Shown here: positions 1 to 64,000 of the stretch, one piece after another
Layout: every line of letters starts with the position of its first letter
How positions within the stretch are numbered: the first letter of the stretch is position 1
From: an uncultured archaeon
GTDB lineage: Archaea > Aenigmatarchaeota > Aenigmatarchaeia > QMZP01 > JACQNV01
Direction of reading: 5' to 3'
DNA length: 64,000 nt
Assembly: GCA_964410585.1 (NCBI GenBank)
Contig: CAYPFW010000002.1
Coordinates: 78,207-142,206, forward strand
Notes under the pieces: model-generated
What the model saw: the letters and a program-made list of their open reading frames with translations, nothing else
Databases searched by the model: none
Told to the model about the DNA's origin: nothing
Program-made: the position numbers and the translations under genes

Positions 1-672
1 AAAAATCCAAGAAAAACATTACCGAAAGCGCTTGTAATTTCATTAATAATATCAACAATACTTTACATTTTAGTTTCTGTGGCATCTGTAGAAATTTTAG
101 GTGCTGAAAAACTGGCAGCATCAAAGGCTCCTTTGACAGAAGTTGTCACCAAAGCCATACCAAATGCCTCTCTCTTAATGTCTATAATTGCTTTGTTCGC
201 AACTGGAAATACTGTGCTTATTATCCTTATAGTTGTTTCAAGAATTCTATATGGAATGTCAAACCAACATTCCCTTCCAAAATTCTGTTCAGCTGTTGGA
301 AAAAGAGGAACTCCATATGTAGCAATAGCTCTTGTAGGTATAGTTACAGCTTTGTTTGCGGCTTTAGGTAACCTTAAGCTTATAGCATCAGTGACTGATT
401 TAGGTGTGTTTATTGCATACTTTTTTGTAAATTTGGCACTGATAAAATTGAGGTATAAAAAAGGATATATTGGAAGTGGTTTTAGGAGTCCGAGCATTGG
501 AAGGTTTCCTATCCTGGCTCTTTTTGGTTTGATAACATCAGTTATATTGTTTTTCTATTTTGATTTGTATGTTTGGTTTTTGGAACTATTATCAATAGTA
601 TTAGGATTCATAATCTATAGAGCTTTCAAAAGGAATCAGAAATACAAGTTATCTAAAAGATTTAGCACATGA
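1..672 (+). CDS. Amino acid permease (APC family), C-terminal part; the 5' end lies outside the window
   Basis: The open frame runs from position 1 (no stop) to 672. The product is polytopic and hydrophobic with a C-terminal layout typical of an APC permease (e.g. ILIIVVSRILYGMS, FIAYFFVNLALIKLRYKK). Confidence 0.6.
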   Translation, partial: KNPRKTLPKALVISLIISTILYILVSVASVEILGAEKLAASKAPLTEVVTKAIPNASLLMSIIALFATGNTVLIILIVVSRILYGMSNQHSLPKFCSAVGKRGTPYVAIALVGIVTALFAALGNLKLIASVTDLGVFIAYFFVNLALIKLRYKKGYIGSGFRSPSIGRFPILALFGLITSVILFFYFDLYVWFLELLSIVLGFIIYRAFKRNQKYKLSKRFST

Positions 673-1074
673 GCTGCAGCAAAAGGCAAATGTTTTAGAT
701 TTTATTTTTTTTCTATAGCCGCCCTGATAAACCTTGCATGCGCAGTGTGCGCATTCTGTGAGTTTTGGTTCAATTGCAATTTCTATAAGATTGTCAAATT
801 TTGCCAGCAAATTTTTTACAAATGCTCTCCCCTGTGGAGTTAGAGTATATATTTTTTTATCTCTGTTACCTAGATCCTTTGAGAGTATGTATCTTTCGTT
901 TTCAAGCTTTCTCAAAAATGGATAAACGTTTCCGGCACTTATTTTTTTCTTCAACCTGCCTTCAAGGTTTTTGATTATTTCGTATCCATGTTTTGGTTTT
1001 TCGTTCAATAGAAGCAAAGTGTAAAGTTTAGTCAAACTCGTCATGTTTTCTAGAGAATCCTTTGTCCTTACCAT
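649..1074 (-). CDS. PadR-family winged-helix regulator fused to a C-terminal TRASH/YHS-like metal-binding domain
   Basis: The N-terminal region matches the PadR signature (KHGYEI...NVYPFLRKLE). The C-terminus CAHCAC-x19-FCCSSCAKSF matches the TRASH pattern C-x2-C-x19-C-C-x2-C. The gene is divergent from copA. Start chosen at the Met at 1074; alternative starts are 1044 or 1152. Confidence 0.6.
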   Translation of the reverse strand: MVRTKDSLENMTSLTKLYTLLLLNEKPKHGYEIIKNLEGRLKKKISAGNVYPFLRKLENERYILSKDLGNRDKKIYTLTPQGRAFVKNLLAKFDNLIEIAIEPKLTECAHCACKVYQGGYRKKIKSKTFAFCCSSCAKSFR

Positions 1075-1201
1075 AGAATAATATGGGAACCTTTTTATAT
1101 AAGCTTTCAAAATATAATATATCAAAATATGATATATATTAGTGGTTGTCAAGTTGGATGACTCTCTATTGTTGTGTAGAAAATGGTAAAATCATAGTCA
1201 T

Positions 1202-3538
1202 ATGACAACGGAAAAAGTCCAAATCAGGGTAGAGGGCATGCACTGTGCTAGCTGCGCAGCTAAAATAAAATCTGCTTTAAAAAAGGTTGATGGAATAAAA
1301 AATTCAAACGTAAATGCGCTTACTAAAATTGCGCTTGTAGAATTTGAAAGCAAAAAAATTGATTCTCATAAAATTATTAATTTGATAAAAGGTCTTGGTT
1401 ATAAACCTTTTCTAGAATCAGTAGACCAAGGTTCCACTGCCACAGATCCTGTTTGTGGAATGAAGATTGAGAAAAGTAAGTCAATAAAAAAAGAATTTGC
1501 TGGAAGAATATACTACTTTTGCTCTGAGGAATGTGTCAATAAGTTTGAGTCGCCTGAACAGGAATTAAAAAAAATGAAAAGAAGGGTCACAGTAGCCCTT
1601 TCTGGTGTGCTTTTCCTCGGAATAATTCGTGTAATAGCAATGTTCGCTTTGGCTGCAGGTGCCTCAATTGTGACATGGGTTCCAATACCAAGTCTTCCAT
1701 ATTTCACTTGGGGTGTTTGGCTCTTTTTGATAACAACGCCAATCCAGTTTATCGGTGGTTGGGGATTCTATAAAGGCGCATACACAGCTTTGGTGAACAA
1801 AAGAATAAACATGGATATTCTGATAACAATTGGTACTCTAACAGCTTACATATACAGCGTTTTTGTTGTTTTCTTCCCAAACGTTTTGCCTGTAGACGAA
1901 ACTAATGTTTACTTTGAAGTTTCTGCTGTCATAATAGCTTTTGTTCTGCTTGGAAAATTTATGGAAGATTATATGAAAAGAAGGACGTCTGCTGCTGTCA
2001 GAAAATTAATGGATATGCGGCCGCAGACTGCAACAGTGATAAGAAATGGGAAGGAAAAAGAAATTCAGGCTGACCAAATTGTTGTCGGTGATATAATTGT
2101 TGTAAGGCCTGGGGAAAAAATACCAACGGATGGAATTATAGTAAGTGGATACACTTCAATAGATGAGTCAATGGTGACAGGAGAGAGCATACCAGTTGAA
2201 AAAGAAAAAGGCGATGAAGTCATTGGTGCGACTGTGAACAAGCATGGTTTGATAAAATTTGAAGCGACAAAAATTGGTGCAGAAACGACATTGATGCAGA
2301 TTGTGAAAATGGTTGAAGAGGCCCAGGGATCGAGTGCGCCAATACAAAGACTTGCAGACAAAGTTTCCAGCTATTTTGTGCCAGCTGTAATCGGAATTGC
2401 TGTTTTGTCATTTTTAGTTTGGTATTTAGTTTTAGGTAACTTCACTCTTGGTCTTCTATCGTTTATAGCTGTTTTGATAATTTCTTGTCCATGTGCTCTG
2501 GGGATAGCGACACCTGCGGCGCTTATGGTTGGTGTTGGAAAAGGAGCAGAGAGCGGCATTTTGATAAGAGGTGGAGAGTATTTGGAACGGACACAGAAAT
2601 TGAACACGATTATTTTTGACAAAACAGGAACACTAACAAAAGGGCAACCTGTTGTCACTGATATTGTTTCAGAAAGCCCAAAAGACTTGATCAAGTTTGC
2701 TGTAATCGCAGAGAAAGGTTCAGAGCATCCTCTTGCAGATGCAGTAATGGAAAAAGCAGAAGAGATGAAAATAAAAATCCCAGACGCTGATAGGTTTGAG
2801 GCTGTTCCAGGGCATGGTGTGAAAGCTATTTTTGGAAAGAACAAGATATTTGTTGGAAACAGGAAACTGATGGCCAAAAATTCAATAGATATCAAGGCCT
2901 TTGAAAAAAGGATGGAAGGCCTGGAAAGTGAAGGGAAAACTGTGATGTTGGTTTCTTTGGATAAAAAAGTTCTGGGAATTGTTGCAATTGCAGACACTTT
3001 GAAAGAAACGTCGAAGGAAACAGTAAAACAGCTTTCTGATTTGGGTGTTCAAACAATTATGTTGACGGGCGACAATGAGAAAACAGCTAAATCAATTGCA
3101 AAAAGTGTTGGAATAGAAAATGTGATAGCAAATGTTTTGCCTGGAGAAAAAGCTAATGTTGTGAAAAAAATCCAAAAAGAGGGCAAGGTCGTTGCAATGG
3201 TTGGAGATGGGATAAATGATGCGCCTGCTTTAGCCCAAGCAGACATAGGAATAGCAATTGGTTCTGGGAGCGATGTTGCAAAAGAGACAGGTGGAATAAT
3301 CCTTGTAAAAGATAATCTTCTAGATGTTGTAACAGGTATCAAGCTAAGCAAGGCAACAATGAGAAAAATAAAACAAAATCTATTCTGGGCATTTGCCTAC
3401 AATGCAGCTGCAATACCAATCGCAGCTTTTGGAATGCTGAACCCAATAATAGCTGCAGCAGCAATGGCCTTGAGCTCGCTTACAGTTGTTGGAAATTCTG
3501 CGCTTCTGAAGAGGTATAAAATAAGAGTTGAGAATTGA
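1202..3538 (+). CDS. copA: Copper-exporting P1B-type ATPase (CopA-like) with an N-terminal HMA domain and a YHS/TRASH domain
   Basis: HMA motif [15 protein letters not shown]; YHS/TRASH motif DPVCGMKI...[12 protein letters not shown]; membrane CPC motif (SCPCALG); phosphorylation motif DKTGTLT; GDGINDAP hinge. Length 778 aa. Confidence 0.9.
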
Positions 3539-3593
3539 GAAGTTGGATATATAGTATTGTATATCAGAGTCTATCAATAACAATAAACAAGTA

Positions 3594-3715
3594 TACAGCG
3601 TGCACCAACTATAGTATCTAACATATGACTTGGATATTGATTAGTAGTTGAAACCAATACACAGCGTGCATCAATTAACAGCTCACCTATGCCACAACAT
3701 GCGTTAGATACTATA
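3594..3715. promoter_or_regulatory. Repeat-rich intergenic region between the convergent copA and a His-rich protein gene: two direct repeats ACAGCGTGCA(C/T)CAA and an 11-bp inverted repeat TAGTATCTAAC / GTTAGATACTA
   Basis: Direct repeats at 3594-3609 and 3659-3675. Inverted repeat arms at 3612-3622 and 3703-3713. The location is 3' of both genes, so this may be a bidirectional terminator or a small-RNA locus. Confidence 0.3.
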
Positions 3716-3719
3716 TATA

Positions 3720-4313
3720 CTAAGCTGACATAGAGGAATATTCTATTTCTATTTTGTCCTTATCTTTCATGAAATAGTTTTCAAAATCAGTGTTTGGTTT
3801 TCCATTAACAAACATTTTCACGCTGTTTTTGTCGTCGTTGCAGTAGTTAAATATGCAGCTTTTAGTGAATTGTTTTCCCCAGACTTTGAAAAAGAAATCC
3901 AATTTCATGTTTTGTTCTGTTGGATTTTGGTTTTCCAAATGGATAATATTATCTGCTTCATGAGTATGGACAGGCTGGTGAAAAGATGGGCTTAGGCCGA
4001 TATTTGCTGGTATTGTTTGGTCTTGTCCGTTTATTTTTATTGTAAGATGTGGATGCCAATGTATAGGTCCTTTAGGGACATCAGATTCTGATATGACATG
4101 TGTTGTTAAATCACCACTTCCATTGTTTGTAAACGCAAATATGCCAGCTGCAAGCGCAGCTATAACAACTGCAACCATGCCATATTTTAGAAATCCCTTT
4201 CCAGAAATTGAACTAGGTTTTTTAGCTCCTTCAGAATGTTTAGATTGTTTGTGCTGCTCTAAACCTCCCACATGTCCAAACTCCTTATCACATTTATCGC
4301 ATTTGAAACTCAT
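3720..4313 (-). CDS. Hypothetical membrane-anchored protein: N-terminal C2H2-like zinc ribbon, one TM helix, and an extracytoplasmic His-rich domain (possible metal binding)
   Basis: N-terminus CDKCDKEFGH...HKQSKH; one TM segment (MVAVVIAALAAGIFAF); His clusters HWHPH and HQPVHTHE. It sits next to copA. No family assignment from sequence alone. Confidence 0.4.
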   Translation of the reverse strand: MSFKCDKCDKEFGHVGGLEQHKQSKHSEGAKKPSSISGKGFLKYGMVAVVIAALAAGIFAFTNNGSGDLTTHVISESDVPKGPIHWHPHLTIKINGQDQTIPANIGLSPSFHQPVHTHEADNIIHLENQNPTEQNMKLDFFFKVWGKQFTKSCIFNYCNDDKNSVKMFVNGKPNTDFENYFMKDKDKIEIEYSSMSA

Positions 4314-4362
4314 AGGGCATATTGGATTTAGTATTATTTAAAACTTTACAAAACTAGTAAAT

Positions 4363-5118
4363 CTAATTTTTGTTTTCGTATTTCCTGATTTTAGCTCTTG
4401 CTGATCTGACATGTTTCTTGGTTTTTTGGACAGAAGCTGCGAAAGAATCAGCTTTCCTCTCTTCTTCTGTTCTCAAATGATGGAATTTTACAAGAGTTGA
4501 CATTGGGGAAAGGAACCTAAAAAATGTCAAGGATAGTTTTAGGGCAGATGTCTTCTCTTTTATGTGTGCAAGTTCGTGGAGAATAACAGCCTCTAATTCC
4601 TTCCTATTTAATATATCGAAAAGACCAACTGAAAGGAAGATGGCTGATTTGAAATGTCTGAAGGAAAAGGCAAGCGGATTGGCTTTGTCCAATGCGAAAA
4701 CTTTGGGCGGCCTTATATTTAGGTTTTTAGATGATTTTTTGATGAAACTCAATACCCATCCAGATTTTATCTGCCTCTCATTGTTTGTTTTTACATAGTA
4801 TAGTGGGATCACTATAAACCCAACCAAAGTTGATACCAAAAGCGTTGCAGGGAGCGACAGCAGTAGAAGGTTTACAAAATTGTTTGGTCCAGTATAGCAA
4901 CTAGAAACACAGAGCATGCCGCATGTTGTTTGTGTTGTGAAGAGCATGAGTGGATACAAAAGGAAAACAAGATGGGAATACAAAATAACTATTCTAGATT
5001 TGTTGGAAAAGCTAAGCCTTTTCAGCAAAAAAATAAGCGAAACAGCAAATGATATGGATAGAATTGAAAGTACAATTTTCGCCGGGTCTACAACTAGGCC
5101 AAAAAAACACCCTACCAT
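4363..5118 (-). CDS. BlaR1/M56-like membrane zinc metalloprotease (signal-transducer protease domain, no sensor domain)
   Basis: Several TM helices, then the HExxH motif (HELAHIKE) in the M56/M48 context. It lies immediately downstream of a BlaI-family repressor gene. Confidence 0.6.
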   Translation of the reverse strand: MVGCFFGLVVDPAKIVLSILSISFAVSLIFLLKRLSFSNKSRIVILYSHLVFLLYPLMLFTTQTTCGMLCVSSCYTGPNNFVNLLLLSLPATLLVSTLVGFIVIPLYYVKTNNERQIKSGWVLSFIKKSSKNLNIRPPKVFALDKANPLAFSFRHFKSAIFLSVGLFDILNRKELEAVILHELAHIKEKTSALKLSLTFFRFLSPMSTLVKFHHLRTEEERKADSFAASVQKTKKHVRSARAKIRKYENKN

Positions 5119-5148
5119 TTGCTAACCTCTTTATTTTCAATTGTATAT

Positions 5149-5206
5149 CGTTTCTCTTTGGGTACGGTATACTTTCTCTTTTTGAAAGAGAAAGGATAGC
5201 TCTACT
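5149..5206 (+). ncRNA. Copy A of a repeated intergenic element: 5' box TTTCTCTTTGGGTACGGTAT, a 10-bp hairpin CTTTCTCTTT/AAAGAGAAAG, and a 3' box GGATAGCTC
   Basis: Conserved ends shared with copies at 45038, 52489, 57647 and (opposite strand) 16098. The hairpin shows compensatory changes (CTC/GAG) relative to copy B (T/A). It lies between the blaI stop and the blaR1 start. Confidence 0.45.
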
Positions 5207-5576
5207 TTGAAAACTTTTCATTAAAGTAAGCGACAGCAGACTTGCCAAATGTGTCTATCATTTTCTCAACAAACTTGTCCATCATTGAATACTCAAAATC
5301 TTTCTTCGAAAGCACTGGTGAGTAAATGTAGTGATAGCCTCCCCTTCCTGGTAGAGCCTTTCTCTTCACTAACTTTTTTTCAAAAAGCCTATCTAAAATA
5401 ACAGCAACACTAGTCAAAGCAACTTTTTGGTCTTTTTTCACAATAGAATGAAGTTCCCTTACTTTTGCAGACTCCCTTTCCCAAAGTGCGTACAAAACCT
5501 TTGCCTCTAGTGGGCTTAGAAAAGCTTCTGCACCTTCTTTTTCAAATCGAATCTTGTTTATTTCCATACTTTTCAC
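5202..5576 (-). CDS. BlaI/MecI/CopY-family transcriptional repressor
   Basis: 124-aa winged-helix protein with the typical family layout (LSPLEAKVLYALWE...LTSVAVILDRLFEKKLVKR). It is paired with the downstream M56 protease. Confidence 0.65.
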   Translation of the reverse strand: MKSMEINKIRFEKEGAEAFLSPLEAKVLYALWERESAKVRELHSIVKKDQKVALTSVAVILDRLFEKKLVKRKALPGRGGYHYIYSPVLSKKDFEYSMMDKFVEKMIDTFGKSAVAYFNEKFSK

Positions 5577-5711
5577 ATCTGTTTATAATTCGCAGTAAAC
5601 TATTTAAGCTTTACAAATAATGTAAAGTATTTAAACACAAGCACCAAATATTAGATCAATACAAGCTTTACAAATTTTGTAAATATATCCCAAGAAAACT
5701 AATATGCATTT

Positions 5712-6230
5712 ATGAAAAAAGAGACGATAAAGTCAAATGGTCTATTAGACCATACAATAAAGGTGCTAAAAAAGAATTCAAAAACATTTTTAGTAGCCAC
5801 TGTTTTGTTTGGTCTTATATATACATTCATATATGGATTATGGCTTATCCCTGCAATAGGTTTTGGGTTCCATAGAGACTCAGCTGTTACAGTTTTGGAT
5901 TGGGCCTATTTGCCTCTAGTATCGCTGATGTCTGGTTCCTTGGTTACACTAATGAAATATAAATTAAATACAATGAGTACAAGTACAATTGGTGGATTTG
6001 GTGGTGTAGTAGCCGGTTTGGGTGCTGCTTCGTGCCCGGTTTGCCAAGGAGTGACCATAGCAGCTTTCGGTGGAAATATAGCTTTCCTCTCATTCGGCGA
6101 TTTCTCGCCATTTGTTTGGGTCTTCCAAGCAACTGCTGTTTTTATTCTCTGGATATCATTATATTTAACTGCAAATAATCTATATACAAATAATTGCATT
6201 GGGTGCATTTCAGGCAGAAAGCCTAGATAA
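5712..6230 (+). CDS. Hypothetical polytopic membrane protein with a CPVCQG motif
   Basis: About 4-5 predicted TM segments and a Gly-rich stretch GGFGGVVAGLGAASCPVCQG. No confident family. Confidence 0.35.
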   Translation: MKKETIKSNGLLDHTIKVLKKNSKTFLVATVLFGLIYTFIYGLWLIPAIGFGFHRDSAVTVLDWAYLPLVSLMSGSLVTLMKYKLNTMSTSTIGGFGGVVAGLGAASCPVCQGVTIAAFGGNIAFLSFGDFSPFVWVFQATAVFILWISLYLTANNLYTNNCIGCISGRKPR

Positions 6231-6232
6231 GT

Positions 6233-6967
6233 ATGGTAAAAGCAAAAAGCGTCAAAGAAGTAAAGGTCGCGAAGGATACAAAAACTAAAGAAAAAAATCT
6301 TTTGGACAGCAACATATTTTTAGTAGGAATAACAATAGTTGTCGCACTAGTTGTCATGAATCAGGTTTTAATTTCAACAACAGGCTTCGCAGTTGGCAGT
6401 TCAGGTACAATGGGTGAGATAAAGCTTACAGAAGGATTTATGTATGGCTCAAAAACAACATTAAAGCCTATGCCATTGGCGACAGGTGAACAGTCTAGAA
6501 TAGCTGGGTATGGATCAATTGTCAAACCCTTACCCACAATAAGCGATCTTCCAATAAAACCATCAACAGGCGATGTTGTTCAGGATTTGATAAATAATAT
6601 CATACCAACAGGAACACCGTGGTATGGCCAAGAAGCTGGAGTAAGCTTTGATGCTGCTGAACCGGCTGCTCAACTATGGGGAAAAGCAAGGGCCTTGGAA
6701 CTTACAACAGAACAAGAAGCAAGATGGGGTAGGATAGTAAACTCCTTCACCTGTGATTACTGCTGCGGCTCACCTCAAAGCCCAACAATAATAACAAGGT
6801 GTGGATGTGCTCATGCACAGGGAGCTTTGGGTATGGCTAGATGGTTCATAAAATATTATGGTGACAAGTATTCAGACGAAGAGATATATGGTGAAATGGC
6901 TAGATGGTACGCTGCTTGGTATCCGGGTCCAACTATTCAGAGAATAGCGTTGGAGATGTCTCAATAA
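6233..6967 (+). CDS. Hypothetical membrane-anchored protein with a C-terminal Cys cluster
   Basis: One N-terminal TM; a CDYCCGS...CGCAHAQG cysteine cluster; W/Y-rich C-terminus. Confidence 0.35.
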   Translation: MVKAKSVKEVKVAKDTKTKEKNLLDSNIFLVGITIVVALVVMNQVLISTTGFAVGSSGTMGEIKLTEGFMYGSKTTLKPMPLATGEQSRIAGYGSIVKPLPTISDLPIKPSTGDVVQDLINNIIPTGTPWYGQEAGVSFDAAEPAAQLWGKARALELTTEQEARWGRIVNSFTCDYCCGSPQSPTIITRCGCAHAQGALGMARWFIKYYGDKYSDEEIYGEMARWYAAWYPGPTIQRIALEMSQ

Positions 6968-7012
6968 TGAGTAACTAAAATATATATGGAGGGTTAGAGG
7001 AACCGGAAACAA

Positions 7013-7249
7013 TTGAACTGCAGGTTCCCTAAAATTATGGAAAATAAAAGTGTGCTATTGGTTGTTCTGATAGCAGCTTTGTTGGTAACAGTTGCATTGC
7101 AAACTGTCCAGCTCGTAGCATTGAATGCTGGAACATCTGCTGCAGCTATTAGTTTCCCAGCAGCAGGCAAATCAGCAGGAAGCGGTTCTGCTGGTTCATC
7201 TGGTCCAACAAGCTTACAGAACTTGCCAAGTATGGTTGGTGGATGTTAA
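7013..7249 (+). CDS. Small secreted/membrane Ala-Gly-Ser-rich protein
   Basis: 78 aa, N-terminal hydrophobic segment, low-complexity SAG-rich tail. Weak call. Confidence 0.25.
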   Translation: MNCRFPKIMENKSVLLVVLIAALLVTVALQTVQLVALNAGTSAAAISFPAAGKSAGSGSAGSSGPTSLQNLPSMVGGC

Positions 7250-7325
7250 TCTTAGGTAGCTATTAAAATAGAATAGCTCTATGCTTAACAATAGAACTTG
7301 AAGTAGTGTTAGATTATATAGAAAT

Positions 7326-8438
7326 ATGAAACTAAACAACAATTTGATATATGGGGTCTTGGCTCTTATTGTAGTTTTGTCTATAGTTAATGCTTATTTT
7401 GTTTCTGTCAGATCGCAAACTGTTATGGGTGCCATTGATAAAGCAAAAGAAGATGCAAGACCGGCTGACATAGAAGTGATCAAACTCACAGCTGACTGCT
7501 CAGATTGTTTTGATATAGAAAAGGTCTTGTCAGATTTGAAAAGCAAAAATGTAAATGTGAAAAAAGAAGAGAGTGTCAGTTTTTCATCTGACAGAGGGAA
7601 AGAACTAATTTCACAATTTGGTATAACCAAATTGCCTACACTAATTGTTTCTGGCGAGGTCAAAAAGCCAAGTATAGAGTCAATATGGAGTGATTGGGAG
7701 GAAAAAGAAGGAAAGTATGTTTTTAAAAATATCCTTCCACCATACACAAACTTACAAAACGAAGTTGTAGGAAAGGTTTCTGCAACAATTATTTTAGACT
7801 CCTCATGCCAAAAATGCGATGACTTTTCCCAGATTCTAAATGGTCTAAAGCAAACAGGTGTTGTTTTTTCAGAGGAAAAGAAATTGGAATACGCAACACC
7901 AGAAGCAAAAGATCTAATCACAAAACTTGATATTCAAAGAATACCTGCAATTGTTTTGAGTAAAAATATTATCGAGTATGCTGGTATGGAGCAATCCCTT
8001 CAACAAGTTGGTGCTAAAGAAAAAGATGGTTTCTTTGCTCTTCATGCACAGGTTCCTCCATACAGGGATGCGAAAACAAATGAATTGAAAGGTTTGGTAA
8101 AAGTAACTTATCTTTCAGATGCTTCTTGTAAATCGTGTTATGATGTAAACATAAACAAAGAAATACTTGCAAGATTTGGTTTGGCAATCACATTGGAGAA
8201 AAATTTAGATATAAATTCAACAGAGGGAGCTGGATTAGTTAAAACCTATAAAATAGAAAAAGCTCCAATAATTTTGGTTTCTCCTGAAGCTGATGTCTAT
8301 GATGTTTTCAAACAAGCCTGGCCTAGTGTTGGATCTGTTGAAGCAGATGGCTGGTTTGTGATGAGGAACCCAGAAATTTTAGGCGGATACAAAAACCTGA
8401 CATCAGGACAAGAGATTGCAGCCGCTGTCAACCAATGA
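7326..8438 (+). CDS. Membrane-anchored protein with three tandem thioredoxin-like CxxC domains
   Basis: Three repeats of about 110 aa, each with a CxxC motif (CSDC, CQKC, CKSC) followed about 60 aa later by a KLP/RIP/KAP-I(I/L)(V/L) cis-Pro-like motif. N-terminal signal anchor. Confidence 0.55.
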   Translation: MKLNNNLIYGVLALIVVLSIVNAYFVSVRSQTVMGAIDKAKEDARPADIEVIKLTADCSDCFDIEKVLSDLKSKNVNVKKEESVSFSSDRGKELISQFGITKLPTLIVSGEVKKPSIESIWSDWEEKEGKYVFKNILPPYTNLQNEVVGKVSATIILDSSCQKCDDFSQILNGLKQTGVVFSEEKKLEYATPEAKDLITKLDIQRIPAIVLSKNIIEYAGMEQSLQQVGAKEKDGFFALHAQVPPYRDAKTNELKGLVKVTYLSDASCKSCYDVNINKEILARFGLAITLEKNLDINSTEGAGLVKTYKIEKAPIILVSPEADVYDVFKQAWPSVGSVEADGWFVMRNPEILGGYKNLTSGQEIAAAVNQ

Positions 8439-8895
8439 TATGTCAGCAAAAATTTTAGTGATTAGTTCAATTGTTTTCCTTCTACTTATTTCAATAGGAA
8501 TACCTTTACAGCTTCAGCAAACTCAGACACAAAATTTTGAATTTGATAAACCAGTTGATGTTGTCACAAAATATTTTGAATCTTGGGATAAAAAAAATTG
8601 GGTTGAAATGTATTCCACAATTTCAGACGGATTTAAGAAAATAGAACCAACTGCACAAACTTTGGCTGATTTCAGAGAATATTCAGAGTCCCAGGCAATA
8701 GGTGGAGTACGAGTAATTTCGATAAATGAAAAATCAAATGATGGAAAGACAGCCGTTGTTGATTATTCAGTTGAATTCGAAACAAGTAAATGGAATAAAT
8801 TTGAAGGTACATTTACTTTGAAATTTAGACAGGGTGATATAATTCGGGGATGGAAGCTCATACACCCATATGGAAATAACGTTGATACATCATAA
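8416..8895 (+). CDS. Hypothetical membrane-anchored protein (true start may be the Met at 8440)
   Basis: N-terminal TM (ILVISSIVFLLLISIGI) followed by a soluble domain. No motif recognised. Confidence 0.35.
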   Translation: MQPLSTNDMSAKILVISSIVFLLLISIGIPLQLQQTQTQNFEFDKPVDVVTKYFESWDKKNWVEMYSTISDGFKKIEPTAQTLADFREYSESQAIGGVRVISINEKSNDGKTAVVDYSVEFETSKWNKFEGTFTLKFRQGDIIRGWKLIHPYGNNVDTS

Positions 8896-9939
8896 CAGTT
8901 TTTCCATATCCAAAACCAAGCAAGATAGGCTATATTCATCACCGAGGGCTTCTCCAGTTGTTGAGTTGTAGAATTCGAAAAAACCGTTTTTTGTTGATTC
9001 CAAAGATTTTTCATATAAAAGTTCAGCTGCTTCTGTAAGATTGTAGTTTAGTAGGCCTTTGAAAACAAACCAGTTTATTGGTATCCATGTTGCACCTCTC
9101 CAAGGACTTGCTGAATCAAAGCCCTTTTCAGAAAATGAAAGAGATGGAATGGGATATTCTGTCCAAAACTCTTCTTGATTTAAAAGATGTTTGTTGACAA
9201 GGTCTTGAGCTTGGGATTTTGAGAGAATGTTTGCAAAAAGCGGCATAAAGATGGATGGTGTGAGCTTGTCATCTATTTGAGAAAATAGGTTTTTCGTTTT
9301 GTCATAAAGGTGTTGTTTTATTGCCTCTTTTGTGTATTCGTATTTCCTTTTGTAAAATGCCTGCTCAACTCCGATTATTTTTGAAATTTCGATCATGGAT
9401 TTCAAACTCTCTAAATAAACACAGTTAAAAAAAACATCCTTGACATCGAAATATCCTCTTTGTAGAAAAAGGCTATCATTGTAGTCTGTGTTTTTATATG
9501 ATTCTACTATTTCTTTTTGCCTATTTGAGTAGAAAAAAGTCTCATTTGGATGGATTATCGAAAGGATATTTTTTGAATAGGTATCTCTTACAGTTGAAAG
9601 CCATTTGTAATACTTGTCTAATTTTGAATAGATTTTTTGTAGGAAAGTTTCATTTCTTGAAACATTGAATACTTGAAGAGCTGAATATGCAAAAAGAGGG
9701 GGCGCAGTTAGCTTGTTTTCCTGTGTGATTTTTCCTTCTGGGAGCTGGAGATTGAAAATGCTTACTATCTCCTTCTCAGCTGACTTTGGGTCAAAATGCC
9801 TTAGAACAATTGAATTCAAACAAGAAGCGAAAGCTGATTGTTTTTGGTTTTTTGCAGACAGTGTGAATTGTTGACCTGATTCAATTCGTCTGTTTTCGAG
9901 AAATATTTTTTCTATTTCTGAAATAGCTGAAAGCTCCAT
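8890..9939 (-). CDS. Six-hairpin glycoside hydrolase-like protein (GH63/GH37/GDE-like catalytic domain), possibly N-terminally truncated
   Basis: C-terminal region SASPWRGATWIPINWFVFKGL resembles alpha/alpha-barrel glucosidases. At 349 aa it is short for a full enzyme. Its 5' end overlaps the upstream PLD gene by 59 nt. Confidence 0.35.
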   Translation of the reverse strand: MELSAISEIEKIFLENRRIESGQQFTLSAKNQKQSAFASCLNSIVLRHFDPKSAEKEIVSIFNLQLPEGKITQENKLTAPPLFAYSALQVFNVSRNETFLQKIYSKLDKYYKWLSTVRDTYSKNILSIIHPNETFFYSNRQKEIVESYKNTDYNDSLFLQRGYFDVKDVFFNCVYLESLKSMIEISKIIGVEQAFYKRKYEYTKEAIKQHLYDKTKNLFSQIDDKLTPSIFMPLFANILSKSQAQDLVNKHLLNQEEFWTEYPIPSLSFSEKGFDSASPWRGATWIPINWFVFKGLLNYNLTEAAELLYEKSLESTKNGFFEFYNSTTGEALGDEYSLSCLVLDMEKLL

Positions 9940-11092
9940 ATAATATTATTGTCGCTGCAATAATAATAACCAATTCTGTCCCTCTGGATACAATCTTTCC
10001 AGTTAGTTCTTGTTGTGTTGTTTGAATTGGTGAATCACTGAAATCTTTTTTAAACAAACTGGAAAAATAGCCTGCAACTCCACCTTCTATTATAACACCA
10101 GCTTCCCTGTTTCTTTTTGGCGAGTTTTCATTCCAATTTATGCTTGAGATTAAAATTCTCTTGTCATCAACTATGACGCCTTTATTGTGGATTTTATCAA
10201 CTCCAAGCACTTGCAAATTAGCCAACTTAACTTCTAAATCCAATTTTTCTTTTTGTGCTATTTGATTTAGAAAATTGGCTGTGTTCAAGTTGCTGTTTGG
10301 ATCAGATTCTTCAATATTATAATTTGTCGAATCCAAAAGAATTTTCACTTCTATTCCCTGTCTAGCTTTTTCCAAAACTTTTTCTAAGAACAAATTTGGT
10401 TTTGGCTTGTTTTTTGTTCCCCAATTTTTGTAAATATAAAATTGCTCGATGTATATTGATTTGTTAGCTGAATCAAGAAGAGAAATAATGCCTTCAGTCG
10501 CAGTATCTGGAGCGAAAATTGCTTGGATATCTACTTTATATTTTTCGATTTGGGTTTCTGGAAAATTGGTTTTTGTGTTGTCTAAAAAGTAGTCGTCTAA
10601 CTTGCAATTAAATTCTTCTGATTTCTCAAAGTCTTTGTTGAAAACTTTTTTGAACTCTTTTTGGATTTCTTTATCTTCAATAATTGCTCCCCACCCTCTG
10701 TTTTTTGAGAACCCAAGACCCAAATTTTCAGATGAAACCAAAACCTTGTCGCCTACTAAATATTTCGCATGCAGGAATTTTTCAGGCCCATTAAAAAGCC
10801 TCACTTCAGCGCCTTTCTCTTCCAAATTACACAGTATTTTTTCCTCTATTTCCTTCATTCCGCCAACAGGAGACTTTTCAACTAGAACCTTGTCTGCTTT
10901 GGGGGAAACAAAATTTAGTATTTCTGGACTTGTGAATTCGTATACTGAGATATTGAACGAATTTTCGGTATCTGCAAAATAGTAAAGTGCTGACAGGCTA
11001 TTTTCAGGCGAGGAAAAAACAGATACTTCTGCTGCATATGCTGATTGTAAAAACAAAAGTGAAAACAGTAAGGCCGAAAATAAAAATTTCAT
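9881..11092 (-). CDS. Phospholipase D-family protein (two HKD motifs), secreted with a C-terminal TM anchor
   Basis: HKD motifs HAKYLVGDKVLVSSENLG and HNKGVIVDDKRILISSINWNENS; N-terminal signal peptide; C-terminal hydrophobic segment. Confidence 0.75.
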   Translation of the reverse strand: MKFLFSALLFSLLFLQSAYAAEVSVFSSPENSLSALYYFADTENSFNISVYEFTSPEILNFVSPKADKVLVEKSPVGGMKEIEEKILCNLEEKGAEVRLFNGPEKFLHAKYLVGDKVLVSSENLGLGFSKNRGWGAIIEDKEIQKEFKKVFNKDFEKSEEFNCKLDDYFLDNTKTNFPETQIEKYKVDIQAIFAPDTATEGIISLLDSANKSIYIEQFYIYKNWGTKNKPKPNLFLEKVLEKARQGIEVKILLDSTNYNIEESDPNSNLNTANFLNQIAQKEKLDLEVKLANLQVLGVDKIHNKGVIVDDKRILISSINWNENSPKRNREAGVIIEGGVAGYFSSLFKKDFSDSPIQTTQQELTGKIVSRGTELVIIIAATIILYGAFSYFRNRKNISRKQTN

Positions 11093-11120
11093 TTATATAT
11101 TATCAATCTCAATCTTTAAA

Positions 11121-11537
11121 ATGGGGTTAGCTAGATACGAGAGGCGAATTCTAAAACAAAAAATAAAGAATAAAGAGGGAGAAAGGGAGCCAAAAAACCT
11201 AAAAAAGGCAAACTATTTGATAGTTGGTGCGATTGTTTTAATGGTGAGTGTCTTAGGATATACTTTCACTGGATACACTGTTGGGAAAAACAGCTATGAC
11301 AATTTTGCTAAATGCCTTTCTGAAAGCTCCAGGCTTTATGTATCAGCTAATTGTGAAGAGTGCGAAAAACAAAAAGAGTTATTTGGGTCATCTTCTCAGT
11401 ATATTGATTATGCTGAGTGTGTTGAAGGAATGTGCCAAGAGATTGGAGTCTATCCTACTTGGGAAATTAGGGGTAAGCTTTATTCTGGTCTTCAAAGCCT
11501 TGAAAAACTCTCTGAATTATCTGGTTGTAGGCTGTAG
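11121..11537 (+). CDS. Membrane-anchored thioredoxin-like protein of the VKOR-associated type
   Basis: One TM, then CEECEKQKELFG...YAECVEGMCQEIGVYPTWEIRGKLYSG, which matches the CxxC...C...C...GYPTW(I/E)I pattern of VKOR-fused thioredoxin domains. Confidence 0.55.
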   Translation: MGLARYERRILKQKIKNKEGEREPKNLKKANYLIVGAIVLMVSVLGYTFTGYTVGKNSYDNFAKCLSESSRLYVSANCEECEKQKELFGSSSQYIDYAECVEGMCQEIGVYPTWEIRGKLYSGLQSLEKLSELSGCRL

Positions 11538-11592
11538 TACAAATATAAATTTGTGAGATGCTAATATAGACTATTCTTATTTTAGGGGGCAT

Positions 11593-12222
11593 ATGGATCA
11601 CCAGGAAATTCAAAAGTTTTATTCTGAAAGGAAGGAAAATATCCAAAAAAGGCTTGAGGAGTTTTCTCAGATAAAAACAAAAAGTGAAAGGGATATTTTC
11701 GCTGAACTTTGTTTTTGTTTATTGACACCACAATCAAAGGCTAGGAATTGTTGGTCTTCGATTCTTGCTTTGAAGGCATCTGGCGCGCTTTACACTGGAA
11801 GGCCTGAAAACATAAGGCAGGTTTTGCACAAACAGGTTAGGTTCCACAACAACAAGGCAAGGTATATTGTCGAGAGCAGGAAAAAGGTCTTGGAAAATGG
11901 GTTTAATTGGAAGCAGTTTTTTGAAAAACACCCAAAGGAGATGAGAGAGTGGCTTGTTGAAAATGTCAAAGGCATGGGATACAAAGAAGCTTCACACTTT
12001 TTGAGGAACATTGGGTTCAGAGAATTGGCTATTTTGGATAGACATATTTTGAAAAACCTTGTCAAATGCAAAGCAATAGATGGAGTGCCTAAAACCTTAG
12101 GAAAGCCGCAGTATTTAGAGATAGAGGACAAGTTCAAAGATTTTTCGCAAAAAGTTGGGATACATATGGATGAGCTGGATTTGCTTTTTTGGTCGCTTGA
12201 AACAGGGGAGGTTTTCAAGTAA
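11593..12222 (+). CDS. ogg: 8-oxoguanine DNA glycosylase/AP lyase, archaeal Ogg2 type (HhH-GPD)
   Basis: About 209 aa with the same layout as archaeal Ogg; HhH-GPD core (VKGMGYKEASHFLRNIGF...LDRH). Confidence 0.7.
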   Translation: MDHQEIQKFYSERKENIQKRLEEFSQIKTKSERDIFAELCFCLLTPQSKARNCWSSILALKASGALYTGRPENIRQVLHKQVRFHNNKARYIVESRKKVLENGFNWKQFFEKHPKEMREWLVENVKGMGYKEASHFLRNIGFRELAILDRHILKNLVKCKAIDGVPKTLGKPQYLEIEDKFKDFSQKVGIHMDELDLLFWSLETGEVFK

Positions 12223-12251
12223 ATTTATAAACTAGTAGAATAATTTAGTGT

Positions 12252-12491
12252 ATGGCAAAATCTGTTACAGTGTTTTCGACAACAACCTGTCCTTGGTGTG
12301 TAAAAGTCAAAGAGTTTTTGAAACAAAACAATGTCAAATACACTGAAAAGAACGTAGGCGAAGACCAAGAAGCAGCAGACTACATGATTGAAAAAACAGG
12401 CCAAATGGGTGTGCCTGTGACAGAAATTGATGGTAAGTTTATTGTTGGTTTTGATGTTAGCAGCTTGAAGAAAGCTTTGGGGCTTAAATAG
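12252..12491 (+). CDS. Glutaredoxin/NrdH-like small redoxin
   Basis: 79 aa with a TCPWC active site and a thioredoxin fold. Confidence 0.75.
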   Translation: MAKSVTVFSTTTCPWCVKVKEFLKQNNVKYTEKNVGEDQEAADYMIEKTGQMGVPVTEIDGKFIVGFDVSSLKKALGLK

Positions 12492-12594
12492 ACTGTTTCT
12501 AAAACACCGGAAAATTCACAAAACATGCGATAAGTTAATAAAAACAATTGAAATCCAAACAATAAACTAATAAAACTTTGCACCAAATAAAGGG

Positions 12595-12996
12595 ATGGCA
12601 GAAAAGATTAGAAAGCTTTTGATTGTAGAAGACGAACCTGATTTACGTTCTCTGTATTCGATACACTTTAGTAAAAGAGGATATAAAGTAGAGACAGCTG
12701 GTTCTGGTCCAGAAGCAATAGCAAAGATAAGAGGTTATACAGAAACAGATAGACCAGATGGTTTCCTAGTTGATATTTGGTTGCCAGATGAAAGTGGATA
12801 TGGTGTCATTGGGTCAATAAGACAAAACCCAGCAACTAAGCATCAACCTGTGATTGCCATGTCAGCTACTACAGAGGCAAACTTGAAAAAAGCAGTAGAT
12901 GCCGGTGCCAATGCTACTTATAGAAAACCATTTGAATTTAAAGAAGTTGCTGCCCATATTGAAGGGCTTATTTCTGAATTGGATGGAGTAGAGTAG
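12595..12996 (+). CDS. Stand-alone response-regulator receiver (CheY-like) domain
   Basis: Acidic pocket LLIVEDE; phospho-acceptor context FLVDIWLPD; downstream S/T and YRKPF. No output domain. Confidence 0.7.
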   Translation: MAEKIRKLLIVEDEPDLRSLYSIHFSKRGYKVETAGSGPEAIAKIRGYTETDRPDGFLVDIWLPDESGYGVIGSIRQNPATKHQPVIAMSATTEANLKKAVDAGANATYRKPFEFKEVAAHIEGLISELDGVE

Positions 12997-13042
12997 GATA
13001 GAATTTGGCTTTATTTCTTGAAATTGATTTGACATTCTCATA

Positions 13043-13160
13043 TATAACACTGTTATACACCTCTACTTCATGTGGAATTTGGTTCAGTTGGTTTGTTTTT
13101 GCACGTTTTTCCAAAATTTGGTTGATTTTCCCACAAAACTACATATATAACACTGTTATA
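13043..13160. promoter_or_regulatory. Two identical 15-bp palindromes TATAACAcTGTTATA, 103 bp apart, in the long 5' region of the RNR gene
   Basis: Perfect inverted repeats at 13043-13057 and 13146-13160, each embedded in CATATATAACACTGTTATA. The RNR start is at 13394. The RNR product carries an NrdR-like Zn-ribbon plus ATP-cone N-terminus. Confidence 0.4.
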
Positions 13161-13393
13161 TCCTACTTTTCTCCCGAAAAATAGCCCTTTACATACACTG
13201 ATTTCCCCCAGGACCAACAAACAGAAAATCTATACTAAAGTATCTACATATTTATATATAATCAATCACAAAGTTCTAAACACAGTATCTTGTGTTAGCT
13301 CAACTAGCCAACACAATATCTTGTATATTGTCAATTTTAATACTTCTCAGAGGCAAATGCTTCTAAAAGTATATAGAGTGGGGGTAAAAGAAT

Positions 13394-16105
13394 ATGAAAT
13401 GTCCTTTTTGCAGTCATCCAGAAACAAAGGTTATAGATAAAAGAGAGTCTGAAGAAGACTCAAACAGAAGAAGAAGGGAATGCCTTTCATGTGGCAAGCG
13501 CTTCACAACATACGAAAAGCTTGAGTTAAGCTCATCCAAAAAAGTCGACAAATTAGTGAAAAGAGATGGAAGAATAGCTGATTTTGATGCCTCAAGAATA
13601 GAGTCTGCAATTTTCAAGGCAGCAAAGGCAGTTGGTGGTACTGATAGAGAAAGGGCAAAAAAACTAGCAGACGAAGTAATGGAGCAAGTCAACAAAAAGT
13701 TCCTAGGGAAAAAAGACCTCCCAACAGTAGAAGACATCCAAGACATTGTTGAAAAAGTCCTCATCGAAAATGGTCATGCAAAAACAGCAAAGGCCTACAT
13801 CATTTACAGGCAAGAGCGTGCAGAGCTAAGAAATGAAAAAAGAAGAATCTTGGAAAAAGAAGATGTTGACGATGTTGACAAAGTTTTCGACCTAAATGCA
13901 CTTAGAGTTTTGAAATCCAGATATTTGCGAAAAGACGAAAACGGCAAGCTAATCGAAACCCCAAAGCAACTTTTTACTAGGGTAGCAACACATGGAGCGC
14001 TTCCAGATATTTTGTATGACCCTCAATTATACGACATCTCAAAATCTCAGCAACAGCACCCAAAAGAATCTTTCGATCCAAAAACAAACCACGAAAAATA
14101 CAGCATAGGAAAATACAAACTAAACCAATATCACCTGGATGCTTTCAAAAGAATGTATGATAGGTTCAACAAAAATCACCAAATGAAATTCTCATGGTCC
14201 CAGGTTTTGGAAAAGCTTTCAAAAGGTGAACTAAGTTCTTATGAAAAAAATATCACAGAGTTCTATGACATAATGGTCAACAGACAGTTCATGCCAAACA
14301 CACCGGCTATAGCTAATTTTGGAACAGTTCTAGGAATGGGCTCTGCTTGCTTTGTTTTGGGAATAAGAGACTCAATAGACGATATAATGGAAAAATTAAA
14401 ACATGCAGCAGTCATCTTCAAATCAGGCGGCGGAGTCGGCTACAACTTCTCACACCTAAGGCCTGAAGGCGATTTGGTTTCTTCAACATGCGGTCTTGCA
14501 TCTGGTCCCTTGTCTTTCATGTCTATGTTCGACAAAATGACAGAGGTCATCAAACAAGGTGGTATTCGCCGAGGCGCAAACATGGGAATAATGAACTCAG
14601 ATCACCCAGATATTGAAAAATTCATAACAGCAAAAGCAGGCAACAAGGCCTTCAAAAACTTCAACATCTCAGTAAATATCCAACCAGACTTTTGGCAATA
14701 CTATGAAAAAAATGAGCCCTATCCTTTAAGAAATCCAAGAGACGGAACAGTTGTCAAAACAGTTAATTCACGGATGCTTTTTGACAAAATAGTTTACCAG
14801 GCATGGGAATCAGCAGAGCCAGGAGTCATCTTTTCAGACAAAGTAAATGAATACAATCCTTTATACGAATCAATGGGCCCAATTGAAACAACAAATCCTT
14901 GCGGTGAGGTACTCTTGTATCCAAACGAGTCATGCAACCTAGGATCAATAAACGTCTGGGCTTTTGTCAAAGAAGATGTGGATGGAAATGTTTCCTTTGA
15001 TTGGGAAAACTTAGCCCGCGTCTCTCGGTTAGGAGAAAAATTCCTGGACAATGTCATCGAAGTAAACAAGTGGCCTCTACAAGACATAGAAGACATGGCC
15101 TTGAACACAAGAAAAACAGGCCTTGGTGTCATGGGAGTTGGCGACCTTTTGTATGAATTAGGTCTTCCTTATAATACAGATGAAGGCAGAAACTTCATGG
15201 AGAGGCTGATGGAATTTGTCAACTTCTACTCAAAAGTCGAAGGCATCGAACTTGCAAGAACAAGAGGACCTTTCCTATACTACGACAAAAGCTTCTATTC
15301 TGAAGGTAAGCTTCCTTTTGCTGGTTTCTACGACAAAAAATCCTGGAGAATGGACTGGAACCAAATAGTCGACGGCGTCCAAAAACATGGAGTAAGGAAT
15401 GCATTCACAATTGTCGTCGCTCCAACAGGATCAATATCAATGATAGCAGGCTGCTCTTCAGGCATTGAACCTGTCTATTCTTTGGTTTTCGAGAAAAATG
15501 TGAAAGTCGGTTCCTTCTACTATGTGAATCCTATATTCGAAAAATGGATGAGAAGAGAAGGCTTATTCGACGAAAAACTAGTAGAAGATGTAAATGCAAA
15601 CAAAGGAACAGTCAGAAGAGTCGGCTATATTCCAAGAAAATTCAAGGAAATGTTTATCACAGCAATGGACACAACGCCAGAAGACCATATAAGAGCCTTG
15701 GCAGCATTCCAAAAATGGGTTGACTCATCGATCTCAAAAACAAACAACTTCCCGGCAGATGCAACAGTTGAGGATATGAGACAATCTTATCTCCTTGCAT
15801 ACAAGCTAGGATGCAAAGATGTAACTGTGTTTAGAGACACATCAATAAAGGACCAGGTCTTGGTTTCAGGCGTTAAAAAGTCTGAAAAACACGCAGCTGA
15901 CACTGGTTTGAAACCTCAGTTAGGAAAAGAATGGACACCAGAACAACCAATAGCAGTTTCAACAAGTGGTAGTTTCTACCAACAACCAAAAGTAACTACA
16001 AACTTTGGGGAAAAGCCAAAAGTCTGCCCATCTTGTGGATCTGAAACCAAAAGAGAAGAAGGCTGTGTATCTTGCCCTGGCTGCGGTTGGGGCATGTGTA
16101 GCTAG
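13394..16105 (+). CDS. nrdJ: Class II (adenosylcobalamin-dependent) ribonucleotide reductase NrdJ with an N-terminal NrdR-like zinc ribbon plus ATP-cone and a C-terminal zinc ribbon
   Basis: N-terminus MKCPFCSHPETKVIDKRES...RRRECLSCGKRFTTYE matches the NrdR Zn ribbon; ATP-cone (VKRDGRIADFDASRIESAI). Catalytic core hallmarks: NPCGE (nt region 14881-14941), the LGSIN context, and the C-terminal CPSCGS...CVSCPGCG ribbon. Length 903 aa. Confidence 0.85.
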   Translation: MKCPFCSHPETKVIDKRESEEDSNRRRRECLSCGKRFTTYEKLELSSSKKVDKLVKRDGRIADFDASRIESAIFKAAKAVGGTDRERAKKLADEVMEQVNKKFLGKKDLPTVEDIQDIVEKVLIENGHAKTAKAYIIYRQERAELRNEKRRILEKEDVDDVDKVFDLNALRVLKSRYLRKDENGKLIETPKQLFTRVATHGALPDILYDPQLYDISKSQQQHPKESFDPKTNHEKYSIGKYKLNQYHLDAFKRMYDRFNKNHQMKFSWSQVLEKLSKGELSSYEKNITEFYDIMVNRQFMPNTPAIANFGTVLGMGSACFVLGIRDSIDDIMEKLKHAAVIFKSGGGVGYNFSHLRPEGDLVSSTCGLASGPLSFMSMFDKMTEVIKQGGIRRGANMGIMNSDHPDIEKFITAKAGNKAFKNFNISVNIQPDFWQYYEKNEPYPLRNPRDGTVVKTVNSRMLFDKIVYQAWESAEPGVIFSDKVNEYNPLYESMGPIETTNPCGEVLLYPNESCNLGSINVWAFVKEDVDGNVSFDWENLARVSRLGEKFLDNVIEVNKWPLQDIEDMALNTRKTGLGVMGVGDLLYELGLPYNTDEGRNFMERLMEFVNFYSKVEGIELARTRGPFLYYDKSFYSEGKLPFAGFYDKKSWRMDWNQIVDGVQKHGVRNAFTIVVAPTGSISMIAGCSSGIEPVYSLVFEKNVKVGSFYYVNPIFEKWMRREGLFDEKLVEDVNANKGTVRRVGYIPRKFKEMFITAMDTTPEDHIRALAAFQKWVDSSISKTNNFPADATVEDMRQSYLLAYKLGCKDVTVFRDTSIKDQVLVSGVKKSEKHAADTGLKPQLGKEWTPEQPIAVSTSGSFYQQPKVTTNFGEKPKVCPSCGSETKREEGCVSCPGCGWGMCS

Positions 16106-16228
16106 CCTTTTCCGGCAGTCCCCGCTTGCTCAAAAGGCTCGTGTCTCCAACTAGCAGAGTGAACTGTTAATAGTTCACAGACATCTCTGCATCATCTCCC
16201 GAGAGATGCAGATACCGTACCCAAAAAA
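16098..16228 (-). ncRNA. Copy E of the repeated intergenic element (reverse orientation) with a GC-rich insert of about 100 nt between the conserved ends
   Basis: On the minus strand the 5' end reads TTTTTTGGGTACGGTAT (plus 16212-16228) and the 3' end reads GAAAAGGCTAGC (plus 16098-16112, overlapping the RNR stop codon). The interior is GC-rich with hairpins (TCTGCATC...GATGCAGA). Confidence 0.4.
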
Positions 16229-16354
16229 CTACATTACAAAAGTGGAAGGCGTAATTTTTTCGAGCTTGCAAGCGAAGAAAAAATAGCCTCATGTTTTGGT
16301 TAAGCTTTTGGATAAAAGGTTAAGTCTGGGGTTCTCATCCAAAAAGAAAAAGTT

Positions 16355-16618
16355 ATGGGTTTGGAAATCTACATAGGTATTTTTGGAGCTTGCTTAATCC
16401 TGTTTTCATGGATTTTTGAGACAGTAAAATCTTTCCGCGAGCACAAGGCTCTTATTGATTTAAAATTTTCAATAATAAATCTGTTCGCAGTTTCCTCACT
16501 TTCTTTCTACAGTTATTTTGTTAAAGATTCTCTTTTTATTTTCTTGAATTTGGCGATTTTTGCGATTGTTGTTGTGGAAATAATTCTAGCAATTCATCTC
16601 AAAAAACATCGCATATAA
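16355..16618 (+). CDS. Small hydrophobic membrane protein (2-3 TM)
   Basis: 87-aa, entirely hydrophobic ORF. Confidence 0.35.
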   Translation: MGLEIYIGIFGACLILFSWIFETVKSFREHKALIDLKFSIINLFAVSSLSFYSYFVKDSLFIFLNLAIFAIVVVEIILAIHLKKHRI

Positions 16619-16640
16619 ACTGTGTAAAACAAATATTAAC

Positions 16641-17900
16641 ATGAAAAAAATCTTCCTTTCTATTTTTTTGGTTTTGTTTCTTGCAACAACAGTCTCGGCC
16701 TCAAAATATTTTGCACCAACAGACGACTACACAAACCAAACATTCTCAGCCTCCTCGCTTGAAATAGGTGATGTTATTTCAGATGGCCAAGATTTAGGAA
16801 ACACAACATCTGTTCAGTTTTCTACATCAGATGCCCTAAAACTTGCTTTCAAAATCGACAGCACAAAAGACCTCAATTTAAGAGAGCTAAAAATCCAGTT
16901 TTCCCCAGACAAAACAGTGATTGATAAGGGCTCATCAAACATCGATACCTATACTTTGTATGTTCCAAATTCAAACAACGGAAAAGGCATTTTCATCTGT
17001 CCTCAAGCCAAAATTTTGGATGAAGTAAACAAACAGTGTTCGGGAATAAAAAAAATCTTCGAGCCTTTTCCACAAACAGTGCTTTCTGAGACTCCGGTTT
17101 TTGTTGAAATAAATTCAGGCTCCTATTCTGTTTCTGGACTAAAATCAGGTGGCATCGGCCTTCTTTCATCTGAAGACAAACCAGAAAATCAAACAGCTAT
17201 TGCAGGAAATTCGCCGCCTTCGATCCAACTTCTTTCTCCAAAAAACTCAGAAAAAATTTCATCTGATTTTTCCTTTAGGTGCAAAGCAGCAGATGATAAA
17301 GGCTTGCGTCTAATAGAGCTCTATTCAAATGTTAATGGTCCAATGAGCCTTTTGTCCAGAAAGCCAACTGGAAACTTAGAAGATGTTTTAGAATTCCAAC
17401 AACAAAAACCAAAAGCGGGCACATACAGCTGGTATTGCTTGGTTTTAGATGATATAAGCCAGGAAACAAAATCAGAAATCCAATCCTTTGTTGTAGAAGA
17501 TCAGCCATCAATCTGCGCAGAAGATTGGATATGCTCCCCTTTCCAACCTTTGAAATGTGATGTTGGTCACCAAACAAGGACATGCACAGATAAAAATACT
17601 TGTGGTACAGTTCAATTCAAACCAGATGAAGTCAGAGACTGTCAATCAAAGTGTCAGGAAAAATGGTCTTGTACAGATTGGTCTGATCAAAGAGGCTGTG
17701 GAACACGTACATGCAAAGACGAAAACCAGTGCGACAATTCCCAATACCAAACAGAAAAGCCAAAAGAATTTTCAGAGTGCGTAGATCAAGTAGTAGATCA
17801 GCCAACACCAACAAGCCCTCTTATCCTCGGTGTGATAATAGCCGTGATATTGGTTTTATTTTTATTTTTTGTCCTAAAGAGAAAAAAGCAAATTGAATAA
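16641..17900 (+). CDS. Secreted surface protein with a membrane-proximal Cys-rich repeat module and a C-terminal TM anchor
   Basis: Signal peptide. Two copies of the module C-x4-W-x-C-x6-8-C-x3-5-QTR/TRT-C-x4-6-C; C-terminal TM ILGVIIAVILVLFLFFVL plus a KRKK stop-transfer tail. Shares the Cys module with the 1047-aa protein downstream. Confidence 0.5.
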   Translation: MKKIFLSIFLVLFLATTVSASKYFAPTDDYTNQTFSASSLEIGDVISDGQDLGNTTSVQFSTSDALKLAFKIDSTKDLNLRELKIQFSPDKTVIDKGSSNIDTYTLYVPNSNNGKGIFICPQAKILDEVNKQCSGIKKIFEPFPQTVLSETPVFVEINSGSYSVSGLKSGGIGLLSSEDKPENQTAIAGNSPPSIQLLSPKNSEKISSDFSFRCKAADDKGLRLIELYSNVNGPMSLLSRKPTGNLEDVLEFQQQKPKAGTYSWYCLVLDDISQETKSEIQSFVVEDQPSICAEDWICSPFQPLKCDVGHQTRTCTDKNTCGTVQFKPDEVRDCQSKCQEKWSCTDWSDQRGCGTRTCKDENQCDNSQYQTEKPKEFSECVDQVVDQPTPTSPLILGVIIAVILVLFLFFVLKRKKQIE

Positions 17901-17985
17901 TGTGTGATTGGTTAAATTTTCCTATTAAATCAAGTAGTATATAGCCCCCATAATACCTATATATAGGCTCATATAATAATAGTAT

Positions 17986-20900
17986 ATGAGGGGCAAGTTT
18001 CTTTTACCTATATTTCTACTATTCCTAATCCCGGTAGTCCAATCCCAAACATGTGGAAACAATTTGTGCGAATATAATATTTACGAATTTACAAACGGTG
18101 CTCTCAAAACAATCCCAATTTCACCAACGCAGGCAGCAACAGTATCAATGGCCTATAATTCAACAGACAGCATCATACTTAATGTAAATGGTTTTCCTAT
18201 AACTCTTTCAAGGGGCTCGGTTTCATCTGTGCCTAATTCATCTGGCTTGCAGACAATTAACATAAGAGTAGAAGACATAGATGACACAGCCAAAACAGCT
18301 AAATTAGCCTTCGGGGAAAATTCCATATCTTGTAGGTCTGATTGCTTTCTAACGCATAGACTAAGGGTTTCTCAAACCCAACTTCCATCGTACAATTCAA
18401 AAATAGATTGTAGTTCAAATACATGCTTTCTTACATGGCAAGATGGAACAATGATTTATGGGAGTGTTTATGGTAATACACCTAGTCAGCCACAGCAATA
18501 TTTACTCTCAACAAACGTACCAGGTATTAATCTTGAATCAAAAGTAAAAGAGGGTGGAAGTAAGGCACTTATAGTTTGGAGAAATTCCTTTTTTCACCCA
18601 AATCTTCGAAGACCATTCAATGATATTTATGGGGTTCTATTTGACGCCAATGGTCCAATTCAATCAGCACCCATAGCAATCTCTAATAGTACATCGTCAC
18701 CGTTTTTTAAAAGCTTAGGCAGTTTGGCTTTTGACTCAATTTCTAATTACTGGTTAGTTGCTTGGACAGATGCAAGACCCTTAGAGTGGCAATTTTCCAA
18801 TGGAACCAAATCAATAAGATATGATCAGCAGATAATGGGTGCTTTTGTAAACACACAAGGTTCAGTTGGATCAGATGGAAATATTGGAAATCAGGAAACT
18901 GTTCACTCTTTCAATCCAAATTTATTTTTTGATAGGGCATCTGGTCAATACATTCTCTCCTGGTATTCTCCAGGTCAACAAGGCAACGACATAAAAGTTA
19001 CAATATTAAACAAGAATGGAATTGCCCTATTGCAAAATTTTGTTTATCAACAGCAAGCAGACCAAGCAAACCCAGTGGTTAAGAAGGGTAATCCCCATCC
19101 CTTGCTTGTATTCGATGATTTAGTTTCTGCAATCCCTAGTGTGTTTGGACAATTCCTTGGCATAAGATACAATCCAACTGGTCCTCTAGTTCCTGTAAAC
19201 ATTTCATTTTCTAAAGACCAAATAATCAGTGAGCCTGGGTTTGGTCCTGATCTATTTTTCAATTCAAAATCAAATGAATTTGTTCAAGCCTGGTCGCTGA
19301 GCGATAGAATTATACTAAAAAGAATGGATCTAACAGGTGCAGAACTTTCAAGGACAACAATAGAAGGCTATTCCAGACCCTCAATAGGCTATTTAGAATC
19401 AGCAGACAAATATGTGATAGCTGTTGATAGAATAGATAGGCTACCATCTCAAATATATTTGATATTCCTTGACAAAAATTTGAAAGAAGTTTCTATATCA
19501 TCACAGCCAACACCAGCAGTGGGCAGATATACTGCACCAAAAGATGCAGCAACAAAAACATTTTCTGCAACTGATATAGCTGCGAATAGACCTGTAGTAG
19601 ATGGCGAAAATTTAACAACAAACACTGTTTTAGTTTTCAAAAATCCTTCAAATCAACCAAAGCTAAAAGTTGGAATAAAGCCTGCTCAAGGTCCGGTTAA
19701 TTTGTCAAATGTTGTTATAGAATCAAGTGATACAGCAACAGTTGTAAGAGGTTTGTCTGGTTTAGCAAATGTGGAAACAACACACAGTTTGTTTTTACAA
19801 AACGCAAATAATGGTCTAGGCTTGTTTGTATGTCCAACTGCAACAACACTTCCAGAAGTTGTGCAGACTTGCGCAAACAAAGTTGAGTTCACTTCAATAC
19901 CTTCTGTAAATGGTACACTCTCAGTCAATTTCACAGATTCGACAAACTCTACATACCTTGTAGATGGTTTGCAAGGCACAGGAATAGGTTTGATCCAATC
20001 AACACAAAACATAACTTCCCTGAATGTATCAATAGATGGCAGCAAAGTGGTTGGAGAACCTCTTAATTTTAGAGCAAACTATACCAAAAATTCTGTGCCA
20101 ATATCAAATGCTTCTTGTACAATCCTATTTTCAACAGCACCAAATGGCCCTTTCAACATGACAGCCTCTAATAGCACATATGTTTTCAACAGGACTTTTG
20201 CTGATGCAGGAACATACCAAGCAACAGTAGAGTGCTCAAAAGCAAATGAAACAACAAAAAACCAAATTGAATCTTTCACAATTCTAGCCGGTGTTGCAAA
20301 AGCCCCTGTGGTTTTGTTGCAATCCCCTCAAAACAACTTTAATTCACCTAATAATTCAATCACATTCACATGCTTTGCATCTGATACAGAAAACATAAAA
20401 GCAATAGATTTGTTTGCGAACACAGACGGTGCATGGGGATTCAAAAACACACAAACAACACAACCTGTGAAAAACTTCACAGCAACCTTTACCTTAGACA
20501 ATGTACCAAATGGCCAATATCAATGGAATTGTAGGGCAGCAAATGATAAAAATGCTCTGGGTTTTGCCCCAGCAAACTTTACATTTTCAGTCAATGCTCC
20601 AACAATCCCAGATTGTAAAACAACAGACTGGGTATGCAATTCAGAATGGTTCCCAGCAGACGCATCTTGTGAGCCAGGCACAACTCAAACAAGGGCTTGT
20701 CCGCCACCAACAAACTGCAAAAACTCAGATGCAGTAAAACCAACTGACATCGACACAAAAATTTGCTCGAATGTTGCGTGTATAGCCACAGATTATCAAT
20801 GTTTAGCTTGGTCGGAATGTTCTGACAAAGGTCAACAAACAAGATCATGTAGTTTAAAGTCTGGTTTGACATGTTTTGGAAGTCCATCTAAAACAGAAAG

Positions 20901-21129
20901 CCAAACATGCACACCTCCAGGCAATCCTTTCTTGTTGATAGGAATAGTGATAATAATTGTTTTAGGAGTTGTTGGTGCATTCTTCTACTTCCATAGAAAA
21001 GCAAAAACAGCCGATGAAGAAGAAACACTATACCAAGAAGAAAACACAGACGAAAGCGGCGAGCCTTCCTATGACCAAGGCGAATATCCACCAGAAGAAG
21101 GTGGAGACGCTGGAGAAGAAGAGAAATAG
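17986..21129 (+). CDS. Large (1047 aa) surface protein: Thr/Ser/Asn-rich ectodomain, the same Cys-rich stalk module, TM anchor, acidic cytoplasmic tail
   Basis: Signal peptide; ectodomain with many N-x-S/T sequons; C-terminal modules CKTTDWVC...QTRAC and CIATDYQC...QQTRSC; TM LLIGIVIIIVLGVVGAFFYF; D/E-rich tail. Confidence 0.5.
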   Translation: MRGKFLLPIFLLFLIPVVQSQTCGNNLCEYNIYEFTNGALKTIPISPTQAATVSMAYNSTDSIILNVNGFPITLSRGSVSSVPNSSGLQTINIRVEDIDDTAKTAKLAFGENSISCRSDCFLTHRLRVSQTQLPSYNSKIDCSSNTCFLTWQDGTMIYGSVYGNTPSQPQQYLLSTNVPGINLESKVKEGGSKALIVWRNSFFHPNLRRPFNDIYGVLFDANGPIQSAPIAISNSTSSPFFKSLGSLAFDSISNYWLVAWTDARPLEWQFSNGTKSIRYDQQIMGAFVNTQGSVGSDGNIGNQETVHSFNPNLFFDRASGQYILSWYSPGQQGNDIKVTILNKNGIALLQNFVYQQQADQANPVVKKGNPHPLLVFDDLVSAIPSVFGQFLGIRYNPTGPLVPVNISFSKDQIISEPGFGPDLFFNSKSNEFVQAWSLSDRIILKRMDLTGAELSRTTIEGYSRPSIGYLESADKYVIAVDRIDRLPSQIYLIFLDKNLKEVSISSQPTPAVGRYTAPKDAATKTFSATDIAANRPVVDGENLTTNTVLVFKNPSNQPKLKVGIKPAQGPVNLSNVVIESSDTATVVRGLSGLANVETTHSLFLQNANNGLGLFVCPTATTLPEVVQTCANKVEFTSIPSVNGTLSVNFTDSTNSTYLVDGLQGTGIGLIQSTQNITSLNVSIDGSKVVGEPLNFRANYTKNSVPISNASCTILFSTAPNGPFNMTASNSTYVFNRTFADAGTYQATVECSKANETTKNQIESFTILAGVAKAPVVLLQSPQNNFNSPNNSITFTCFASDTENIKAIDLFANTDGAWGFKNTQTTQPVKNFTATFTLDNVPNGQYQWNCRAANDKNALGFAPANFTFSVNAPTIPDCKTTDWVCNSEWFPADASCEPGTTQTRACPPPTNCKNSDAVKPTDIDTKICSNVACIATDYQCLAWSECSDKGQQTRSCSLKSGLTCFGSPSKTESQTCTPPGNPFLLIGIVIIIVLGVVGAFFYFHRKAKTADEEETLYQEENTDESGEPSYDQGEYPPEEGGDAGEEEK

Positions 21130-21148
21130 ATTTCTATCAATTGGGTTT

Positions 21149-21748
21149 TTATTTCTTGAAAAGTTTTTGAATAGATCTGTACATGTCAAGTCTAATTTTA
21201 TAGAAATCAGCAACACTATTATCTATCTTAAAATCTCTGAGCATATCTGCATGTCCGCCTTCATGACTATCTAAAAAAATGTGCCTCTCAAGATAGTATT
21301 TGAACTCGGGAAGACCCTTTGCTTTCCAGATTTTTGCAGTAAGGATTTTAGTGAATATTCCAGGTAATTCATTTTCACGAGAGACAATAGACATAACCCT
21401 GGTTTTGTTAGGCAGAGATGTGACCTTTTTGATGTAATCTTCGCCTGCTTTTTTAATATCTGGAAATTTTTCCATTAGTCCATATTTATCAATAAAATGC
21501 CACAGAAATTGAGAGTGATCCCCTGGTTTACTATGTCCTCCAAAAGATAAGTTATTTGTATTCAATTCTTCATCAGCCATTTTTCTAAGCGAGGAGTTCT
21601 TTGGGTTTAGTTTTACTGTTAGTCTTAAAGAATCTGCAAATTCTAGTGCTGAAAATGCAGAAAGAATCATTAGTTTTTGTAAATCTTCCTCTTCCAAAGA
21701 TTCCCAATTTAAGCTGAGGATTTCTCTAACTATTGATTTATAATCCAT
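21149..21748 (-). CDS. Hypothetical protein, possibly a heme-oxygenase-like/DUF3050-type metal-binding fold
   Basis: Motif HIFLDSHEGGHADML; no further assignment possible. Confidence 0.3.
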   Translation of the reverse strand: MDYKSIVREILSLNWESLEEEDLQKLMILSAFSALEFADSLRLTVKLNPKNSSLRKMADEELNTNNLSFGGHSKPGDHSQFLWHFIDKYGLMEKFPDIKKAGEDYIKKVTSLPNKTRVMSIVSRENELPGIFTKILTAKIWKAKGLPEFKYYLERHIFLDSHEGGHADMLRDFKIDNSVADFYKIRLDMYRSIQKLFKK

Positions 21749-21854
21749 ATGAGAAATAATTACATGTGCCCCTTTTTGAATCTTTTTTAGTTTGGTTGAG
21801 AATAAAAATTAACTAAAACTACAAAATTAAAAAAAATAAAAGAAAAAGAGAATC

Positions 21855-22145
21855 TTATCCAAATAGACTTGCTAATCCTTCAACAGATTCTTCTTTTGGC
21901 TTTTCTTCTTTCTTTTCTTCAGCTTTTGCTGGACCAGCTGCGTGTCCTGATGCTGCAGGTGCTGCTGCTACAACAGCTTGTTTAACTGCTTCTTCTATGT
22001 TTACACCGTTTAATGAAGCAACCAATGCTTTAACCTGTGCAGGGTCTGCTTTTTCTCCAGTAGCTTCAACTACCTTTGAAACATTGTGTTCATTTAGTTC
22101 TTTTCCAGCCGAGTGAAGTAAAAGCACTCCATATACATAGTTCAT
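21855..22145 (-). CDS. rpl12: Ribosomal stalk protein aP1 (L12e)
   Basis: [19 protein letters not shown]...; Ala-rich hinge; acidic C-terminus [12 protein letters not shown]. Confidence 0.9.
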
Positions 22146-22211
22146 ATGTGTCCTCCAAATTTATTGGTTTAATTGGTTCAAACATTTATAAATATTAATA
22201 GGCTTCCAACA

Positions 22212-23045
22212 TTATTTGTTCAGAGCTTTTTCGAGCGCTGTAGCCTCAGCCTGCGCTTTTGCTAATATTGGTCCTACAGTTTCCTTTGTCAAATATCCAA
22301 CTTTAACTGCAAGCGCCTGCGCCTCTGAATATCCTTTTGATAAGAATATTTTAATGTTGTCTTCTGTGTAATAGTTTATTTTCACAGATAAGTTCAAACC
22401 TTCTGTGTATGCAAGTTTCAAATCATCCAAATACTTTTCAGCAGGAACAAAGAGTATGTCTTTGTTGTATATCAATCCTTGATCCCATGCAGCAACAAGA
22501 TCCAAACCAATCTCCATTGGCTGTATCCCAAGCTTTGTCATAACTCCAGCAACTTCTGCTGAGAGCACATCGCCTTTTTTCGCAACAACAGAATCTTTTT
22601 TAACAACAATCTTTCCGTTTTCAACAGCTGCAGTTATCTTTGCTCTTTGAAGCTCTCCAATAGCTGGTCCTGCAGGAAGTGAAGTTGGTCCAGCTGGCAC
22701 AACAATATCCTCAGGTGCTACATCGCCTGCATTTGCAAATGCCTTTGACTTTGATTTTTGCATCACAGCTGCAAGCTCAAATGGGTTTGAATTGCTCAAA
22801 AGCAAAGCAGGTTGTCCTGTCATTAAAGGTATCAATCCTTTCAAATCCTTTTTAGATTTTTCCAATGCAATTTTTATCAATCTTCTTTTAACAACTCTAA
22901 CCTTTGCTTTTCCTTTTAGTTTTTGTTTGATATTCATCAAATCCCTTGCAGGAAGCTTGTAGAGGTTAAGTATACCTACAACTGAGTGTTTCTCAATCTC
23001 TTTTCCAACATCTTCAACTGTTTTTACTTTCAATTCATTGACCAT
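22212..23045 (-). CDS. rpl10: Ribosomal stalk protein aP0 (L10)
   Basis: Gene order L1-P0-P1. 277-aa product with the typical L10/P0 N-terminal region. Confidence 0.85.
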   Translation of the reverse strand: MVNELKVKTVEDVGKEIEKHSVVGILNLYKLPARDLMNIKQKLKGKAKVRVVKRRLIKIALEKSKKDLKGLIPLMTGQPALLLSNSNPFELAAVMQKSKSKAFANAGDVAPEDIVVPAGPTSLPAGPAIGELQRAKITAAVENGKIVVKKDSVVAKKGDVLSAEVAGVMTKLGIQPMEIGLDLVAAWDQGLIYNKDILFVPAEKYLDDLKLAYTEGLNLSVKINYYTEDNIKIFLSKGYSEAQALAVKVGYLTKETVGPILAKAQAEATALEKALNK

Positions 23046-23046
23046 A

Positions 23047-23685
23047 CTACTTCAACTGTGACAAGTCCAGTTTAATCGGTTTTCCCATTGTCAGTTTTAG
23101 ATAAGCATTTTTGATATTTGCTATTCCTTTTGGCATTTTGTCTTTTACAAAATGAAGCACAGCATCTGCGTTTTTTGCTATGTCCTCGTCTTTCATTTCT
23201 TCTGTACCAACCCTAACCTGTATTGTAGGTGTCTCTTTTATTCTGATTTTAATTGTTTTTTTAGCTGCCATGAAAAATGGCTTTAATTCTCCAGCAGGTG
23301 GAACTGGTTTTGGAACCTTATCCCTTGGACCAAGAACAGTACCTAAAGTCTTACCGATAGTAGGCATCAGAGGAGCTTCTCCAAAAAAGAAATCAACTTG
23401 GCTCGCATACTGTTTCAATTTTTTCTTGTCGGATGCAAGGCTACCTAACTCTGCTTTTGTTATAATCAAATCAGCTTTCTCTGCTTTTGCCTTTGCCTCT
23501 AAAACATCAACAAATATACCTATTTTTGGTTCTTTTCCCCTTCCTGCAGGGAGAACAAATTCAGAGCTTATTCTATTTTCTGGTTTCTTCAAATCCAAAG
23601 CTCTCAAATTAATAATTAGATCAAAAGTCTGATTGAACTTCCTTTTCTTAGAATTCTCTCTTGCTTGTTTTATTTGTTCCATCAT
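23047..23685 (-). CDS. rpl1: 50S ribosomal protein L1
   Basis: MEQIKQARENSKKRKFNQTFDLIINL... is typical of L1. The ORF extends to 23706; start chosen at the MME Met. Confidence 0.85.
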   Translation of the reverse strand: MMEQIKQARENSKKRKFNQTFDLIINLRALDLKKPENRISSEFVLPAGRGKEPKIGIFVDVLEAKAKAEKADLIITKAELGSLASDKKKLKQYASQVDFFFGEAPLMPTIGKTLGTVLGPRDKVPKPVPPAGELKPFFMAAKKTIKIRIKETPTIQVRVGTEEMKDEDIAKNADAVLHFVKDKMPKGIANIKNAYLKLTMGKPIKLDLSQLK

Positions 23686-23790
23686 ATAACGTCGCCTCAA
23701 TAGCAACTCCTGCTACTCAGGTAAACCTGTCTCGCAGTAAATCTATAGATTATAGAACCAACGCTTATAAAGCTATGCTGCTTCAAAAAA

Positions 23791-24654
23791 CTATTTTATT
23801 ATGAGTTCAAGTGCTTCGTTTATATTACTTACTTCTACAACATCCAAACCACTTATAGAAGTAGTTTCGCCATCAGGAACATAAAATGTGCTCACACCAT
23901 ATCTTTTAGCTGCTTCTGCTTTTGCAGAAACACCACCAACTTTTCCAATATTTCCACTACCTTCAATAGTTCCGGTCATCATAGAATCTGTGTCCATGTT
24001 TTTGTTTTCAAGAGCAGCATACATTGTGACTGTGACAGCTGCACCAGCAGATGGCCCATCTAAAACAACAAGATCTTTGTCTTCGTTTACAAAGCTGACA
24101 GTTATGTCTTTTTTAGACAAATCAATTCCAGTCAGCTGAGAGGCAACCTCAGAAGCTGTTCTAATAGAAGCTGTTGCGCCGCTCTGCAAATCAACTCCTT
24201 TGATATTCACTGAAAGAATTCCAGTTCCTTTGGAGATCTTAACATTCATTGGAATAACAACACCTGTGCTGTCACTTTTTACACCAACTGCAAAATAGTT
24301 TTTAATTGTTGGGGTAAGGGCCTCTATCTCATTCTTTGCGACCTCTAAATTAAGCTCCGTTTGTCCAAGTTGCCTGCTTAGGTTTGAAATTTGACTTGCC
24401 TTTTTAGCTACATCTGTTTGTAAATCAACAATATTGTTTTCTAGTCCATCAATTTTAACATTCAAGTTGTTTATTGTTGAATTTTGTTCGAATACAATTC
24501 CTCTTAATCCCAAAATTGTTTGAGTTTGGTTATTGATGACATTTGTCTTCTGTACACTGTCTAAATAAAATACAGAAGTAGATAAGCCTAAAGCAATAAT
24601 TACAACAACAAAAATCACACGAACATTATCTATTGGTTGTTTGTTTTTCGCCAT
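23791..24654 (-). CDS. Membrane-anchored S16 (Lon C-terminal proteolytic domain) peptidase
   Basis: N-terminal TM; coiled-coil linker; catalytic motifs GPSAG (Ser) and KVGGVSAKAEAAKRYG (Lys) of the Lon protease domain. It is inserted between rpl11 and rpl1. Confidence 0.65.
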   Translation of the reverse strand: MAKNKQPIDNVRVIFVVVIIALGLSTSVFYLDSVQKTNVINNQTQTILGLRGIVFEQNSTINNLNVKIDGLENNIVDLQTDVAKKASQISNLSRQLGQTELNLEVAKNEIEALTPTIKNYFAVGVKSDSTGVVIPMNVKISKGTGILSVNIKGVDLQSGATASIRTASEVASQLTGIDLSKKDITVSFVNEDKDLVVLDGPSAGAAVTVTMYAALENKNMDTDSMMTGTIEGSGNIGKVGGVSAKAEAAKRYGVSTFYVPDGETTSISGLDVVEVSNINEALELIIK

Positions 24655-24780
24655 GATATCTAATTGATATAAACCATTTATATTTTTTAGCCTTTAGATG
24701 GGCTAGCTTTTATGAAAAAGTAAATACTGAGATAAAAAAATCAATTTGCATTTACCTATTATCCAAACCTTAAGAGACTA

Positions 24781-25344
24781 TCACTTACCTTTCTTTACTT
24801 TCCTTTTCTTTTCCTCTTTTTTAGCTTCAGGAGGAGGCGTTTTTGCAGCTGGTGCTGCAGGTGTCGCAGCTGCTGTTGTAGCAGCAGGTGTTGCAGCTAC
24901 AGCATCTTTCTTTTTCTCGCCTGGTTTGACTATTGGCACATTTTCTTCGCCAACATAAACAGCCATGCTTCTAGCTGTTCCAACAATTTGATTATAAAAA
25001 GAATCTTCATCTGATCCAAATTTAGCCTTTGCTATCTTCCTTGCTTGTTCTGGTTTTAATTTTCCAATCCATCCTTTCCCAGCTTCGCCAGATCCTTTCG
25101 GGACACCAGCTTCTTTTGCAATCAAAGCAGATGCAGGAGGTGTTCCAACATCTATATTGAATGTCTTATCAGAATTAACAGTAACTTTGACAGGGACTTG
25201 CATGCCTTTTAGCTCTGCTGTTTTCTTGTTTATCTCTTCGACAACCTTTCCTATAGGCACACCCAAAGGGCCCAATGCGGGGCCAAGCGGCGGTGCTGCC
25301 GTTGCTTTTCCACCTTCTACAATAACTGAAACAGATTGTCCCAT
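24781..25344 (-). CDS. rpl11: 50S ribosomal protein L11 with an unusual Ala/Thr/Pro/Lys-rich C-terminal extension of about 40 aa
   Basis: Core VKVTVNSDKTFNIDVGTPPASALIAKEAG is typical of L11. Tail AATPAATTAAATPAAPAAKTPPPEAKKEEKKRKVKKGK. Confidence 0.85.
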   Translation of the reverse strand: MGQSVSVIVEGGKATAAPPLGPALGPLGVPIGKVVEEINKKTAELKGMQVPVKVTVNSDKTFNIDVGTPPASALIAKEAGVPKGSGEAGKGWIGKLKPEQARKIAKAKFGSDEDSFYNQIVGTARSMAVYVGEENVPIVKPGEKKKDAVAATPAATTAAATPAAPAAKTPPPEAKKEEKKRKVKKGK

Positions 25345-25458
25345 AATCTAAATAGCCTTTAATCACTATTGTATACCTTTACTATTTATAAGTTTGTTTT
25401 AGAGCAATTCTTTTAGAAATAGAATAAAACTAAAAATAGGAAGAAAAATAAACTTCCT

Positions 25459-25857
25459 TTAAGCTTGTTTTTCAGGTTGTTTGTCTCCAAGTCTTTCTCT
25501 TGTATATCTGCCTAGGTTTGTTACAGCTCTAGTTATTTTTGGATCTTTTAAGCTTGCAGCTATAAGTCTTAGGAGCTCATCTTGTCTATAAGCAACATCT
25601 CTTAGAGCAGCAGTTTCTGCAGATAGGTCTTTATCAGCACTACCTAAATCTCTTATTTGATCATCATAAGCACCTTGATTAACTTTTCCTCTCAAAGCAG
25701 CGTCTGTTCTGCTTTCAAGTTCTCTGAAAGCACCATCTGCTTGACCTGCTAAAGACTCTAGTGCAGGATAAACACCTTTACCCTTATCTAATTTTACATA
25801 TGTCCTTGGCTGTGTGCCTTGAGGAACTTCAGATTGTTTTCTTGCCATAAACATCAC
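25459..25857 (-). CDS. Hypothetical protein (Arg/Ala/Asp/Leu-rich), first in transcription order... last of a compositionally atypical three-gene operon
   Basis: Composition differs from the K/N/I-rich proteome around it; predicted helical; no motif recognised. Confidence 0.4.
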   Translation of the reverse strand: MMFMARKQSEVPQGTQPRTYVKLDKGKGVYPALESLAGQADGAFRELESRTDAALRGKVNQGAYDDQIRDLGSADKDLSAETAALRDVAYRQDELLRLIAASLKDPKITRAVTNLGRYTRERLGDKQPEKQA

Positions 25858-25931
25858 CTTAAACTACTCTTTAATATACCACTAAGATATATAAGCTTAT
25901 TTGTTACTATCCTATAGTTTTAAAAACCTTT

Positions 25932-26849
25932 CTACTTAATGTACCTTCTTCTTGCTTCCTTTACTTTTTGTTGAAGAGCCTCATCACCTAGAGATCTGGC
26001 AAACGATTCGAATAGATCAAGCATATCTCCCCTGAAATCTGAAGCTTCCACAACTGGCTGAGATGGAGTTGCTGGCTCCTGCTTTGCAGCTTCCAATTTT
26101 TCAAGTGCTTCTGCAACTTCTCCAGCCTTTCTTTCAGCTTTTTCCAAACCTTCATTTACTGTTCTCAATCTTAATTCATATCCTTCAATGGCGCCTCTGA
26201 CTCCTGGTTGTGTCTCTGTTCCCTGAAGCTCTAAATCAATTTCTGCAATAGAAGCTCGTGCGTCTTGGAGTTCTTTTCTTAGTCCAGAATTTCCATCTTC
26301 GCCATACAATTCTAATCTCAATCTCTTGACTTCTTCTGGAACTCCAGTATACCTTCTTAATTCTTCTAAATATCCCCGGACTCTTACAAGCAATCCTGGA
26401 TTTTGCTCGTCTCCGCGAATTATTTTTAGCAGTTCAGTTGCATCTGCATTTAGGCTTTGTAAAGTTTGTGTTTCTGGTTCTACTGCTCCTAAATCAACCA
26501 AAGGCGCCTCTTTATTTCCCTCTGCTGTCTGTTCTAATTTTTCCAGCCTTTTTTTCAAATCTTCCAAAGCTTCTGGCAAACTTTCATATCCAGCTGAAAA
26601 ATCTGCTGGTTTCAATTCTTCTATTTTTGCATCTTCAGGTATTCCAAGAAGCCTGCGAAAAAAACCAATTGGAGCAAGATAGTCTTTAACAGCATTTGTT
26701 GCATATTCTCTAACTTTACCAGGGAAAATTTGCATCACATCTTTTAAGTATTGGAAAGAAACAAAGTTTGCATTTACGAAATCCTTCACTTGACTTCCAG
26801 TGACATATTTTGGTTTAGGTTGTTCTTCTGTCATTTTACCCACCTTCAA
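25932..26849 (-). CDS. Hypothetical coiled-coil protein (Glu/Leu/Arg/Ala-rich), middle gene of the atypical operon
   Basis: 305 aa, long heptad-like E/L/R/K stretches. 14-nt overlap with the upstream gene suggests translational coupling. Confidence 0.4.
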   Translation of the reverse strand: MKVGKMTEEQPKPKYVTGSQVKDFVNANFVSFQYLKDVMQIFPGKVREYATNAVKDYLAPIGFFRRLLGIPEDAKIEELKPADFSAGYESLPEALEDLKKRLEKLEQTAEGNKEAPLVDLGAVEPETQTLQSLNADATELLKIIRGDEQNPGLLVRVRGYLEELRRYTGVPEEVKRLRLELYGEDGNSGLRKELQDARASIAEIDLELQGTETQPGVRGAIEGYELRLRTVNEGLEKAERKAGEVAEALEKLEAAKQEPATPSQPVVEASDFRGDMLDLFESFARSLGDEALQQKVKEARRRYIK

Positions 26850-28473
26850 AAAGATCGTCTACGAATTTCTTTGGATCAACAGGTCCACCTTCAACGCTAA
26901 GATCATCGTCTGCTGGTGCTGGTTTTGGAGCTGGCTTAGGTGCTGCCGGAGCTTTTGGTTTTGGTGAAGGTTTTGAAGCACCTCCTGTTCTTGGTGGAGC
27001 TTCAGCTTCACGTCTTCGAGGTGGCGCTCCTCTTTCAGGTTCTTGTGCTCTGTATCCAGTCAAAGCTGAGATTACTGAGCCACCAAGTTCTTGTAATCTA
27101 GTAGCATATCTTCCAAGTTCTTCTCTAATTCCGCCAAAAGCGCTTGACACAGCAGTATCTACAGACCTTTGGTCAACTGGTATTGTTCTTCCTTTCAAAG
27201 AATTATCAACAGCTTTTCTAACAGAATCTTCATCAACAAGAACTGTCCTTCCTCTAAGCGCAGCATCAACGGCTCTGTTAACTGATTCTGGATCAACTGG
27301 TACAGATCTTCTTTCCATCTCTGCATCAATTGCTGCTTTCACAGCTGCTGCAATTGGTTGAATATTAACATCTACTGTTCTTCCTTCCATTGCTTTTTCA
27401 ACAGCGCTTTTCACAGCGTCATCTAATCCTCTTAGGTCAATAGGAACTCTTCTATCCCCAAAAGCAGCATCTACAGCAGCCGCCACATAAGAATTTATTT
27501 TTTCCTGATCAACACCAAGTGTCCTCCCATCAAATGCTTTGTCTACAGATGTTTTCACAGAATTTGGATCAATTGATATTTGTCTATCTCTGAAATAATT
27601 TCCAAGAGCTTCTGAAACAGCAGAAGTAAGCGCTGTTCTATCTGTTGGTTCTTTTCCTTTCAGTGCTTCTTCAACAGCTTTTTTCAGTGCTTCTGAATCT
27701 ACAGAAAATGTTTTCCCCTGAAGAGCAGCATCAACTGCAGTTTTAATATCTGCATACAATTCATTTCGATCAACTTTAGCAGTGACTCCCCTTGCTGCTT
27801 CTGAAAATATTTGTGAAAGTCTATTATAATCAATTTGTTGTCCTTGTGCTGTTGCTAGCTTTCTTATTTCCACTAAATCTGTTTCTGAAAGTCCATATCT
27901 TTTTTCTAAAAGTTGGTTTGCCAAACCGCCAACTTGATCCAACTTTCCTATTGCCTCACCAAGTTTTTGTACAAGTGCGTCAACGTCTTGTGTTTTTGTG
28001 TGACTTGGTTCTGTGGCTTCTGTCGCAGGTTTTGATTGAGCTTCTTTTATTTGATCAAGACAATTTCTAACTTCCTCAAAAATTGCAACCATGAAAATGT
28101 CGCTTGCTCCTGTTGCTATTTTTTCTATTTGTTCTGTTTTTCCCCAGAAAGCATCCGCCAAAATTTGATATCCTTTTTCTATTTGATTTGCCCAAGATTC
28201 CATTCCCTTAACTGCTCTAGCTAATTGAGTCTCATATGGTTTGTCTTGTGCTGCAAGTATTTTTGCAATTTCTAAGTCAGATAAATAACCATTAATTCGA
28301 TCAAGAACTCTTGGAACCCTTTCATCTCCTCTTTCCATTGCCCTTCTAAACCTGGGGTGTTGTGTTGTTAATTTATATAATCTCCTATACACACCTTCTA
28401 GTCTTTCAATTGGTCCTGTGCCTTCTATTCCTGCTTCTTCGAATAAGAACTGGTATAAAGTCCTTTCTGCCAT
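26836..28473 (-). CDS. Hypothetical 545-aa protein with about ten tandem 19-22-aa repeats [V/I]D-x2-SV-x2-AVD-x-AL-x-GRT and a Pro/Ala/Lys-rich C-terminal tail
   Basis: Repeat region spans roughly aa 205-440 (nt about 27150-27860). Tail APKPAPKPAPADDD. Local GC about 42% against about 32% in the flanks. Confidence 0.45.
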   Translation of the reverse strand: MAERTLYQFLFEEAGIEGTGPIERLEGVYRRLYKLTTQHPRFRRAMERGDERVPRVLDRINGYLSDLEIAKILAAQDKPYETQLARAVKGMESWANQIEKGYQILADAFWGKTEQIEKIATGASDIFMVAIFEEVRNCLDQIKEAQSKPATEATEPSHTKTQDVDALVQKLGEAIGKLDQVGGLANQLLEKRYGLSETDLVEIRKLATAQGQQIDYNRLSQIFSEAARGVTAKVDRNELYADIKTAVDAALQGKTFSVDSEALKKAVEEALKGKEPTDRTALTSAVSEALGNYFRDRQISIDPNSVKTSVDKAFDGRTLGVDQEKINSYVAAAVDAAFGDRRVPIDLRGLDDAVKSAVEKAMEGRTVDVNIQPIAAAVKAAIDAEMERRSVPVDPESVNRAVDAALRGRTVLVDEDSVRKAVDNSLKGRTIPVDQRSVDTAVSSAFGGIREELGRYATRLQELGGSVISALTGYRAQEPERGAPPRRREAEAPPRTGGASKPSPKPKAPAAPKPAPKPAPADDDLSVEGGPVDPKKFVDDLFEGG

Positions 28474-28559
28474 AATTACCCATCAGTGGTATTTAACTTA
28501 ATTTATCGCAGTAAGTCTTTTAAAGGGAAAGCTAAAAAACCGTAAAACTTAAATAGGGT

Positions 28560-29435
28560 ATGATAGACGTTCACTGTCATTTGGAGCAAAAACAATATGA
28601 TTTGGATAGAGACAAAGTTATAGAAGCCTGCAAAAAAAGCCTGAAAGTAGTTGTTTCATCTTGTGCAAATCCAAAAGACCTGGATCTTTCTTTGGAAATG
28701 GTTGAAAGGCACAAGGGTTTTGTCTTCCTAGCAACTGGTTTGCATCCTGAGTATATCAAAGAAATTTCTGAAAAAGAAAAAGACGAATATTTGGAAAAAA
28801 TAAAAGAAAATAAAAATAAAATTGTGGCTGTCGGCGAAATTGGTTTAGATTATTTTTGGATTTCAGATACTGTTTTGCAGAAAAAGCAGCAAGAACAATT
28901 TAGAGAACTTATCAGATTTTCAAAAGAAATCAAAAAACCTCTTGTCATACACTCCAGAAATTCAAATGAGGATTTAGTGAAAATTTTAGAGGCCGAAGAT
29001 GCGAAGAAAGTCATCCTCCATATGTTCAATGGAAAAGATTTATTGAATAAAGTTGTTGAAAACAACTGGCTTATTTCAATCAGCTACCTAATCAAACGAA
29101 GCAAAGACTATAGAAAAATCGCAAAACTGCTTCCTCTGGAAAATATTGTTTTGGAAACAGATGCGCCGTGGAACGGAATTCAACTACCTGAAAAAGACTT
29201 TTCAGAAATTTTTTTGAAAGAAAACTTAAGTGTTCTAGGGAATTTACCAACTAACCAATTGAAAGAACCACTATCCATGAAAATAAAAGATGGCTGGATC
29301 ACCTTGCGAAATACACCTTTGGCAATCAGACCAGCAGCAGAAAAAATCGCAGAAGAGAAAGGCCTTCCTTTCGAAGAGGTCTGGAAAAAGTGCGGCGAAA
29401 ACGCAGAGAAGTTTTTTGGTCTGTCTAAAGGCTGA
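28560..29435 (+). CDS. TatD-family metal-dependent hydrolase/DNase
   Basis: N-terminus MIDVHCHL; GEIGLDY motif; later His/Asp positions fit the TatD fold. Confidence 0.75.
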   Translation: MIDVHCHLEQKQYDLDRDKVIEACKKSLKVVVSSCANPKDLDLSLEMVERHKGFVFLATGLHPEYIKEISEKEKDEYLEKIKENKNKIVAVGEIGLDYFWISDTVLQKKQQEQFRELIRFSKEIKKPLVIHSRNSNEDLVKILEAEDAKKVILHMFNGKDLLNKVVENNWLISISYLIKRSKDYRKIAKLLPLENIVLETDAPWNGIQLPEKDFSEIFLKENLSVLGNLPTNQLKEPLSMKIKDGWITLRNTPLAIRPAAEKIAEEKGLPFEEVWKKCGENAEKFFGLSKG

Positions 29436-29829
29436 CACTGCTTCTTGCCCCACAAACTTCACATTTCAAAAATAAAAATCTGTCTTCTTTTTCTAATTTT
29501 GAGTCAGGCTTTCCGCACTCAGGGCAATAAACATATTTTTTCAAGTAGAGTTCAATTTTTTTATCAACCGCCTGTTTGAAAAATTTCCCAATTACAACAA
29601 GTCTTTTCCCTTCCAATTCACCAGAAGTCGCCAGTTCTTTAACTAAAAATTTCATCAAGTGGTTTGGATCCCTTCGCATTGCTTGTGCGATGTCAACAAA
29701 ATTAACAATTGTTGTTTTCAAGCCAGTTGGCTGAATTTGAACTTCAGGTAAAACAAATCTGCTTGCTTCTTCTGTTCTTTTAGGAAGCTTCTCGTATGCT
29801 GCTTTCAGCATTTCTTCATAATTAGACAT
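29425..29829 (-). CDS. eif2b: Translation initiation factor aIF2 beta subunit
   Basis: C-terminal zinc ribbon YVYCPECGKPDS...FLKCEVCGA and a conserved N-domain. Confidence 0.8.
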   Translation of the reverse strand: MSNYEEMLKAAYEKLPKRTEEASRFVLPEVQIQPTGLKTTIVNFVDIAQAMRRDPNHLMKFLVKELATSGELEGKRLVVIGKFFKQAVDKKIELYLKKYVYCPECGKPDSKLEKEDRFLFLKCEVCGARSSVSL

Positions 29830-30134
29830 AAGTGTAATTGAATATGGTGTTATAAAAAGATACTTTCCAAAAAAATTCAGAAAAAACAGTAGTCTTTATA
29901 TATCTTATTTCCAAGTATAACACAGTTAATTTGGAAGTAGTGAATTACTTTCAGGAATTTTCAATAGCCGGATTGGTTTAGTTGCTGGGGAGCAGCTAAG
30001 CTAAGAAACAACCAATAGAAAATAAGTTTCAAATGCAATTGGGGAATTGCTTTTGAGATTTCGGGGAATTAAGATCGTGCTAATTTTTGTTAAAACTAAT
30101 TATAAAACTTAGGAGTATATTTAAAAAGGATTTC

Positions 30135-30199
30135 TATACTGCAGTATATACTTTCCAGTATAGGCGTTCTTTTCGAGTTGGCGATTATAACATAATCGC
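30135..30199. promoter_or_regulatory. Palindromes in the ftsZ 5' region: TATACTGCAGTATA (30135-30148) and GCGATTATaacATAATCGC (30181-30199, overlapping a TTATAA TATA-like box)
   Basis: Perfect inverted repeats 26-90 bp upstream of the ftsZ ATG at 30225; strong SD-like GAGGGGGG at 30211. Confidence 0.35.
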
Positions 30200-30224
30200 T
30201 TTTCACTCATGAGGGGGGTAAAAA

Positions 30225-31355
30225 ATGAATTCGCTTATACAATCGGCCTTTGAAAGGGTCGCAGCTGGAACATCTTCAGGTCCTGTTAAATCAGAGCCTG
30301 TTGTAACACCTGAACAATTGAAAGCATTAGCTCAAGAGTTTGGGATAGAAGCAAAGGATGCAAAAATAGTTGTAGTTGGTGCAGGCGGAGGCGGTAACAA
30401 CACAGTGACAAGGCTCGCTAACATGGGAGTCACGGGGGCAAAAACAATAGCAATGAACACAGACATGAAACACTTAGCTGTCTCAAAAGCAGATCAAAGG
30501 CTTCTCATAGGAAAAGAATTGACAAGAGGCCTTGGTGCAGGCGGTTATCCAGACATAGGCAGACGCGCAGCAGAAGAAAGTGAAAGAGAAATCAAACAGG
30601 CAATACAAGGTGCTGATATGCTTTATGTTGTTGGTGGTCTTGGTGGTGGAACAGGAACAGGCTCCCTTCCAGTAATTGCAAAATATGGAAAAGAAATGGG
30701 TGCTATTGTAATAGGCACAGTCACAATGCCTTTCAAAATCGAAGGAACAAGAATGAGAAAAGCAGAAGAAGGCTTGCAACTATTAAGACAAGTCTCTGAC
30801 ACATCAATTGTGATACAGAATGACAAGCTTCTAAGGTTCGCAGGCGATCTTCCAATTGAACAGGCTTTTCAGTTGGCCGACAATCTAATTGCAACAATGT
30901 TGAAAGGCGTCACAGAAACAATTGCAACACCTTCTCTTGTCAACCTAGATTATGCAGATGTTCGAGCTATAATGCATTCTGGTGGTGTCGCAGCAGTTGG
31001 TTTTGGAGAATCAAATACAAAAAACAGAGCAGAAGATGCAGCAATAAAGGCATTGACAAACCCGCTTTTGGAAGTAGACTACGCAGGCGGTTCAGGCGCG
31101 CTCTTGCACATCACAGGTGGCAAGGATCTAAAACTTGATGAAGTCAATTTAGTTGGTGAATATGTTTCAAGCCAATTAGACGACGATGCACAAGTCATTT
31201 GGGGAACAAGGATAGATCCAGCAATGACAGGAAAAATAAGGGTGATCACAATAATCACAGGCGTCAAATCACCATACATCTTAGCTCCTGTTGAAAAGCA
31301 AAGAGAAGTCCAAAGAAATTTCCAACAAGAACTGGGGATTGATTTGCTTGCCTAG
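30225..31355 (+). CDS. ftsZ: Cell division GTPase FtsZ
   Basis: Tubulin signature GGGTGTG; N-terminal [10 protein letters not shown]; 376 aa. Confidence 0.9.
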
Positions 31356-31391
31356 TTGTAGATTTTATTTTTATCTACAATTCTTAGAAAG

Positions 31392-32087
31392 CTATTCTGA
31401 TCTCAGAATAGCGTTCCTTATTTTTTCATAAACTAACTCATTGTACAAAATTCCAGCATGTCCTATTCCTTCAAGCTCTAAACTGTCAGGTGCATCTGTG
31501 CTTCCAGAACTTTTTGCAGGTACAATCCAATCACCTTCTCCATACAAATTAATTTTTCTTGTGCCATTAAGTGATTGCCGAGATTTCAAATCCCTCAAAA
31601 ATTTGCTTCCAGGCAAAAGCTGCCTGCCAGATGGAGTCATTATACCTAACCATGCTACATAGGTCCCATCATATGGACAAGAAAGATAAATTGCAGTTCT
31701 AACCCTCTCTCCAATTCCAGGAAGTTTAGTCAAACCATCCACTATAAGGGCGCCCATACTGTGACCCAAAAGATCAAGTTCGCCTTCTGGTTGTTTTGCT
31801 TTTATTTGTTCAGCTACTTCATGAGTTGATTCTTCTATGTCTCTCAAAAAATTATAGCTTATAGGGTCTAGTCTTATTCTATCTCTTTGAAGTCTGTCCC
31901 TAAGCGGTCTAAATGGTCCTATTCCCCACTGTGCATACCCATGGACAGCATAAATAGTTCCCCTAGAACTATAGCGAGGATCAGATCCTTGATCAATAAC
32001 ACTTGCAGCGTGATCTACAGCATTTCTTAAAATAGCTTGAGGTTCGGTTAATCCACTGCTTATTGGATCTCTTTCCAATCCCTTCAT
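31392..32087 (-). CDS. Alpha/beta-hydrolase fold lipase/esterase-like protein
   Basis: GxSxG nucleophile elbow (LLGHSMGAL); 231 aa. Confidence 0.55.
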   Translation of the reverse strand: MKGLERDPISSGLTEPQAILRNAVDHAASVIDQGSDPRYSSRGTIYAVHGYAQWGIGPFRPLRDRLQRDRIRLDPISYNFLRDIEESTHEVAEQIKAKQPEGELDLLGHSMGALIVDGLTKLPGIGERVRTAIYLSCPYDGTYVAWLGIMTPSGRQLLPGSKFLRDLKSRQSLNGTRKINLYGEGDWIVPAKSSGSTDAPDSLELEGIGHAGILYNELVYEKIRNAILRSE

Positions 32088-32173
32088 CTTAATTTTTGTG
32101 TCAGCAAAAATAAATACCTTATCGAAACCGAGTTATTCAATATTTATATATAAGGAAAACATACCTTGTAGAT

Positions 32174-32629
32174 ATGGCGCGAATGTACTCTCGTAAAAAA
32201 GGAAAATCAGGTTCAAAAAAACCAATGGAAAAAATAGCTCCATGGGTTTCATATTCACCAAAAGAAATAGAGGAAGTCATAGTCAAACACGCAAACCAAG
32301 GCATGCAGTCTGCGAAAATTGGTTTGGTTTTGAGGGATAAATACGGCATTCCGTCTGCTCGTTTACAAACAGGCAAAAAAGTCTCAAAAACTTTGAAAGA
32401 AAGAAACGTCTACCCAAAACTTCCAGAAGATCTTTTAAATTTGCTGAAAAGATCTGTGAATCTTTATGATCATCTAAAAAACAACAAAAAAGACTACACT
32501 TCTAAGAGAGGTTTGGAAATAACAGAATCAAAAATCAGGAAGCTTTCCAACTATTACAAGGAAACAAAAGTCCTTCCACCAAGCTGGAAATACAATGCAG
32601 ACGAGGCAAGATTGCTCGTGAAAGGATAA
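32174..32629 (+). CDS. rps15: 30S ribosomal protein S15 (uS15; S13e type)
   Basis: MARMYSRKKGKSGSKKP...YSPKEIEEVIVK... has the typical archaeal S15 N- and C-terminal domains. Confidence 0.85.
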   Translation: MARMYSRKKGKSGSKKPMEKIAPWVSYSPKEIEEVIVKHANQGMQSAKIGLVLRDKYGIPSARLQTGKKVSKTLKERNVYPKLPEDLLNLLKRSVNLYDHLKNNKKDYTSKRGLEITESKIRKLSNYYKETKVLPPSWKYNADEARLLVKG

Positions 32630-32652
32630 GAAGCCTTTTCTTAATAATCAAT

Positions 32653-33357
32653 ATGACAAAAGATAGACAAAGGCATCTAGTTTTATTCGACATAGGTGCA
32701 GTCCTTTTACATTTAGATTTTGAGAGATTCTACAAAGCAGCCTCTTCTTTGTCTTCTAGATACAGAACACAAGAAGGTTTCAAAGAAGCTTATGCATCTA
32801 GCAAACTAGAGTCTGATTTTATGAAAGGCCTATTAAACTCAGACGATTTTTTGGACAAACTAAGAGGTCTAATTGATCCAAACAGAGAAGTTTCTTCTGA
32901 AGAACTAAAAGAAATTTTCAGCTATCGTTTAGGGAAGCCAGTCGATGATGTTGTCAAGTTAAAAAAGAGGCTTCGGCTTGCTGGATATTCCGTAGGCATA
33001 TTCTCAAACACAACTGTTCTTGATTTTGCAGTATTCCAAAGATATCCGGATATGCTCGAAGCAACTGGTCCCTCTATATACTCATTCCAAAATCAATCCC
33101 TGAAGCCAGAGCCAAAAATGTATGGACTGATAAAAGGCTTTGATTCTGTCACATTTATCGACGACAAGGAAAGCTATCTAAGAACAGGAGTAGAGCAATT
33201 TGGTTGGAACGGTATACTTTTCACGCCGTTTATAGATAGGTCGGAGGCAATTAGGGCTGTTCACACAGATACTTCTAAACCGCAAGAAAGGTTTAGAATT
33301 GCAAATTCTGTAGGAGAATTAGAGGATTCCTTGAGACATTTTGGAATACAAATCTGA
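32653..33357 (+). CDS. HAD-superfamily hydrolase-like protein
   Basis: Motif I-like LVLFDIGAVL and a C-terminal FIDDK motif. Confidence 0.4.
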   Translation: MTKDRQRHLVLFDIGAVLLHLDFERFYKAASSLSSRYRTQEGFKEAYASSKLESDFMKGLLNSDDFLDKLRGLIDPNREVSSEELKEIFSYRLGKPVDDVVKLKKRLRLAGYSVGIFSNTTVLDFAVFQRYPDMLEATGPSIYSFQNQSLKPEPKMYGLIKGFDSVTFIDDKESYLRTGVEQFGWNGILFTPFIDRSEAIRAVHTDTSKPQERFRIANSVGELEDSLRHFGIQI

Positions 33358-33390
33358 AACTACTTATTTACTTCTCTCTAATCTTATTCT

Positions 33391-35328
33391 ATGGACAAAT
33401 CTGGAATCTCTTCCCTAGACTTGAAGTTTTTGAAAAAAGAACTCCTCAAAAACCTAGCTGGAGGCATCTTCAAAAAAGTTTACCAGTACCAAGGAATAGA
33501 CGGTTACCAATTTATTTTTGAAATATACTCTCCAATATCAAAAGAAGAAAAAAACCTTTTTTTGTATGTAGACAAATCAAAAATCTACTTGACAAAGTCA
33601 AAACAAGATGCCCCAACTGAGCCGCCATCTTTTTGCATGTTCCTTCGAAAAAATCTTTCAGGACAAAAAATCAGGGACATTTGCCAATATAAATTTGATA
33701 GAATTCTTGAAATACATACAGATGAAAACATTTTGATATTCGAGTTTTTTTCAAGGGGTAATGTCATACTCTGCGATTCATTTAAAAAAATAATCATGCC
33801 TTTGGATTTGCAGTCTTGGAAAGATAGGCAAATAAAACCAAAACTCCCTTACAAATACCCGCCAACATCTTCAGATCCTTTTGAATTGGATTTGCAAGAG
33901 CTGATAAGCTTAGCTTCAAAAACAGAAAAAAATCTAGCGAGTTTTTTAGCTGTGAGTTTAGGTCTTGGTGGCGATTATGCAAATGAAGTCTGCAAGCTTG
34001 CTAATCTTGATCCACAGAAACCAGCAAATAGAGCCTCTTTGGAAGACCTTGCAATCCTACACAAAACAATTGAGAACCTAGGAAAAAGAGAGCCAAGCCC
34101 AGCAATTTATGAAAACTTCATCTCGCCTTTTCCCTTAGAAATTTTCAAAGACAAAAAACCAAAATCTGGGCCATCGTTTTCAGAAGCACTTGAAGAATTT
34201 TTCTCGGGAAAAGAAGAGGGAAAAATAAAGTCAATTCAAGAAAAAGAAGAAAGGAGTCAGGAAGAAAAAGTCCAAAGGATTTTAGAATCAAGAAAGCAAG
34301 CAGTTGAAAAACACGAAAAAGCAGAGCAGGAGCTAAAACAAATAGCAGACGATATTTACAACAACTACCAGTTTGTTGATTCTATCCTTCTCCAAATAAA
34401 AAAAGCAATTTTCTCAGGAAAAACTTGGCCCGAAATAAAACAAGAAATGCAAAAACTTCCAGAATCAAAATCAATAAAGGAGATAAGAGAAAAAGAAGGC
34501 ATTGTTGTAGTTGTTTTGTCTGGAAAACCAATTAACCTAGACTTCAGAAAATCAGTCGAAGAAAATGCAGCTAGATTTTACGAAAACGTAAAACATGAGA
34601 GGTCGAAGAAAGAGGGGGCTATTTTGTCTTTGGAAAAAACTGTTCAAGAGGAGAAAAAACCGGAGACAAAAATCCCAGTGAAAAGGCCGAGGAAAAAATG
34701 GTATGAAAAGTTTAGATGGTTTTTCTCTTCATCTGGTTTTTTGGTTGTTGCAGGTAGGGATGCAAAAGACAATGAAAACATAGTCAAAAAGCATGCAGAG
34801 TCTCAAGATCTTTTATTCCATGCAGACATCCATGGGGCTGCTTTTGTTCTAATAAAGTCCCAAAACAAGCCAATAGATGAAATAACAATAAAAGAAGCTT
34901 CTGAATTTTCAGCTGCTAATTCCAAGGCATGGGCAAAAAATATCGGCTCAGTTGATGTGTTTTCGTTTAAACCAGAGCAAGCAACAAAACCTGTACACCT
35001 CCCTAAAGGTTCTTTTGTAATAGAAGGCCCAAGGCAATGGTTTAAGGATTTGGAACTAAAACTATCTATAGGTGTGAAAATAGATAGGGAAAAAAACACA
35101 GCCTCTGTTGTCTCGGGCCCAGTCATGTCTGCGAGAAAATATTCCACGTATTTTTTGACAATAAAACCAGGATACAAAGAATCCTTAGACCTTTCAAGGG
35201 ATATAAAAAACAAACTTCTACTAAAATCAAAACCAGAGGACAAGTTTTTGATAGATAAAATACCTTTGGAAGACATACAGAGATGCATACCCTCTGGAAA
35301 AGGAGATATCGAAGAAGGCGGATTATGA
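33391..35328 (+). CDS. NFACT-family protein (Rqc2/NEMF/FbpA homolog; ribosome quality control)
   Basis: NFACT-N (MDKSGISSLDLKFLKKEL...), central coiled coil, and an NFACT-R-like region (LLFHADIHGAAFVLIK). Confidence 0.7.
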   Translation: MDKSGISSLDLKFLKKELLKNLAGGIFKKVYQYQGIDGYQFIFEIYSPISKEEKNLFLYVDKSKIYLTKSKQDAPTEPPSFCMFLRKNLSGQKIRDICQYKFDRILEIHTDENILIFEFFSRGNVILCDSFKKIIMPLDLQSWKDRQIKPKLPYKYPPTSSDPFELDLQELISLASKTEKNLASFLAVSLGLGGDYANEVCKLANLDPQKPANRASLEDLAILHKTIENLGKREPSPAIYENFISPFPLEIFKDKKPKSGPSFSEALEEFFSGKEEGKIKSIQEKEERSQEEKVQRILESRKQAVEKHEKAEQELKQIADDIYNNYQFVDSILLQIKKAIFSGKTWPEIKQEMQKLPESKSIKEIREKEGIVVVVLSGKPINLDFRKSVEENAARFYENVKHERSKKEGAILSLEKTVQEEKKPETKIPVKRPRKKWYEKFRWFFSSSGFLVVAGRDAKDNENIVKKHAESQDLLFHADIHGAAFVLIKSQNKPIDEITIKEASEFSAANSKAWAKNIGSVDVFSFKPEQATKPVHLPKGSFVIEGPRQWFKDLELKLSIGVKIDREKNTASVVSGPVMSARKYSTYFLTIKPGYKESLDLSRDIKNKLLLKSKPEDKFLIDKIPLEDIQRCIPSGKGDIEEGGL

Positions 35329-35840
35329 TAGACGAAGAGGAATATGTTGACATAGTTGATGAAAACGATATAGTTATTGGGAAAGAAACAAAAGAAAACA
35401 AAATAAAGAAAAATCTGATAAGCAGAAATGTTATAATATTCGTTGTGGATAAAAACAAAAACCTATTTATCACAAAAAGGTCGCCCCATAAAAGAACGTG
35501 CCCAAATATGTATGATGTATCTGCTGTTGGTAATATAAAATCTGGTGAGAGTCCAGAGAAAGCCGCTGAAAGAGAATTGAAAGAGGAGCTTAATATAAAA
35601 TGTGACTTGAAATTTTTTGGTAAGCTTCTTAACGAGTTTTATGATGGTGATTTGTTTTTAAGATATTATAGCTATGTTTTTCTAGGAACACATCATGGAG
35701 ATATAAAGTTGGGTACTGAATTAACAGAACTGAAAAAAGTTGCATGGAAAGATGTGAAAAGCTTGGTTAGTAGTAACAAAGATCAATTTACCCCTGGTTT
35801 TTTAAAAGATTTTGAGCTTGTTAAGGAGCATTTAAAATGA
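35325..35840 (+). CDS. NUDIX-fold protein, possibly a type-1 isopentenyl-diphosphate isomerase
   Basis: Nudix box GNIKSGESPEKAAERELKEELNI; the preceding KRSPHKRTCPNMYD resembles the IDI-1 Cys region. Adjacent to the DGGGP synthase gene. Confidence 0.5.
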   Translation: MIDEEEYVDIVDENDIVIGKETKENKIKKNLISRNVIIFVVDKNKNLFITKRSPHKRTCPNMYDVSAVGNIKSGESPEKAAERELKEELNIKCDLKFFGKLLNEFYDGDLFLRYYSYVFLGTHHGDIKLGTELTELKKVAWKDVKSLVSSNKDQFTPGFLKDFELVKEHLK

Positions 35841-36658
35841 ACGCATACTTAGAAATTTTGAGGCCAACAGTTTGTTTGATGACTGTGTTAGCTCTGGTAG
35901 TTGGTGGAATAGTCTCACAATCGCTTGTTTTTCCTCAATTGATTTTTGCAATCCTCGCAGGCTTCCTGATAACAGGCGGCGGTAACATAATCAACGACTA
36001 TTTTGATGTTGAAACAGATCGGATAAACTCACCAAACAGGCCTATACCTTCTGGGAGATTTCCGAAAAAATTTGCCTTGCCATATTTTGCAATTGTAAAT
36101 ATTTTGGGTCTTGTGTTTGCTTATTTAATAAACACAAATTTCTTGCTGATAGCTGTTGTGAATTTTGTAGTTTCAACAATCTATTCATGGAAACTCAAAA
36201 CAACACCTTTAGTTGGGAATATAGCAGTGAGCTATTTGGGTGCTGTCTCTTTTTTCGCAGCTGGTTTAATTTCAATGAGCTTTTCCCAAACTTTGGCTCA
36301 TCCTGTTTTCATCCTTGCTGTCATTGGTTTTTTTGGCACTTTGGCTCGGGAAATTTTGAAAGACATCCGCGATGTTAGAGGCGACAAAGCAATTGGCGCA
36401 AAAACTTTACCAATCATAACCTCAGAAAAAATAGCGAGTATAGTTGCAAATGTTTCTTTGGTTGTTGGAATCCTGCTCCTGTTCATACCTTTTATTTTTG
36501 GAATGTTCAAAATCGTTTATTTGGCTTCTCTTATTCCAGCTGTTTTAGTTTGCTTGTATACATTTTTGAAGCCTCCAGAAAAAGCAGAGAAATTTGTCAA
36601 GCTCGCGATCTTCCTTGTTTTCTTGGCGTTTATTTTGGGAAGTTTGGTTCAATCCTAA
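35837..36658 (+). CDS. UbiA-family prenyltransferase, probable digeranylgeranylglyceryl phosphate (DGGGP) synthase
   Basis: Asp-rich motif NDYFDVETDRINSPNRP; 8-9 TM helices. Confidence 0.75.
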   Translation: MNAYLEILRPTVCLMTVLALVVGGIVSQSLVFPQLIFAILAGFLITGGGNIINDYFDVETDRINSPNRPIPSGRFPKKFALPYFAIVNILGLVFAYLINTNFLLIAVVNFVVSTIYSWKLKTTPLVGNIAVSYLGAVSFFAAGLISMSFSQTLAHPVFILAVIGFFGTLAREILKDIRDVRGDKAIGAKTLPIITSEKIASIVANVSLVVGILLLFIPFIFGMFKIVYLASLIPAVLVCLYTFLKPPEKAEKFVKLAIFLVFLAFILGSLVQS

Positions 36659-36688
36659 GAATAAAAAGCTTATTTTTCAACAACTAGA

Positions 36689-37417
36689 ATGAGATTTCCA
36701 ATAGTTGTCAAAAGAGGATTTGGCGAGCATATCGAATACTCAAATTTATCAGCCGGCCTTCAAGAATCATTGAGAGATTTGGGTGTTTTAGATCCAAAAA
36801 CAAATCAACCTCGGCAAAATTATTTTGATCTTGAAATAGCTGAAACTCCTTTGGTTGTGTGTTTGAATGAATTTTTTGACCTAACTCCACAATTTCACAT
36901 TGGTTGTTCACTTGATGAAAGGCCTCCGAGTTTTAGTTTTTTAGCCTCTTCAGGATCATATGAAACAAGAGAAGGCAAATTTCATTTATCTTATACAAGA
37001 CACCTAAAATGGGATGTTTTTGCATGCGGTGATTTTTTGAGAAATGATCAAGGTCATAGGGATCTACATGCCACTGCATCTGCTTTCAACGACAGAAAAA
37101 ATTATGTAGAAGGTATATCAGTTGGTTGGCACGGTTGGTCTGGTGAAATGATTGGGGATAGGAAATCTGGATTCTATGGCGATAGAGTTTATTTGGAAAT
37201 GGATGCACAGAGACCAGAAAGATCAAAGCTTGTTTATCAGGAAAAATTAGAGCCTAAATTGAGGGCTCTTATAGAAGGCAATTTACCACAAGGTCAGGAT
37301 TATCCTGTTTCCGATGCTATTTTTTCATTGATGAAAATGGCAAGCAGAGTTTTCGCAACAAAATTAGATGTTGATTCTAACAGACAGAAAATAGAAAAAG
37401 CATGCGAGGGACTTTAG
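36689..37417 (+). CDS. Hypothetical protein in the lipid cluster
   Basis: 242 aa, no motif recognised. Confidence 0.3.
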   Translation: MRFPIVVKRGFGEHIEYSNLSAGLQESLRDLGVLDPKTNQPRQNYFDLEIAETPLVVCLNEFFDLTPQFHIGCSLDERPPSFSFLASSGSYETREGKFHLSYTRHLKWDVFACGDFLRNDQGHRDLHATASAFNDRKNYVEGISVGWHGWSGEMIGDRKSGFYGDRVYLEMDAQRPERSKLVYQEKLEPKLRALIEGNLPQGQDYPVSDAIFSLMKMASRVFATKLDVDSNRQKIEKACEGL

Positions 37418-38286
37418 AACTCATATATTTCCGGACCAATCTGCCCAAACATGACGATCCTTTTCTTTGGTTTTGTTGCAAACTTTTTGTAGACCATTGA
37501 AAGCTCGTCTTCTCTCTTCTTTCTTATCCAATCTGTCTCACCTTGTTTGTAGCTTTTTCCATATTGCTGTCCCCTATGCAAAAGCATGCTCCTGAAGGAT
37601 GCAGCAATCAAAAAAATCAATTCTTTATCGCTCCAAGTCGAGCTCATTGATCCATTCTGCGCATACAAAAAGCTGTTCCCTTCTAATTTTCCAGGCAACC
37701 AAAGACCTTCGTTCACTTGACCCTTTGTGTGTTTTACAATCACATTTGCATTTGGCAATTTTTCAAACTCTGAATTGTGTGTTGCCCATTCAGAAGAATA
37801 ATCAATCAAAACAAAAAGCTCAAATTTGTTTTTTGATGTCTCTTTTTCCAGGCTTTCCAAGGCCTTCCTGAAAATATCAGCGTGTGGATACTTCATGTTT
37901 TCCAAATCGCCGACAAACCTGAGCCTAATATTGTTTTCTTCTGCAAATTTTTTGTAGACACCAACCTCTTGAACAAGTGCATCAATAATTTCTTTGTAAT
38001 TGTCCCTGACTCTGTGCTTTTGTCCAGTTGTCAAAACATAGAACCTTTTTGCTCCAAGAAGATTCAATAAATGAACAAGCCTCAAAATAAACAGTCCACC
38101 ATCAAAATAAGCTTCCCAGCCTTTCAAGTCTGTTGAAGTCCTTGTTCCGTCTGTGAGTTCATACATTACAAGGTCTTCTATCTCTTTTTTCCTGTCTTTT
38201 ATCTCCAATTTCTCGAGCCACTCATCGAAAATTTTTTGGGCTTCTTCCTTTGATATAAATTTGGGTAGTTTTGCCTCCATATCCAA
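37414..38286 (-). CDS. cis-Prenyltransferase (UPP synthase family)-like protein, N-terminal motif degenerate
   Basis: NIRLRFVGDLENMKYPHADIFRKALES...LFVLIDYSSEW resembles the UPPS central region. The canonical DGNRRWA motif is not clearly present. Confidence 0.45.
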   Translation of the reverse strand: MDMEAKLPKFISKEEAQKIFDEWLEKLEIKDRKKEIEDLVMYELTDGTRTSTDLKGWEAYFDGGLFILRLVHLLNLLGAKRFYVLTTGQKHRVRDNYKEIIDALVQEVGVYKKFAEENNIRLRFVGDLENMKYPHADIFRKALESLEKETSKNKFELFVLIDYSSEWATHNSEFEKLPNANVIVKHTKGQVNEGLWLPGKLEGNSFLYAQNGSMSSTWSDKELIFLIAASFRSMLLHRGQQYGKSYKQGETDWIRKKREDELSMVYKKFATKPKKRIVMFGQIGPEIYEF

Positions 38287-38304
38287 ATGTATTAAAATTG
38301 GGGT

Positions 38305-39363
38305 TTATATAATTCCCGTTTTCCTGCAAATCTCTAGAACAAGTTTTTCATCCAAAGGTTTTTCATCTAAAATCGTGTACCTCTTCCTCGTGTTTTTTGC
38401 TTCCAAAAAAGCTTTTACCAAAACGTCTTGGGGAATTTTTAAATCAGCTGCTTTTGTCGGCGCGCCGAGATCTGAAAGCAGATTTTTTATTTTTTGCCAG
38501 TTGGCTAGTTGTTTCAATTGTTGTCCTGAAAAGCTCTGGTTATTCTCTGGTTTTTGTGACTCTAAAAAACTACCTTGTAAATAGGAAAAAAATATCGTCC
38601 CAATTCCAACCTGTTCACCGTGCAAACCAAATGGGCCAAGCCTGTCCAAAGCATGTGAAAACATATGTTCAGCACCAGAAGCAGGCCTTGAAGAACCGTG
38701 CAATGTCATAGCCATGCCAGAGAAAATCAAAGACCAAACTAGGTTCTTCATTCCTTTTTCTGTTTTATTTTTTATCTCTTCAACAGAAGAAGAAACCAAA
38801 TCAGCGCACATCAAAGAAAGGTTGGCTATTGGTTCAGAATACTCTTCACCTTTTTTTGCACCAAGCCTCCAGTCAAAAATTGAAGTATATTTGGAAATTA
38901 TGTCAGCAGCCCCAGAAGCAGTTGTCCTGTATGGTGATTTTGAAAGTATATCCAAATCAGCGACAACGCCAAAGGGCGTAGTTGCCTGAATAGAAGAATA
39001 TTTTCCATCAACTGTCAAAGAAACATTTTCTGAGACAATCCCATCATGTGCGCAGGCAGTTGGTACAGAAATAAATGGGATAGCTTTCCTGTGTGCTGCT
39101 AATTTTCCAACATCAATTACCTTTCCCCCACCAACAGAAATTATGCAATCTGCTTCTTCTTTCTCAACCTTTTCAACCTCTTCCATTGTAGAGTCTTTTA
39201 CAACTATAATTTTGCCTTTGAGAAGCTCTCTTATCCTTTCTCCTGCAATTTCTTTCGTTATAGAATCAGCAACTACGAGCGGTTTCTTTCCTTCTACAAC
39301 TTCGCCTATTTTTTCTATTGCCCCGCCTTCAACAAGAACTTTTCTCGGTAGCCTAGACATCAT
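38305..39363 (-). CDS. egsA: Glycerol-1-phosphate dehydrogenase [NAD(P)+] (archaeal ether-lipid backbone)
   Basis: Fe-ADH/DHQS-like fold with GGGKVIDVGK and DGIVSENVSLTVDGK.. has typical G1PDH signatures; 352 aa. Confidence 0.8.
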   Translation of the reverse strand: MMSRLPRKVLVEGGAIEKIGEVVEGKKPLVVADSITKEIAGERIRELLKGKIIVVKDSTMEEVEKVEKEEADCIISVGGGKVIDVGKLAAHRKAIPFISVPTACAHDGIVSENVSLTVDGKYSSIQATTPFGVVADLDILSKSPYRTTASGAADIISKYTSIFDWRLGAKKGEEYSEPIANLSLMCADLVSSSVEEIKNKTEKGMKNLVWSLIFSGMAMTLHGSSRPASGAEHMFSHALDRLGPFGLHGEQVGIGTIFFSYLQGSFLESQKPENNQSFSGQQLKQLANWQKIKNLLSDLGAPTKAADLKIPQDVLVKAFLEAKNTRKRYTILDEKPLDEKLVLEICRKTGII

Positions 39364-39638
39364 ACGATTTCCACTCTTCCCAAAATCATCTGCCGCAAAG
39401 GACAGCTATTCATAATACTAAACCAATTCCTTAAATACGTTTACTGCACTTTAGTCCTTGTTTAGGGACAAATCAAAACCAGCAAAAGGCGAAACATTTA
39501 TAAATCAAAACAGCATATAGTAAATAGTTATTTGCAAACATCTGCACAATGTGTTTTTGTTTTGCAGTTGGATCTTTTGGTCCAACAAAGTTTAAAACCG
39601 AAATTAAGCTCAATTAAGGTTTTAAAGGGGGAAATTAT

Positions 39639-39944
39639 ATGGCGAAAAAATCAAAAAGAGCAGCTAAAAAATATTATTCCCTACACAAGGGAAGCAAAGA
39701 AGTTGCTGTTTTCACAGGAAGACAGCCTAGACAAGCAGCTTTAAAAGCAGCAAGCAGGGGCCACACAGACATAAGATTGAGAGAAAGAGGCCGAAGAAAC
39801 AGGGACGGTACATACACTGTCCACAAATTCAAAGGAAGCAGAAAACAAGTTGCTTCACCAGCTGACAGACCAGATTGGTTACCAGCAAAGGTTTGGAAAG
39901 CCAATGTAAAAAAGCTTGGTGTCGACAGAGTTAAAAAATTATAA
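39639..39944 (+). CDS. Chromosomal protein MC1
   Basis: VFTGRQPRQAALKAASRG...IRLRERG...VHKFKG...PDWLPAKV aligns with Methanosarcina MC1. Confidence 0.8.
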   Translation: MAKKSKRAAKKYYSLHKGSKEVAVFTGRQPRQAALKAASRGHTDIRLRERGRRNRDGTYTVHKFKGSRKQVASPADRPDWLPAKVWKANVKKLGVDRVKKL

Positions 39945-39995
39945 GTTTATAAAATTTGAGGACGTTATGTCCTCAGATTTATTTTTCTATTTCTA

Positions 39996-40427
39996 ATGAA
40001 AACTTTTAAAAAACCTTCTGCTGCAGCTACAGTTGCTGTTTTTGCAAAAGACACAAATTCTTTCCTATTGATCCGAAGACAAAAAAATCCATTCAAAGGA
40101 AAATATGCCTTTCCAGGCGGCTTCTTAGATACTGACAAAGAAGACCTCTACCAAACAGCTGTTAGAGAATTAAAAGAAGAGACAGGTGTAAAAATAGGCA
40201 GAAACAACCTCAGACTTATTGATGTTAGGTCTGGGCCAAAACGCGATCCAAGAGGACACGTCGTTGATGTCGGCTTCATTTGTATTCTAGAAAAAGCACC
40301 AAAATTAAAAAGAGGAGATGAAATCCCAGTTTGGGTTCATGTGAATAAAATTGATAGGTTAGATTTTGCTTTTGACCACAAATTGTTTTGGAAAAATCTA
40401 AAAGCTTACCTAAACAACCAAAAATAG
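39996..40427 (+). CDS. NUDIX hydrolase
   Basis: Nudix box GKYAFPGGFLDTDKEDLYQTAVRELKEETGV. Confidence 0.8.
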   Translation: MKTFKKPSAAATVAVFAKDTNSFLLIRRQKNPFKGKYAFPGGFLDTDKEDLYQTAVRELKEETGVKIGRNNLRLIDVRSGPKRDPRGHVVDVGFICILEKAPKLKRGDEIPVWVHVNKIDRLDFAFDHKLFWKNLKAYLNNQK

Positions 40428-41261
40428 CAAACCCCCATACAGAGCAGTCGCCAAAACAGCAAGTATGAAAACAGGTGCAAACCTTATTCCTTCTTTGATG
40501 TAAACAAATCTTTTTGTCTTTTTTAGTTTTGCCAGTTCTTTTTTAGTCAGTCCTCTCCACTTGTCCTGAACCAAAACATCGCCTTCTCTTAGATCTTTTG
40601 TCGAAATTTTTTTCACAAAGACCTTGCTTTCAATTACCTTTGTATATTGGACAAAGAAAAATAGGGCATAGAGGATGCCAACAGCTGAATAAAAGTGGAA
40701 AAGGAAGGCAGAAGTCAAACCAAAATAAAAAGTGAAAACAATTAAGACAGCAAAAAACAAACCTGTGACCCCGTATATACTTTTCCTATTTTTTCTAAGT
40801 GAAGAAGAAAATTCCTTCCCGACTTTTTTATTTTTTGCCCCCAAAACAATTGTATAGGCAAGTATGTAGAAAAGGGATATTAGAAACAAATTGAAAATCA
40901 AAGCCAAATAAAATGGGATATTTGATGAAAAACCGCCAAGGAAAAGCATGCTCTCTTTGTCTGGAAAAAGAAAACCCATTGCCCCAAGTAGCCAAGCATC
41001 ACCATCTCCCCACTGCTTTGTGAAATACAAACCCATGCCAAGAGCCAAAAACAAAAGTCCAAATAAAACAGAATTTGTAATTATCAGCAAATTTCCTGTA
41101 TATGCTGCAAAAATTCCTCTGATGGCCAACGCAGAAATAATCATGCCATATGGAAGCCAATCTGCAAATTCAGTGTACCTCAAATCAAAATAAGCAGCTG
41201 CACCAAATCCAAGTATACCAATTGCAAACAAAATAATCTCGATCATGCTATATATATTCAT
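40410..41261 (-). CDS. A24-family prepilin peptidase-like membrane protein (PibD/FlaK-like)
   Basis: Polytopic, with candidate catalytic Asp contexts AAYFDLRYTEFAD and WGDGDAWLLG. Confidence 0.45.
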   Translation of the reverse strand: MNIYSMIEIILFAIGILGFGAAAYFDLRYTEFADWLPYGMIISALAIRGIFAAYTGNLLIITNSVLFGLLFLALGMGLYFTKQWGDGDAWLLGAMGFLFPDKESMLFLGGFSSNIPFYLALIFNLFLISLFYILAYTIVLGAKNKKVGKEFSSSLRKNRKSIYGVTGLFFAVLIVFTFYFGLTSAFLFHFYSAVGILYALFFFVQYTKVIESKVFVKKISTKDLREGDVLVQDKWRGLTKKELAKLKKTKRFVYIKEGIRFAPVFILAVLATALYGGLLFLVV

Positions 41262-41278
41262 CTGATCGAATAAATAAT

Positions 41279-41968
41279 ATGGATGTAGTCAAACCAATTG
41301 GTGATTCATGGAGATTTTGCAAATCACATAGATCAATTTTCTATCCAGGCATTGTTTCTGCTTTGATGACTTTGATTATCTTAGCATCTTATGGATTTCC
41401 AGTTACTAATTTTAATCCTCAAAACATCAACACATTTCTCATCATTGCTGTGACAATTATAAGCTTGGTTGTTTCCAGTTTCACTGCTCTTTGGACAGTT
41501 TCAATTGTAAATTCTGGGGGGAAAAAATCAGCATCTCAAGCAGCAAGTGAGGCCCTATCTAGGTTGCCATCTGCTATAGGGGGTAGTATTCTGCTATCGC
41601 TTATCCTGGTTGCGGGTTTTGTTGCACTAATTATACCTGGAATATATCTCATGGTTAGATTGATCTTTTTCTATCAATCCATAATAATTGATAAGAATGG
41701 TGCTATTCCATCCCTTAAACAGAGTTGGAATTTAATAAAAGGAAAATGGTGGGATACTTTCGGCTTTTTGATACTCTTGACTCTAGCATCTTTTGTGTTT
41801 TTGATTCCATACTATGGACTTTTCTTTATGTCGCTGATTAGCGCCTCTTTTATCTTCGGAATACTCTCATTCATCTACATGGCAGCAATTTCAATCTTCC
41901 TAACACCATTCATATACGGAGCGTTTACGTTCTATTATTTGGAAATAAGAAAGGAGCGCAAAAAGTAA
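41279..41968 (+). CDS. Hypothetical polytopic membrane protein
   Basis: 6 predicted TM segments; no motif. Confidence 0.35.
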   Translation: MDVVKPIGDSWRFCKSHRSIFYPGIVSALMTLIILASYGFPVTNFNPQNINTFLIIAVTIISLVVSSFTALWTVSIVNSGGKKSASQAASEALSRLPSAIGGSILLSLILVAGFVALIIPGIYLMVRLIFFYQSIIIDKNGAIPSLKQSWNLIKGKWWDTFGFLILLTLASFVFLIPYYGLFFMSLISASFIFGILSFIYMAAISIFLTPFIYGAFTFYYLEIRKERKK

Positions 41969-41997
41969 CTTTATATAAAACAAAAAGAATAAAGAGT

Positions 41998-43356
41998 ATG
42001 AGGCAACTGTATTTGATTCTGGTCTTGCTTTTGATACCTTCGCTTGTTTTAGCAGAACCTGTCGAAATATCTATCAATCCTCAAAGTGCAACAATTGAAT
42101 ATAGGAGAGAGTCTAATTTCACTCTCGAAGTCACAAACAACCAAAACTTCACAGACACCTTTACCTTTAAACACATTGGAGCATATTCTCAGTGGGTTTC
42201 CTATTACAATACAACGGTAACTGTCAAAAATAACTCAAAGGAAAACATTACCTTTGTAATCTTCCCTACAAACGATATAGGAAAATATGTTTATCAGCTA
42301 ACAACTCAATCCAAAAAAAATTCATCTGTGAATGATACACAGGATTTGGCTTTCACAGTTTTCCATCCAGAAGGCGTGCTTTTGAAAGAGTATTATCCTA
42401 GATGGCAAGGAAAAATCTTCCCAAACTTCTTTGTTAAAACAGTTGAAAAAAGGCTAGTCACAGTTTTAATGGAAATAATAGACCAAAATGGAAAAATTGT
42501 TGAGAAAACAAGCGCCTCAAAAGAGATAGATGGCGAGGGCAATGTATTTGAGTTTGTTGAGATAGGAAGCTTGGATCCAGGAAAGTATACTCTAAAATCC
42601 CAAATAGAAGGCACATCAGTTGTAAAAGAGCAGGAAATAGAAATAGAATCAAATGAAAGTGTAAAGATTGATAGAAAAGTTGATTCTAACCCACTTTTCC
42701 AAGAAGTGAAAATCTCAATCACCAATTTAGGGAACACACCTCAAAAAAATTACCAAGTCTTTGAAACTTTGGGTGTAGGAACACCAGTTAACTTTATTAC
42801 AAAATTCTCAGGTTTGGAAAAACTTGATGATCAAATAAAATATGAATTTAAAGTAGCAGAACTAAAACCAGGTGACACAGTTGAAATTGTTTATAGGATA
42901 GAATATTGGCAGGGAATGTTAATAACCCTGATATTAATAATAATTGCATTAGGTGTTATGATTTGGTACGTGAACAGGCTGAGAAATCCAAGGATAAGGA
43001 AGAAGTATTTGAAAAAGAAAACTGGGTTTACTGTTGTCCTAGAAATAAGAGGATCAATGTTCAACGACTTGAAGAACGTAACTATCAGAGATTGGGTAAG
43101 CCCGCTTGCTAAGGTTAAGCAAAATTTTGAGACCTTAAAACCAGTTGTTAGAGGCTCTGATGTTGGCACAGAGCTGATATGGAAGCTCGGTGATTTGGCT
43201 AAAGGCGAGGACAGAGTCATCCACTACGATATAGAGCCTGTTCAATTGAGTACGATAAAATTAGACAAAGCCTGGATGCGATACTCTAAGACAGAAGATA
43301 AACAATACAAGAAGTTTTCTAATGTAATTGTGGTGGACGCATCTAACAGTGCCTAA
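41998..43356 (+). CDS. Secreted protein with signal peptide, beta-rich ectodomain and C-terminal TM anchor
   Basis: N-terminal signal; TM LITLILIIIALGVMIWYV near the C-terminus. Confidence 0.4.
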   Translation: MRQLYLILVLLLIPSLVLAEPVEISINPQSATIEYRRESNFTLEVTNNQNFTDTFTFKHIGAYSQWVSYYNTTVTVKNNSKENITFVIFPTNDIGKYVYQLTTQSKKNSSVNDTQDLAFTVFHPEGVLLKEYYPRWQGKIFPNFFVKTVEKRLVTVLMEIIDQNGKIVEKTSASKEIDGEGNVFEFVEIGSLDPGKYTLKSQIEGTSVVKEQEIEIESNESVKIDRKVDSNPLFQEVKISITNLGNTPQKNYQVFETLGVGTPVNFITKFSGLEKLDDQIKYEFKVAELKPGDTVEIVYRIEYWQGMLITLILIIIALGVMIWYVNRLRNPRIRKKYLKKKTGFTVVLEIRGSMFNDLKNVTIRDWVSPLAKVKQNFETLKPVVRGSDVGTELIWKLGDLAKGEDRVIHYDIEPVQLSTIKLDKAWMRYSKTEDKQYKKFSNVIVVDASNSA

Positions 43357-43368
43357 TTTTCGATTTCT

Positions 43369-44028
43369 ATGAATACAAATAGTGAAGCAAAAAGAATTCT
43401 GTGTTTTGGTGATTCGAATACATGGGGCCATGTGCCAATGGGAATGGCGAAGAAAAGATATTCAATCAAAGAGCGCTGGCCTGGAATTCTACAAAAGAAG
43501 TTGGGTAAAAGCTACGAGGTAATAGAAGAAGGTTTAGGTGGAAGGCTTACAGCTTTTGATGACCCAAGGCCAGAATTCCCTGAAAGAAATGGGTTGAAAA
43601 GCCTTCCTGCTATTTTAGAAACACATCTACCTTTAGATCTTGTGATAATCATGCTAGGGACGCCAGATACAAAAGAAATGCTTGGTTTTGATGTGAACAA
43701 AATAAAAGAGGGGATGAAGAAATTGATTTTGACAGTCAAGGATTTTAAAACACTGGATGGAACCTCACCCCCGAAAATTTTGATCGTTGTTCCGCCAATA
43801 GTCGATGACCAAGCTGGCTTCGCATCAAAACTGTTCAAAGGCGGCACTGCAAAATCAAAACAACTTGTAGACTCTTATAAAAAACTGGCAGAGGAAGAAA
43901 ACATCTTTTACCTAAATCCAACAGACCAAATAAAAGTTGACAAAGAAGACGGTGTACATATCGATTCTGGGGGACATAGGAAATTGTCTGAGTTGGTTTA
44001 CAGGAAAGTTTTGGAGATAGGTCTATGA
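43369..44028 (+). CDS. SGNH/GDSL-family hydrolase
   Basis: Block I LCFGDSNTWG; 219 aa. Confidence 0.75.
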   Translation: MNTNSEAKRILCFGDSNTWGHVPMGMAKKRYSIKERWPGILQKKLGKSYEVIEEGLGGRLTAFDDPRPEFPERNGLKSLPAILETHLPLDLVIIMLGTPDTKEMLGFDVNKIKEGMKKLILTVKDFKTLDGTSPPKILIVVPPIVDDQAGFASKLFKGGTAKSKQLVDSYKKLAEEENIFYLNPTDQIKVDKEDGVHIDSGGHRKLSELVYRKVLEIGL

Positions 44029-44107
44029 AAAAGAAATGCATTCTTTGTGGTTGTCCAGATCATTGTCTAGTTGGTTGTATAAAACACAAGAGGGGAAAAC
44101 ATAAACA

Positions 44108-44413
44108 CTAAGACACAAAAACATTTCTAAGTTTCTCAGTGAAAATGCTTCTTGGATACACTTTGCATCCCACTTCTTTTGCTTTTCTTATCAGCTCTGC
44201 ATTTTTATGTGAGCAAAATCCCAAAACCTTTTCTGGGAACCTTTTGGCAATATCAAAGCTTCCCTCTTCTTCCAAATCTAAAATTAGGTGGTCAAATTCG
44301 CCAACTAAACCATCGGGCGAATTAACAAACTCAAAATCTGCACCAAGCCTTTTCAACTCAGCCTCAATTTTCGCCCTGAAAAAGAGATCTTTGACAAAAA
44401 CTAGAATTTTCAT
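44108..44413 (-). CDS. Hypothetical small protein (possibly a receiver-like fold)
   Basis: 101 aa, MKILVFVKD... alternating beta/alpha pattern; weak. Confidence 0.3.
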   Translation of the reverse strand: MKILVFVKDLFFRAKIEAELKRLGADFEFVNSPDGLVGEFDHLILDLEEEGSFDIAKRFPEKVLGFCSHKNAELIRKAKEVGCKVYPRSIFTEKLRNVFVS

Positions 44414-44433
44414 AAAAACCTCATGATAGAAAA

Positions 44434-44688
44434 TCAGTAAACAGTGCTTCTATGATCTATTTTAACAATTCCAAGAAGATTGTTGCCCTTATCAACCTCA
44501 TATAAAATCCTATAATCACCAACTCTGACTCTGTAAATATTTTCAGTATATCCTTCAATTTTCTTCACTTCTTGTGGAAATGGGTTGCTTCTAAGTTCCT
44601 CTATCTTGTTGAGAATTCTCTCAGCTAATTTTTTATCTATTCTTTTGAAGAACTTTAGTGCTTGACTAGAATATCGTACTGTGAACAT
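44434..44688 (-). CDS. RelE/ParE-family type II toxin
   Basis: 84 aa, ...YRVRVGDYRILYEVDKGNNLLGIVKIDHR matches the RelE/ParE C-terminal signature. Confidence 0.65.
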   Translation of the reverse strand: MFTVRYSSQALKFFKRIDKKLAERILNKIEELRSNPFPQEVKKIEGYTENIYRVRVGDYRILYEVDKGNNLLGIVKIDHRSTVY

Positions 44689-44882
44689 TACAATCCTAAT
44701 TCTTTTTTTAGTTGCTCGTGAGAAATGAGTTTGCCTGAAGATTTCTCTTTCCTGTAAGCTAATAGTGACTCATAGTCGTCTTCAGTCATTATACTATCTA
44801 TATCTACCATATGATCTTTTATTTCGTGTATTTCTTTCTCTATTTTGTTCAATTTTTCCAAAACCATTTGTTGGGTGTCCAT
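44688..44882 (-). CDS. Putative antitoxin partner of the RelE/ParE toxin
   Basis: 64-aa acidic helical protein; its stop overlaps the toxin start (ATGA junction at 44688). Confidence 0.5.
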   Translation of the reverse strand: MDTQQMVLEKLNKIEKEIHEIKDHMVDIDSIMTEDDYESLLAYRKEKSSGKLISHEQLKKELGL

Positions 44883-45037
44883 ATGGTTAATAATTGTTCA
44901 GTGTATATAAATAATTTCTGATGATCATTCGACTAAAAAATAAAAAATCCCGGGAGTGAGACACTCGAAAAGTTGGTAAACCAACAATTTATCGAATTCG
45001 TGGCTCAGTTCTTTGAACAGACCGCTTATGTATAATA

Positions 45038-45090
45038 GTTTTCTTTGGGTACGGTAGACTTTCTTTTTCTAAAAGAAAGGCTAGCACTCA
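45038..45090 (+). ncRNA. Copy B of the repeated intergenic element: 5' box TTTTCTTTGGGTACGGTAGA, 9-bp hairpin CTTTCTTTT/AAAAGAAAG (loop TCT), 3' box GCTAGCACTC; followed by a 110-nt GC-rich stretch (45091-45200)
   Basis: Near-identical ends to copies A, D and E. The adjacent GC-rich segment contains long-range complementary blocks (TATCGG/CCGATCG). Confidence 0.45.
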
Positions 45091-45272
45091 CGACCTATCG
45101 GTGTCTGAACGATTGCGTTTGGCAAATGCTAAACTGCACGCGCCTACAGCCGATCGCTCTAAGCCACTGGGCTACCCCGGGATTGTATTATTTGCAACGA
45201 GTGATTTATATTAGTTTTTGGATGAGCAACTCAATCAACGCTTTTAATCCAATATATTCAACTAATTATATG

Positions 45273-46439
45273 AAATTTGTGATATTCCACGGGTCTTTTG
45301 GGAGTCCTGAAGGCAATTGGTTTCCAGAGCTGAAAGAAAAACTGGAGCATTTTGGTCAAGTTGTCCTTATTCCAAAATTCCCTGTAGACAGTTGGAATGA
45401 GCTGACAAATAACCCAAAAAAACAATTGAATCAAAGCCTTGAAAGCTGGCTCAAAGAGTTTGAAAGAATCCAAAAAACTTTCAAAAAAGACGAAAAACTC
45501 TGCCTTGTTGGTCACTCTCTTGGTTGTCTTTTCATCCTCCATGTTGTATCAAAATACAATATCAGCCTTGACAGTGCAATTTTTGTCTCACCCTTTCTGG
45601 AAAAACTAAACAAACAGTGGCAAATAGATTTAGTGAATAAAACATTTTACAAAACAGACTTTGATTTCAAAAAACTGAAAGCCTCAATCCCAGTTTCCTA
45701 TGTTTTGTATTCAGACAATGATCCATATGTTGACAAAAAATATGCTTTGGATTTTGCTGAAAAAACAGGAAGCTCGGTGATTTTTGTGAAAAGTGCGGGA
45801 CACATGAATGCTGAAGTCAACCTAAATGAGTTTCCTCTTGTCTACGAGCTTTGCAAAACAAGGCTCGATCTTTCCCTATACCAAAGCTACCTTGCACATA
45901 GAAGGGAGCTGTTCTCAGTCGACTACACAAAGGGAAAAACAGAAGAGATAGTTTTCATCGATCCAAAAGAAATAATTGACGAGGGTGTCTTCCATTTCAG
46001 GAATCTCAAAAAATCAGGCTTCTGCACATTCTACACTGCACTGGATTTCTCAGACCCAGAATCAATATACATGAAAGAAGCAAGAAAGGCGGCAAAAAGA
46101 ATCAAAGATCTGACTCGAGTTTTCATAGTAAACGATCTCGCGGACTTGGAAAAAGAAAATATTAGGAAACAAATCAAACTTGACATAGAATCGGGCATCC
46201 GCGTATATTTCTGCATGTTTGGTTCAGTAAAAGATTTGTCAGAACCTGATTTTGGTATTTGGGACGAAGACTATTTGTGCATTGTTAACTTTGACAAAAA
46301 CAAAGTGACAGGTGTCAAATTGACAAGCCGGGAAAAAGATATATCAGAAGCATTGAAGTGGAAGGAAAAAATTCTGAGCAAAGCAACAAAAATAAATTCA
46401 GAAAAAGATATAGAAGATTTTAGGAGAAAACATGAGTGA
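45273..46439 (+). CDS. Serine hydrolase (RBBP9/YdeN-like alpha/beta fold) fused to a C-terminal domain of unknown function
   Basis: MKFVIFHGSFGSPEGNW..., nucleophile elbow VGHSLGC, C-terminal GHMNAE. The listed ORF start at 45045 is rejected because that region is the GC-rich non-coding segment. Confidence 0.6.
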   Translation, partial: KFVIFHGSFGSPEGNWFPELKEKLEHFGQVVLIPKFPVDSWNELTNNPKKQLNQSLESWLKEFERIQKTFKKDEKLCLVGHSLGCLFILHVVSKYNISLDSAIFVSPFLEKLNKQWQIDLVNKTFYKTDFDFKKLKASIPVSYVLYSDNDPYVDKKYALDFAEKTGSSVIFVKSAGHMNAEVNLNEFPLVYELCKTRLDLSLYQSYLAHRRELFSVDYTKGKTEEIVFIDPKEIIDEGVFHFRNLKKSGFCTFYTALDFSDPESIYMKEARKAAKRIKDLTRVFIVNDLADLEKENIRKQIKLDIESGIRVYFCMFGSVKDLSEPDFGIWDEDYLCIVNFDKNKVTGVKLTSREKDISEALKWKEKILSKATKINSEKDIEDFRRKHE

Positions 46440-46746
46440 ATTCATCATCATCTTAACAACAACAGACTCTGAAGAAAAAGCAGACAAAATAGCCTCTCAT
46501 CTTCTAGAAAAAAGGCTTGCGGCTTGCGTGCAAATTTTTCCGATAAAAAGCTATTATAGATGGAAGGGAAAAATAGAAAATTCGAGTGAATTCGCCCTTT
46601 TCATCAAAACTAAAAAGCCAAAATACAAAGACGTTGAAAAAGAAATAAAATCAGTCCACTCATACGAGACTCCAGAAATAATTTCTATACCAATTTTAGA
46701 CGGAAGTAAGGACTACCTAAGTTGGTTATCAAAAGAAGTAGGGTAG
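46432..46746 (+). CDS. cutA: CutA1 divalent-cation tolerance protein
   Basis: 104 aa; ...KRLAACVQIFPIKSYYRWKGKIE... has the typical CutA layout. Confidence 0.75.
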   Translation: MSEFIIILTTTDSEEKADKIASHLLEKRLAACVQIFPIKSYYRWKGKIENSSEFALFIKTKKPKYKDVEKEIKSVHSYETPEIISIPILDGSKDYLSWLSKEVG

Positions 46747-46748
46747 CT

Positions 46749-47078
46749 ATGAGAATATGGGATATAAATCCAGAAAAACTTTGTCGAAACCATCTTCTAG
46801 GTGAACATAGGGAATTACACGCTATTTGGTCCATACTCACCAAAAGCAAACGCGGATATTCAAAACACCCTGAAACCTTAAGGTGGAAAGGCAAACTAAA
46901 AGCCCTTTACATAAGGCACGAAAAACTTTCCAGAGAAATTAAAAAAAGAGGCTATACTCACAAATCTTCTCTAGACAAAAAATTGGCTTCTGGATCAGGA
47001 GTACAAAAAGAATTTTTACAATCCTGCTCTAAACAAAAACTAATATTAAAAAGGAAAGGATGCGATTGTAAAGTTTGA
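46749..47078 (+). CDS. Pyrimidine-dimer DNA glycosylase (endonuclease V/DenV-like) family protein
   Basis: WDINPEKLCRNHLLGEHRELHAI...HPETLRW resembles the T4 endoV-family motif QHLMAEYREL. Confidence 0.45.
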   Translation: MRIWDINPEKLCRNHLLGEHRELHAIWSILTKSKRGYSKHPETLRWKGKLKALYIRHEKLSREIKKRGYTHKSSLDKKLASGSGVQKEFLQSCSKQKLILKRKGCDCKV

Positions 47079-47082
47079 GAAA

Positions 47083-47778
47083 CTATTTCTCCAAAACCTT
47101 CTTGGCCTTGTTCAACCTCTCATGTGTGTCTGTTGTTAGCCATGTAGTTTGAAACTTAAATCCATATAGCCTTCCCACTCCAGCGATTTTGGGGAAAACA
47201 TCCTTTTCAATAGAAGACTTTCCTTCTGGAAGCAAATCCAAAGCTTCTTTCTCAAGTATATACAGGCCAGCATTTGCAAAGTTTGAAGGCGCGTCTTCTG
47301 GTTTTGGCTTCTCAACAAACCTCAGTATTTTCTCACCTTCCAATTCAACAACACCAAACTGTGACGTGTCCTCGACTTCAACAAGAGCCAATGTAGCCAA
47401 TGCCTTGTTCTTCTTGTGATGTTCAAGCATTTTTGTTATGTCAACATCCTTTATTTCGTCTCCGTTGCACATAACAAATGTCGAGTCAAAATTTCTAGAA
47501 GCTAGTTTCAAAGCCCCTCCTGTCCCAAGCTCCTCTTGTTCTTGAGAATAAATAATTTCCGAACCTTTCCAATTAGATTCAAAGTGTTTCTTGATTTGCT
47601 CTGACAAATATCCAACACCAAGAACAATTGTTTTCACTCCATGCTTTTTCATCAATTCGATATTATATTCTAAAATAGGCCTTCCGTTCACAGGCACCAT
47701 AACCTTCTGTGTATCATATGTAAGCGGCCTTAACCTTGTTCCCTTTCCCCCACAAAGAATGAAAGCTTTTGTTAGCAT
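47083..47778 (-). CDS. Sugar-phosphate nucleotidyltransferase (NDP-sugar pyrophosphorylase)
   Basis: N-terminus AFILCGGKGTRLRPLT signature. Confidence 0.8.
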   Translation of the reverse strand: MLTKAFILCGGKGTRLRPLTYDTQKVMVPVNGRPILEYNIELMKKHGVKTIVLGVGYLSEQIKKHFESNWKGSEIIYSQEQEELGTGGALKLASRNFDSTFVMCNGDEIKDVDITKMLEHHKKNKALATLALVEVEDTSQFGVVELEGEKILRFVEKPKPEDAPSNFANAGLYILEKEALDLLPEGKSSIEKDVFPKIAGVGRLYGFKFQTTWLTTDTHERLNKAKKVLEK

Positions 47779-47807
47779 AGGTGATATTGAAGAACGAAGT
47801 ATATAAA

Positions 47808-48065
47808 TTATTTACTAAAAAACTTGACCAGCAAACACGACAATAGGTACGCATAAATAAGATGGGAAATGAAAAGGACAAAGAGACCAAATCCATCCAT
47901 TGTGTAGTTCCAGTAAAAATAGAAAATTGGGAAGTTGATTATTGTGCCGAAAAAAGTGATGTAGTTGCTGAAGTATAGACCAACGCCAACAGCAAGCTTC
48001 CATTTATTTGGAACAAAAAACTTAATCCAAGGATTCCTTTTCCACAATGGTTTTTTCTCTTTCAT
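47808..48065 (-). CDS. Small membrane protein
   Basis: 85 aa, two hydrophobic helices. Confidence 0.3.
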   Translation of the reverse strand: MKEKKPLWKRNPWIKFFVPNKWKLAVGVGLYFSNYITFFGTIINFPIFYFYWNYTMDGFGLFVLFISHLIYAYLLSCLLVKFFSK

Positions 48066-48092
48066 ATAATATATGTCCTAGGCAAATAAAAA

Positions 48093-49358
48093 TTAAACTT
48101 CCTTTTCCCACTTCTCCCCCCTATTTGAAGAAAACAACTCATAGAATGCTGAATAAACATATATGCCTAGTATAGCTATCGTATACGGAAAGAAAAACGC
48201 GAGCGCGAAAATGACTTCTATTGTTATTTTTTTGGAAAATTTAATTAAAGACAGGATGGCAAAGGCATAGCTCATAGAGAAAACAATTATCACAAGCACG
48301 TTCAATGTGTTAGTTAGATAGATTCCTGCTCCTATTTTGTATATGAAATCTACCATTCCATATGGTGTCAGCCACTTGAAAAAATAAACAAAAACATCAT
48401 ATGAAATAAAGTCGCCTTTTGAAAAAAAGTATTCAATATAGCCGCCAAAAATCTGGTACAAGACAATGGGCAAATACAAAAACGCGTGTATGAACCAATA
48501 CAATTGTGTTGGTATAGAATAGAAGCCAACAGCAGATTTCTTGAACAAAATGTCGCTGTGTTTTCTAATAACTTGAAGGGTCCCTCTATTCCATCTTGTT
48601 CTTTGTTTAATCAAACCAGAAAATTTTTGCGGTACCCTTGTATATGCAATAGAATTTGGAACCATTTTTATTTTGTGCCCAGCCTTTCTCAAATACATGC
48701 ATATATCATAATCTTCAACTGCGCTATCGCCTCTAAAACCGCCAACAGAAAGGAAAGCCGACTTCCTAAAAGCACTGAACCCCGGGACTATACAAGAGCC
48801 ATTTACTTTGTCAACAACATATCTCCAAGAAGATGATATAGCATATTCAAATTGTTGGATCCAGTTTAGGACGCTGGTTCTCCTTTTTACCCTAAGCGTT
48901 GTCGAAACAGCTCCAACATTCTCATCTAAAAATGGCTGGGTCAAATTCTCCAGGGAGCCCCTTTCTATTTCTGTGTCTGCATCAAGAACAGCTACTAAGC
49001 TATATTTACAATGCTTAATCCCAAGGTTGACTGCCAAACCCTTGCCTTTGTGTTCGCCTTCTATTAGTTTTACGTTTTTGTTTTTAGCTGAAATTCCCTT
49101 TACAATTTCAGCTGTCCTATCTGTTGATCCATCATTCACAACAATTATTTCTATATCCTCTGAATATCCAGAATTTAGGATGCTTCTTATCGCAGATTCT
49201 ATATTCTCCTCCTCGTTGTGTGCTGGGATAACTATAGAAATTGGTTGTTTGTTTTCTTTATTTTTTCTCGAAGATGGAACCAAAAACAAGATTAACCAAG
49301 ACGCATATAGAACCGTCAATATAACCATTATCGGTATCAAAAGAAAATCAACTGACAT
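48093..49358 (-). CDS. Family 2 glycosyltransferase (processive, membrane-integrated)
   Basis: ISIVIPAHNEE, DADTE, QRTRWNRG (Q-x2-RW) plus N- and C-terminal TM helices. Confidence 0.8.
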   Translation of the reverse strand: MSVDFLLIPIMVILTVLYASWLILFLVPSSRKNKENKQPISIVIPAHNEEENIESAIRSILNSGYSEDIEIIVVNDGSTDRTAEIVKGISAKNKNVKLIEGEHKGKGLAVNLGIKHCKYSLVAVLDADTEIERGSLENLTQPFLDENVGAVSTTLRVKRRTSVLNWIQQFEYAISSSWRYVVDKVNGSCIVPGFSAFRKSAFLSVGGFRGDSAVEDYDICMYLRKAGHKIKMVPNSIAYTRVPQKFSGLIKQRTRWNRGTLQVIRKHSDILFKKSAVGFYSIPTQLYWFIHAFLYLPIVLYQIFGGYIEYFFSKGDFISYDVFVYFFKWLTPYGMVDFIYKIGAGIYLTNTLNVLVIIVFSMSYAFAILSLIKFSKKITIEVIFALAFFFPYTIAILGIYVYSAFYELFSSNRGEKWEKEV

Positions 49359-49388
49359 AAGTGTAATCGTGTATCCAGATTAAAATAT

Positions 49389-50705
49389 CTACTCTGAAGT
49401 CTTTTTCCTGCTAAACAATTTTTTAAAGAACTCAGCTATCGATATGCTTCCCATTTTTGGTGTCCTTATCCATCCTCCTTTAAAGCCGAAGACAGCTTTG
49501 AAGAAAGCTATCATGTTTGTGAATGAGAGGATTATACCAATAATCATCGAAGAAATGAAAAGTTTTACAAAATCAGCGCCTTTGCTTGTTTTCCAAATGA
49601 CCTCTGCCTCATCTGATCTATATAATCCAATGGCTATCAAAAACACAAAGCCAGATGTATATCCTATTGTGATAAGGAATTTTATTAAGTCTGAAAGCGC
49701 TAGAGGTGTTGGCGGAGTTAGAACCCAACCCAGTTGTCCTGTGAGAGCAACAAGAAAAACAATTGGAGCTGTTATGTATGATGAAGTGATATATGTGAGC
49801 ATACCTCTTTGACCCATACTGAAGTTTTTGCTGAAAAATATCTGTCTCCACCTATCCATGAAGACTCTTGTGATCCCATATGCCCACCTCATTTGCTGCT
49901 TCAAAAAGCTTCGAAGGCTGAAAGGCACTTCACCTGGAACAACGAGATTGTGTAGGTAAAGGCTCCTGTATCCTTTTTCAAGCAAAACAACAGAAAGGTC
50001 TGCGTCCTCTGTTATGCTTTTTTGGTTCCATCCACCTGCTTCCAAAAGGACAGATTTTTTAATTGCCCCACCTGTACCGCAAAAGAAAGCAGCATTCATC
50101 TTATAGCTTATTGGCATTATGCAGTTGTGGTATATCATCAAAAGTATTGCAGCAAATTTCGAAACAATATTTGTATTGTAATTGACAAATCCCATCCTTG
50201 ATTGAACAATTGCTGTTTTAGAATCATTCGCAAAAGGTGTCACAAGTTTCCTTAGAAAATTCCTGTTTGGAACAAAATCAGAATCAAAAATGCAGATTAT
50301 ATCTCCTTTTGTGTGCGGCAGAACAGCGTTTAGGGCTCCTGGTTTAAATCCCTCCCTTGTTGCCCTTCTTATCAATTTAACTTGGTTTTTTCCCTTGACA
50401 TATTTGTCGAGGATTTTTTTTGTCAGAGGATCTGTGCTGTCATCTGCAACTATAATATCAAACTTGTTTTTTGGATAGTTGAATTTCAGACATTTTTTGA
50501 CACATCTTATTGCAACAGGATCGTTGTATACAGGTATTTGTATGGTGACTTTAGGAAGATCTATGTCTCTTATTTTGTTGAACGTGTATCTAGGAAGCTT
50601 TGCAGCTATCGCAGTGAAGCCGAGAACATAGTAGAGTATAGAGAAAAATATGATTGGGATTAGTAATGCTTGGTAAATCAAAAGGTTAATTATGTATATT
50701 TCCAT
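49389..50705 (-). CDS. Family 2 glycosyltransferase (processive, membrane-integrated), second paralog
   Basis: VTIQIPVYNDP, DSD, QQMRWAYG. The ORF extends to 50726; the Met at 50705 is preferred. Confidence 0.75.
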   Translation of the reverse strand: MEIYIINLLIYQALLIPIIFFSILYYVLGFTAIAAKLPRYTFNKIRDIDLPKVTIQIPVYNDPVAIRCVKKCLKFNYPKNKFDIIVADDSTDPLTKKILDKYVKGKNQVKLIRRATREGFKPGALNAVLPHTKGDIICIFDSDFVPNRNFLRKLVTPFANDSKTAIVQSRMGFVNYNTNIVSKFAAILLMIYHNCIMPISYKMNAAFFCGTGGAIKKSVLLEAGGWNQKSITEDADLSVVLLEKGYRSLYLHNLVVPGEVPFSLRSFLKQQMRWAYGITRVFMDRWRQIFFSKNFSMGQRGMLTYITSSYITAPIVFLVALTGQLGWVLTPPTPLALSDLIKFLITIGYTSGFVFLIAIGLYRSDEAEVIWKTSKGADFVKLFISSMIIGIILSFTNMIAFFKAVFGFKGGWIRTPKMGSISIAEFFKKLFSRKKTSE

Positions 50706-50737
50706 AATATAGTTAGGTCGACCCAATATATGTCTTT

Positions 50738-51481
50738 CTATTCGCCACTTAGTGTAGAATTAGTTGTTTTATTTGTTGTATCATTCGATATGTTAGTTAC
50801 ATTAATGGAAGATTTGATGCTGGTCTGATTTTCTGGGCACGATATATTCAGGTTTTGGCACACAATTCCCTCTAATTTAGTTTCGTTTGTGAGGCTTCTG
50901 TATACATCGCTTCCTATAACAAGAGAAGGCGCGCTTTCAATTTGGTGGCTTTTTACAAGTGTCTGCACAAGGTTGTTTTTTACATCCTTATCAACTGCAT
51001 ATGTGAATATTTTTTCCCTGTCTATTGATTTTATGCTTTCTAAAACAGCTTCCTGTGTCCTGCAATCTGTGCATGGGAATGAGTAGTAGTAAAGTATGGA
51101 CAGGGAAGGGCTTTCGCAATTCTCTTTTATTGATGATTTCAATAGCCAAGCTCGAATAGAAAGTGTGCTGTATAGTTCTTTCAATTCATTGAATTTTGAG
51201 TCTGTGCTTTCTGCACGTATATCGTTTGATATTGATTCCAACTTAGATGCAATTGTTGAGGAGAGAGATTGTAGAACAGCGCAGCTAGACTCCCCACTCA
51301 AGCTTAAAAGTATAAGCTCTTGCTGCTGGTTTTCAATGTCTGCTTTAATAGAAGCCAAATCCCTTTCCAAAGATTGTGAGAGATTTTGTTGTATGTTCAC
51401 GCCTGTGAAAATTCCAGCGACATAAAGTACAACAGAAAGAAATGCTGTGAATACGTATACTGCTTTCATTCCCATATACAA
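50738..51481 (-). CDS. Hypothetical membrane-anchored protein with a CxxC (thioredoxin-like) motif
   Basis: N-terminal TM, coiled-coil region, YYYSFPCTDCRTQ. Confidence 0.35.
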   Translation of the reverse strand: MYMGMKAVYVFTAFLSVVLYVAGIFTGVNIQQNLSQSLERDLASIKADIENQQQELILLSLSGESSCAVLQSLSSTIASKLESISNDIRAESTDSKFNELKELYSTLSIRAWLLKSSIKENCESPSLSILYYYSFPCTDCRTQEAVLESIKSIDREKIFTYAVDKDVKNNLVQTLVKSHQIESAPSLVIGSDVYRSLTNETKLEGIVCQNLNISCPENQTSIKSSINVTNISNDTTNKTTNSTLSGE

Positions 51482-51485
51482 TATA

Positions 51486-52478
51486 TTAGAATAGGCTTTT
51501 TATAATAAGCGTGCCATAGCTGCCCTTTGGAAGCTCGAAGGAAATACTAAGCTTCTTATTTTTGTTTATTTCGTCTTCTCCTATTTTCCAGGAAACTCTT
51601 TTAGGGAAAACCAAAAAATCCCTTTCATCTCCCGGAAAGCTTATTTCTTTGAAAATATTTTTGAAGTCCTCGAGTTTAATGCCTTCTTTTTTTAGTAGCT
51701 TTTGGATATTTTTCTTTATTTTTGGATAGCTCTCCAATCTTGTTGCAAATCCAACAACCGGAATTTTAAAGTTAGATGTTTTTTCAGACGCCGATTCCAT
51801 AACATAAGATCTTGCCAGTGTATTCCACAAATAGGACTGGTAAGAGTTCACAAAAAGCATCTTCAAGTTTTTAGGCAAGCACTCTAAAGCGCCTTGAAAA
51901 TCATTTGGGTTTTTGCCCAAATATTCTAATACTTTATTCTCCCATTGACCTTTGTTTTTCACAAACAGGTTAACAGCGGCCTCGAAATCTTTTTTAACCA
52001 AGTATTTGCCAATTAAATGGTTCTTTTTGGTCAGTCCAAATCTCTGCTCATCAAAAAGGTTTACAACACCCCTTTTTAGTTTTTCTATTCTTTTATCCAA
52101 TCCTCTAATGTCCTTTTTGAACAAATCTCTTACAACTATTTCAAACCTATTTCCCTTCAAATCCTTTGTTTCAATCCTTCTGTTGTTTTTGTCAAGGTTA
52201 GAGAGCTCAACATCTTTTATTTGTATTTTTTTCAAAACTTCTTCAGAAACTCTCCAAGCTGAAACTGTTTGGTAGGTAACAGCATTTTTGTCTTTCAATC
52301 CAACATATGAAAACCGATTTGTAGAGACGCCGCATTTTTTAGCCAATAGATCCAAAACCTTGAACAGTTCCCAATTTTTTTTCTTCAAAGTAAACCAAGT
52401 ATACTCGCCCTCGCCAATTGGTTTTTTAGAAACAATTTCTTTGACAATGAAATCTTCTGGGAGTTGTTTGATTTTCAT
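51486..52478 (-). CDS. truD: tRNA pseudouridine(13) synthase TruD/Pus7-like
   Basis: N-terminus LPEDFIVKEI; catalytic Asp context VGLKDKNAVT. Confidence 0.7.
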   Translation of the reverse strand: MKIKQLPEDFIVKEIVSKKPIGEGEYTWFTLKKKNWELFKVLDLLAKKCGVSTNRFSYVGLKDKNAVTYQTVSAWRVSEEVLKKIQIKDVELSNLDKNNRRIETKDLKGNRFEIVVRDLFKKDIRGLDKRIEKLKRGVVNLFDEQRFGLTKKNHLIGKYLVKKDFEAAVNLFVKNKGQWENKVLEYLGKNPNDFQGALECLPKNLKMLFVNSYQSYLWNTLARSYVMESASEKTSNFKIPVVGFATRLESYPKIKKNIQKLLKKEGIKLEDFKNIFKEISFPGDERDFLVFPKRVSWKIGEDEINKNKKLSISFELPKGSYGTLIIKSLF

Positions 52479-52488
52479 ATTTGAATAT

Positions 52489-52533
52489 TATTTTTCTTTA
52501 TGTACGGCTCTCTTTCTTTTTCTAAAAGAAATA
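52489..52533 (+). ncRNA. Copy C of the repeated intergenic element (degenerate: TTTTTCTTTATGTACGGCTC plus 8-bp hairpin TTTCTTTT/AAAAGAAA)
   Basis: Matches copy B over CTTTCTTTTTCTAAAAGAAA; the 3' box is lost. It sits 11-55 bp upstream of the truD start. Confidence 0.35.
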
Positions 52534-52537
52534 ATAA

Positions 52538-53191
52538 TTACACAAATCCTAAAATATCTGATATCCTCTCCAACTCGGGTCCAGATGTTTGGAAACCAAC
52601 TAATAAACCGGATGAATTTGTAATGACCCCAGATTTTACGTAAGAATATCCGAAATTCACAGTTGCTGGTCCTGATTTAACTTTCAAAACATCTTCCAAA
52701 ACTCTTTGCTCATGTTCAGTGATGTTCTTTGCAGTTAAGCATCCTTTATTATTGGCCGCTCCATATGTTCCAACTAAGTCTATTCCAAAAATTGTTGATA
52801 TTTCTGTCTTCACACCAAGGAAATCCTGTATCTTATTTTTTTGATAAGCCAATTTTTCTGATATCAGGCACCCTTTATCATTTGCCAAAACAAGGTTACC
52901 CAAGGCTGTATGCCTTCCCTCCAAAACAAGCACATTTGCCTGCTTTTTCAAGCTTTCCAATTCCCTGTTTCTTATGATTTCAGGGACAAGTATACCATTT
53001 GAATTTCCAGCGCAAAATATTCCTGGAAGGTCTGTACCAGAGATTTTGTTTTGGATAATTTTTACATTTAGTGCTTCGTGTAATTTGTCTGCCTCTTTCT
53101 TCATTACTTCGCCAACTAAACAATATCCATCAGTAGCAAAGGCATAGAGTCCTATGTTCGGATCATTGCTAAAGGCCAATTTATCGATCAT
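52538..53191 (-). CDS. eif6: Translation initiation factor 6 (aIF6)
   Basis: Pentein-fold repeats with ALGN and repeated G-[ST]-x-N motifs; 217 aa. Confidence 0.75.
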   Translation of the reverse strand: MIDKLAFSNDPNIGLYAFATDGYCLVGEVMKKEADKLHEALNVKIIQNKISGTDLPGIFCAGNSNGILVPEIIRNRELESLKKQANVLVLEGRHTALGNLVLANDKGCLISEKLAYQKNKIQDFLGVKTEISTIFGIDLVGTYGAANNKGCLTAKNITEHEQRVLEDVLKVKSGPATVNFGYSYVKSGVITNSSGLLVGFQTSGPELERISDILGFV

Positions 53192-53221
53192 ATCGGTTCT
53201 TTTAATTTATTAGTTTAAATA

Positions 53222-53905
53222 TTGAGCATGAGAGCTACATACAACCATTTGGCAGAGAATTATGATTTGAGGCAGGATAATCCAGCAACAAGACTACTCA
53301 GGAAAAAAGAAGAAGCTTTGATAAGAAGGTTTTCTAAAGGAATGGTTTTGGACCTTGGTTGTGGTACAGGAGCTCATTTGACTCTTGTTGAAAATTCAAT
53401 TGGTTTGGACATTTCAGAAAAAATGCTCAAAAAAGCAAAATCAAAAAGCAAGCCTCTGACCCAAGGAAACATTGAAAGTCTTCCAATAAAACCAAATTCC
53501 TTTGATTCTGTTTTCTGTTTTTATTCTACATTAAACATGGTAGATTTAGAAAAATCCTCTGAACAAATATCTAGAACATTAAAAACAAATGGGAAGATAA
53601 TAATTTCAGTAGTTAGCGTAAATGATATTGATGATTATAGATCATCTCCAGAAAACAAAATAAAAAAATTTAGGTTGGAGGGAAAACCAGTAAACATGAG
53701 GCTCTTCGAGAAGGAGGAAGTTGCTGAGGCTTTTCAAAAATTGGGACTAAAGCTTGTATATTTCAATTCAATCTTTAGGACACAGACTCCTAGATGGGGA
53801 AACTTCCAAAAATATTCTTTTTTTGAAAAATTAAAACTAAAAACAGAATGCGTTTTTCCAAAGAAATGGGGAAGGATCTACTTGATGGTTTTCAGTAAAA
53901 TCTAG
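53222..53905 (+). CDS. Class I SAM-dependent methyltransferase
   Basis: Motif I VLDLGCGTGAH. Confidence 0.75.
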   Translation: MSMRATYNHLAENYDLRQDNPATRLLRKKEEALIRRFSKGMVLDLGCGTGAHLTLVENSIGLDISEKMLKKAKSKSKPLTQGNIESLPIKPNSFDSVFCFYSTLNMVDLEKSSEQISRTLKTNGKIIISVVSVNDIDDYRSSPENKIKKFRLEGKPVNMRLFEKEEVAEAFQKLGLKLVYFNSIFRTQTPRWGNFQKYSFFEKLKLKTECVFPKKWGRIYLMVFSKI

Positions 53906-54870
53906 TCCTTCAACATTTTCTTAAAATTTTCTATTAAAGGCACAGGTGTTGGGTCTGTTTTATATTCCAAAGCCAGGAAATAGCTGATCCAATCTCCAAG
54001 ATAAATGGTTGTTATTAACTTCTCCAGAAAATTGTCTCCAGAAACATCTATGTATATTGATTCTATTTTGTTTTCAAGAGCTAGTTTTTTAACAACAACC
54101 ATTCTTTTTCTGACCATTTTATAGTCTTCTTCATCTTTCAAAAAAACAAAAGCAAAGTTCCCTTTTGGATTTATAATACCATTTATCTCATTGTGGTTGT
54201 GCTCAGGAAACACATTACAGAAGGCCATTGTTTTTGCGTTTTCGTTGATGTTTATTTTCCATTTGTATGCTGCAGCTTTCAGCCTTTCTGAAGAATAAAT
54301 TATTGGAACTTTATTTACCAAACTTTTGGAGATGCTTCTTGCTTTTTCTTCTAAATTCAAACTTCTCATTTTGGTTTCTAATTTTTCAATAATTTCCTTC
54401 TGGTTTTCCACAAGCCCGGAGTTTTCCAATACACCAAGCATGGAGAAAAACTGGTAGCAGTAAGACATCCTCGGTTGGATAGTTTCAGGTATTTTTATAA
54501 TGGGGCTTTTTCCTGTAGCTAATTTTTCGAGCTGTCCTCCATATGTTAAAACAACACAATTTAATTTTCTTTCAAGAGCTTGATTGTATGCTTCTAGTGT
54601 TTCTTCTGTGTTCCCAGAATAGCTTACAATAAAAAGAAGCGTTTTGTTGTCCAAAAAATTAGGGAGTTGATAATCCTTTAAAGTGAAAATTGGGATTTTA
54701 GATGAAGATAGGTAAGATTTCAAAATCTCTCCACCAAGGCCGCTTCCACCCATGCCTGCAATAGCAATCTTATCAACACCATTTATTTTTACACCTTTAG
54801 CAAGTTTATAGCCTTCTATAACCTGTTTATGTATCTCTTTTAGTGCAGAATACATGTTTAGACTGTCAAT
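53902..54870 (-). CDS. SIS-domain bifunctional phosphoglucose/phosphomannose isomerase
   Basis: DKIAIAGMGGSGLGGEIL SIS motif plus a second SIS half. The ORF extends to 54942, overlapping the upstream gene, so an internal Met start is preferred. Confidence 0.65.
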   Translation of the reverse strand: MDSLNMYSALKEIHKQVIEGYKLAKGVKINGVDKIAIAGMGGSGLGGEILKSYLSSSKIPIFTLKDYQLPNFLDNKTLLFIVSYSGNTEETLEAYNQALERKLNCVVLTYGGQLEKLATGKSPIIKIPETIQPRMSYCYQFFSMLGVLENSGLVENQKEIIEKLETKMRSLNLEEKARSISKSLVNKVPIIYSSERLKAAAYKWKININENAKTMAFCNVFPEHNHNEINGIINPKGNFAFVFLKDEEDYKMVRKRMVVVKKLALENKIESIYIDVSGDNFLEKLITTIYLGDWISYFLALEYKTDPTPVPLIENFKKMLKD

Positions 54871-54892
54871 CATAGAAAGAGTTAGCAAATGA

Positions 54893-55735
54893 CTATTTAA
54901 CCAATTTCCTAAATTCTGCTTCCACAACAACATGATAAACATTCGGCGCGTAATCTTTCACAATTTTCTTCTCCAAAACTTTGTCCAGTCTGAACCCATT
55001 TTCTTTTGCTGATTTTTCCAAATTTTTCAGAGGTTTGTCCCAAAGTTCTTTTTTTGAAAAAATATTGTGATAGACAATGATTCCTCTATCTTTCAAAAAT
55101 CCAAAAGCTGATGGAAGGAATTTGTCTGTCCCTGGAAAATATCCCATTAAAACTCTATCTGCCTTATGTGGGATTTTGGTTTTCCTGCAGTCCCCGTATA
55201 TCGGTTCTATATTTTTTATTTTGTTTAACCTAACATTTTCAACAAGATAGTCAAAGGCTGTTTTGTTCTTCTCAATTGAGTAAATTTTCTCAGTGTTTGT
55301 GTATTTGGCCAAATTTAGGGAAAAGTATCCGATCCCGGCAAACATATCAACAATAATTTCGCCTGGTTTTATTTTTTCCAAGAGCCTTTTCCTCTCTAAA
55401 AGGTTTCCTTTTGAAAACATTATTTTAGAAACATCAATTTTGTAAAAAATTCCGTTTTCCTTGTGTATGGTTTCTGTTGTTTTACCAAGCAAAATTTTCA
55501 ATTTAGGCTTCCTGAATTCTCCAGAAACTTGTTTTATTTCGCAAACAGTTTTTATGTATGGAAGAAGCTTCTGCGAAGCCGCTGCTATCTGTTTTTTCTG
55601 TTTCAATATTTTGATTTTGGAGAGCTTTAGAAGAAGTATATCTCCAATAATTTGATAAGAAGATGGTAGAAGTTTAGAATCAATTTTTGTAAGCTCGGAA
55701 AGTTTTTCCTTAAAGGACATAATATAGCTTGACAC
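54893..55735 (-). CDS. Trm5/Taw2-family (Met-10+ like) tRNA methyltransferase
   Basis: IVDMFAGIGYFSLNLAK motif I; about 280 aa. Confidence 0.7.
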   Translation of the reverse strand: MSSYIMSFKEKLSELTKIDSKLLPSSYQIIGDILLLKLSKIKILKQKKQIAAASQKLLPYIKTVCEIKQVSGEFRKPKLKILLGKTTETIHKENGIFYKIDVSKIMFSKGNLLERKRLLEKIKPGEIIVDMFAGIGYFSLNLAKYTNTEKIYSIEKNKTAFDYLVENVRLNKIKNIEPIYGDCRKTKIPHKADRVLMGYFPGTDKFLPSAFGFLKDRGIIVYHNIFSKKELWDKPLKNLEKSAKENGFRLDKVLEKKIVKDYAPNVYHVVVEAEFRKLVK

Positions 55736-55776
55736 ATCTTTTCGATCTTAATACTAAAGATATGTCCAATTGTTAA

Positions 55777-56268
55777 TTATTTTTTCTCTTCTGTTTTTGG
55801 CTTAGCAGCCTGTTTTGCTTCTGGTTTTGGTTGAATCTTATGTTCTTCTTTCTTTTCTTGTGTTGGTTTTGCCGAAGCCTCAGAACCATCCTCTTTTTTC
55901 TTTTTGAATTCCTCGAGTTCTTTCTTTTCTTCTGATGTAAGAGGAGCTTGTTCACCTTTCTTTCCAAGAAGCTTTTCCTTCAAAGTCTTTTTAACTTCTT
56001 TTGGTTTCATTTTTTCATCTGGTAGAAGAACATTGACAACAGGTCCGTCCTTTATTGCTTTTACTTGTATTTTTCCAGGAACCCACTTTGAGCCACTCTG
56101 GTGAAGGAATTGGTTTATTCCACTGGATATTTTGACATCCTCTGCTTTCATGTGCCTGTAGAAATATGCTCTTATAGCATTTGCTGCAGCTGTGTGCCTT
56201 TTTAATTTGGGCCTGTCTATCCAACTCTTCTTCAATGGAACTGTCAATAATTTCTCTTCAATAGCCAT
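55777..56268 (-). CDS. rpl31e: 50S ribosomal protein L31e with a Lys-rich C-terminal extension
   Basis: MAIEEKLLTVPLKK...RAYFYRHMK...; K/E-rich tail. Confidence 0.8.
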   Translation of the reverse strand: MAIEEKLLTVPLKKSWIDRPKLKRHTAAANAIRAYFYRHMKAEDVKISSGINQFLHQSGSKWVPGKIQVKAIKDGPVVNVLLPDEKMKPKEVKKTLKEKLLGKKGEQAPLTSEEKKELEEFKKKKEDGSEASAKPTQEKKEEHKIQPKPEAKQAAKPKTEEKK

Positions 56269-56269
56269 A

Positions 56270-56440
56270 CTAAACCTTTAGTTTGCTCTTCCTCCAATGT
56301 TTTACTTCGTTGACTCTTATTCTTCTTGATCGTGCCCTTTTAAGGCTGAACTTTTTGATGTCTGCCCATCTTGGAGCTGACCTAGATTTGCCTAATTTAA
56401 TTAGTTTCTTCTTTTTTCCAGATGTCTTATTTCTTCCCAT
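56270..56440 (-). CDS. rpl39e: 50S ribosomal protein L39e
   Basis: Manual translation of the minus strand gives MGRNKTSGKKKKLIKLGKSRSAPRWADIKKFSLKRARSRRIRVNEVKHWRKSKLKV (56 aa); it is not in the supplied ORF track. Confidence 0.75.
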   Translation of the reverse strand: MGRNKTSGKKKKLIKLGKSRSAPRWADIKKFSLKRARSRRIRVNEVKHWRKSKLKV

Positions 56441-56534
56441 AACCTCTTATCCTAAAAGGTTAATCAAAACAGGAGGCTAAAATTTTCCTCAGTTAGCTTC
56501 GGAAAATTTTTAAACGCCTTCCACGACTAACCCT

Positions 56535-56804
56535 TCAGCGAAATTTAATATTAAAGTCTTTTTTTCCAGCTTGGAGCATTTGTAAAACCTGTTTCATTTG
56601 CTCATCTGTTATTTGTGACTGGATTTTGCCTGATTGAACAAGTTGAATCAAATATAACTCAACTTGGCCTGCTAATTGAGGGTTTACGAGCTTTACTCTG
56701 TTTATCCTCTCAAATGCTTCCTTATCTAATATGGAAGTCAAAACTTTTTTTTTCATTTCCTCCAGTTGCTTCATTTGTTCTGGAGTTATCTGATCTTCTC
56801 CCAT
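56535..56804 (-). CDS. PDCD5/TFAR19-like DNA-binding protein
   Basis: 89 aa, ...LVNPQLAGQVELYLIQLVQSGK... has the typical layout. Confidence 0.65.
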   Translation of the reverse strand: MGEDQITPEQMKQLEEMKKKVLTSILDKEAFERINRVKLVNPQLAGQVELYLIQLVQSGKIQSQITDEQMKQVLQMLQAGKKDFNIKFR

Positions 56805-56805
56805 A

Positions 56806-57237
56806 TTAAGATGAAAGTGTTTTTGCTGTTTCGTTTAAAAGTGATATTCCTTTCTTGTTTAATTTTCTTCCAAGCACTTTTCCCTTTTCATTTTTCTGTA
56901 AATCTAAATATCCTGCTTTTTGCATCTGACCCATTATTGTCCTTATTACCTTTCCAGACCCTGGGAATTTGTGCTCTGGTTTATGTCCTCTATTTTTCCT
57001 TCCACCATAAACTTTCCTAAGCCTGTTCACACCAATTCCTGGCTCCAAATAAAGTTTTCTAAATAAGCTTGCAGCTCTCAAATACCACCAATTGCTTTGT
57101 GTAGGCGGCCTTTGCTTGCTTGTGCCTGTTTTGACATAGCTAGCCCATTCTGGTTTTTTGAATTCCTGCATTTTTTCCAGCTTTTCAGCTAAGCTGTTTA
57201 TCAAATTTTGCGTGTCAACGTCTTTCACAGATACCAT
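56806..57237 (-). CDS. rps19e: 30S ribosomal protein S19e
   Basis: 143 aa; ...YLRAASLFRKLYL...GGRKNRG.... Confidence 0.8.
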   Translation of the reverse strand: MVSVKDVDTQNLINSLAEKLEKMQEFKKPEWASYVKTGTSKQRPPTQSNWWYLRAASLFRKLYLEPGIGVNRLRKVYGGRKNRGHKPEHKFPGSGKVIRTIMGQMQKAGYLDLQKNEKGKVLGRKLNKKGISLLNETAKTLSS

Positions 57238-57252
57238 ATATCTCCATTATAT

Positions 57253-57609
57253 TCAATTTGCTCTTTTTAAATGTTTTTTGGCTGCTTTTTCCCTCCTATA
57301 AGGAAATCTTATCTTTTTTCCGCATTCTTTGCACAAAACTTCAACTGCTTTCTGTTTAGTGTTTGCCCTGTGCACAGAGTTTACCCCAGGGACAAGATAG
57401 GATTTGCAGTGTTTGCAAAATTTTCTTTTGAGTTCTTTTTGAATCTTGACATTGTATCTCATGCCAATTTTTCTGGCCAATTCAACATACCTGTTTGCAT
57501 ATTTTTTGTTTTCCTTGAATTCTTTTTCAGCTAAATCGAAAAGGATTGCTATTCTTTCTTTTGCTATGTCTGTTTGCCATTTTGGCTTATCTCTATTTCT
57601 GCGATCCAT
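57253..57609 (-). CDS. rnp4: RNase P protein subunit Rpp21 (Rpr2/RNP4)
   Basis: Zinc ribbon CKHCKSY...CKECGKK and a basic N-terminal helix. Confidence 0.7.
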   Translation of the reverse strand: MDRRNRDKPKWQTDIAKERIAILFDLAEKEFKENKKYANRYVELARKIGMRYNVKIQKELKRKFCKHCKSYLVPGVNSVHRANTKQKAVEVLCKECGKKIRFPYRREKAAKKHLKRAN

Positions 57610-57646
57610 AGGTAAATAGAATTAGTTGCTTATGATTTGTATCCTA

Positions 57647-57930
57647 GTTTTCTTTGGGGTACCTTACCACTTTCTTTTTCGTGTCTCCTCTTTGCAAAGT
57701 TGACACGAGATCAGTGTCTCAGCAATGCAATGGACACTGAGACATCTCATCATCCAATATACTCTGTGAGATGCTGATTGAGTGAGCAACAGCGAACTCC
57801 TGATACAGAAACTGATCCGCAGATCAGTTTCCAGCTACGACTGTGCTCACTGCTCATGTGCTGTTGCACATGACATCTCGTCATCTCTTACACCGGCGAG
57901 ATGCCGATCTAAAAGAAAGGGGTTAGACTC
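57647..57930 (+). ncRNA. Copy D of the repeated element: conserved ends (TTTTCTTTGGGGTACCTTACCACTTTCTTTTTC ... TCTAAAAGAAAGGGGTTAGACTC) enclosing a 227-nt GC-rich structured insert (57681-57907)
   Basis: The two hairpin arms of the short copies are here separated by an insert rich in inverted repeats (GTGTCTCAGCAATGCAATGGACACTGAGAC) and two GACATCTC(A/G)TCATC motifs. The supplied ORF 57782-58024 lies inside and is considered spurious. Confidence 0.45.
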
Positions 57931-58360
57931 TTTTCAAAATAATACCGCCAGCTCCGCGTGCTGCGAAATTGTGCATAATATCTGCAATAGAATTCACAAT
58001 GCCATCTGCTTCCCACGCTTTTAGTTTTATTTCTTCAGGCTCCAAGACTTCAACACTAGAAGGGCCATAGTTCATTGCAACAAAAACAAGCCTTTCATAG
58101 CCTTCAGTCAACACCTCTAATTCAACTACATATGAATAGGCTTCTGGAACATTTGGAAATGGCTTTTCCACTTTTCTTGATTCTTTCCAGTCTATTTTAG
58201 AAAGCAAAACGCCTTTTTCATTCTCGAGTTTCTGGACGTGTTTTTGCAAAGCATCCTTGGCAGCTTCTTCGTTTATCGCCATGACCTCGATAAACATCTG
58301 TGACCTTATCCATCCATCCTTCATTTTTTGCTTTACGATGTCTTTGATGTCTTTGCTCAT
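57923..58360 (-). CDS. Hypothetical protein
   Basis: 145 aa, no motif recognised; its stop overlaps the 3' box of element D. Confidence 0.35.
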   Translation of the reverse strand: MSKDIKDIVKQKMKDGWIRSQMFIEVMAINEEAAKDALQKHVQKLENEKGVLLSKIDWKESRKVEKPFPNVPEAYSYVVELEVLTEGYERLVFVAMNYGPSSVEVLEPEEIKLKAWEADGIVNSIADIMHNFAARGAGGIILKRV

Positions 58361-58381
58361 ATGCCAAGTATTAATTTCAAA

Positions 58382-58456
58382 TTATATAAATGGGGTTACC
58401 CGGATTTGAACCGGGGTCGGACGCTCCCAAGGCGCCAATCCTAAGCCAAGCTAGAC
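58382..58456 (-). tRNA. tRNA-Pro (anticodon UGG)
   Basis: Cloverleaf: acceptor GGGGTTA/TAACCCC, anticodon stem GGCGC/GCGTC with loop CTTGGGA, T-loop TTCAAAT, discriminator A; 75 nt, no encoded CCA. Confidence 0.85.
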
Positions 58457-58664
58457 GATAACCCCATATATCTAAAGGATTTATTCTTATTGTTTTAAAT
58501 AGTAATATATGAATATGGATCAGATGATTTCTACCTTAGAAACCGCTCTTATAGAATGTGGATACTGTGGAGCAAAAAATTTTAAAAGTACATGCGCAGA
58601 AATGTCTTACAAAACTTGTTCTAGGTGTTTGGGATCTTTGAAAATTTAAGCTTTTTTATTAAAA

Positions 58665-59762
58665 ATGTGTATGTACCTTGAATATGTAAGAACTTACCTT
58701 TCAGCAGATGAAAGGTTGACAGAAAAACAAAGAGACAGGCTAGCTCAAAGAATCATTAGATGGGCAGAAGATAATGATGTAAGAGACATAAGTAGATTGC
58801 ATGACAAGCTTGTTGATTGGATCGATCAGCCTTCGATTCAAGAGGAGAAATTTGAAAATGTTGAACATCCATTGGATAATGATGGCGATGTCAACCTTTT
58901 AGAAGACCCAAAATCACAAACACCTGTTGATTTGTTTGTTATAGGAGAACGAGAGATACTAACTGGAGACCAACTGAGGGGAATGATACTTGAGGAAAGT
59001 CCAGAATTGTCTGGTATTGCCTCTGTCATATTGCCTGAGAGCAGAGTTGTTGGCGACAATGTAGATTTAGATGGAATTGAAAACAGACTTAGAGGTATTG
59101 TTCCAAGAATCAAATGTGGTAAACTTCTTATCCCACAAAAACAAGTTCTGTGTATACGTTTTGATGAAAGTGGAAATTTGCAGATAGCCTACAAAAGAGG
59201 CTATCAGGATGACAGAGTCAATGAGGCTCTGAGGCTTTATTCTGAATTATTGACAGTCCAGGAAATAGGCCCTAGAATAGGTGTGAGCCCATCAACAGTT
59301 TGCACTTGGCTGTACAAGGATATGGGCCTGATGCCGGCACGCGACCTAAAAGTTGCAAGACAAATACAAACAGCAGTGAAACTTTTTGATGAAGGCAAGG
59401 AAGTACAGGAAATTATGGATATAATGAAATCGACACAGACAACTGTCTGGAGATGGTTGAATAGAGCTGGTGTTGAGTTCAACTCAAGGGGACCAGAACC
59501 TTGGGTATATGAGACTAAAGTCAGACTCAGTTTGTCGGATTTAGATGAAATATATTCCCAAATAAATCCAACTTTTAGACAAAGAAACAACTACAGGGAA
59601 ATTTTCAAATACATAAAAAATTTTGAGAAAGAAAACAAAAGAGGTCCAAGCAGAGATGAAATTTCAGATGCTCTTGGTGTTGATCCTTGGAAGACGCTTC
59701 AAGTTTTTGTTGAATATGGGATCTTAGAAAAAAGAAGGCTCCCAAGACGATTTTATGTCTAA
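58665..59762 (+). CDS. Hypothetical protein with multiple helix-turn-helix-like segments
   Basis: Three HTH-like stretches (GVSPSTVCTWLYKD, TTVWRWLNRAGVEF, ISDALGVDPWKTLQVFVEYGIL). It is flanked by tRNA-Pro and tRNA-Thr. Confidence 0.35.
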   Translation: MCMYLEYVRTYLSADERLTEKQRDRLAQRIIRWAEDNDVRDISRLHDKLVDWIDQPSIQEEKFENVEHPLDNDGDVNLLEDPKSQTPVDLFVIGEREILTGDQLRGMILEESPELSGIASVILPESRVVGDNVDLDGIENRLRGIVPRIKCGKLLIPQKQVLCIRFDESGNLQIAYKRGYQDDRVNEALRLYSELLTVQEIGPRIGVSPSTVCTWLYKDMGLMPARDLKVARQIQTAVKLFDEGKEVQEIMDIMKSTQTTVWRWLNRAGVEFNSRGPEPWVYETKVRLSLSDLDEIYSQINPTFRQRNNYREIFKYIKNFEKENKRGPSRDEISDALGVDPWKTLQVFVEYGILEKRRLPRRFYV

Positions 59763-59763
59763 A

Positions 59764-59850
59764 AGCCCCAAGGGAGAATTGAACTCCCAACCTACAGTTT
59801 ACGAAAATCGACATACAAATTCTGTCGCTCTACCATTGAGCTACTGAGGC
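59764..59850 (-). tRNA. tRNA-Thr (anticodon CGU) interrupted by a 15-nt intron at the non-canonical position 30/31
   Basis: Exon 1 = 59822-59850, intron = 59807-59821 (AATTTGTATGTCGAT), exon 2 = 59764-59806. The spliced product has anticodon stem ACAGT/ACTGT, loop TTCGTAA, T-loop TTCAATT, discriminator U. The splice sites sit in 3-nt bulges (AG^A and AT^T) flanking a perfect 4-bp helix CGAC/GTCG (relaxed BHB). Confidence 0.7.
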
Positions 59851-59898
59851 ACATATAATTATCAGATAATCGCATTTTATAAATACCGAAAACTAATT

Positions 59899-60411
59899 TT
59901 GTTTATGTCAGCTGAGTGTCTTTTTTGCAAAATAGTGAAAGGGGAAGTACCATCTTTCAAGGTTTATGAGGATTCCAAAACATTGGCTTTTTTTGATATA
60001 AATCCAAGAAACCCAGGACATACTTTGGTCATACCAAAGTCGCATCATGAAGTGCTTTTGACTGTGGGGGAAGAAGAAGGTTCTGCGCTTTTTTCTGCAG
60101 TGAAAAAGGTTTCGATTGCCTTGAAAAACAGCTTGAAGGCAGATGGTTTGTCTATTCTACAAAACAATGGTGAGGCAGCTGGCCAAGTTGTAGGTCATGT
60201 TCACTTTCATGTCATCCCTCGCTTCAATTCAGAAAGGCCAGTTGCATTGGAGGCTCTTTTGCCTGTCAAGAAACCAGCATCACAGGAAGCAATGCAGCAG
60301 CTAGTTAGCACAGTAAAAGCAGGCTTTGGTGGACCTGTTGAAAAGCCAAAAGAAGAAAAACCAGCTGAAAAAAAACCAGAAAAAAAGAAAGATATGTTTG
60401 ATTTTAAATGA
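59899..60411 (+). CDS. HIT-family (histidine triad) nucleotide hydrolase with a Lys/Glu-rich C-terminal tail
   Basis: HVHFHVIPR triad motif; 170 aa. Confidence 0.8.
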   Translation: MFMSAECLFCKIVKGEVPSFKVYEDSKTLAFFDINPRNPGHTLVIPKSHHEVLLTVGEEEGSALFSAVKKVSIALKNSLKADGLSILQNNGEAAGQVVGHVHFHVIPRFNSERPVALEALLPVKKPASQEAMQQLVSTVKAGFGGPVEKPKEEKPAEKKPEKKKDMFDFK

Positions 60412-60413
60412 GA

Positions 60414-60544
60414 TGCGCTAGCCGAGATTCGAACTCGGGTCACAGCCTTGGCAAGGTTATACACTTCTTGAATTTTTCTTAAAGTTCTGTATTCTACCAA
60501 GGTACAAACCTTTTTACAGAAAAGGCTTACTATACTACTAGCGC
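60414..60544 (-). tRNA. tRNA-like locus with intact acceptor/T-arm ends but about 55 extra internal nucleotides (multi-intron tRNA, isotype unresolved, or a pseudo-tRNA)
   Basis: 5' end GCGCTAG-TA-GTAT; 3' end CCGAG-TTCGAAT-CTCGG-CTAGCGC-A with perfect 7-bp acceptor complementarity. A candidate D-loop intron (minus-strand nt 16-45 of the locus) gives D-arm GTAT-AGTGGTAGA-ATAC and a BHB-like helix GTAT/GTAC followed by a 9-bp intron hairpin. The anticodon region could not be resolved with a single further intron. Confidence 0.4.
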
Positions 60545-60611
60545 TTTAATTCAAAGTATTATTATTCAGACTATTTAAAAACCTACACTAGAAAACTCAA
60601 TAATCTACTGA

Positions 60612-60917
60612 TTAAGAAAGCAACATCCACTCCAAATACTCTTTTGTCCTGCGGCATTTGTCTTCCTGTGCCCTGCATTCATCTCTTATTTGAATAAGCC
60701 TTCCCAGTCTTTGATTTTCTTCATTGAATAAAATAGAAAATTCTCTCTGACCTTCTAATATCCTATTTTGGTATTCCTGTAAATGCCTAAAAGATTCCTG
60801 CGCCATATCATCTACCATTGCTGCTTTTGAGGCCCAAGAAGCTCCTTGTTTTCCGTAAAGTTTTATTCCATCCTCTACAGAAGTTTGTCTACTTTGATAA
60901 ACATCAAGAACTGTCAT
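60612..60917 (-). CDS. Hypothetical small protein in the iron-permease operon
   Basis: 101 aa, C-terminal CRAQEDKC. Confidence 0.3.
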   Translation of the reverse strand: MTVLDVYQSRQTSVEDGIKLYGKQGASWASKAAMVDDMAQESFRHLQEYQNRILEGQREFSILFNEENQRLGRLIQIRDECRAQEDKCRRTKEYLEWMLLS

Positions 60918-60918
60918 T

Positions 60919-61788
60919 TTATTCTCCTTTAATTTTTGTCCTTACAATTTCCCTAAAAGAAATCTGTTTGTATATTCTTACAAAAAATCCACCAACAATA
61001 ATCCAATATAGAAGATATCCAGCAACTCTCAGATTTTCAGGATCTCCATCATATCCAACAAGCGCCTTTGCAATTGATCCCAATGTGCCTTTTTCATGCA
61101 ATATGTCTGTCTTTTCCAATGGATTTATATTGTATGCTTTTTCTCCCCAAAAACCAAAATCGTATCCTAAGCCTTCGCCAGCCTCTATCAATTCATGTAT
61201 TCCGTAACCAAACAACCCAGCTGCAAAAACTATCAGAAGAACTCCAGTGTATTTGAAAAATTCTTTCAAAGGAAGTCTTACTGTTCCCTTTAGCAAAACA
61301 AAGGCAAGCAGGAAAACAACAACAGCTCCAAGTGCTGTTCCCCAAATTGTGCCAGATGCATCTGCTGTGTATGTTGCAGTTAGGAAAAGAACAGTTTCAA
61401 TACCTTCCCTAAATATGACAATGAAAGACAAAATAGCTACACCAAGCAAATATTTTGCTGACACAAAATTATCTATCTTTTTCTGCAGGTTTTCCCTTAT
61501 ATTTTTTGCATTTTTGGCCATCCAAAATATCATTGTTGTTAAAACAATTGTTGCAAACAAGCTTGCCACACCCTCAAACAATTGGGCTGAAACACCTTCC
61601 AAGGTTCCGTATGTAACAATCAATCCATAACCTATAGCTAAGCTCAAGAAGATCGCAACAGTAGAACCAATCCACACATACTTTTTCACTTCCGGCCTTC
61701 CAATTTTTATGAGATATGCAACAATAATTGCTATGATTAGAGCAGCTTCCAAACCTTCTCTAAACATTATAAGGAAAGGTGCTAACAT
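60919..61788 (-). CDS. FTR1/EfeU-family high-affinity iron permease
   Basis: Two RExxE motifs (FREGLEA, FREGIET) in a 7-TM protein. Confidence 0.75.
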   Translation of the reverse strand: MLAPFLIMFREGLEAALIIAIIVAYLIKIGRPEVKKYVWIGSTVAIFLSLAIGYGLIVTYGTLEGVSAQLFEGVASLFATIVLTTMIFWMAKNAKNIRENLQKKIDNFVSAKYLLGVAILSFIVIFREGIETVLFLTATYTADASGTIWGTALGAVVVFLLAFVLLKGTVRLPLKEFFKYTGVLLIVFAAGLFGYGIHELIEAGEGLGYDFGFWGEKAYNINPLEKTDILHEKGTLGSIAKALVGYDGDPENLRVAGYLLYWIIVGGFFVRIYKQISFREIVRTKIKGE

Positions 61789-62567
61789 TATGATCTCCTC
61801 GATAGCTGATGACTAATTTCATGCTTTTGAAGTCTGTCAAACTCTTTTCTAGAAAGAGATTGCCTAGCCTTTGGAATAAGAACATTTTCTTCTTTGTCTA
61901 TGTGTGGCTGTATAACGCGTATTATTTCATTTGAAATTTTCTTTAAGTGATCAGGACTTTTTTCATATGAGTCTACTGCAAGTTTTAGTTCTAAGAATTT
62001 TTTCCTCATAAAATTGTGTTCAGAGATAAGCTCTTCAACAATTTTCTTTTCTTTGGTAGCCATAGCCTTAAACAGTGTTTGTTCCTCTTCTTTGAAATGC
62101 TGTGTAAGGGTTTTGTTAAAAAAATCAGAAGCCTCAATAAGCTGTTTTTTAGACTTAAGTTTTGCTGAACTGTATTTGTTTAGAACCTTTATTTTTTCAA
62201 TTATAACTTCTGTTTCGTGTTCAATTGCATTAACTGAAGGCATTGCTGACCACTCATTAATTTTATGTTGGCATGCAAAGCCGCAGAACTTTGATACATG
62301 GGACCTCATTATATCGAGTAGTGGTCTCATTGTTTCCTTGTTTACGCTATACATCCTGCTCTTTCCGTCTATCGAGAAATCAACGAATCCGTGATCTTTC
62401 AGAAGTTTTAGGTGATGTGAAACTAGGCTCTGTTCAAGATTAAGTTTTCTAGAAATTTCATTAACAGTTAAATCTTTGTCTAAAATTAGATTCAGGATAG
62501 AAAGTCTATTCCTATCTGCAAGCACTGCAAAAAACTCTTCGCATATGTTTGAGTTCATATGAACCAA
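61788..62567 (-). CDS. ArsR/SmtB-family HTH regulator fused to a hemerythrin-like (HHE) cation-binding domain
   Basis: N-terminal wHTH (RLSILNLIL...LTVNEISRKLNLEQSLVSHHLKLLKDHGFV); C-terminal His/Glu motifs (TQHFKEEEQ, ISEHNFMRKKFLE, IQPHIDKEEN) typical of hemerythrin-like domains. Confidence 0.55.
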   Translation of the reverse strand: MVHMNSNICEEFFAVLADRNRLSILNLILDKDLTVNEISRKLNLEQSLVSHHLKLLKDHGFVDFSIDGKSRMYSVNKETMRPLLDIMRSHVSKFCGFACQHKINEWSAMPSVNAIEHETEVIIEKIKVLNKYSSAKLKSKKQLIEASDFFNKTLTQHFKEEEQTLFKAMATKEKKIVEELISEHNFMRKKFLELKLAVDSYEKSPDHLKKISNEIIRVIQPHIDKEENVLIPKARQSLSRKEFDRLQKHEISHQLSRRS

Positions 62568-62788
62568 TATTCATATGAAGGATATATAAAGTTATCTGTC
62601 TTCTAAAAAGAAATGGGAAAGGATCAGTTGTTCCTTTCCAGTTCCTTGATCCTTTCGGCAACTCCTTGTGCCTCTTTTTCGAGGTTTTCTTTGTATTCTT
62701 TTAAGATTTCTATCTTTTCATCCTTTGTAAGGAATCCCCTAGACCCGCAAAAACTTGTGTCACAATACATACGTCCTCCTTCCGAAAA

Positions 62789-62853
62789 CATCGGATATAC
62801 GATATTATTAGGCGAAGGTACTTATAAACATATCGTATATACGATATTCGACA
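62789..62853. promoter_or_regulatory. Candidate operator: perfect 20-bp palindrome AATATCGTATATACGATATT (62832-62851) plus a half-site copy GGATATACGATATT (62794-62807), in the divergent promoter region between the ArsR-hemerythrin operon and a PadR-like gene
   Basis: Direct reading of the sequence; located 30-90 bp upstream of the PadR-like start at 62882. Confidence 0.4.
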
Positions 62854-62881
62854 ATTTAAATATCGCCTACCCAATATATGT

Positions 62882-63175
62882 ATGAAAAAAGAAGAAGCAT
62901 GTGATATGAGAGGATTTTTATCATTTTTGATTCTGCTTCTACTATCAAAAAAATCAATGAGCGGGAAGGAAATAACAAAGGAGATAGAGAAAAGAAAGGG
63001 TTGTAAACCCAGTCCAGGAACAATTTATCCCGCACTAAAATCTCTAAAATCTTGCGGTTTTTTAAAAGAGAGGAAAAGCGGAAAGGAAATTAGTTACACT
63101 TTAACAGATGATGGTAGAAGAGCTCTAAAAATAGCAAAGGAGCAGTTCTGTAAAACCTTCATGGAATTTTTCTAA
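62882..63175 (+). CDS. PadR-family transcriptional regulator (short type)
   Basis: 97 aa; LSFLILLLLSKKSMSGKEI...GTIYPALKSLKSCGFLK winged-helix signature. Confidence 0.6.
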   Translation: MKKEEACDMRGFLSFLILLLLSKKSMSGKEITKEIEKRKGCKPSPGTIYPALKSLKSCGFLKERKSGKEISYTLTDDGRRALKIAKEQFCKTFMEFF

Positions 63176-63177
63176 TT

Positions 63178-63657
63178 CTACATGTTCAGAATCCACATAA
63201 AGTAATTAAGAATAATTGCAAAGCTAACCCATGCTATGTATGGTATAAGGAGGTAAGCTGAATTTTTACTTATTTTCCAAAATTGTCTTATTGTTAAGAA
63301 AATGAAACCCCACAAAACGAATATCTCTATAAAAGAAATGAATGGGTTCCTCAAACCAAAGAACAGGAAAGACCATGTTATATTTAGCAGAAGTTGGACA
63401 GAAAAAAGGGATATTCCGGTTTTAACCTTTGGACTCTTGTAACCATCTTTAATAGTCAAATAGAGAGAAATTCCCATTAGAAGAAAAAGTGAGGTCCATA
63501 CCAAAGGGAAGACTGCGTTTGGTGGAATAAATGATGGCTTGGAAAGAGTAAGATACCACTCCCTCAATCCAGTGTATGTGAAAACAGCTCCCACAACACC
63601 TGCTAACTGACAGATAATAAGCGAAAGTATTAATTTGATGATGTTCTCAAGCTTCAT
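63178..63657 (-). CDS. tspO: TspO/MBR-family tryptophan-rich membrane protein
   Basis: Five TM helices; W-rich motifs (PLVWTSLFLLMG, WSFLFFG), the typical TspO pattern. Confidence 0.7.
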   Translation of the reverse strand: MKLENIIKLILSLIICQLAGVVGAVFTYTGLREWYLTLSKPSFIPPNAVFPLVWTSLFLLMGISLYLTIKDGYKSPKVKTGISLFSVQLLLNITWSFLFFGLRNPFISFIEIFVLWGFIFLTIRQFWKISKNSAYLLIPYIAWVSFAIILNYFMWILNM

Positions 63658-63765
63658 ACAATATTTATTTTGATCTGTTATAAATCACTGCTATTAATTA
63701 GGATAGCGGAAAATTGGAAAGCTGCTCTAGTTAATTGTATAAATACGCAATACAATACCCTTTCA

Positions 63766-64000
63766 TGACTGTTTATTCTCATTCTAGACTGTCGACATTT
63801 GAACATTGTCAGTACAAGTTTAAACTAAAATATTTGGATAAAGTGGAGACAGAAGTTGAAAAGACAGTAGAGGCTTTTCTAGGAACACTTGTCCATGAAA
63901 CTTTAGAAAAGCTCTATAAGGATTTGAAATTTGAAAAATTAAATAGTTTAGATGAGCTTTTAGATTGGTTTAATTCTGAATGGGCAAAAAGGTGGAACAG
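63766..64000 (+). CDS. PD-(D/E)XK nuclease-superfamily protein (RecB/Cas4-like N-terminal region), 3' end outside the window
   Basis: N-terminus YSHSRLSTFEHCQYKFKLKYLDKVE...GTLVHETLEKLY is typical of PD-(D/E)XK/AddB-type nucleases; truncated by the window end. Confidence 0.5.

Follow-up and report, generated by a model that had tools for sequence, protein, structure and literature searches.

A PadR-family regulator with a TRASH-type cysteine module beside an archaeal copper ATPase gene: a candidate copper sensor

The regulator gene, copA and the region between them

The window, by which we mean the whole stretch of 64,000 nucleotides (64 kb) analysed here, carries near its beginning a regulator gene and a copper ATPase gene, copA, that point away from each other (Table 1). 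From its N-terminus onwards, the regulator consists of a PadR winged helix, a long helix of probable dimerisation function and a TRASH-type cysteine module. With a GC content of ~36% and many open reading frames without Pfam families, the window is in keeping with a DPANN genome.

Table 1. Features of the regulator/copA locus, in window positions
Feature	Position	Strand	Extent	Basis
PadR-TRASH regulator gene	649..1074	-	141 aa + stop codon	ORF list, Pfam, homologue alignment, AF2
TRASH-type module	652..762	-	residues 105-141	TRASH_HVO_1752_C E 5e-5, isolated-domain model, profile search
Cys motif of the regulator	667-753	-	C108..C136	sequence
Long helix alpha4	763..837	-	residues 80-104	AF2 secondary structure
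PadR winged helix-turn-helix	814..1017	-	residues 20-87	PF03551 E 2.2e-16
Putative TATA box TTATATAA (1095-1102) and BRE GAAAGC (1103-1108)	1095..1108	-		read from sequence
Core promoter of the copA-side transcript (inferred)	1110..1165	+		position only
Candidate operator dyad TATATCAAAATATGATATA (TATATC-N7/8-GATATA)	1118..1136	.		pattern scan, related loci
CopA, P1B-1 Cu(I)/Ag(I) ATPase	1202..3538	+	778 aa	Pfam, NCBIfam TIGR01511, motifs
CopA HMA domain	1223-1405	+	residues 8-68	Pfam
CopA YHS domain	1442-1561	+	residues 81-120	Pfam E 4e-12

The ORF finder extends the regulator frame to a TTG at 1152 (649..1152). The true start is the ATG at 1074 (MVRTKD...), because the N-termini of homologues begin at or near the same position, because the TTATATAA box and GAAAGC lie ~24 nt upstream of it on the minus strand, and because the layout of dyad, TATA, ~22 nt and ATG recurs in related loci. 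Given the spacing of ~24 nt between TATA box and ATG, the regulator mRNA is probably leaderless. Counted from this ATG to that of copA at 1202, the divergent spacer measures 127 bp, which corrects the 128 bp of an earlier annotation made from the letters of the DNA, hereafter called the sequence-only reading.

CopA scores 595 bits against TIGR01511, for which the cut-off is 397, and contains the motifs CPC, NX6YNX4P, MALSS (MxxSS) and DKTGT. In the Arguello classification, the P1B-1 signature is said to comprise CPC in TM4, NX6YNX4P in TM5 and MxxSS in TM6, plus DKTGT; CopA has the complete set. A module of the TRASH/YHS kind had been noticed behind its HMA domain, and the Pfam match to YHS bears this out. 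A leaderless upstream frame of 15 codons (1158-1205), which overlaps the copA start, was discarded as a candidate feature, being absent from two relatives at 77% identity (L088 and L089). Elsewhere in the window, at 5202-5576, there is a separate Penicillinase_R protein without C-terminal cysteines.

Architecture, family and gene neighbourhood of the regulator

By sequence and fold, the regulator is a member of the PadR family and belongs to its short subfamily. The window protein matches PF03551 with 60 bits against a cut-off of 27, and 25 of 25 homologues match this family too. An AF2 model built on these 25 homologues (pLDDT 85.6) shows a winged helix, a single long helix (residues 80-104) and a small domain formed by a beta-hairpin, a second beta-hairpin and a helix. 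When this model was compared with the PDB using Foldseek, the top 25 matches were all PadR-type winged-helix regulators, including RosR (VNG0258H), TA0346, Rv3488 and LmrR. The PadR winged helix proposed in the sequence-only reading is thereby upheld by both the Pfam match and the short PadR fold of the model. Among the Pfam results at E<=1, neither Lrp/AsnC nor Penicillinase_R matched the regulator. By analogy with the structures of short PadR proteins, alpha4 would be the dimerisation helix; it ends in a conserved hinge, A-I-E-P-K-L (A-I-E-P-x-L), of which A100 and P103 are nearly invariant in the 25-homologue alignment.

The C-terminal module reads CAHCAC-x17-FCCSSC, that is, C108-A-H-C111-A-C113-x17-F-C132-C133-S-S-C136. 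The sequence-only reading had recognised this TRASH-type module correctly and miscounted its gap, which it gave as x19. Expressed in TRASH terms, the spacing is C108-x2-C111-x20-C132-x3-C136, with C113, C133 and H110 in addition, and it conforms to the consensus C-x2-C-x19-22-C-x3-C that Ettema et al. 2003 reportedly defined. Within the 64-kb window, the regulator carries the sole module with such cysteine spacing.

In the Pfam search that had been suggested as a check, the PadR part lies above its cut-off and the TRASH part just under: the best TRASH match, to TRASH_HVO_1752_C (PF24273; residues 107-141), reaches 23.7 bits with a cut-off of 27 bits (E 5e-5). The tail has weaker matches to Ta0938 (E 0.011) and to ATPase-cat_bd, a metal-binding domain of cation ATPases (E 0.44), and beyond these three no other TRASH-type Pfam family was listed for the regulator. 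TRASH_HVO_1752_C is matched by 21 of the 25 homologues at E<=0.01, and four have a precomputed PF24273 assignment. When the C-terminal 43 aa were modelled in isolation (pLDDT 84), 47 of the top 48 Foldseek matches were eL24/Rlp24, with a TMq typically of 0.63-0.71 and an rmsd of 1.5-2.2 A over 37-40 residues; the one remaining match was 2DAS, deposited as “TRASH domain of ZMYM5.” Owing to the shortness of the domain, the Foldseek E-values are weak (>=0.03). Likewise, a profile built from the module's sequence retrieves Ta0938, which also has FCC-x2-C, together with eL24 and ZMYM5. Judged by its predicted model, the module has the TRASH fold, an eL24-like treble-clef, as well as the TRASH spacing, despite missing the Pfam cut-off.

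The four cysteines of the TRASH pattern may merely hold a structural Zn, since the TRASH-like zinc ribbons of eL24 and MYM proteins are structural. As a matter of speculation, the additional C133, C113 and H110 might together create a regulatory site or, between subunits, a Cu-thiolate cluster. The cysteine cluster, whose lack of conservation in homologues would have counted against the sequence-only reading, proves to be highly conserved: among 25 homologues with 44-64% identity, C108, C111, C113, F131, C132, C133, C136 and A137 are invariant, all six cysteines included, and H110 reaches a conservation of at least 90%. In the wider family, 49 of the 63 best cluster representatives retain the TRASH spacing and the FCC doublet is kept, but about one third have A, V or S at the place of C113.

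The PadR-TRASH family is a genuine one of small size. When 5.8 billion proteins were searched by indexed words, only ~29 full-length relatives with 43-77% identity came up, one of which is named as a Nanoarchaeota PadR regulator. Searched exhaustively with a profile, 1.84 billion cluster representatives yielded 62 clusters at E<=1e-30. Overall, the family amounts to about 60 clusters at 50% identity, from metagenome-assembled genomes (MAGs) of DPANN archaea and Bathyarchaeota. In genome records, its members fall within Iainarchaeota, Aenigmatarchaeota, Woesearchaeota, Nanoarchaeota, Micrarchaeota and Bathyarchaeota, and some are found in bins labelled Methanosarcinales. The hosts are archaeal, as the neighbouring genes include those for Spt4, Rpb7, MC1, eIF-5A and Nre. 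A profile search with the C-terminal part alone, aimed at other fusion partners of the module, returned proteins of 48-82 aa on short contigs; these were considered as free-standing modules and set aside as fragments of PadR-TRASH proteins, about half of ten such sequences retaining part of the PadR wing or the dimerisation helix.

Gene neighbourhoods were compared in 20 independent loci, namely the window, 13 species-representative genomes (L001-L013) and six further contigs (L082-L087). A P1B-1 ATPase adjoins the regulator in 16 of them (the window, nine of the 13 genomes and all six further contigs), so that the co-occurrence with P1B ATPases that had been proposed for examination is indeed present. 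Among the genomes, the ATPase is full-length in L002, L004, L005, L006, L009, L011 and L013, whereas in L001 and L008 the contig stops within it; L003 and L012 have HMA/YHS matches only, and in L007 and L010 no ATPase was found near the regulator, the dyad described below being absent as well. All full-length neighbour ATPases, 13 besides the CopA of the window, have CPC, NX6YNX4P and MxxSS together with DKTGT. Regulator and ATPase are usually divergent, often with a gene between them that encodes either a two-TM protein of the DUF5676 type or a chaperone with an HMA domain. Genes related to thiol redox chemistry recur in the vicinity, encoding DsbD-like, AhpC/TSA, DsbA/thioredoxin and HMA-DsbD-cupredoxin proteins.

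A conserved dyad in the promoter region

The AT-rich dyad that had been noted in the divergent promoter region is confirmed, with limits of 1118-1136, and it recurs exactly in 13 of the 20 loci, always in the promoter region of the regulator or copA. It has a perfect core, ATATCA-N5-TGATAT, at 1119-1135, and its longest perfect arms are ATATATCA (1117-1124) and TGATATAT (1130-1137). A scan for TATATC-N7/8-GATATA gives a single hit in the 64-kb window and none in 100 dinucleotide-preserving shuffles; within L001-L013 (about 121 kb), the exact dyad occurs once per locus. The conserved dyad stands at the expected position in 13-17 of the 20 loci. There is one mismatch in L003, in L012 and in the regulator promoter of L013, and the dyad is degenerate in L083 and L084.

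Several observations argue that the dyad is a protein-binding site tied to copA and not a by-product of promoter composition. In L002, where regulator and copA are co-directional, the exact dyad immediately precedes DUF5676-copA, and in L013, where copA lies 4 kb from the regulator, it immediately precedes copA; both stand away from the regulator's own start. In L087, the dyad reads TATGTC-N7-GACATA, with the same A-to-G change in both arms. Finally, the block of dyad and TATA is kept in L088 and L089, whose regulators are 77% identical to the window protein, and the flanks diverge.

The 8-mer GATATATC is the right arm of the dyad in most loci. The 450-bp upstream regions of 66 remoter PadR relatives, most of them bacterial, contain it 86 times, against only four times in the other 644 kb, an enrichment of about 470-fold, which suggests that the half-site belongs to the recognition helix of this PadR clade. 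Among bacterial relatives rich in His and Gly that share the half-site, no metal transporter stands next door in L060 or L074. Taken together, the sequence comparisons present the dyad as a conserved candidate operator to which the PadR-TRASH protein would bind.

The position of the dyad relative to the surrounding promoter elements bears on what a bound protein might do. In the window, A/T-rich TATA candidates flank or overlap it, AAATATAA at 1110-1117 and ATATATATT at 1132-1140. On the regulator side, the dyad is followed by a box of the TATTTAAATA type, often palindromic, and, ~22 nt on, by the ATG. At seven operator sites, the divergent gene has its SD and ATG within 1-15 nt of the dyad, while the TATA lies on the opposite side; in the window, 65 nt separate the copA ATG from the dyad, and the adjacent SD found at other loci is missing. 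With this geometry, a bound dimer would lie upstream of the BRE at the regulator gene; on the copA side, it would stand between the TATA and the point where transcription begins.

Proposed copper response and comparison with known systems

We consider it probable that the protein is a dimeric PadR repressor acting on the copA core promoter, from which it would be released when Cu(I) or Ag(I) binds its TRASH tail. Free of effector metal, the dimer would bind the palindrome TATATC-N7-GATATA in the 127-bp divergent spacer, whose inner ATC and GAT lie about one helical turn apart. There it would sit immediately ahead of the BRE/TATA in the probably leaderless promoter of the regulator and, on the other side, within the copA-side core promoter, blocking TBP, TFB and RNA polymerase and keeping the pump off. 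As cytoplasmic Cu(I) (or Ag(I)) rises, the metal would bind the Cys/His cluster, which is predicted to lie beside the dimer interface and to be attached directly to the dimerisation helix through the A-I-E-P-x-L hinge. Binding would shift the geometry of the two recognition helices, so that the DNA would be released and copA transcribed.

The architecture and fold of the regulator, the conservation of its cysteines, the synteny with P1B-1 ATPases and the conservation and placement of the dyad are directly supported here. Repression of copA relieved by copper is favoured because a PadR domain is combined with a TRASH-type tail and conserved cysteines in synteny with a P1B-1 ATPase, because the dyad follows copA in L002 and L013 and vanishes with it in L007 and L010, and because TRASH mediates the copper response in CopR (PMC7830388). 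From this we infer, with good support, that the protein is a candidate copper sensor, as the sequence-only reading had proposed; Cu(I) would be its effector, and repression and release its mode of control. On the debit side of a copper-responsive repressor we counted the structural role of TRASH-like zinc ribbons in eL24 and MYM proteins, the TRASH score below cut-off and the C113 substitutions in the wider family, the TATA-like arms of the dyad and the missing adjacent SD in the window, the thiol-redox neighbours, and the two loci that lack both copA and the dyad.

The same protein, operator and metal might also work in the opposite sense, as a copper-dependent activator or dual regulator like P. 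furiosus CopR or bacterial CueR, with the protein staying on the DNA and its metal-loaded form helping to recruit TFB/TBP. We regard this as unlikely. It would suit the regulator's own promoter, where the dyad is directly upstream of the BRE/TATA, the position that the CopR motif occupies at copper-induced promoters (PMC7830388). It would also suit L002, where the dyad lies upstream of a TTTAAATA box before DUF5676-copA. Most divergent loci, however, have the dyad between the shared TATA and the copA-side SD/ATG, which is the position of a repressor, and characterised PadR-family proteins are mostly repressors released by a ligand, which speaks against activation as well. Nor do we find it credible that the dyad is simply a pair of back-to-back TATA-like elements of a bidirectional promoter, with no operator at all. 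Its arms are indeed TATATA-like and it occupies an AT-rich region between divergent genes, but its inner C/G (ATC...GAT) has been conserved, canonical TATA boxes (TTTAAATA) stand beside it as elements of their own, it precedes a co-directional copA in L002, the change in L087 is symmetric, and GATATATC is also enriched upstream of PadR relatives in bacteria, where TATA boxes are absent. On the conserved inner C/G, L002, L087 and the GATATATC enrichment, this explanation was rejected.

Other possibilities concern what the module binds. It could be a structural Zn ribbon that serves in folding, dimerisation or extra DNA contacts, with the regulator answering another signal or none and its link to copA being a matter of housekeeping. 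In its favour, the nearest folds (those of eL24 and MYM zinc fingers) serve to hold structural Zn or to bind nucleic acids. We nevertheless think this quite improbable: C133, together with C113 and H110 in the near family, is conserved beyond the four Zn ligands, a Cu(I) pump is consistently the partner, and for CopR a sensing role of TRASH is documented (PMC7830388). The protein might instead be a thiol-based sensor of redox or disulfide stress, or respond to a soft metal other than copper (Zn, Cd, Hg). Such a role would be in line with the nearby DsbD-like, AhpC/TSA, DsbA/thioredoxin and HMA-DsbD-cupredoxin genes and with its closest solved PadR relatives, among which are the oxidative-stress regulator RosR and Rv3488 entries solved “in complex with” a ligand, which we take to be a metal (cadmium). 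We give it little credence, as the only partner that stays constant, a P1B-1 ATPase, has the transmembrane signature for Cu(I)/Ag(I) and the operator tracks copA even where copA does not adjoin the regulator.

Returning to a repressor released by copper, a full-text literature search, whose coverage mostly excludes subscription journals, gave no description of PadR combined with TRASH and none linking PadR, copper and DPANN archaea. With no publication found that combines both domains, the proposal that PadR-TRASH is an architecture distinct from the described archaeal copper regulators holds; domain databases already co-annotate PF03551 and PF24273 on a few members. It is possible, though we advance it tentatively and at somewhat less than even chances, that the protein founds a class of its own among archaeal copper sensors, in which a TRASH domain with a CC doublet and a CxHCxC knuckle has been attached to the dimerisation helix of a PadR clade with an ancient GATATATC operator, and an extra Cys2His regulatory Cu(I) site or a subunit-bridging Cu-thiolate cluster is laid over a structural Zn ribbon.

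If this is true, DPANN archaea and Bathyarchaeota would possess a compact dimeric Cu(I) switch instead of the octameric, Lrp-type CopR, and the first regulator-operator pair would have been defined for DPANN archaea, which are uncultured or grown in co-culture only and whose gene regulation is almost unstudied. The result provides a complete, testable unit, made up of a proposed sensor protein, a candidate 19-bp operator, a presumed target pump and ~20 natural variants that include a symmetric operator variant. By joining TRASH to a second, unrelated DNA-binding scaffold, it lends weight to the idea that TRASH is a portable cassette for sensing metals, and the PadR family would acquire a member that senses metal through a domain dedicated to it. 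A compact dimer with a short operator could also serve as a part for copper or silver biosensors.

The described archaeal copper regulators, CopR/CopT and VNG1179C, are octameric Lrp/AsnC-TRASH proteins (PMC7830388, PMC3595675, PMC4236453), in agreement with what the sequence-only reading had stated (PMC7830388), and TRASH has a copper-sensing role in the CopR of Pyrococcus and Thermococcus (PMC7830388). With CopR/CopT of Saccharolobus, Pyrococcus and Thermococcus and VNG1179C of Halobacterium, the present regulator shares a C-terminal TRASH domain as presumed metal sensor, a gene divergent from copA, a motif beside the BRE/TATA and an association with copper homeostasis (PMC7830388, PMC3595675, PMC4236453). 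However, CopR/CopT proteins have an Lrp/AsnC helix-turn-helix and form octamers that wrap ~150 bp, whereas here we find a PadR winged helix, one dimerisation helix and a 19-bp dyad, and the TRASH domain differs by its extra CC doublet and CxHCxC. The PadR-TRASH protein is CopR-like in its proposed working but not a member of CopR/CopT.

The short (subfamily-2) PadR regulators LmrR, RosR (VNG0258H), TA0346 and Rv3488 have in common with it the winged helix, one long C-terminal helix and a palindromic operator in their own promoter region, which here is a candidate. They are without a Cys-rich or TRASH extension, and what they respond to is drugs, phenolics or oxidative stress. The half-site found here, (G)ATATATC, is also unlike the PadR/LmrR operator, which is ATGT-N8-ACAT.

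A further parallel is CopY of Enterococcus and Lactococcus, a BlaI/MecI-type winged-helix protein with a C-terminal CxCx4CxC that represses a copper ATPase operon through a palindromic box. The likeness lies in a small winged-helix repressor (as proposed here), a C-terminal cysteine cluster, a copper ATPase as target and a palindromic box; CopY is bacterial, belongs to the Penicillinase_R family and has another cysteine motif, which makes this an analogy only.

As for the module itself, it shares C-x2-C...C-x3-C, the signature F-C-(C/S)-x-x-C-x-x-x-F/Y and a predicted treble-clef of beta-hairpin and helix with the TRASH/eL24/zf-FCS/YHS fold, to which Ta0938 (PDB 2FQH) and PF24273, the C-terminal TRASH family of HVO_1752, belong. 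For HVO_1752, deletion caused no phenotype and the role is not known (PMC8223754). Whereas modules of the TRASH/eL24/zf-FCS/YHS type are stand-alone, ribosomal or fused to ATPases, here the module is fused to PadR.

A palindromic box upstream of distant PadR relatives

The palindromic 8-mer GATATATC is present in 86 copies within the 450 bp upstream of 66 more distant PadR relatives (loci L015-L080), compared with four copies in the other 644 kb. This count covers relatives from Gemmatimonadota, Rhizobiales, Acidobacteriota, Cyanobacteria, Chloroflexota, and Bathyarchaeota, and the element often occurs in two or three copies spaced 12-28 bp apart. The PadR proteins that were read, those of L043, L060, L073, and L074, are approximately 190-216 aa long and carry an N-terminal extension rich in His, Gly, and Arg. 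GATATATC appears to be an autoregulatory box that is widely conserved within one PadR clade.

Reading frames on the copA side of the predicted operator

In the window, a 15-codon ORF separates the predicted operator dyad from copA, the Cu(I)/Ag(I) ATPase gene, and its TGA overlaps the copA ATG (ATATGA). This ORF could be a leaderless uORF whose translation is coupled to that of copA; the segment containing it is absent from L088 and L089, the loci of relatives 77% identical to the window regulator. Across the related loci, the copA-side transcript repeatedly opens with a gene for a DUF5676 two-TM protein, located between operator and copA; this protein represents a candidate copper-associated membrane protein. 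At one of these loci, L008, a 179-aa protein yielded no Pfam matches, and its repeats resemble copper-binding Met-rich motifs.

Features of the window, the related loci, and the loci of distant PadR relatives
Feature	Location	Strand	Remarks
15-codon ORF	window 1158-1205	+	begins ~22 nt past dyad
C2H2-finger and TM protein	window 3720-4313	-	His-rich motifs HWHPH, HQPVHTHE
BlaR1-like M48/M56 peptidase	window 4363-5118	-	
Penicillinase_R repressor	window 5202-5576	-	BlaI/CopY family; accompanies BlaR1-like peptidase
Membrane protein	window 5712-6230	+	motifs CPVC, CIGC
Ribonucleotide reductase large subunit	window 13394-16105	+	N-terminal NrdR-like Zn ribbon, then ATP-cone
tRNA-Lys(UUU) gene	window 59764-59850	-	
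DUF5676 two-TM protein	L002 6607-6879; L006 5635-5916; L008 2282-2557; similar loci		
179-aa protein	L008 2769-3308		divergent from regulator; Met/Gly-rich repeats (GYGMM, GMMG); C-terminal TM helix
GATATATC box	L015-L080, 100-350 bp upstream of PadR match		bacterial and a few archaeal loci

Other features of the window

The length of the tRNA-Lys(UUU) gene, 87 nt, suggests that it carries an intron or a long insertion, a common situation in archaea. For the ribonucleotide reductase, an NrdR-like Zn ribbon fused N-terminally to the large subunit is not a familiar arrangement.

Closer to copA, an imperfect direct repeat, ACAGCGTGCA(C/T)CAA(C/T)TA, can be read twice in the 3' spacer of that gene, the copies lying approximately 65 bp apart (window 3590-3690). 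The region that follows, window 3720-6230, holds putative further metal or envelope genes. Among them, the Penicillinase_R repressor differs from CopY in that it is without the CopY Cys motif.

What the first reader, a model, noticed from the sequence alone, without database searches (positions are those of the whole stretch)
5149..5206. Previously unrecognised family of intergenic elements with conserved ends and a covarying hairpin (five copies in 64 kb)
Five intergenic loci share a 5' box (G)TTTTCTTTGGGTACGGTA(t/g)A and a 3' box GAAAGG(C/A/G)TAGC(a)CTC. The copies are A 5149-5206, B 45038-45090, C 52489-52533, D 57647-57930 and E 16098-16228 (opposite strand). In A, B and C the boxes flank a 9-10 bp hairpin (CTTTCT(C)TTT / AAAG(AG)AAAG, loop TCT or TTG). 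Copy A carries CTC/GAG where copy B has T/A in the paired positions, so the stem is preserved by compensatory change. The 5' box also repeats the left-arm sequence (TTTCTCTTT in A, TTTCTTT in B), so an alternative long-range pairing with the 3' arm is possible. All copies are intergenic and most abut gene starts or stops. This looks like a structured ncRNA or protein-binding element family, or a miniature mobile element; I know of no described family that matches.
Basis: seen in the sequence. Interest (0 to 1): 0.85.

Follow-up and report, generated by a model that had tools for sequence, protein, structure and literature searches.

The report
Intron-forming hairpin repeat of DPANN archaea
A roughly 65-base repeat in a small groundwater archaeon is real: it has spread between genes and into tRNA and ribosomal RNA genes, where its ends form a standard archaeal intron signal, and it carries a three-part motif whose co-variation fits a triple helix.

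Summary
The repeat family is real, but it is not simply intergenic. Copies A, B and E share both boxes. C and D are degenerate but keep the architecture.

All 22 copies found, in the window and in related low-GC metagenome contigs, point in the direction of local transcription.

Copy B lies inside a previously uncalled three-intron tRNA-Tyr gene. It is the 90-nt intron at position 53/54. [quoted passage not shown]

Evidence that the element spreads:
- It is absent between eIF6 and TruD in the closest relative.
- Four copies have 19-34-nt flanking target duplications.
- Copy D carries a nested 231-nt insertion that its ortholog lacks.

A downstream purine tract is always the mirror image of the hairpin's purine arm (11 informative copies mirror, 0 direct). 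That is the signature of an intrastrand triplex motif.

Best reading: a mobile, REP/MITE-like mini-element that survives in stable-RNA genes as a BHB intron. How it moves and whether the triplex forms are not shown. Nothing matching turned up in Rfam or in four full-text literature searches.

The parts
5141..5201 (-). Copy A, full short form. It lies between the stop codon of a BlaI-like repressor gene (5202-5576) and the start of an M48/BlaR1-like peptidase gene (4363-5118). Layout on the - strand: box GCTATC 5200-5195; S1 CTTTCTCTTT 5194-5185; loop CAA; S2 AAAGAGAAAG 5181-5172; spacer TATACCGTACCC 5171-5160; S3 AAAGAGAAA 5159-5151; then C and GATATACAA 5149-5141.
   Evidence: 63.5 bits; RNA hairpin, z = -3.8.
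44997..45086 (-). Copy B, which is the whole 90-nt BHB intron at position 53/54 of tRNA-Tyr. Layout: U, GCU (inner helix H2), AGC, S1 45079-45071, loop AGA, S2 45067-45059, spacer TCTACCGTACCC 45058-45047, S3 45046-45039, C, TATTATACA, then a 3' tail ending AGC-CACG-AA.
   Evidence: (central helix CGUG/CACG 4 of 4, H2 GCU/AGC, bulges AG^U and AA^U).
44948..45181 (-). tRNA-Tyr(GUA) gene with three introns. Exons: 45181-45144, 45102-45087, 44996-44991, 44961-44948. Introns: 41 nt at 37/38, 90 nt at 53/54 (copy B), 29 nt at 59/60.
   Evidence: weak Rfam tRNA hit, 15.5 bits; (the spliced 74-nt sequence folds as a canonical cloverleaf with C1-G72, A73 and T loop UUCGAUU).
52479..52537 (-). Copy C, with degenerate boxes but an intact S1/S2/S3. 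It lies between the eIF6 stop (52538) and the TruD start (52478). The closest relative has the two genes overlapping with no element.
   Evidence: (41.8 bits).
57639..57928 (-). Copy D, between an MJ0538-like gene (57923-58360) and Rpr2 (57253-57609). Layout: S1 57919-57911; S2 57679-57670; spacer TGGTAAGGTACCCC 57669-57656; S3 57655-57648. A 231-nt nested insertion sits in the hairpin loop.
   Evidence: 16-nt arms, 88% complementary, 232 nt apart; the ortholog L167 has the same element with a 3-nt loop.
57680..57910 (-). Nested insertion in D. It consists of two tandem units of about 131 nt from a second repeat module built of CATCTC...GAGATG hairpins.
16101..16242 (+). Copy E, after the ribonucleotide reductase stop codon (the TAG lies inside GCTAGCC at 16103-16105). 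Layout: stem AGCCTTTT/AAAAGGCT 16104-16111 / 16132-16139; about 73 nt of the second module in antisense orientation (about 16140-16212); spacer TACCGTACCC 16213-16222; A6 tract 16223-16228; C; TACATTACAAAAG.
   Evidence: the module is homologous to a tRNA D-loop intron in L161; an E-type variant in L171.

Best explanation
This is a lineage-specific family of short interspersed elements in a DPANN-type archaeon. The core is about 65 nt, and about 90 nt when the copy is a complete intron. The closest named relatives of the host are Aenigmarchaeota, and the related contigs come from low-GC metagenome assemblies, some labelled groundwater.

Read in the direction of transcription, a copy has these parts:
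- a box, G-C-U-A-(G/U)-C(C);
- a pyrimidine arm, S1;
- a loop that can hold anything from 3 to 231 nt;
- a purine arm, S2, exactly complementary to S1;
- a spacer containing the interrupted palindrome TAC-N-GTA;
- a second purine tract, S3, that is the mirror image of S2;
- a C and an A/T-rich ATACAA motif.

Shown:
- The family has spread to many unrelated sites, always in the sense orientation.
- The box pairs with the start of the spacer, giving a co-varying hairpin of 11-20 bp.
- In tRNA and 16S rRNA genes the element is the body of a canonical bulge-helix-bulge intron. Its first three bases pair with an AGC or GAC near the 3' end. The next four bases complement the host exon. The intron starts with U and ends with AA.

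Inferred:
- Insertion happens at the DNA level. This rests on the variable 19-34-nt target duplications around the downstream start codon, the nested insertions in both orientations, and the presence/absence polymorphism.
- Only sense-oriented copies survive. Between genes they sit in the spacer directly after a stop codon. In stable-RNA genes only copies excised by the tRNA-splicing endonuclease are viable.
- In mRNAs the hairpin with its T-rich arm probably marks the end of the upstream cistron (a 3' hairpin or weak oligo-T terminator). In some copies the A-rich S3 plus ATACAA lies at the right distance to act as a BRE/TATA promoter for the next gene.
- The S1/S2/S3 rule is best explained by a triple helix. 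Three versions fit equally: an intrastrand purine-motif triplex on the displaced coding DNA strand; its pyrimidine-motif counterpart on the other strand; or the nascent S1 RNA binding the S3 duplex in parallel. Which one forms, and what it does, is not established.
For: Family and significance:
-. The architecture search hits only family members in 153 kb and gives 0 hits in 20 shuffles.
- The metagenome scan returned 8 real copies in GC 32-42% contigs. Further diverged copies are in L161, L167 and L171.

Orientation:
- Every copy is co-oriented with its host RNA gene or its downstream gene.

Intron identity:
- tRNA-Tyr.
- 16S helix-23 loop: a 90-nt insert in the cmscan alignment. The BHB predicts exactly the expected mature sequence.
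- L161 tRNA T loop at 59/60, with H1 CUGGG/CCCAG, a 4/4 central helix and H2 GUC/GAC.
- The anchored BHB test picks exactly these three copies.

Spread:
- In L121 eIF6 and TruD overlap with no element.
- Flanking duplications: L124 28 nt, L155 34 nt, L134 23 nt (0-3 of 300 shuffles reach the score), and L167 19/19.
- D's loop insert is absent in the ortholog L167.

Hairpin co-variation:
-.
- Box/spacer extension: TAT/ATA, TAG/CTA, TAGC/GCTA, TACC/GGTA, TCAGC/GTTGA. Mean 3.47 bp with the copy's own partner against 2.52 bp with other copies' partners, p=0.0002. The G.U pairs occur only on the sense strand.

Mirror rule:
- 11 mirror, 0 direct, 6 symmetric, over 12 haplotypes.

Promoter and terminator context:
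-.
Against: - No transposase, integrase or reverse transcriptase was found. Only part of the window's proteins were scanned.
- Target duplications are detectable in only 4 of about 20 copies, and their length varies. That does not fit a single transposase.
- The element upstream of Rpr2 is kept at the same locus in relatives with 68-100% protein identity. L171 has copies between several genes of one translation-gene cluster. This also fits a retained function rather than neutral mobile DNA.
- A plain DNA insertion does not explain how each intron copy gained a 4-nt segment complementary to its own host exon.
- In C, L124, L167 and L171 the ATACAA(A)T motif abuts the ATG, too close to be that gene's TATA box.
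- No transcript data were available.
Confidence: 0.62

Rival explanations
1. A cis-regulatory 'punctuation' module that is maintained in place and is not mobile. It would combine an oligo-T/hairpin terminator or RNA-processing and stabilising site for the upstream cistron with a BRE/TATA promoter, or a leaderless-mRNA-generating cleavage site, for the downstream one. Similarity between copies would come from a shared protein-binding or processing requirement.
For: - The element always lies after a stop codon and before the next co-directional gene.
- It is kept upstream of Rpr2 across relatives with 68-100% identity.
- L171 has copies in several spacers of one translation-gene cluster.
- A copy lies between the 16S 3' end and the tRNA promoter in L147.
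- ATACAA sits 26-37 nt before the ATG in A, D and L151, matching the TATA-to-ATG spacing of other genes in the window.
- The spacer carries the palindrome TAC-N-GTA.
Against: - A terminator/promoter module has no place inside the T loop of tRNAs or the helix-23 loop of 16S rRNA, yet homologous copies there have full BHB motifs.
- It is absent from the eIF6/TruD junction of the closest relative, where the genes overlap.
- Target duplications that include coding sequence indicate insertion events.
- In four copies the TATA-like motif abuts the ATG.
Confidence: 0.2
2. A classical transposase-driven non-autonomous element. Either a MITE with terminal inverted repeats, or an IS200/IS605-type palindrome-associated element moved through single-stranded DNA by a Y1 (HUH) transposase or a RAYT.
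For: - It is short, non-coding, multi-copy and built around a hairpin.
- It is extragenic, like REP/BIME elements.
- It shows insertion polymorphism.
- The conserved spacer palindrome could be a protein-binding site.
Against: - There are no terminal inverted repeats: the ends are GCTAGCC and AAAC-N-ATACAA.
- The target duplications are long and variable (19-34 nt). MITE duplications are short and of fixed length, and IS200/IS605 makes none.
- Orientation follows the local transcription direction, which switches along the window.
- No candidate transposase was seen among the proteins scanned.
Confidence: 0.1
3. Independent small structured ncRNA genes, with the boxes acting as promoter, terminator or processing signals.
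For: - The hairpin is stable and co-varies, with sense-strand G.U pairs.
- D and E enclose highly structured inserts.
Against: - No promoter lies upstream of the box. The upstream stop codon lies in or next to the box.
- Three copies are introns.
- There is no Rfam hit even at E<=10.
- The D and E inserts belong to a separate module, present in either orientation and absent from the ortholog.
Confidence: 0.05
4. A chance similarity of low-complexity A/T-rich intergenic sequence.
For: - The stems are homopolymer-like.
- The loose 3'-box search gives many hits: 24 against 12 expected.
- The 15-mer scan of genomes returned only unrelated chance hits.
Against: -: 0 of 100 shuffles reach the observed count.
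- 0 hits in 20 shuffles.
- Model hits reach E = 1e-12 to 1e-19.
- Copies occur in related genomes and co-vary.
Confidence: 0.01

Closest known systems
Transposed BHB intron families in tRNA genes of Thermoproteales (Fujishima et al. 2010, as summarised in PMC4090602)
   Same: [quoted passage not shown] They are removed through bulge-helix-bulge motifs, the mechanism of spread is unknown, and spread is thought to be at the DNA level. Here homologous 89-103-nt introns sit at tRNA 53/54, at tRNA 59/60 and in a 16S hairpin loop.
   Different: - The lineage is different (DPANN-type rather than Crenarchaeota).
- The same element is also found in rRNA.
- Most copies lie outside RNA genes, in spacers of protein-gene clusters, without a BHB motif.
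- Some copies have long target duplications.
- The element carries a conserved hairpin plus a mirror tract.
BoxC / PIT / TM_ECO intrastrand-triplex repeats of E. coli and other bacteria (Hoyne et al. 2000; Holder et al. 2015, PMC4666352)
   Same: An interspersed extragenic repeat whose single strand reads pyrimidine tract, loop, complementary purine tract, loop, second purine tract. That is a class II motif on one strand and its pyrimidine-motif partner on the other (class IV by that paper's definitions). In bacteria these repeats are associated with genome rearrangement.
   Different: - This element is A/T-rich rather than G/C-rich.
- The second loop is 8-15 nt and conserved, whereas TM_ECO has 3 nt and the ITxF search allows 1-6 nt.
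- It is strictly oriented with transcription, whereas PIT elements showed no orientation bias.
- It is archaeal and doubles as an intron.
- The mirror rule is backed here by co-variation across 7 asymmetric haplotypes.
REP/BIME elements and Correia-type MITEs of bacteria
   Same: Short hairpin-forming repeats in intergenic spacers of operons, co-transcribed with the flanking genes. They can act as mRNA 3' stabilisers or terminators and can carry promoters (from general knowledge and the introduction of PMC4666352).
   Different: There are no terminal inverted repeats, no RAYT or transposase was found, the target duplications are variable, and the element occurs inside tRNA and rRNA genes as a spliceable intron.
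ENE/MALAT1-type RNA triple helices
   Same: Two U-rich tracts and one A-rich tract with an interrupting C+.G-C triple can be drawn for the antisense strand: UUUUCUUU, linker, CUUUCUUUU, loop, AAAAGAAAG.
   Different: That strand is antisense to every host transcript. On the sense RNA the tracts are pyrimidine-purine-purine, and the purine motif is reported not to form in RNA. There is no sequence or Rfam relationship.
Split tRNA genes of Nanoarchaeum equitans and other archaea
   Same: These are DPANN or other archaeal tRNA genes interrupted at unusual positions and rejoined through a BHB. Here the intron carries a T-rich tract followed by a TATA-like motif, and the BHB parts lie outside that cassette.
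   Different: The halves here are adjacent and could be transcribed as one precursor. There is no evidence for separate transcription.

Membership tests
Archaeal bulge-helix-bulge (BHB) intron | Interrupts a stable-RNA gene, and removing it restores a canonical mature RNA. | tested here: met
   - Copy B: removing three inserts gives a 74-nt tRNA-Tyr(GUA) with a canonical cloverleaf.
- L147: a 90-nt insert in the 16S helix-23 loop against the Rfam SSU model.
- L161: the spliced tRNA is called tRNA-Ile(UAU).
- Not applicable to A, C, D and E.
Archaeal bulge-helix-bulge (BHB) intron | A 4-bp central helix flanked by two 3-nt bulges on opposite strands, with flanking helices (hBHBh' or a relaxed form). 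| tested here: met
   - Met for B, L147 h23 and the L161 T-loop copy: central helix 4 of 4, H2 3 bp, 3-nt bulges.
- H1 is absent for B (a relaxed form).
- For the intergenic copies the test is not met: candidates appear at the same rate as in chimeric controls, 4/10 against 34/90.
Archaeal bulge-helix-bulge (BHB) intron | Cleaved by the tRNA-splicing endonuclease and ligated in vivo. | not testable with these tools
   No transcript data or enzyme assay was available.
MITE (miniature inverted-repeat transposable element) | Terminal inverted repeats. | tested here: not met
   The ends are GCTAGCC... and ...AAAC-N-ATACAA, which are not inverted copies of each other. The only inverted repeat is the internal hairpin.
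MITE (miniature inverted-repeat transposable element) | Short target-site duplication of fixed length. | tested here: not met
   Duplications of 19, 23, 28 and 34 nt occur in four copies. None is detectable in the others.
MITE (miniature inverted-repeat transposable element) | A related autonomous element that encodes the transposase. | not tested
   Only 64 kb of the genome was available. No transposase domain was found in the 26 window proteins scanned.
Intrastrand triplex motif (class II/IV; PIT/TM elements) | Three consecutive tracts on one strand, pyrimidine then purine then purine. The middle tract complements the first, and the third matches the middle in antiparallel (mirror) register. 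| tested here: met
   17 copies have perfect hairpins. S3 mirrors S2 over its full length: 11 mirror, 0 direct, 6 symmetric. The architecture gives 0 hits in 20 shuffles.
Intrastrand triplex motif (class II/IV; PIT/TM elements) | Short loops (1-6 nt in the ITxF definition). | tested here: not met
   Loop 1 is 2-4 nt in short-form copies, and 231 nt in D. Loop 2 is 8-15 nt (definition).
Intrastrand triplex motif (class II/IV; PIT/TM elements) | Physical formation of a triplex. | not testable with these tools
   This needs CD, UV melting or NMR on oligonucleotides, or chemical probing.
IS200/IS605-derived palindrome-associated element or REP | No target duplication, insertion next to a fixed tetra- or pentanucleotide, and an associated Y1 transposase or RAYT. 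| tested here: not met
   Target duplications are present. The 5' flanks are not conserved. No such gene was seen, although the search was not genome-wide.
Any Rfam family | A score at or above the family's gathering threshold. | tested here: not met
   The whole window at gathering threshold gives only two tRNAs. E-value searches around B and D give nothing relevant.

The most novel reading that the evidence does not exclude
The element is a self-spreading archaeal mini-intron whose core is a functional triple-helix module. The three-way co-variation would be the first comparative evidence for a selected triplex in Archaea. The structure could form on the displaced coding strand, or between the nascent S1 RNA and the S3 duplex. 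It would stall polymerases, and so both punctuate transcription units and trigger the repair or template-switch events that copy the element to new sites, which would explain the variable target duplications. In tRNA and rRNA genes the T-rich tract plus TATA-like cassette inside the intron could make the two gene halves separately transcribed and rejoined through the BHB. That would be a living intermediate between intron-containing and split RNA genes.
Probability: 0.25. Interest if true: 0.88.

Novelty: new variant of a known kind. Interest (0 to 1): 0.7.

Why it matters
How archaeal BHB introns reach new positions is an open question. The review cited here says the mechanism is unknown (PMC4090602).

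This family offers one sequence seen in three states:
- as a spliceable intron in tRNA, at two different positions, and in 16S rRNA;
- as an intergenic insert with target duplications;
- as a host for nested insertions.

That makes the question approachable by comparative genomics and metatranscriptomics of groundwater DPANN populations.

It also gives an unusually clean natural case of three-tract (triplex-type) co-variation. For bacterial intrastrand-triplex repeats no function could be assigned.

On the practical side, elements like this hide tRNA genes from standard callers. The only tRNA-Tyr gene found in this window was missed. They also inflate rRNA genes, which affects annotation and completeness estimates for DPANN genomes.

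Tried and rejected

2. A strict BHB search on the tRNA-Tyr locus found nothing, not even for the anticodon intron. My first model, one large T-loop insert, gave no 7-nt T loop. It was replaced by the three-intron model after seeing the L161 intron.

3. BHB motifs around the intergenic copies are at chance level. The 64-nt candidates in L149 and L161a remain leads only.

4. Complementarity between the 5' box and the tail after S3, which would close a long-range helix, is not significant (p=0.08). Watson-Crick S1:S3 pairing is limited to 7 bp by the mirror arrangement.

5. The viral contig scan gave one chance hit in GC-rich coding sequence.

6. C/D-box sRNA readings of the D and E inserts: only sub-threshold Rfam hits.

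7. Synteny around the tRNA-Tyr neighbour (a hydrolase gene) is not conserved in relatives, so no orthologous tRNA-Tyr could be compared.

8. A multi-HTH protein at 58665-59762 was checked as a possible transposase. No catalytic domain was found.

Full report
**1. What is there**

The five loci exist as described. The window has 34-39% GC. It encodes eIF6, TruD, an RNase P Rpr2 subunit and other archaeal markers. The eIF6 homologs that carry a name are called Aenigmarchaeota or other DPANN. The exact proteins occur only in metagenome-derived assemblies.

The 5' box occurs three times (A, B, E) against 0.13 expected. GGGTACGGTA is exact in all three, and AAAGGNTAGC accompanies it. C and D fail the box searches. 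A sequence model built from 11 copies still recovers A, B and C as full hits and D and E as half-hits, and finds no further copy in the window. Rfam has nothing.

**2. Orientation and context**

Every window copy points the same way relative to its flanking genes. In the direction of transcription the order is:
- the upstream stop codon, often inside the box or within 5 nt of it;
- the box GCTA(G/T)C(C);
- the hairpin;
- the spacer TCTACCGTACCC;
- the tract AAAGAAAA, then C;
- the motif ATACAA;
- the next gene.

This rests.

One metagenome scan with a two-gap pattern returned 32 loci. Eight are real copies in GC 32-42% contigs and the rest are chance hits. More diverged copies turned up in contigs fetched through neighbouring proteins: L161, L167 and L171. 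All 22 copies are co-oriented with the downstream gene or the host RNA gene.

**3. Copy B is an intron**

The - strand at 45181-44948 encodes a tRNA-Tyr(GUA) that ARAGORN missed. Rfam scored it at only 15.5 bits.

Deleting the inserts in silico lets ARAGORN call tRNA-Tyr. The full solution has three introns: 41 nt at 37/38, 90 nt at 53/54 (this is copy B plus a 3' tail), and 29 nt at 59/60. The spliced 74-nt product is a canonical cloverleaf with C1-G72, A73 and T loop UUCGAUU.

The key to this solution came from a relative. L161 carries a tRNA, probably tRNA-Ile(UAU), whose T loop holds a 103-nt intron at 59/60. That intron contains a diverged copy and has a textbook BHB: H1 CUGGG/CCCAG, central helix UUCG/UGAA, H2 GUC/GAC.

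A third copy (L147) lies inside a 16S rRNA gene. It is a 90-nt insert in the helix-23 apical loop. Its BHB (AGG-GUUA-AA^U-GCU ... AGC-UGAC-AA^U-CUU) predicts exactly the mature sequence expected from the Rfam model. The next hairpin loop of that 16S holds a degenerate 47-nt copy, and the 16S-tRNA spacer holds another diverged copy.

The three element-bearing introns share an architecture. Each starts with U. The next three bases (GCU, GCU, GUC) pair with AGC, AGC, GAC near the 3' end. The following four bases complement the host exon, with G.U pairs. Each ends with AA.

An anchored test for this arrangement picks exactly these three copies. Intergenic copies score no better than chimeric controls: 4/10 against 34/90.

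**4. Evidence for spread**

- In the closest relative (eIF6 87% identical), eIF6 and TruD overlap by 4 nt and there is no element. In the window a 59-nt copy separates them. A 78%-identical relative has a copy upstream of TruD but after a different gene.
- Four copies are flanked by long direct repeats that include the start codon of the downstream gene. These are L124 (28 nt, 24 identical), L155 (34 nt), L134 (23 nt) and L167 (19/19). For the first three, 0, 0 and 3 of 300 shuffles reach the score. In L155 and L167 the left repeat forms the 3' end of the upstream gene. The genes therefore once overlapped, and the overlap was duplicated on insertion. Other copies show no such repeat.
- The element upstream of Rpr2 is orthologous in the window (D), in L167 and in L171. 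L167 has a 3-nt hairpin loop where D has a 231-nt insert.
- That insert, and a related one in E in the opposite orientation, belong to a second module of CATCTC...GAGATG hairpins. This module is homologous to the D-loop intron of the L161 tRNA.

**5. Structure**

The hairpin S1:S2 is perfectly paired in all 17 copies analysed, across 12 haplotypes. The C-G pair moves along the stem, and A and L149 carry an extra one. RNA folding gives z-scores of -2.1 to -3.8 for four copies. C is weak at -1.0.

Beyond a one-base mismatch, the box pairs with the start of the spacer, with compensatory variants: TAT/ATA, TAG/CTA, TAGC/GCTA, TACC/GGTA, TCAGC/GTTGA, ATTGTAGC/GTTACAGT. A copy's own partner gives a mean of 3.47 bp against 2.52 bp for other copies' partners (permutation p=0.0002). 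The three G.U pairs work only on the sense strand.

The tract S3 follows a different rule. It equals the reverse of S2, not a repeat of it, over its whole length: 11 copies mirror, 0 direct, 6 symmetric, with 7 asymmetric haplotypes all mirror. The orthologous Rpr2-locus copies change in concert: S1/S3 are 3|4, 4|2 and 4|3.

A box-independent search for pyrimidine arm, complementary purine arm and mirror tract finds only family members in 153 kb, and nothing in 20 shuffled windows.

Mirror symmetry of a purine tract has no meaning for Watson-Crick pairing, which it limits to 7 bp here, or for a dyad-symmetric protein. It is the defining feature of triplex-forming sequences. By the definitions in PMC4666352, the coding strand is a class II intrastrand motif and the template strand a class IV motif. 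Nascent S1 RNA could also bind the S3 duplex in parallel (my inference). I cannot tell which of these forms. The purine motif is reported not to form in RNA.

**6. Function**

This section is inferred and not tested.
- S1 is the first T-rich tract after the upstream stop codon. Other genes in the window end with T5-T8 runs.
- ATACAA lies 26-37 nt before the ATG in A, D and L151. That matches the usual TATA-to-ATG spacing here and suggests leaderless transcripts.
- In C, L124, L167 and L171 the same motif abuts the ATG, so it cannot be that gene's TATA box.
- The spacer contains the interrupted palindrome TAC-N-GTA in nearly all copies. It is a possible protein-binding site.

**7. Comparison with known systems**

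The closest analogues are:
- the transposed BHB intron families of Thermoproteales tRNA genes, whose mechanism of spread is unknown;
- the BoxC/PIT/TM_ECO intrastrand-triplex repeats of enterobacteria;
- REP and Correia-type intergenic repeats.

The family meets the BHB-intron criteria only for its copies in RNA genes. It fails the MITE criteria (no terminal inverted repeats, no fixed duplication length). It meets the tract criterion for intrastrand triplex motifs but not the loop-length criterion. I found no description of it in Rfam or in the literature searches.

**8. Verdict**

The element is best described as a new variant of known kinds: a mobile, transcription-oriented hairpin element that doubles as a BHB intron and carries a co-varying triplex-type motif.

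Not shown: the enzyme or process that moves it, whether the introns are spliced in vivo, whether a triplex forms, and any regulatory activity.

Noticed in passing
window 44948-45181 (-): A tRNA-Tyr(GUA) gene with three introns (37/38, 53/54, 59/60). ARAGORN did not call it and Rfam's gathering threshold missed it. It is the only tRNA-Tyr gene found in the window.
   Followed up: yes
window 59764-59850 (-) and 60414-60544 (-): With introns allowed, ARAGORN calls tRNA-Thr(CGU) with a 15-nt intron (it was first called 'tRNA-Lys') and tRNA-Gln(CUG) with a 65-nt intron. The Gln gene was missed in the default run and by Rfam at gathering threshold.
   Followed up: partly
window 57680-57910 and about 16140-16212; L161:12660-12767: A second repeat module built of CATCTC...GAGATG and GTGTCTC...GAGACAC hairpins. 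It occurs as two tandem units of about 131 nt nested in copy D, as one antisense unit in copy E, and as the D-loop BHB intron of a tRNA in L161.
   Followed up: partly
L147:4071-11343: The rRNA operon of a relative is heavily interrupted. The 16S has at least two hairpin-loop inserts plus a large insert near its 3' end. There is a 119-nt intron-containing tRNA in the spacer. The 23S spans 4759 nt against a 2987-position model and includes a group I intron hit (RF00028, 9770-9939).
   Followed up: partly
window 13394-16105 (+): The ribonucleotide reductase large subunit has an N-terminal NrdR-type zinc ribbon and an ATP-cone fused to it.
   Followed up: no
window 58665-59762 (+): A 365-aa protein with several helix-turn-helix domains (HTH_23, HTH_7 and weak transposase-type HTH hits) but no catalytic domain detected. 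It lies between tRNA-Pro and tRNA-Thr.
   Followed up: partly
L149:630-661 (-) and L161:4369-4394 (+): Partial second copies (spacer plus S3 plus tail only) lie about 30-50 nt downstream of full copies. This suggests local duplication of the 3' half.
   Followed up: no
L171:10815-11200: An unannotated small ORF with a lysine- and arginine-rich product (MSRNKTSGKKKKLGAKGK...), possibly a small ribosomal protein such as L39e (a guess from its composition, not tested). It is flanked on both sides by element copies, inside a translation-gene cluster syntenic with window 55.7-58.4 kb.
   Followed up: no
window 44434-44882 (-): Two small overlapping ORFs of 64 and 84 aa, arranged like a toxin-antitoxin pair (judged from size and overlap only, not tested), lie about 65 nt downstream of the tRNA-Tyr gene.
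   Followed up: no

Follow-up and report, generated by a model that had tools for sequence, protein, structure and literature searches.

The stretch of DNA analysed here (64,000 nt, hereafter the window) harbors, directly downstream of the ribonucleotide reductase gene nrdJ, copy E of a recurring element whose features are listed in Table 1. The nrdJ product carries an NrdR-type zinc ribbon and an ATP-cone (Pfam) at its N-terminus, and since its C-terminus ..GWGMCS agrees with that of relatives, the reading frame is not continued beyond the element. As had been proposed from inspection of the sequence, one box of the element overlaps the TAG stop codon, which lies within GCTAGCC, and the interior (16113-16211) is GC-rich, with 51.5% compared to 36.6% for the window, and contains a strong hairpin. 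The second box was likewise found on the minus strand, but it matches copy A at 15 instead of all 17 positions. ARAGORN, with and without its intron option, detected neither a tRNA nor an intron-bearing tRNA in copy E.

Table 1. Position of copy E, its parts, and further copies of cassette and module in the window.
Feature	Position	Strand	Remarks
nrdJ ORF	13394..16105	+	class II (B12-dependent) ribonucleotide reductase (Pfam domains, homologue names)
nrdJ stop codon TAG	16103..16105	+	
Box GCTAGCC	16101..16107	+	opens the terminator-like hairpin cassette of copy E
Box GAAAAGGCTAGC	16101..16112	-	overlaps the nrdJ stop codon
U/A-tract hairpin	16104..16139	+	AGCCTTTT, 20-nt GC-rich loop, AAAAGGCT; from folding and comparison with copies A, C and L004
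Module, copy E	16139..16214	-	76 nt; UAUCUGCAUCUC..GAUGAUGCAGAGAUGUC, then hairpin GUGAACU..AGUUCAC, then GGAGACACGA
Module hairpin 2	16159..16178		GTGAACT GTTAAT AGTTCAC; homologous hairpin in L078
Module hairpin 1	16186..16212		TCTGCATC A TCT CCCG AGA GATGCAGA; the strong hairpin predicted originally
Box TTTTTTGGGTACGGTAT	16212..16228	-	ATACCGTACCCAAAAAA on the plus strand; part of the cassette; holds the recurrent CCCAAAGAAAAC-type tract
TA-rich stretch	16229..16242	+	CTACATTACAAAAG; follows the A-rich box
Second repeated hairpin	16245..16290		GGCGTAATTTTTTCGAGCTTGCAAGCGAAGAAAAAATAGCC; neighbour of copy E
Copy A	5142..5205	+	short module-free cassette between the genes for a BlaI-like repressor and an M48/BlaR1-like peptidase
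Copy C	45029..45085	+	short module-free cassette in the interrupted T arm of a tRNA-Tyr-like gene (minus strand, 44948-45182)
Degenerate short cassette	52482..52537	+	between the eIF6 and TruD genes
Cassette hairpin of copy D	57655..57925		holds the copy D composite in its loop
Copy D composite	57679..57909	-	about 231 nt; two module cores (57856-57909 and 57711-57779)

The boxes are part of a cassette with three components, namely the U/A-tract hairpin, the CCGTACCCAAA(G)AAAAC box, and a TA-rich stretch that follows the A-rich box in every copy (CTACATTACAAAAG in E; TATTATACA, GATATACAA, and TAGGATACA in the others). The window contains the core GGGTACGGTA at exactly three places, against an expectation of 0.45. 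In the short copies, the U/A-tract hairpin of copy E has its counterpart in the CCTTTCTTTT-AGA-AAAAGAAAG hairpin, and the GCTAGCC box also opens the inserts in the T arm of tRNA-Tyr (copy C) and in L075. Copies A, B, D, and E are located directly after stop codons, and with a U-tract hairpin right after the stop codon, at a position conserved in relatives, the flanks resemble intrinsic terminators. Within this recurring flank, no insert is present in copies A and C, while E harbors 76 nt and D about 231 nt, and the place of insertion differs as well, being the hairpin loop in D and the gap between box and hairpin in E. What had been taken for an insert of about 100 nt in copy E is composed of a 76-nt module, antisense to nrdJ, and of the cassette hairpin with its GC-rich loop. 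Copy E as a whole is not reversed as had been assumed: relative to the gene upstream, the boxes in A, C, D, and E all have the same polarity (stop codon, then hairpin, then CCGTACCCAAAGA), and only the inner module is inverted in E. The second repeated hairpin next to copy E has counterparts that adjoin modules in L071 and L067/L074.

Comparison of the regions 3' of nrdJ revealed the U/A-tract hairpin, CCCAAAGAAAAC, and a TA-rich stretch with no insert in L004 (GW2011_AR5), and only the hairpin with looser A-rich boxes, again with no module, in two Aenigmarchaeota (L039 and L049). Among these three, the CCCAAAGAAAAC box is repeated in L004 only, and L049 carries an unrelated insert between hairpin and A-rich box. 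Neither hairpin nor module was detected after nrdJ in the two nearest relatives, L090 and L058 (89% and 75% protein identity), so that the expected recurrence of the boxes in related genomes holds for the more distant ones and fails in the closest. The module itself was absent after nrdJ from the loci of all 57 genomes fetched as well as from these two relatives, and the covariance model R1 found no copy in about 600 kb of nrdJ loci from the 57 genomes. Since distant relatives possess the cassette after nrdJ in its module-free form, the cassette is older than the module. Judging from these sequence comparisons, the flanking boxes would not be the mobile part, and carrier and cargo would have the opposite roles to those in the original prediction. 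A function of the box as promoter for the downstream gene was rejected as a general explanation, with the next gene being convergent in L004; in other copies, the TA-rich stretch is located 5-110 nt from an ATG.

On the minus strand at copy E, the module displays the layout RAUC-N-GCAUCUC..GAUGA-N'-GAGAUGUC-hairpin-GAGACACGA. Its ends (RAUC-N-GCAUCUC ... GAGACACGA) are conserved throughout the family and enclose anything from 2 to about 8 internal hairpins, and the sequence blocks between the stems (AUC, GAUGA, and the unpaired GAGAUGUC) are invariant. With R1, copy E reached 45.8 bits at an E-value of about 1e-11. L086, L069, and L078 are closest to it, and the plus strand of copy E folds with z = -4.1. 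Among 22 distinct module copies, 96.9% of cells were paired compared to 84.6% in shuffles, and 7 of 12 pairs revealed changes on both sides. None of 500 shuffles reached the covariation score or the paired fraction, two of 500 reached the number of double-changed pairs, and the signal collapsed when partner columns were slid. Compensatory differences also separate copy D from L071 (GGAAACTGATC/GATCAGTTTC vs GGAAGCTGATC/ATCAGCTTC). The module hairpins are thus under selection and are maintained via compensatory changes. A short motif supposed to be common to the inserts of D and E is shared in the gapped form GACATCTC-N0-3-RTCATC, which reads GAUGAY-N0-3-GAGAUGUC on the minus strand, but the 19-mer GACATCTCTGCATCATCTC occurs in E only, even if three mismatches are allowed. 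Since the gapped motif is on the plus strand in D as well as in E, with flanks of opposite orientation, the insert of E is inverted relative to the boxes.

R1 detected three copies in the window (E, D1, and D2) with 46-50 bits, the next matches being the reverse strand of D2 with 23.6 bits, the module being quasi-palindromic, and then one at 14 bits. Together with a metagenome scan for module loci using an exact 25-base pattern, 21 further R1 copies (loci L064-L089) were obtained from metagenome contigs of DPANN-like archaea. The three window copies are clearly diverged from one another and each is closer to a copy on another contig, which argues against a recent burst and would be expected of conserved paralogous RNAs. 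Copy D and L071 share a stretch of about 230 nt with 81% identity next to different genes, and the identity breaks off sharply at ATC.. and ..CACGAAAAAG. Compared to empty cassettes, copy D corresponds to a short cassette with the insert exactly in the hairpin loop and the target not duplicated (CTTTTAG, insert, AAAAAGAAAG). Likewise, L085 and L087 have a unit of roughly 115 nt with about 95% identity in common upstream of different genes, and L064 and L068 one of 102 nt with 95% identity in the T arm and the anticodon loop, respectively, of different tRNA genes; quite different flanks were also seen in L078, L065/L089, and L071. The original prediction of variable cargo is borne out as far as inserts of different size recur in one flank and the insert of E has the opposite orientation to that of D; as the cargo is a conserved, sharply bounded family that is also present on other contigs, the inserts are copies of one module family and not different cargo.

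Module copies are located within or adjacent to U/A-tract hairpins, and both orientations occur: E, L077, and L069 run antisense to the genes that flank them, and D, L086, and L071 are sense. All five copies in tRNA genes and about 12 of 15 elsewhere are sense, an excess that hints at a role or constraint at the RNA level. Similar U-tracts on both sides were found only in the class of L081, L085, L087, and L072. The module ends GATCNGCATCTC and GAGACACNGATC form imperfect inverted repeats (10/12 in D2) that are weak overall, and the 3' GATC is missing from many copies. No consistent target sequence was detected at the left junction (TTAG, TGGG, GAAA, CTAA, AAGA, CGGT, and others), and no transposase domain in the neighbouring proteins checked. 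A search of the window against Rfam 15 (4227 families) at gathering thresholds resulted in two tRNAs only; the E region gave only chance matches at E<=10, the D region a best match to sR9 with 15 bits (threshold 36), and twelve homologous loci a single tRNA. A viral, plasmid, or phage origin was rejected, with BLAST against phages and plasmids resulting in no match and the IMG/VR pattern scan hitting one phage family alone, in an AT-rich iteron context and, by rough estimate, at the rate expected by chance. In the full-text literature, we found no description of the module.

The best explanation, to which we assign about an even chance, is that copy E is a terminator-like nrdJ 3' cassette into which a single copy of a short, hairpin-rich, non-coding module was inserted, the module being a non-autonomous mobile element of the REP/BIME, BOX, or MITE kind and akin to "transposed" archaeal tRNA introns. 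As in repeat elements generally, the module occurs several times, lacks coding capacity, and shows homology that ends sharply between unrelated flanks. It would most likely move as DNA, entering the single-stranded loops of DNA hairpins with no duplication of the target, and copies would persist only at harmless sites such as untranslated regions and introns that are spliced out. Once inserted, the module would be co-transcribed with its host gene, and since its stems are near-perfect Watson-Crick palindromes, either strand could fold. The nrdJ mRNA would hence gain three stable hairpins directly after its stop codon, which, by analogy with REP elements, would probably act as a 3'-end barrier or stabiliser. 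If mobile, the module would represent the first family of small structured repeats to be defined in DPANN archaea and a traceable marker of insertion events in very small genomes; it also accounts for GC-rich, RNA-like islands 3' of stop codons with no Rfam match.

The main rival, which we regard as possible but rather less than probable, takes the module for a structured small RNA with a function of its own, be it as a gene or as a cis-acting domain. This RNA would have its own promoter or be released from introns or untranslated regions, e.g., by the splicing endonuclease and possibly in circular form, and would act via its invariant single-stranded bases (RAUC, GAUGA, GAGAUGUC), e.g., by protein binding. 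On this view, copy E would form a small transcription unit that converges with nrdJ. The compensatory changes in both hairpins, inter-stem blocks that are invariant as in protein-binding RNAs, a GC content far above the genome average, and the enrichment of copies in tRNA introns, where they are always sense, are all consistent with such an RNA. Three distinct module sub-types (G, A, and U) are conserved across contigs, two mutually exclusive pairings of one 3' segment are both conserved in a switch-like manner, one of them with an invariant G-U pair, and several E-type copies have a TA-rich sequence 20-35 nt upstream. However, the folding energies sum up to -702 kcal/mol for the sense and -678 kcal/mol for the antisense strand, and G-U pairs are few on either, so that neither measure favours one strand as the transcribed one. 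Every gene next to E, L077, and L069 is opposite in strand to the module, with no recognisable promoter for these copies in a bacterial-type scan, the number of internal hairpins is variable, and bulge-helix-bulge motifs around E or D do not exceed chance. Furthermore, the absence of the module from the loci of 57 related genomes and from the closest nrdJ relatives makes it dispensable and patchy, and with matches to none of the 4227 Rfam families it would have to be a new RNA class.

On at least three contigs, the module was identified inside tRNA introns. The tRNA-Cys gene of L068 harbors a 127-nt intron at position 37/38 (ARAGORN) that contains it, and taking out the T-arm interval in L064 and L065 restored the tRNAs. 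These three loci show the features of bulge-helix-bulge introns, of which the module is only a part; as it occupies the loop of an inner hairpin, it is a passenger of the intron rather than the intron itself. The module could be the actual vehicle of archaeal tRNA-intron spread, i.e., a sequence-defined mobile unit that enters exposed hairpin loops (anticodon, T, terminator) and is retained by tRNA genes since the hairpin around it can serve as part of a bulge-helix-bulge substrate, with copy E representing the same element outside tRNA genes. We consider this unlikely as it stands, but it would, if true, provide the first concrete agent for an intron transposition so far inferred only from sequence similarity of introns. 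With near-identical copies in different tRNA genes and positions as well as in intergenic loops, intron gain in archaeal tRNA genes becomes testable by a specific sequence. For annotation, the module accounts for several tRNA genes missed by tRNA finders in such genomes.

According to the original prediction, the box-flanked element (GGGTACGGTAT ... GAAAAGGCTAGC) is itself mobile and carries different cargo in each copy. The overrepresented core and the same boxes on other contigs (L075, L069) are in favour of this model, and since the cassette occurs both in tRNA-gene interruptions (tRNA-Tyr of the window, L075) and after protein genes, it may also have spread. Nevertheless, a mobile cassette of this kind appears quite improbable: its position after nrdJ is held in distantly related genomes, the conserved cargo family also occurs with no boxes and is placed at two different sites of the cassette, and the gain or loss seen here concerns the inner module only. 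A role of copy E as a bulge-helix-bulge intron of the nrdJ transcript, or as a site where the tRNA-splicing endonuclease processes it, is very improbable despite modules within real tRNA introns (L068, L064, and L065) and a GCTAGCC box opening the T-arm insert in two tRNA genes, given that the nrdJ frame reaches its natural C-terminus upstream of the element and that a strict search, which also misses known relaxed introns, gave six candidates on the minus strand at E (mean 2.6 and maximum 7 for shuffled flanks) and none on the minus strand at D.

For the small mobile module favoured here, several known systems are available for comparison. Box C/D small RNAs of archaeal tRNA introns are similar with respect to their intronic site and a GAUGA-containing motif. 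Nevertheless, although GAUGA is invariant in the alignment, few module copies have the full C box RUGAUGA, a D box (CUGA) is not consistently present, the geometry of a kink-turn is not evident, and a perfect hairpin takes the place of the guide sequence between the boxes. Rfam C/D matches were at chance level, too. GAUGA and GTACGG were also inspected by eye as possible parts of a box C/D RNA, a kink-turn, a hammerhead, or a group II domain V, and these readings were dropped, their partner motifs being absent or inconsistent across copies.

Like MITEs and the IS200/IS605-derived PATEs of archaea, the module is small, non-autonomous, and multi-copy with sharp boundaries. As in IS200/IS605 derivatives and REP elements, hairpins lie near its ends, and neither target duplication nor long terminal inverted repeats are seen; two similar end hairpins in direct orientation (GCAUCUCG..CGAGAUGUC and UGUCUCG..CGAGACAC) add to this likeness. 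On the other hand, the left junction has no conserved tetra- or pentanucleotide, a parent insertion sequence or TnpA/TnpB gene was not found among the neighbouring proteins checked, the smallest copies comprise just 56 nt, and copy D lacks the target-site duplication of a MITE. As its terminal inverted repeats are weak and neither a consistent left-junction target nor a target-site duplication is seen, the module cannot be placed in any defined class of transposons.

Both the REP/BIME elements of enterobacteria and the BOX elements of Streptococcus pneumoniae consist of short palindromes, rich in GC and non-coding, that lie in intergenic regions near stop codons in both orientations and are co-transcribed, forming stable hairpins in the mRNA. 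BOX elements are built as boxA-boxB(n)-boxC, with conserved end modules and inner hairpins that vary in number. The module is likewise short, GC-rich, palindromic, modular, and found near stop codons in both orientations. In contrast to these elements, it is archaeal (DPANN) and has no sequence in common with them, no RAYT-type or other transposase has been linked to it, a conserved GTAG-type tetranucleotide is lacking, and it also occurs in tRNA introns and at low copy number (3 in 64 kb). It represents an undescribed hairpin-rich repeat family of tiny (DPANN) archaea.

Finally, Fujishima et al. (2010; summarised in PMC4090602) described "transposed" tRNA introns of Thermoproteales, and for Caldiarchaeum a mobile element is reported as the route by which introns were gained (PMC3293823). 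The pair L064 (T arm) and L068 (37/38), with its near-identical unit, resembles such introns, and the mechanism is presumed to act at the DNA level. The shared unit differs here in being a defined structured module that is also found after stop and before start codons and that, in a DPANN lineage, travels as a passenger within the intron. With copies inside tRNA introns, the module family may bear on the spread of archaeal tRNA introns.

The window originates from a low-GC archaeon whose tRNA genes harbor introns, and the top matches to its nrdJ gene, encoding a class II ribonucleotide reductase, were found in Woesearchaeota and other DPANN archaea (63–68% identity). Both boxes of E, the element copy following this gene, were located where the original prediction had placed them, including the overlap with the stop codon, as the deduced protein ends with ..GWGMCS and the TAG lies within GCTAGCC. 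The interior was likewise GC-rich (51.5% in 16113-16211 vs. 36.6% in the window), while the E box matched copy A, another copy in the window, at 15 instead of the claimed 17 of 17 positions. E folded well on both strands (z = -4.1 for the plus and -2.1 for the minus strand). Within the GC-rich loop of its hairpin (16112-16131), the 3' portion (CTGCCGGAAAAGG) is identical to the terminal stretch of another hairpin insert, found in the metagenomic locus L066 (809-821); this weak match of 13 nt may mark what is left of a further inserted unit. Directly beside E, at 16245-16290, lies another repeated hairpin, GGCGTAATTTTTTCGAGCTTGCAAGCGAAGAAAAAATAGCC; homologues lie beside modules in L071 (about 780-830, minus strand) and L067 (665-720, minus strand), and its exact 17-mer AAAAATTACGCCTTCCA is present in L067/L074.

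Features of the nrdJ locus, composite copy D and interrupted tRNA genes in the window
Feature	Position	Strand	Basis or remarks
Class II ribonucleotide reductase ORF with NrdR-type zinc ribbon and ATP-cone	13394..16105	+	ORF, domains
Hairpin AGCCTTTT[20 nt]AAAAGGCT	16104-16139	read on +	first part of E downstream of ORF
GC-rich 76-nt stretch (module)	16139-16214	read on +	after hairpin
Box ATACCGTACCCAAAAAAC	16212-16229	read on +	after 76-nt stretch
TA-rich stretch	after ATACCGTACCCAAAAAAC box	read on +	last part of E
Gene downstream of E	start 16355		
Fifth copy (D)	57655-57925		
Unannotated tRNA-Tyr(GUA)-like gene	44948-45182	-	acceptor CCCGGGG/TCCCGGG-A, then T-run
Third interrupted tRNA	60414-60544	-	ARAGORN with intron option; acceptor GCGCTAG/CTAGCGC, T arm normal

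When oriented by the upstream gene, each copy displayed the same order of parts: the stop codon is followed by the U/A hairpin, then (T)ACCGTACCCAAAGA(A)AAC, then the TA-rich stretch, the last three hereafter called the cassette. Thus, E is not a reversed copy as first proposed; its inner part, however, is inverted, which had been correctly deduced from the strand of a motif common to D and E. As a 19-mer this motif was found in E only, whereas its gapped core GAUGAY-N0-3-GAGAUGUC is also present in D. A repeat search of the window connected 5142-5191, 45029-45078, and 52482-52531, and GGGTACGGTA occurred exactly three times (5160, 16213-16222 on the minus strand, and 45047) vs. 0.45 expected. 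Copy D consists of an empty, module-free cassette with an insert precisely in the hairpin loop, and a target duplication is absent. The cassette carries U tracts on both strands, lies in the window after stop codons or in tRNA-gene interruptions, and looks, by its sequence, like a two-way terminator-type hairpin. One isolated box copy without hairpin (CCCAAGAAAACTAATATGC, 5689-5711, plus strand) precedes the ATG of a gene for a 172-aa membrane protein by a few bases only. D itself lies directly upstream of the gene for the RNase P protein subunit Rpp21/Rpr2 (57253-57609, minus strand); according to Rfam, D is not an RNase P RNA, and none was detected in the whole window.

The predicted recurrence of the boxes after nrdJ was found in some relatives. 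In GW2011_AR5 (L004, 63% nrdJ identity), the gene is followed by hairpin and box (CCTTTCTTTT-GAA-AAAAGAAAG-TCCTCAAG-CCCAAAGAAAAC-ATATTAT), the module being absent; since the next gene is convergent, the box there is ruled out as a promoter of a downstream gene. In two Aenigmarchaeota (L039 and L049), the hairpin is present and A-rich boxes of a looser kind come after it, whereas in the nearest relatives, L090 (89% identity; 31 nt available after the stop) and L058 (75%), hairpin and module were absent after nrdJ, with CCCCAAAGAAAC alone retained in L058. On this comparison, the insert at the nrdJ 3' end is younger than its flanks. In L049, the position roughly equivalent to that of the module in E is taken by an unrelated hairpin insert. 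Judging from this insert (GTACCGCATTTGCACGCAAATGCTCGTAC), situated between hairpin and A-rich box just after the nrdJ stop and closed by GTAC/GTAC, a GTAC-closed hairpin may have collapsed to give the CCGTACCC box of the window, and the spot may be an insertion hot spot.

Alignment of E with both halves of D on the minus strand revealed a common block ATC-N-GCATCTC..GATGAY..GAGATGTC, followed by a hairpin and GGAGACACG. Scanning JGI metagenomes with this block resulted in 26 contigs, about 20 of them genuine (34–53% GC, identical architecture) and six representing chance matches in high-GC coding sequence. A covariance model (R1), built from the 12 shortest module copies and run with filters off, detected exactly three strong matches in the window, all on the minus strand: 57856-57909 (50.3 bits), 57711-57779 (45.8 bits), and 16139-16214 (45.8 bits). 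The next-best were the reverse strand of D2, one of the two module cores in D (23.6 bits, the module being quasi-palindromic), and a match of 14 bits. R1 also identified 21 further copies in the homologous loci L064-L089, whereas about 600 kb of sequence taken from 57 genomes with nrdJ gave no match. The smallest copies measured 56 nt with two hairpins and the largest about 260 nt with about eight, the end sequences being constant. No Rfam family matched E, D, or 12 homologous loci, phage and plasmid collections gave no module match, viral contigs yielded one phage family only, roughly at the estimated chance rate, and no description of the module was found in the full-text literature searched.

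In the two core helices of 22 distinct copies, 96.9% of cells were standard pairs vs. 84.6% in shuffles, and seven of 12 pairs changed on both sides; fitting the alignment to the model biases it towards the structure, yet A-U/G-C/U-A exchanges are plain in the raw sequences. The pairing signal was lost when partner columns were slid. For the first hairpin, two mutually exclusive registers, CNGCAUC/GAUGAN'G and GCAUCUCN/N'GAGAUGU, are both conserved. The stems are nearly all Watson-Crick with few G-U pairs, and both strands fold about equally (energy sums of -702 kcal/mol sense vs. -678 kcal/mol antisense). The module hairpins are under selection, and these data are compatible with RNA of one strand, RNA of both strands, or single-stranded DNA as its target.

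The module lay within the loop of a U/A-tract hairpin in D, L086, L075, L071, L083, L064/L068, and L069, and adjoined such a hairpin in E, L077, L069, L081, L085, L087, L072, and L066. In the last five loci, the repeated unit ends with ..AAAGAAAGGGCTGATATG, whose ATG serves five unrelated genes as start codon; they encode two membrane proteins, one MBL-fold-like hydrolase, and proteins that by eye resemble L39e and S26e. The element of this class apparently either borders the translation start or provides it. Relative to their flanking genes, E, L077, and L069 are antisense and all remaining copies sense. In L068, the module was found inside a 127-nt intron at position 37/38 of tRNA-Cys (ARAGORN); removal of the T-arm interval around it in L064 and L065 led to ARAGORN-detectable tRNAs, each with a second intron, and L067/L074 and L075 were judged by eye to be similarly located. 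Since in these introns, too, the module is placed in a hairpin loop, that of an inner hairpin, it is a passenger in the intron and not the intron itself.

The tRNA-Tyr(GUA)-like gene of the window, missed by standard ARAGORN and Rfam scans, harbors a 41-nt intron after position 37 and a T arm interrupted by roughly 120 nt starting with a module-free short cassette (approximate T-loop junction, marked by slashes, GTGAG-T/GCTAGCC ... TTCGAGTGT/CTCAC). As the 65-nt insert of the third interrupted tRNA again holds a U/A hairpin and GTACC (AAGCCTTTTCTGTAAAAAGGTTTGTACC), cassette-like sequence is common in the tRNA interruptions of this genome. Another tRNA (59764-59850, minus strand) remained ambiguous in identity, ARAGORN assigning Lys(UUU) without the intron option and Thr(CGU) plus a 15-nt intron with it; Rfam alignment placed a 24-nt insert in its anticodon region.

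Concerning mobility, D and L071 shared 81% identity over about 230 nt, ending abruptly at both borders between unrelated flanking genes, with part of the differences compensatory. L085 and L087 have a unit of about 115 nt in common (about 95% identity) upstream of different genes. A 102-nt unit (95% identity) is shared by L064 (about 4640-4770, minus strand), where it lies within the T arm of a tRNA gene, and L068 (about 8640-8745, plus strand), where the anticodon loop of tRNA-Cys contains it, a clear example of a single intron sequence occupying two sites in different tRNAs. Altogether, the module forms a family with conserved hairpins, sharp boundaries, and varied contexts and orientations, and is absent at the nrdJ site in relatives.

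The best supported reading, to which we give an even chance, is that E represents an ancestral nrdJ 3' hairpin cassette with an antisense insertion of a non-autonomous, hairpin-rich mobile module. Such modules would enter hairpin loops at the DNA level without target duplication and would survive in untranslated or spliced-out positions only, while the extra hairpins might act REP-like on the nrdJ 3' end. No mobilising enzyme was seen among the neighbouring proteins checked, and mobility is also contradicted by the lack of a consistent target sequence, the divergence among copies of the same genome, the sense-orientation bias, and the invariant unpaired bases. These weak points keep alive the main rival, a module acting as a functional small RNA, which we consider possible but clearly less probable. 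The original model, in which the box-flanked element is the mobile unit carrying variable cargo, appears unlikely. A splicing-endonuclease substrate at E is very improbable, as no motif above chance was found.

Compared to known systems, the family lacks the specific characteristics of box C/D RNAs and of all Rfam families. It differs from cut-and-paste MITEs by the absent target duplication and from IS200/IS605 or REP elements in that no conserved junction motif and no transposase were seen. However, it shows the general characteristics of repeat elements and resembles in behaviour bacterial REP/BIME and BOX elements as well as archaeal MITE- or PATE-type repeats. It is also similar to the 'transposed' tRNA introns of Thermoproteales, whose mechanism is described as unknown and presumed to operate on DNA (PMC4090602), and to Caldiarchaeum, where an intron was gained through a mobile element (PMC3293823).
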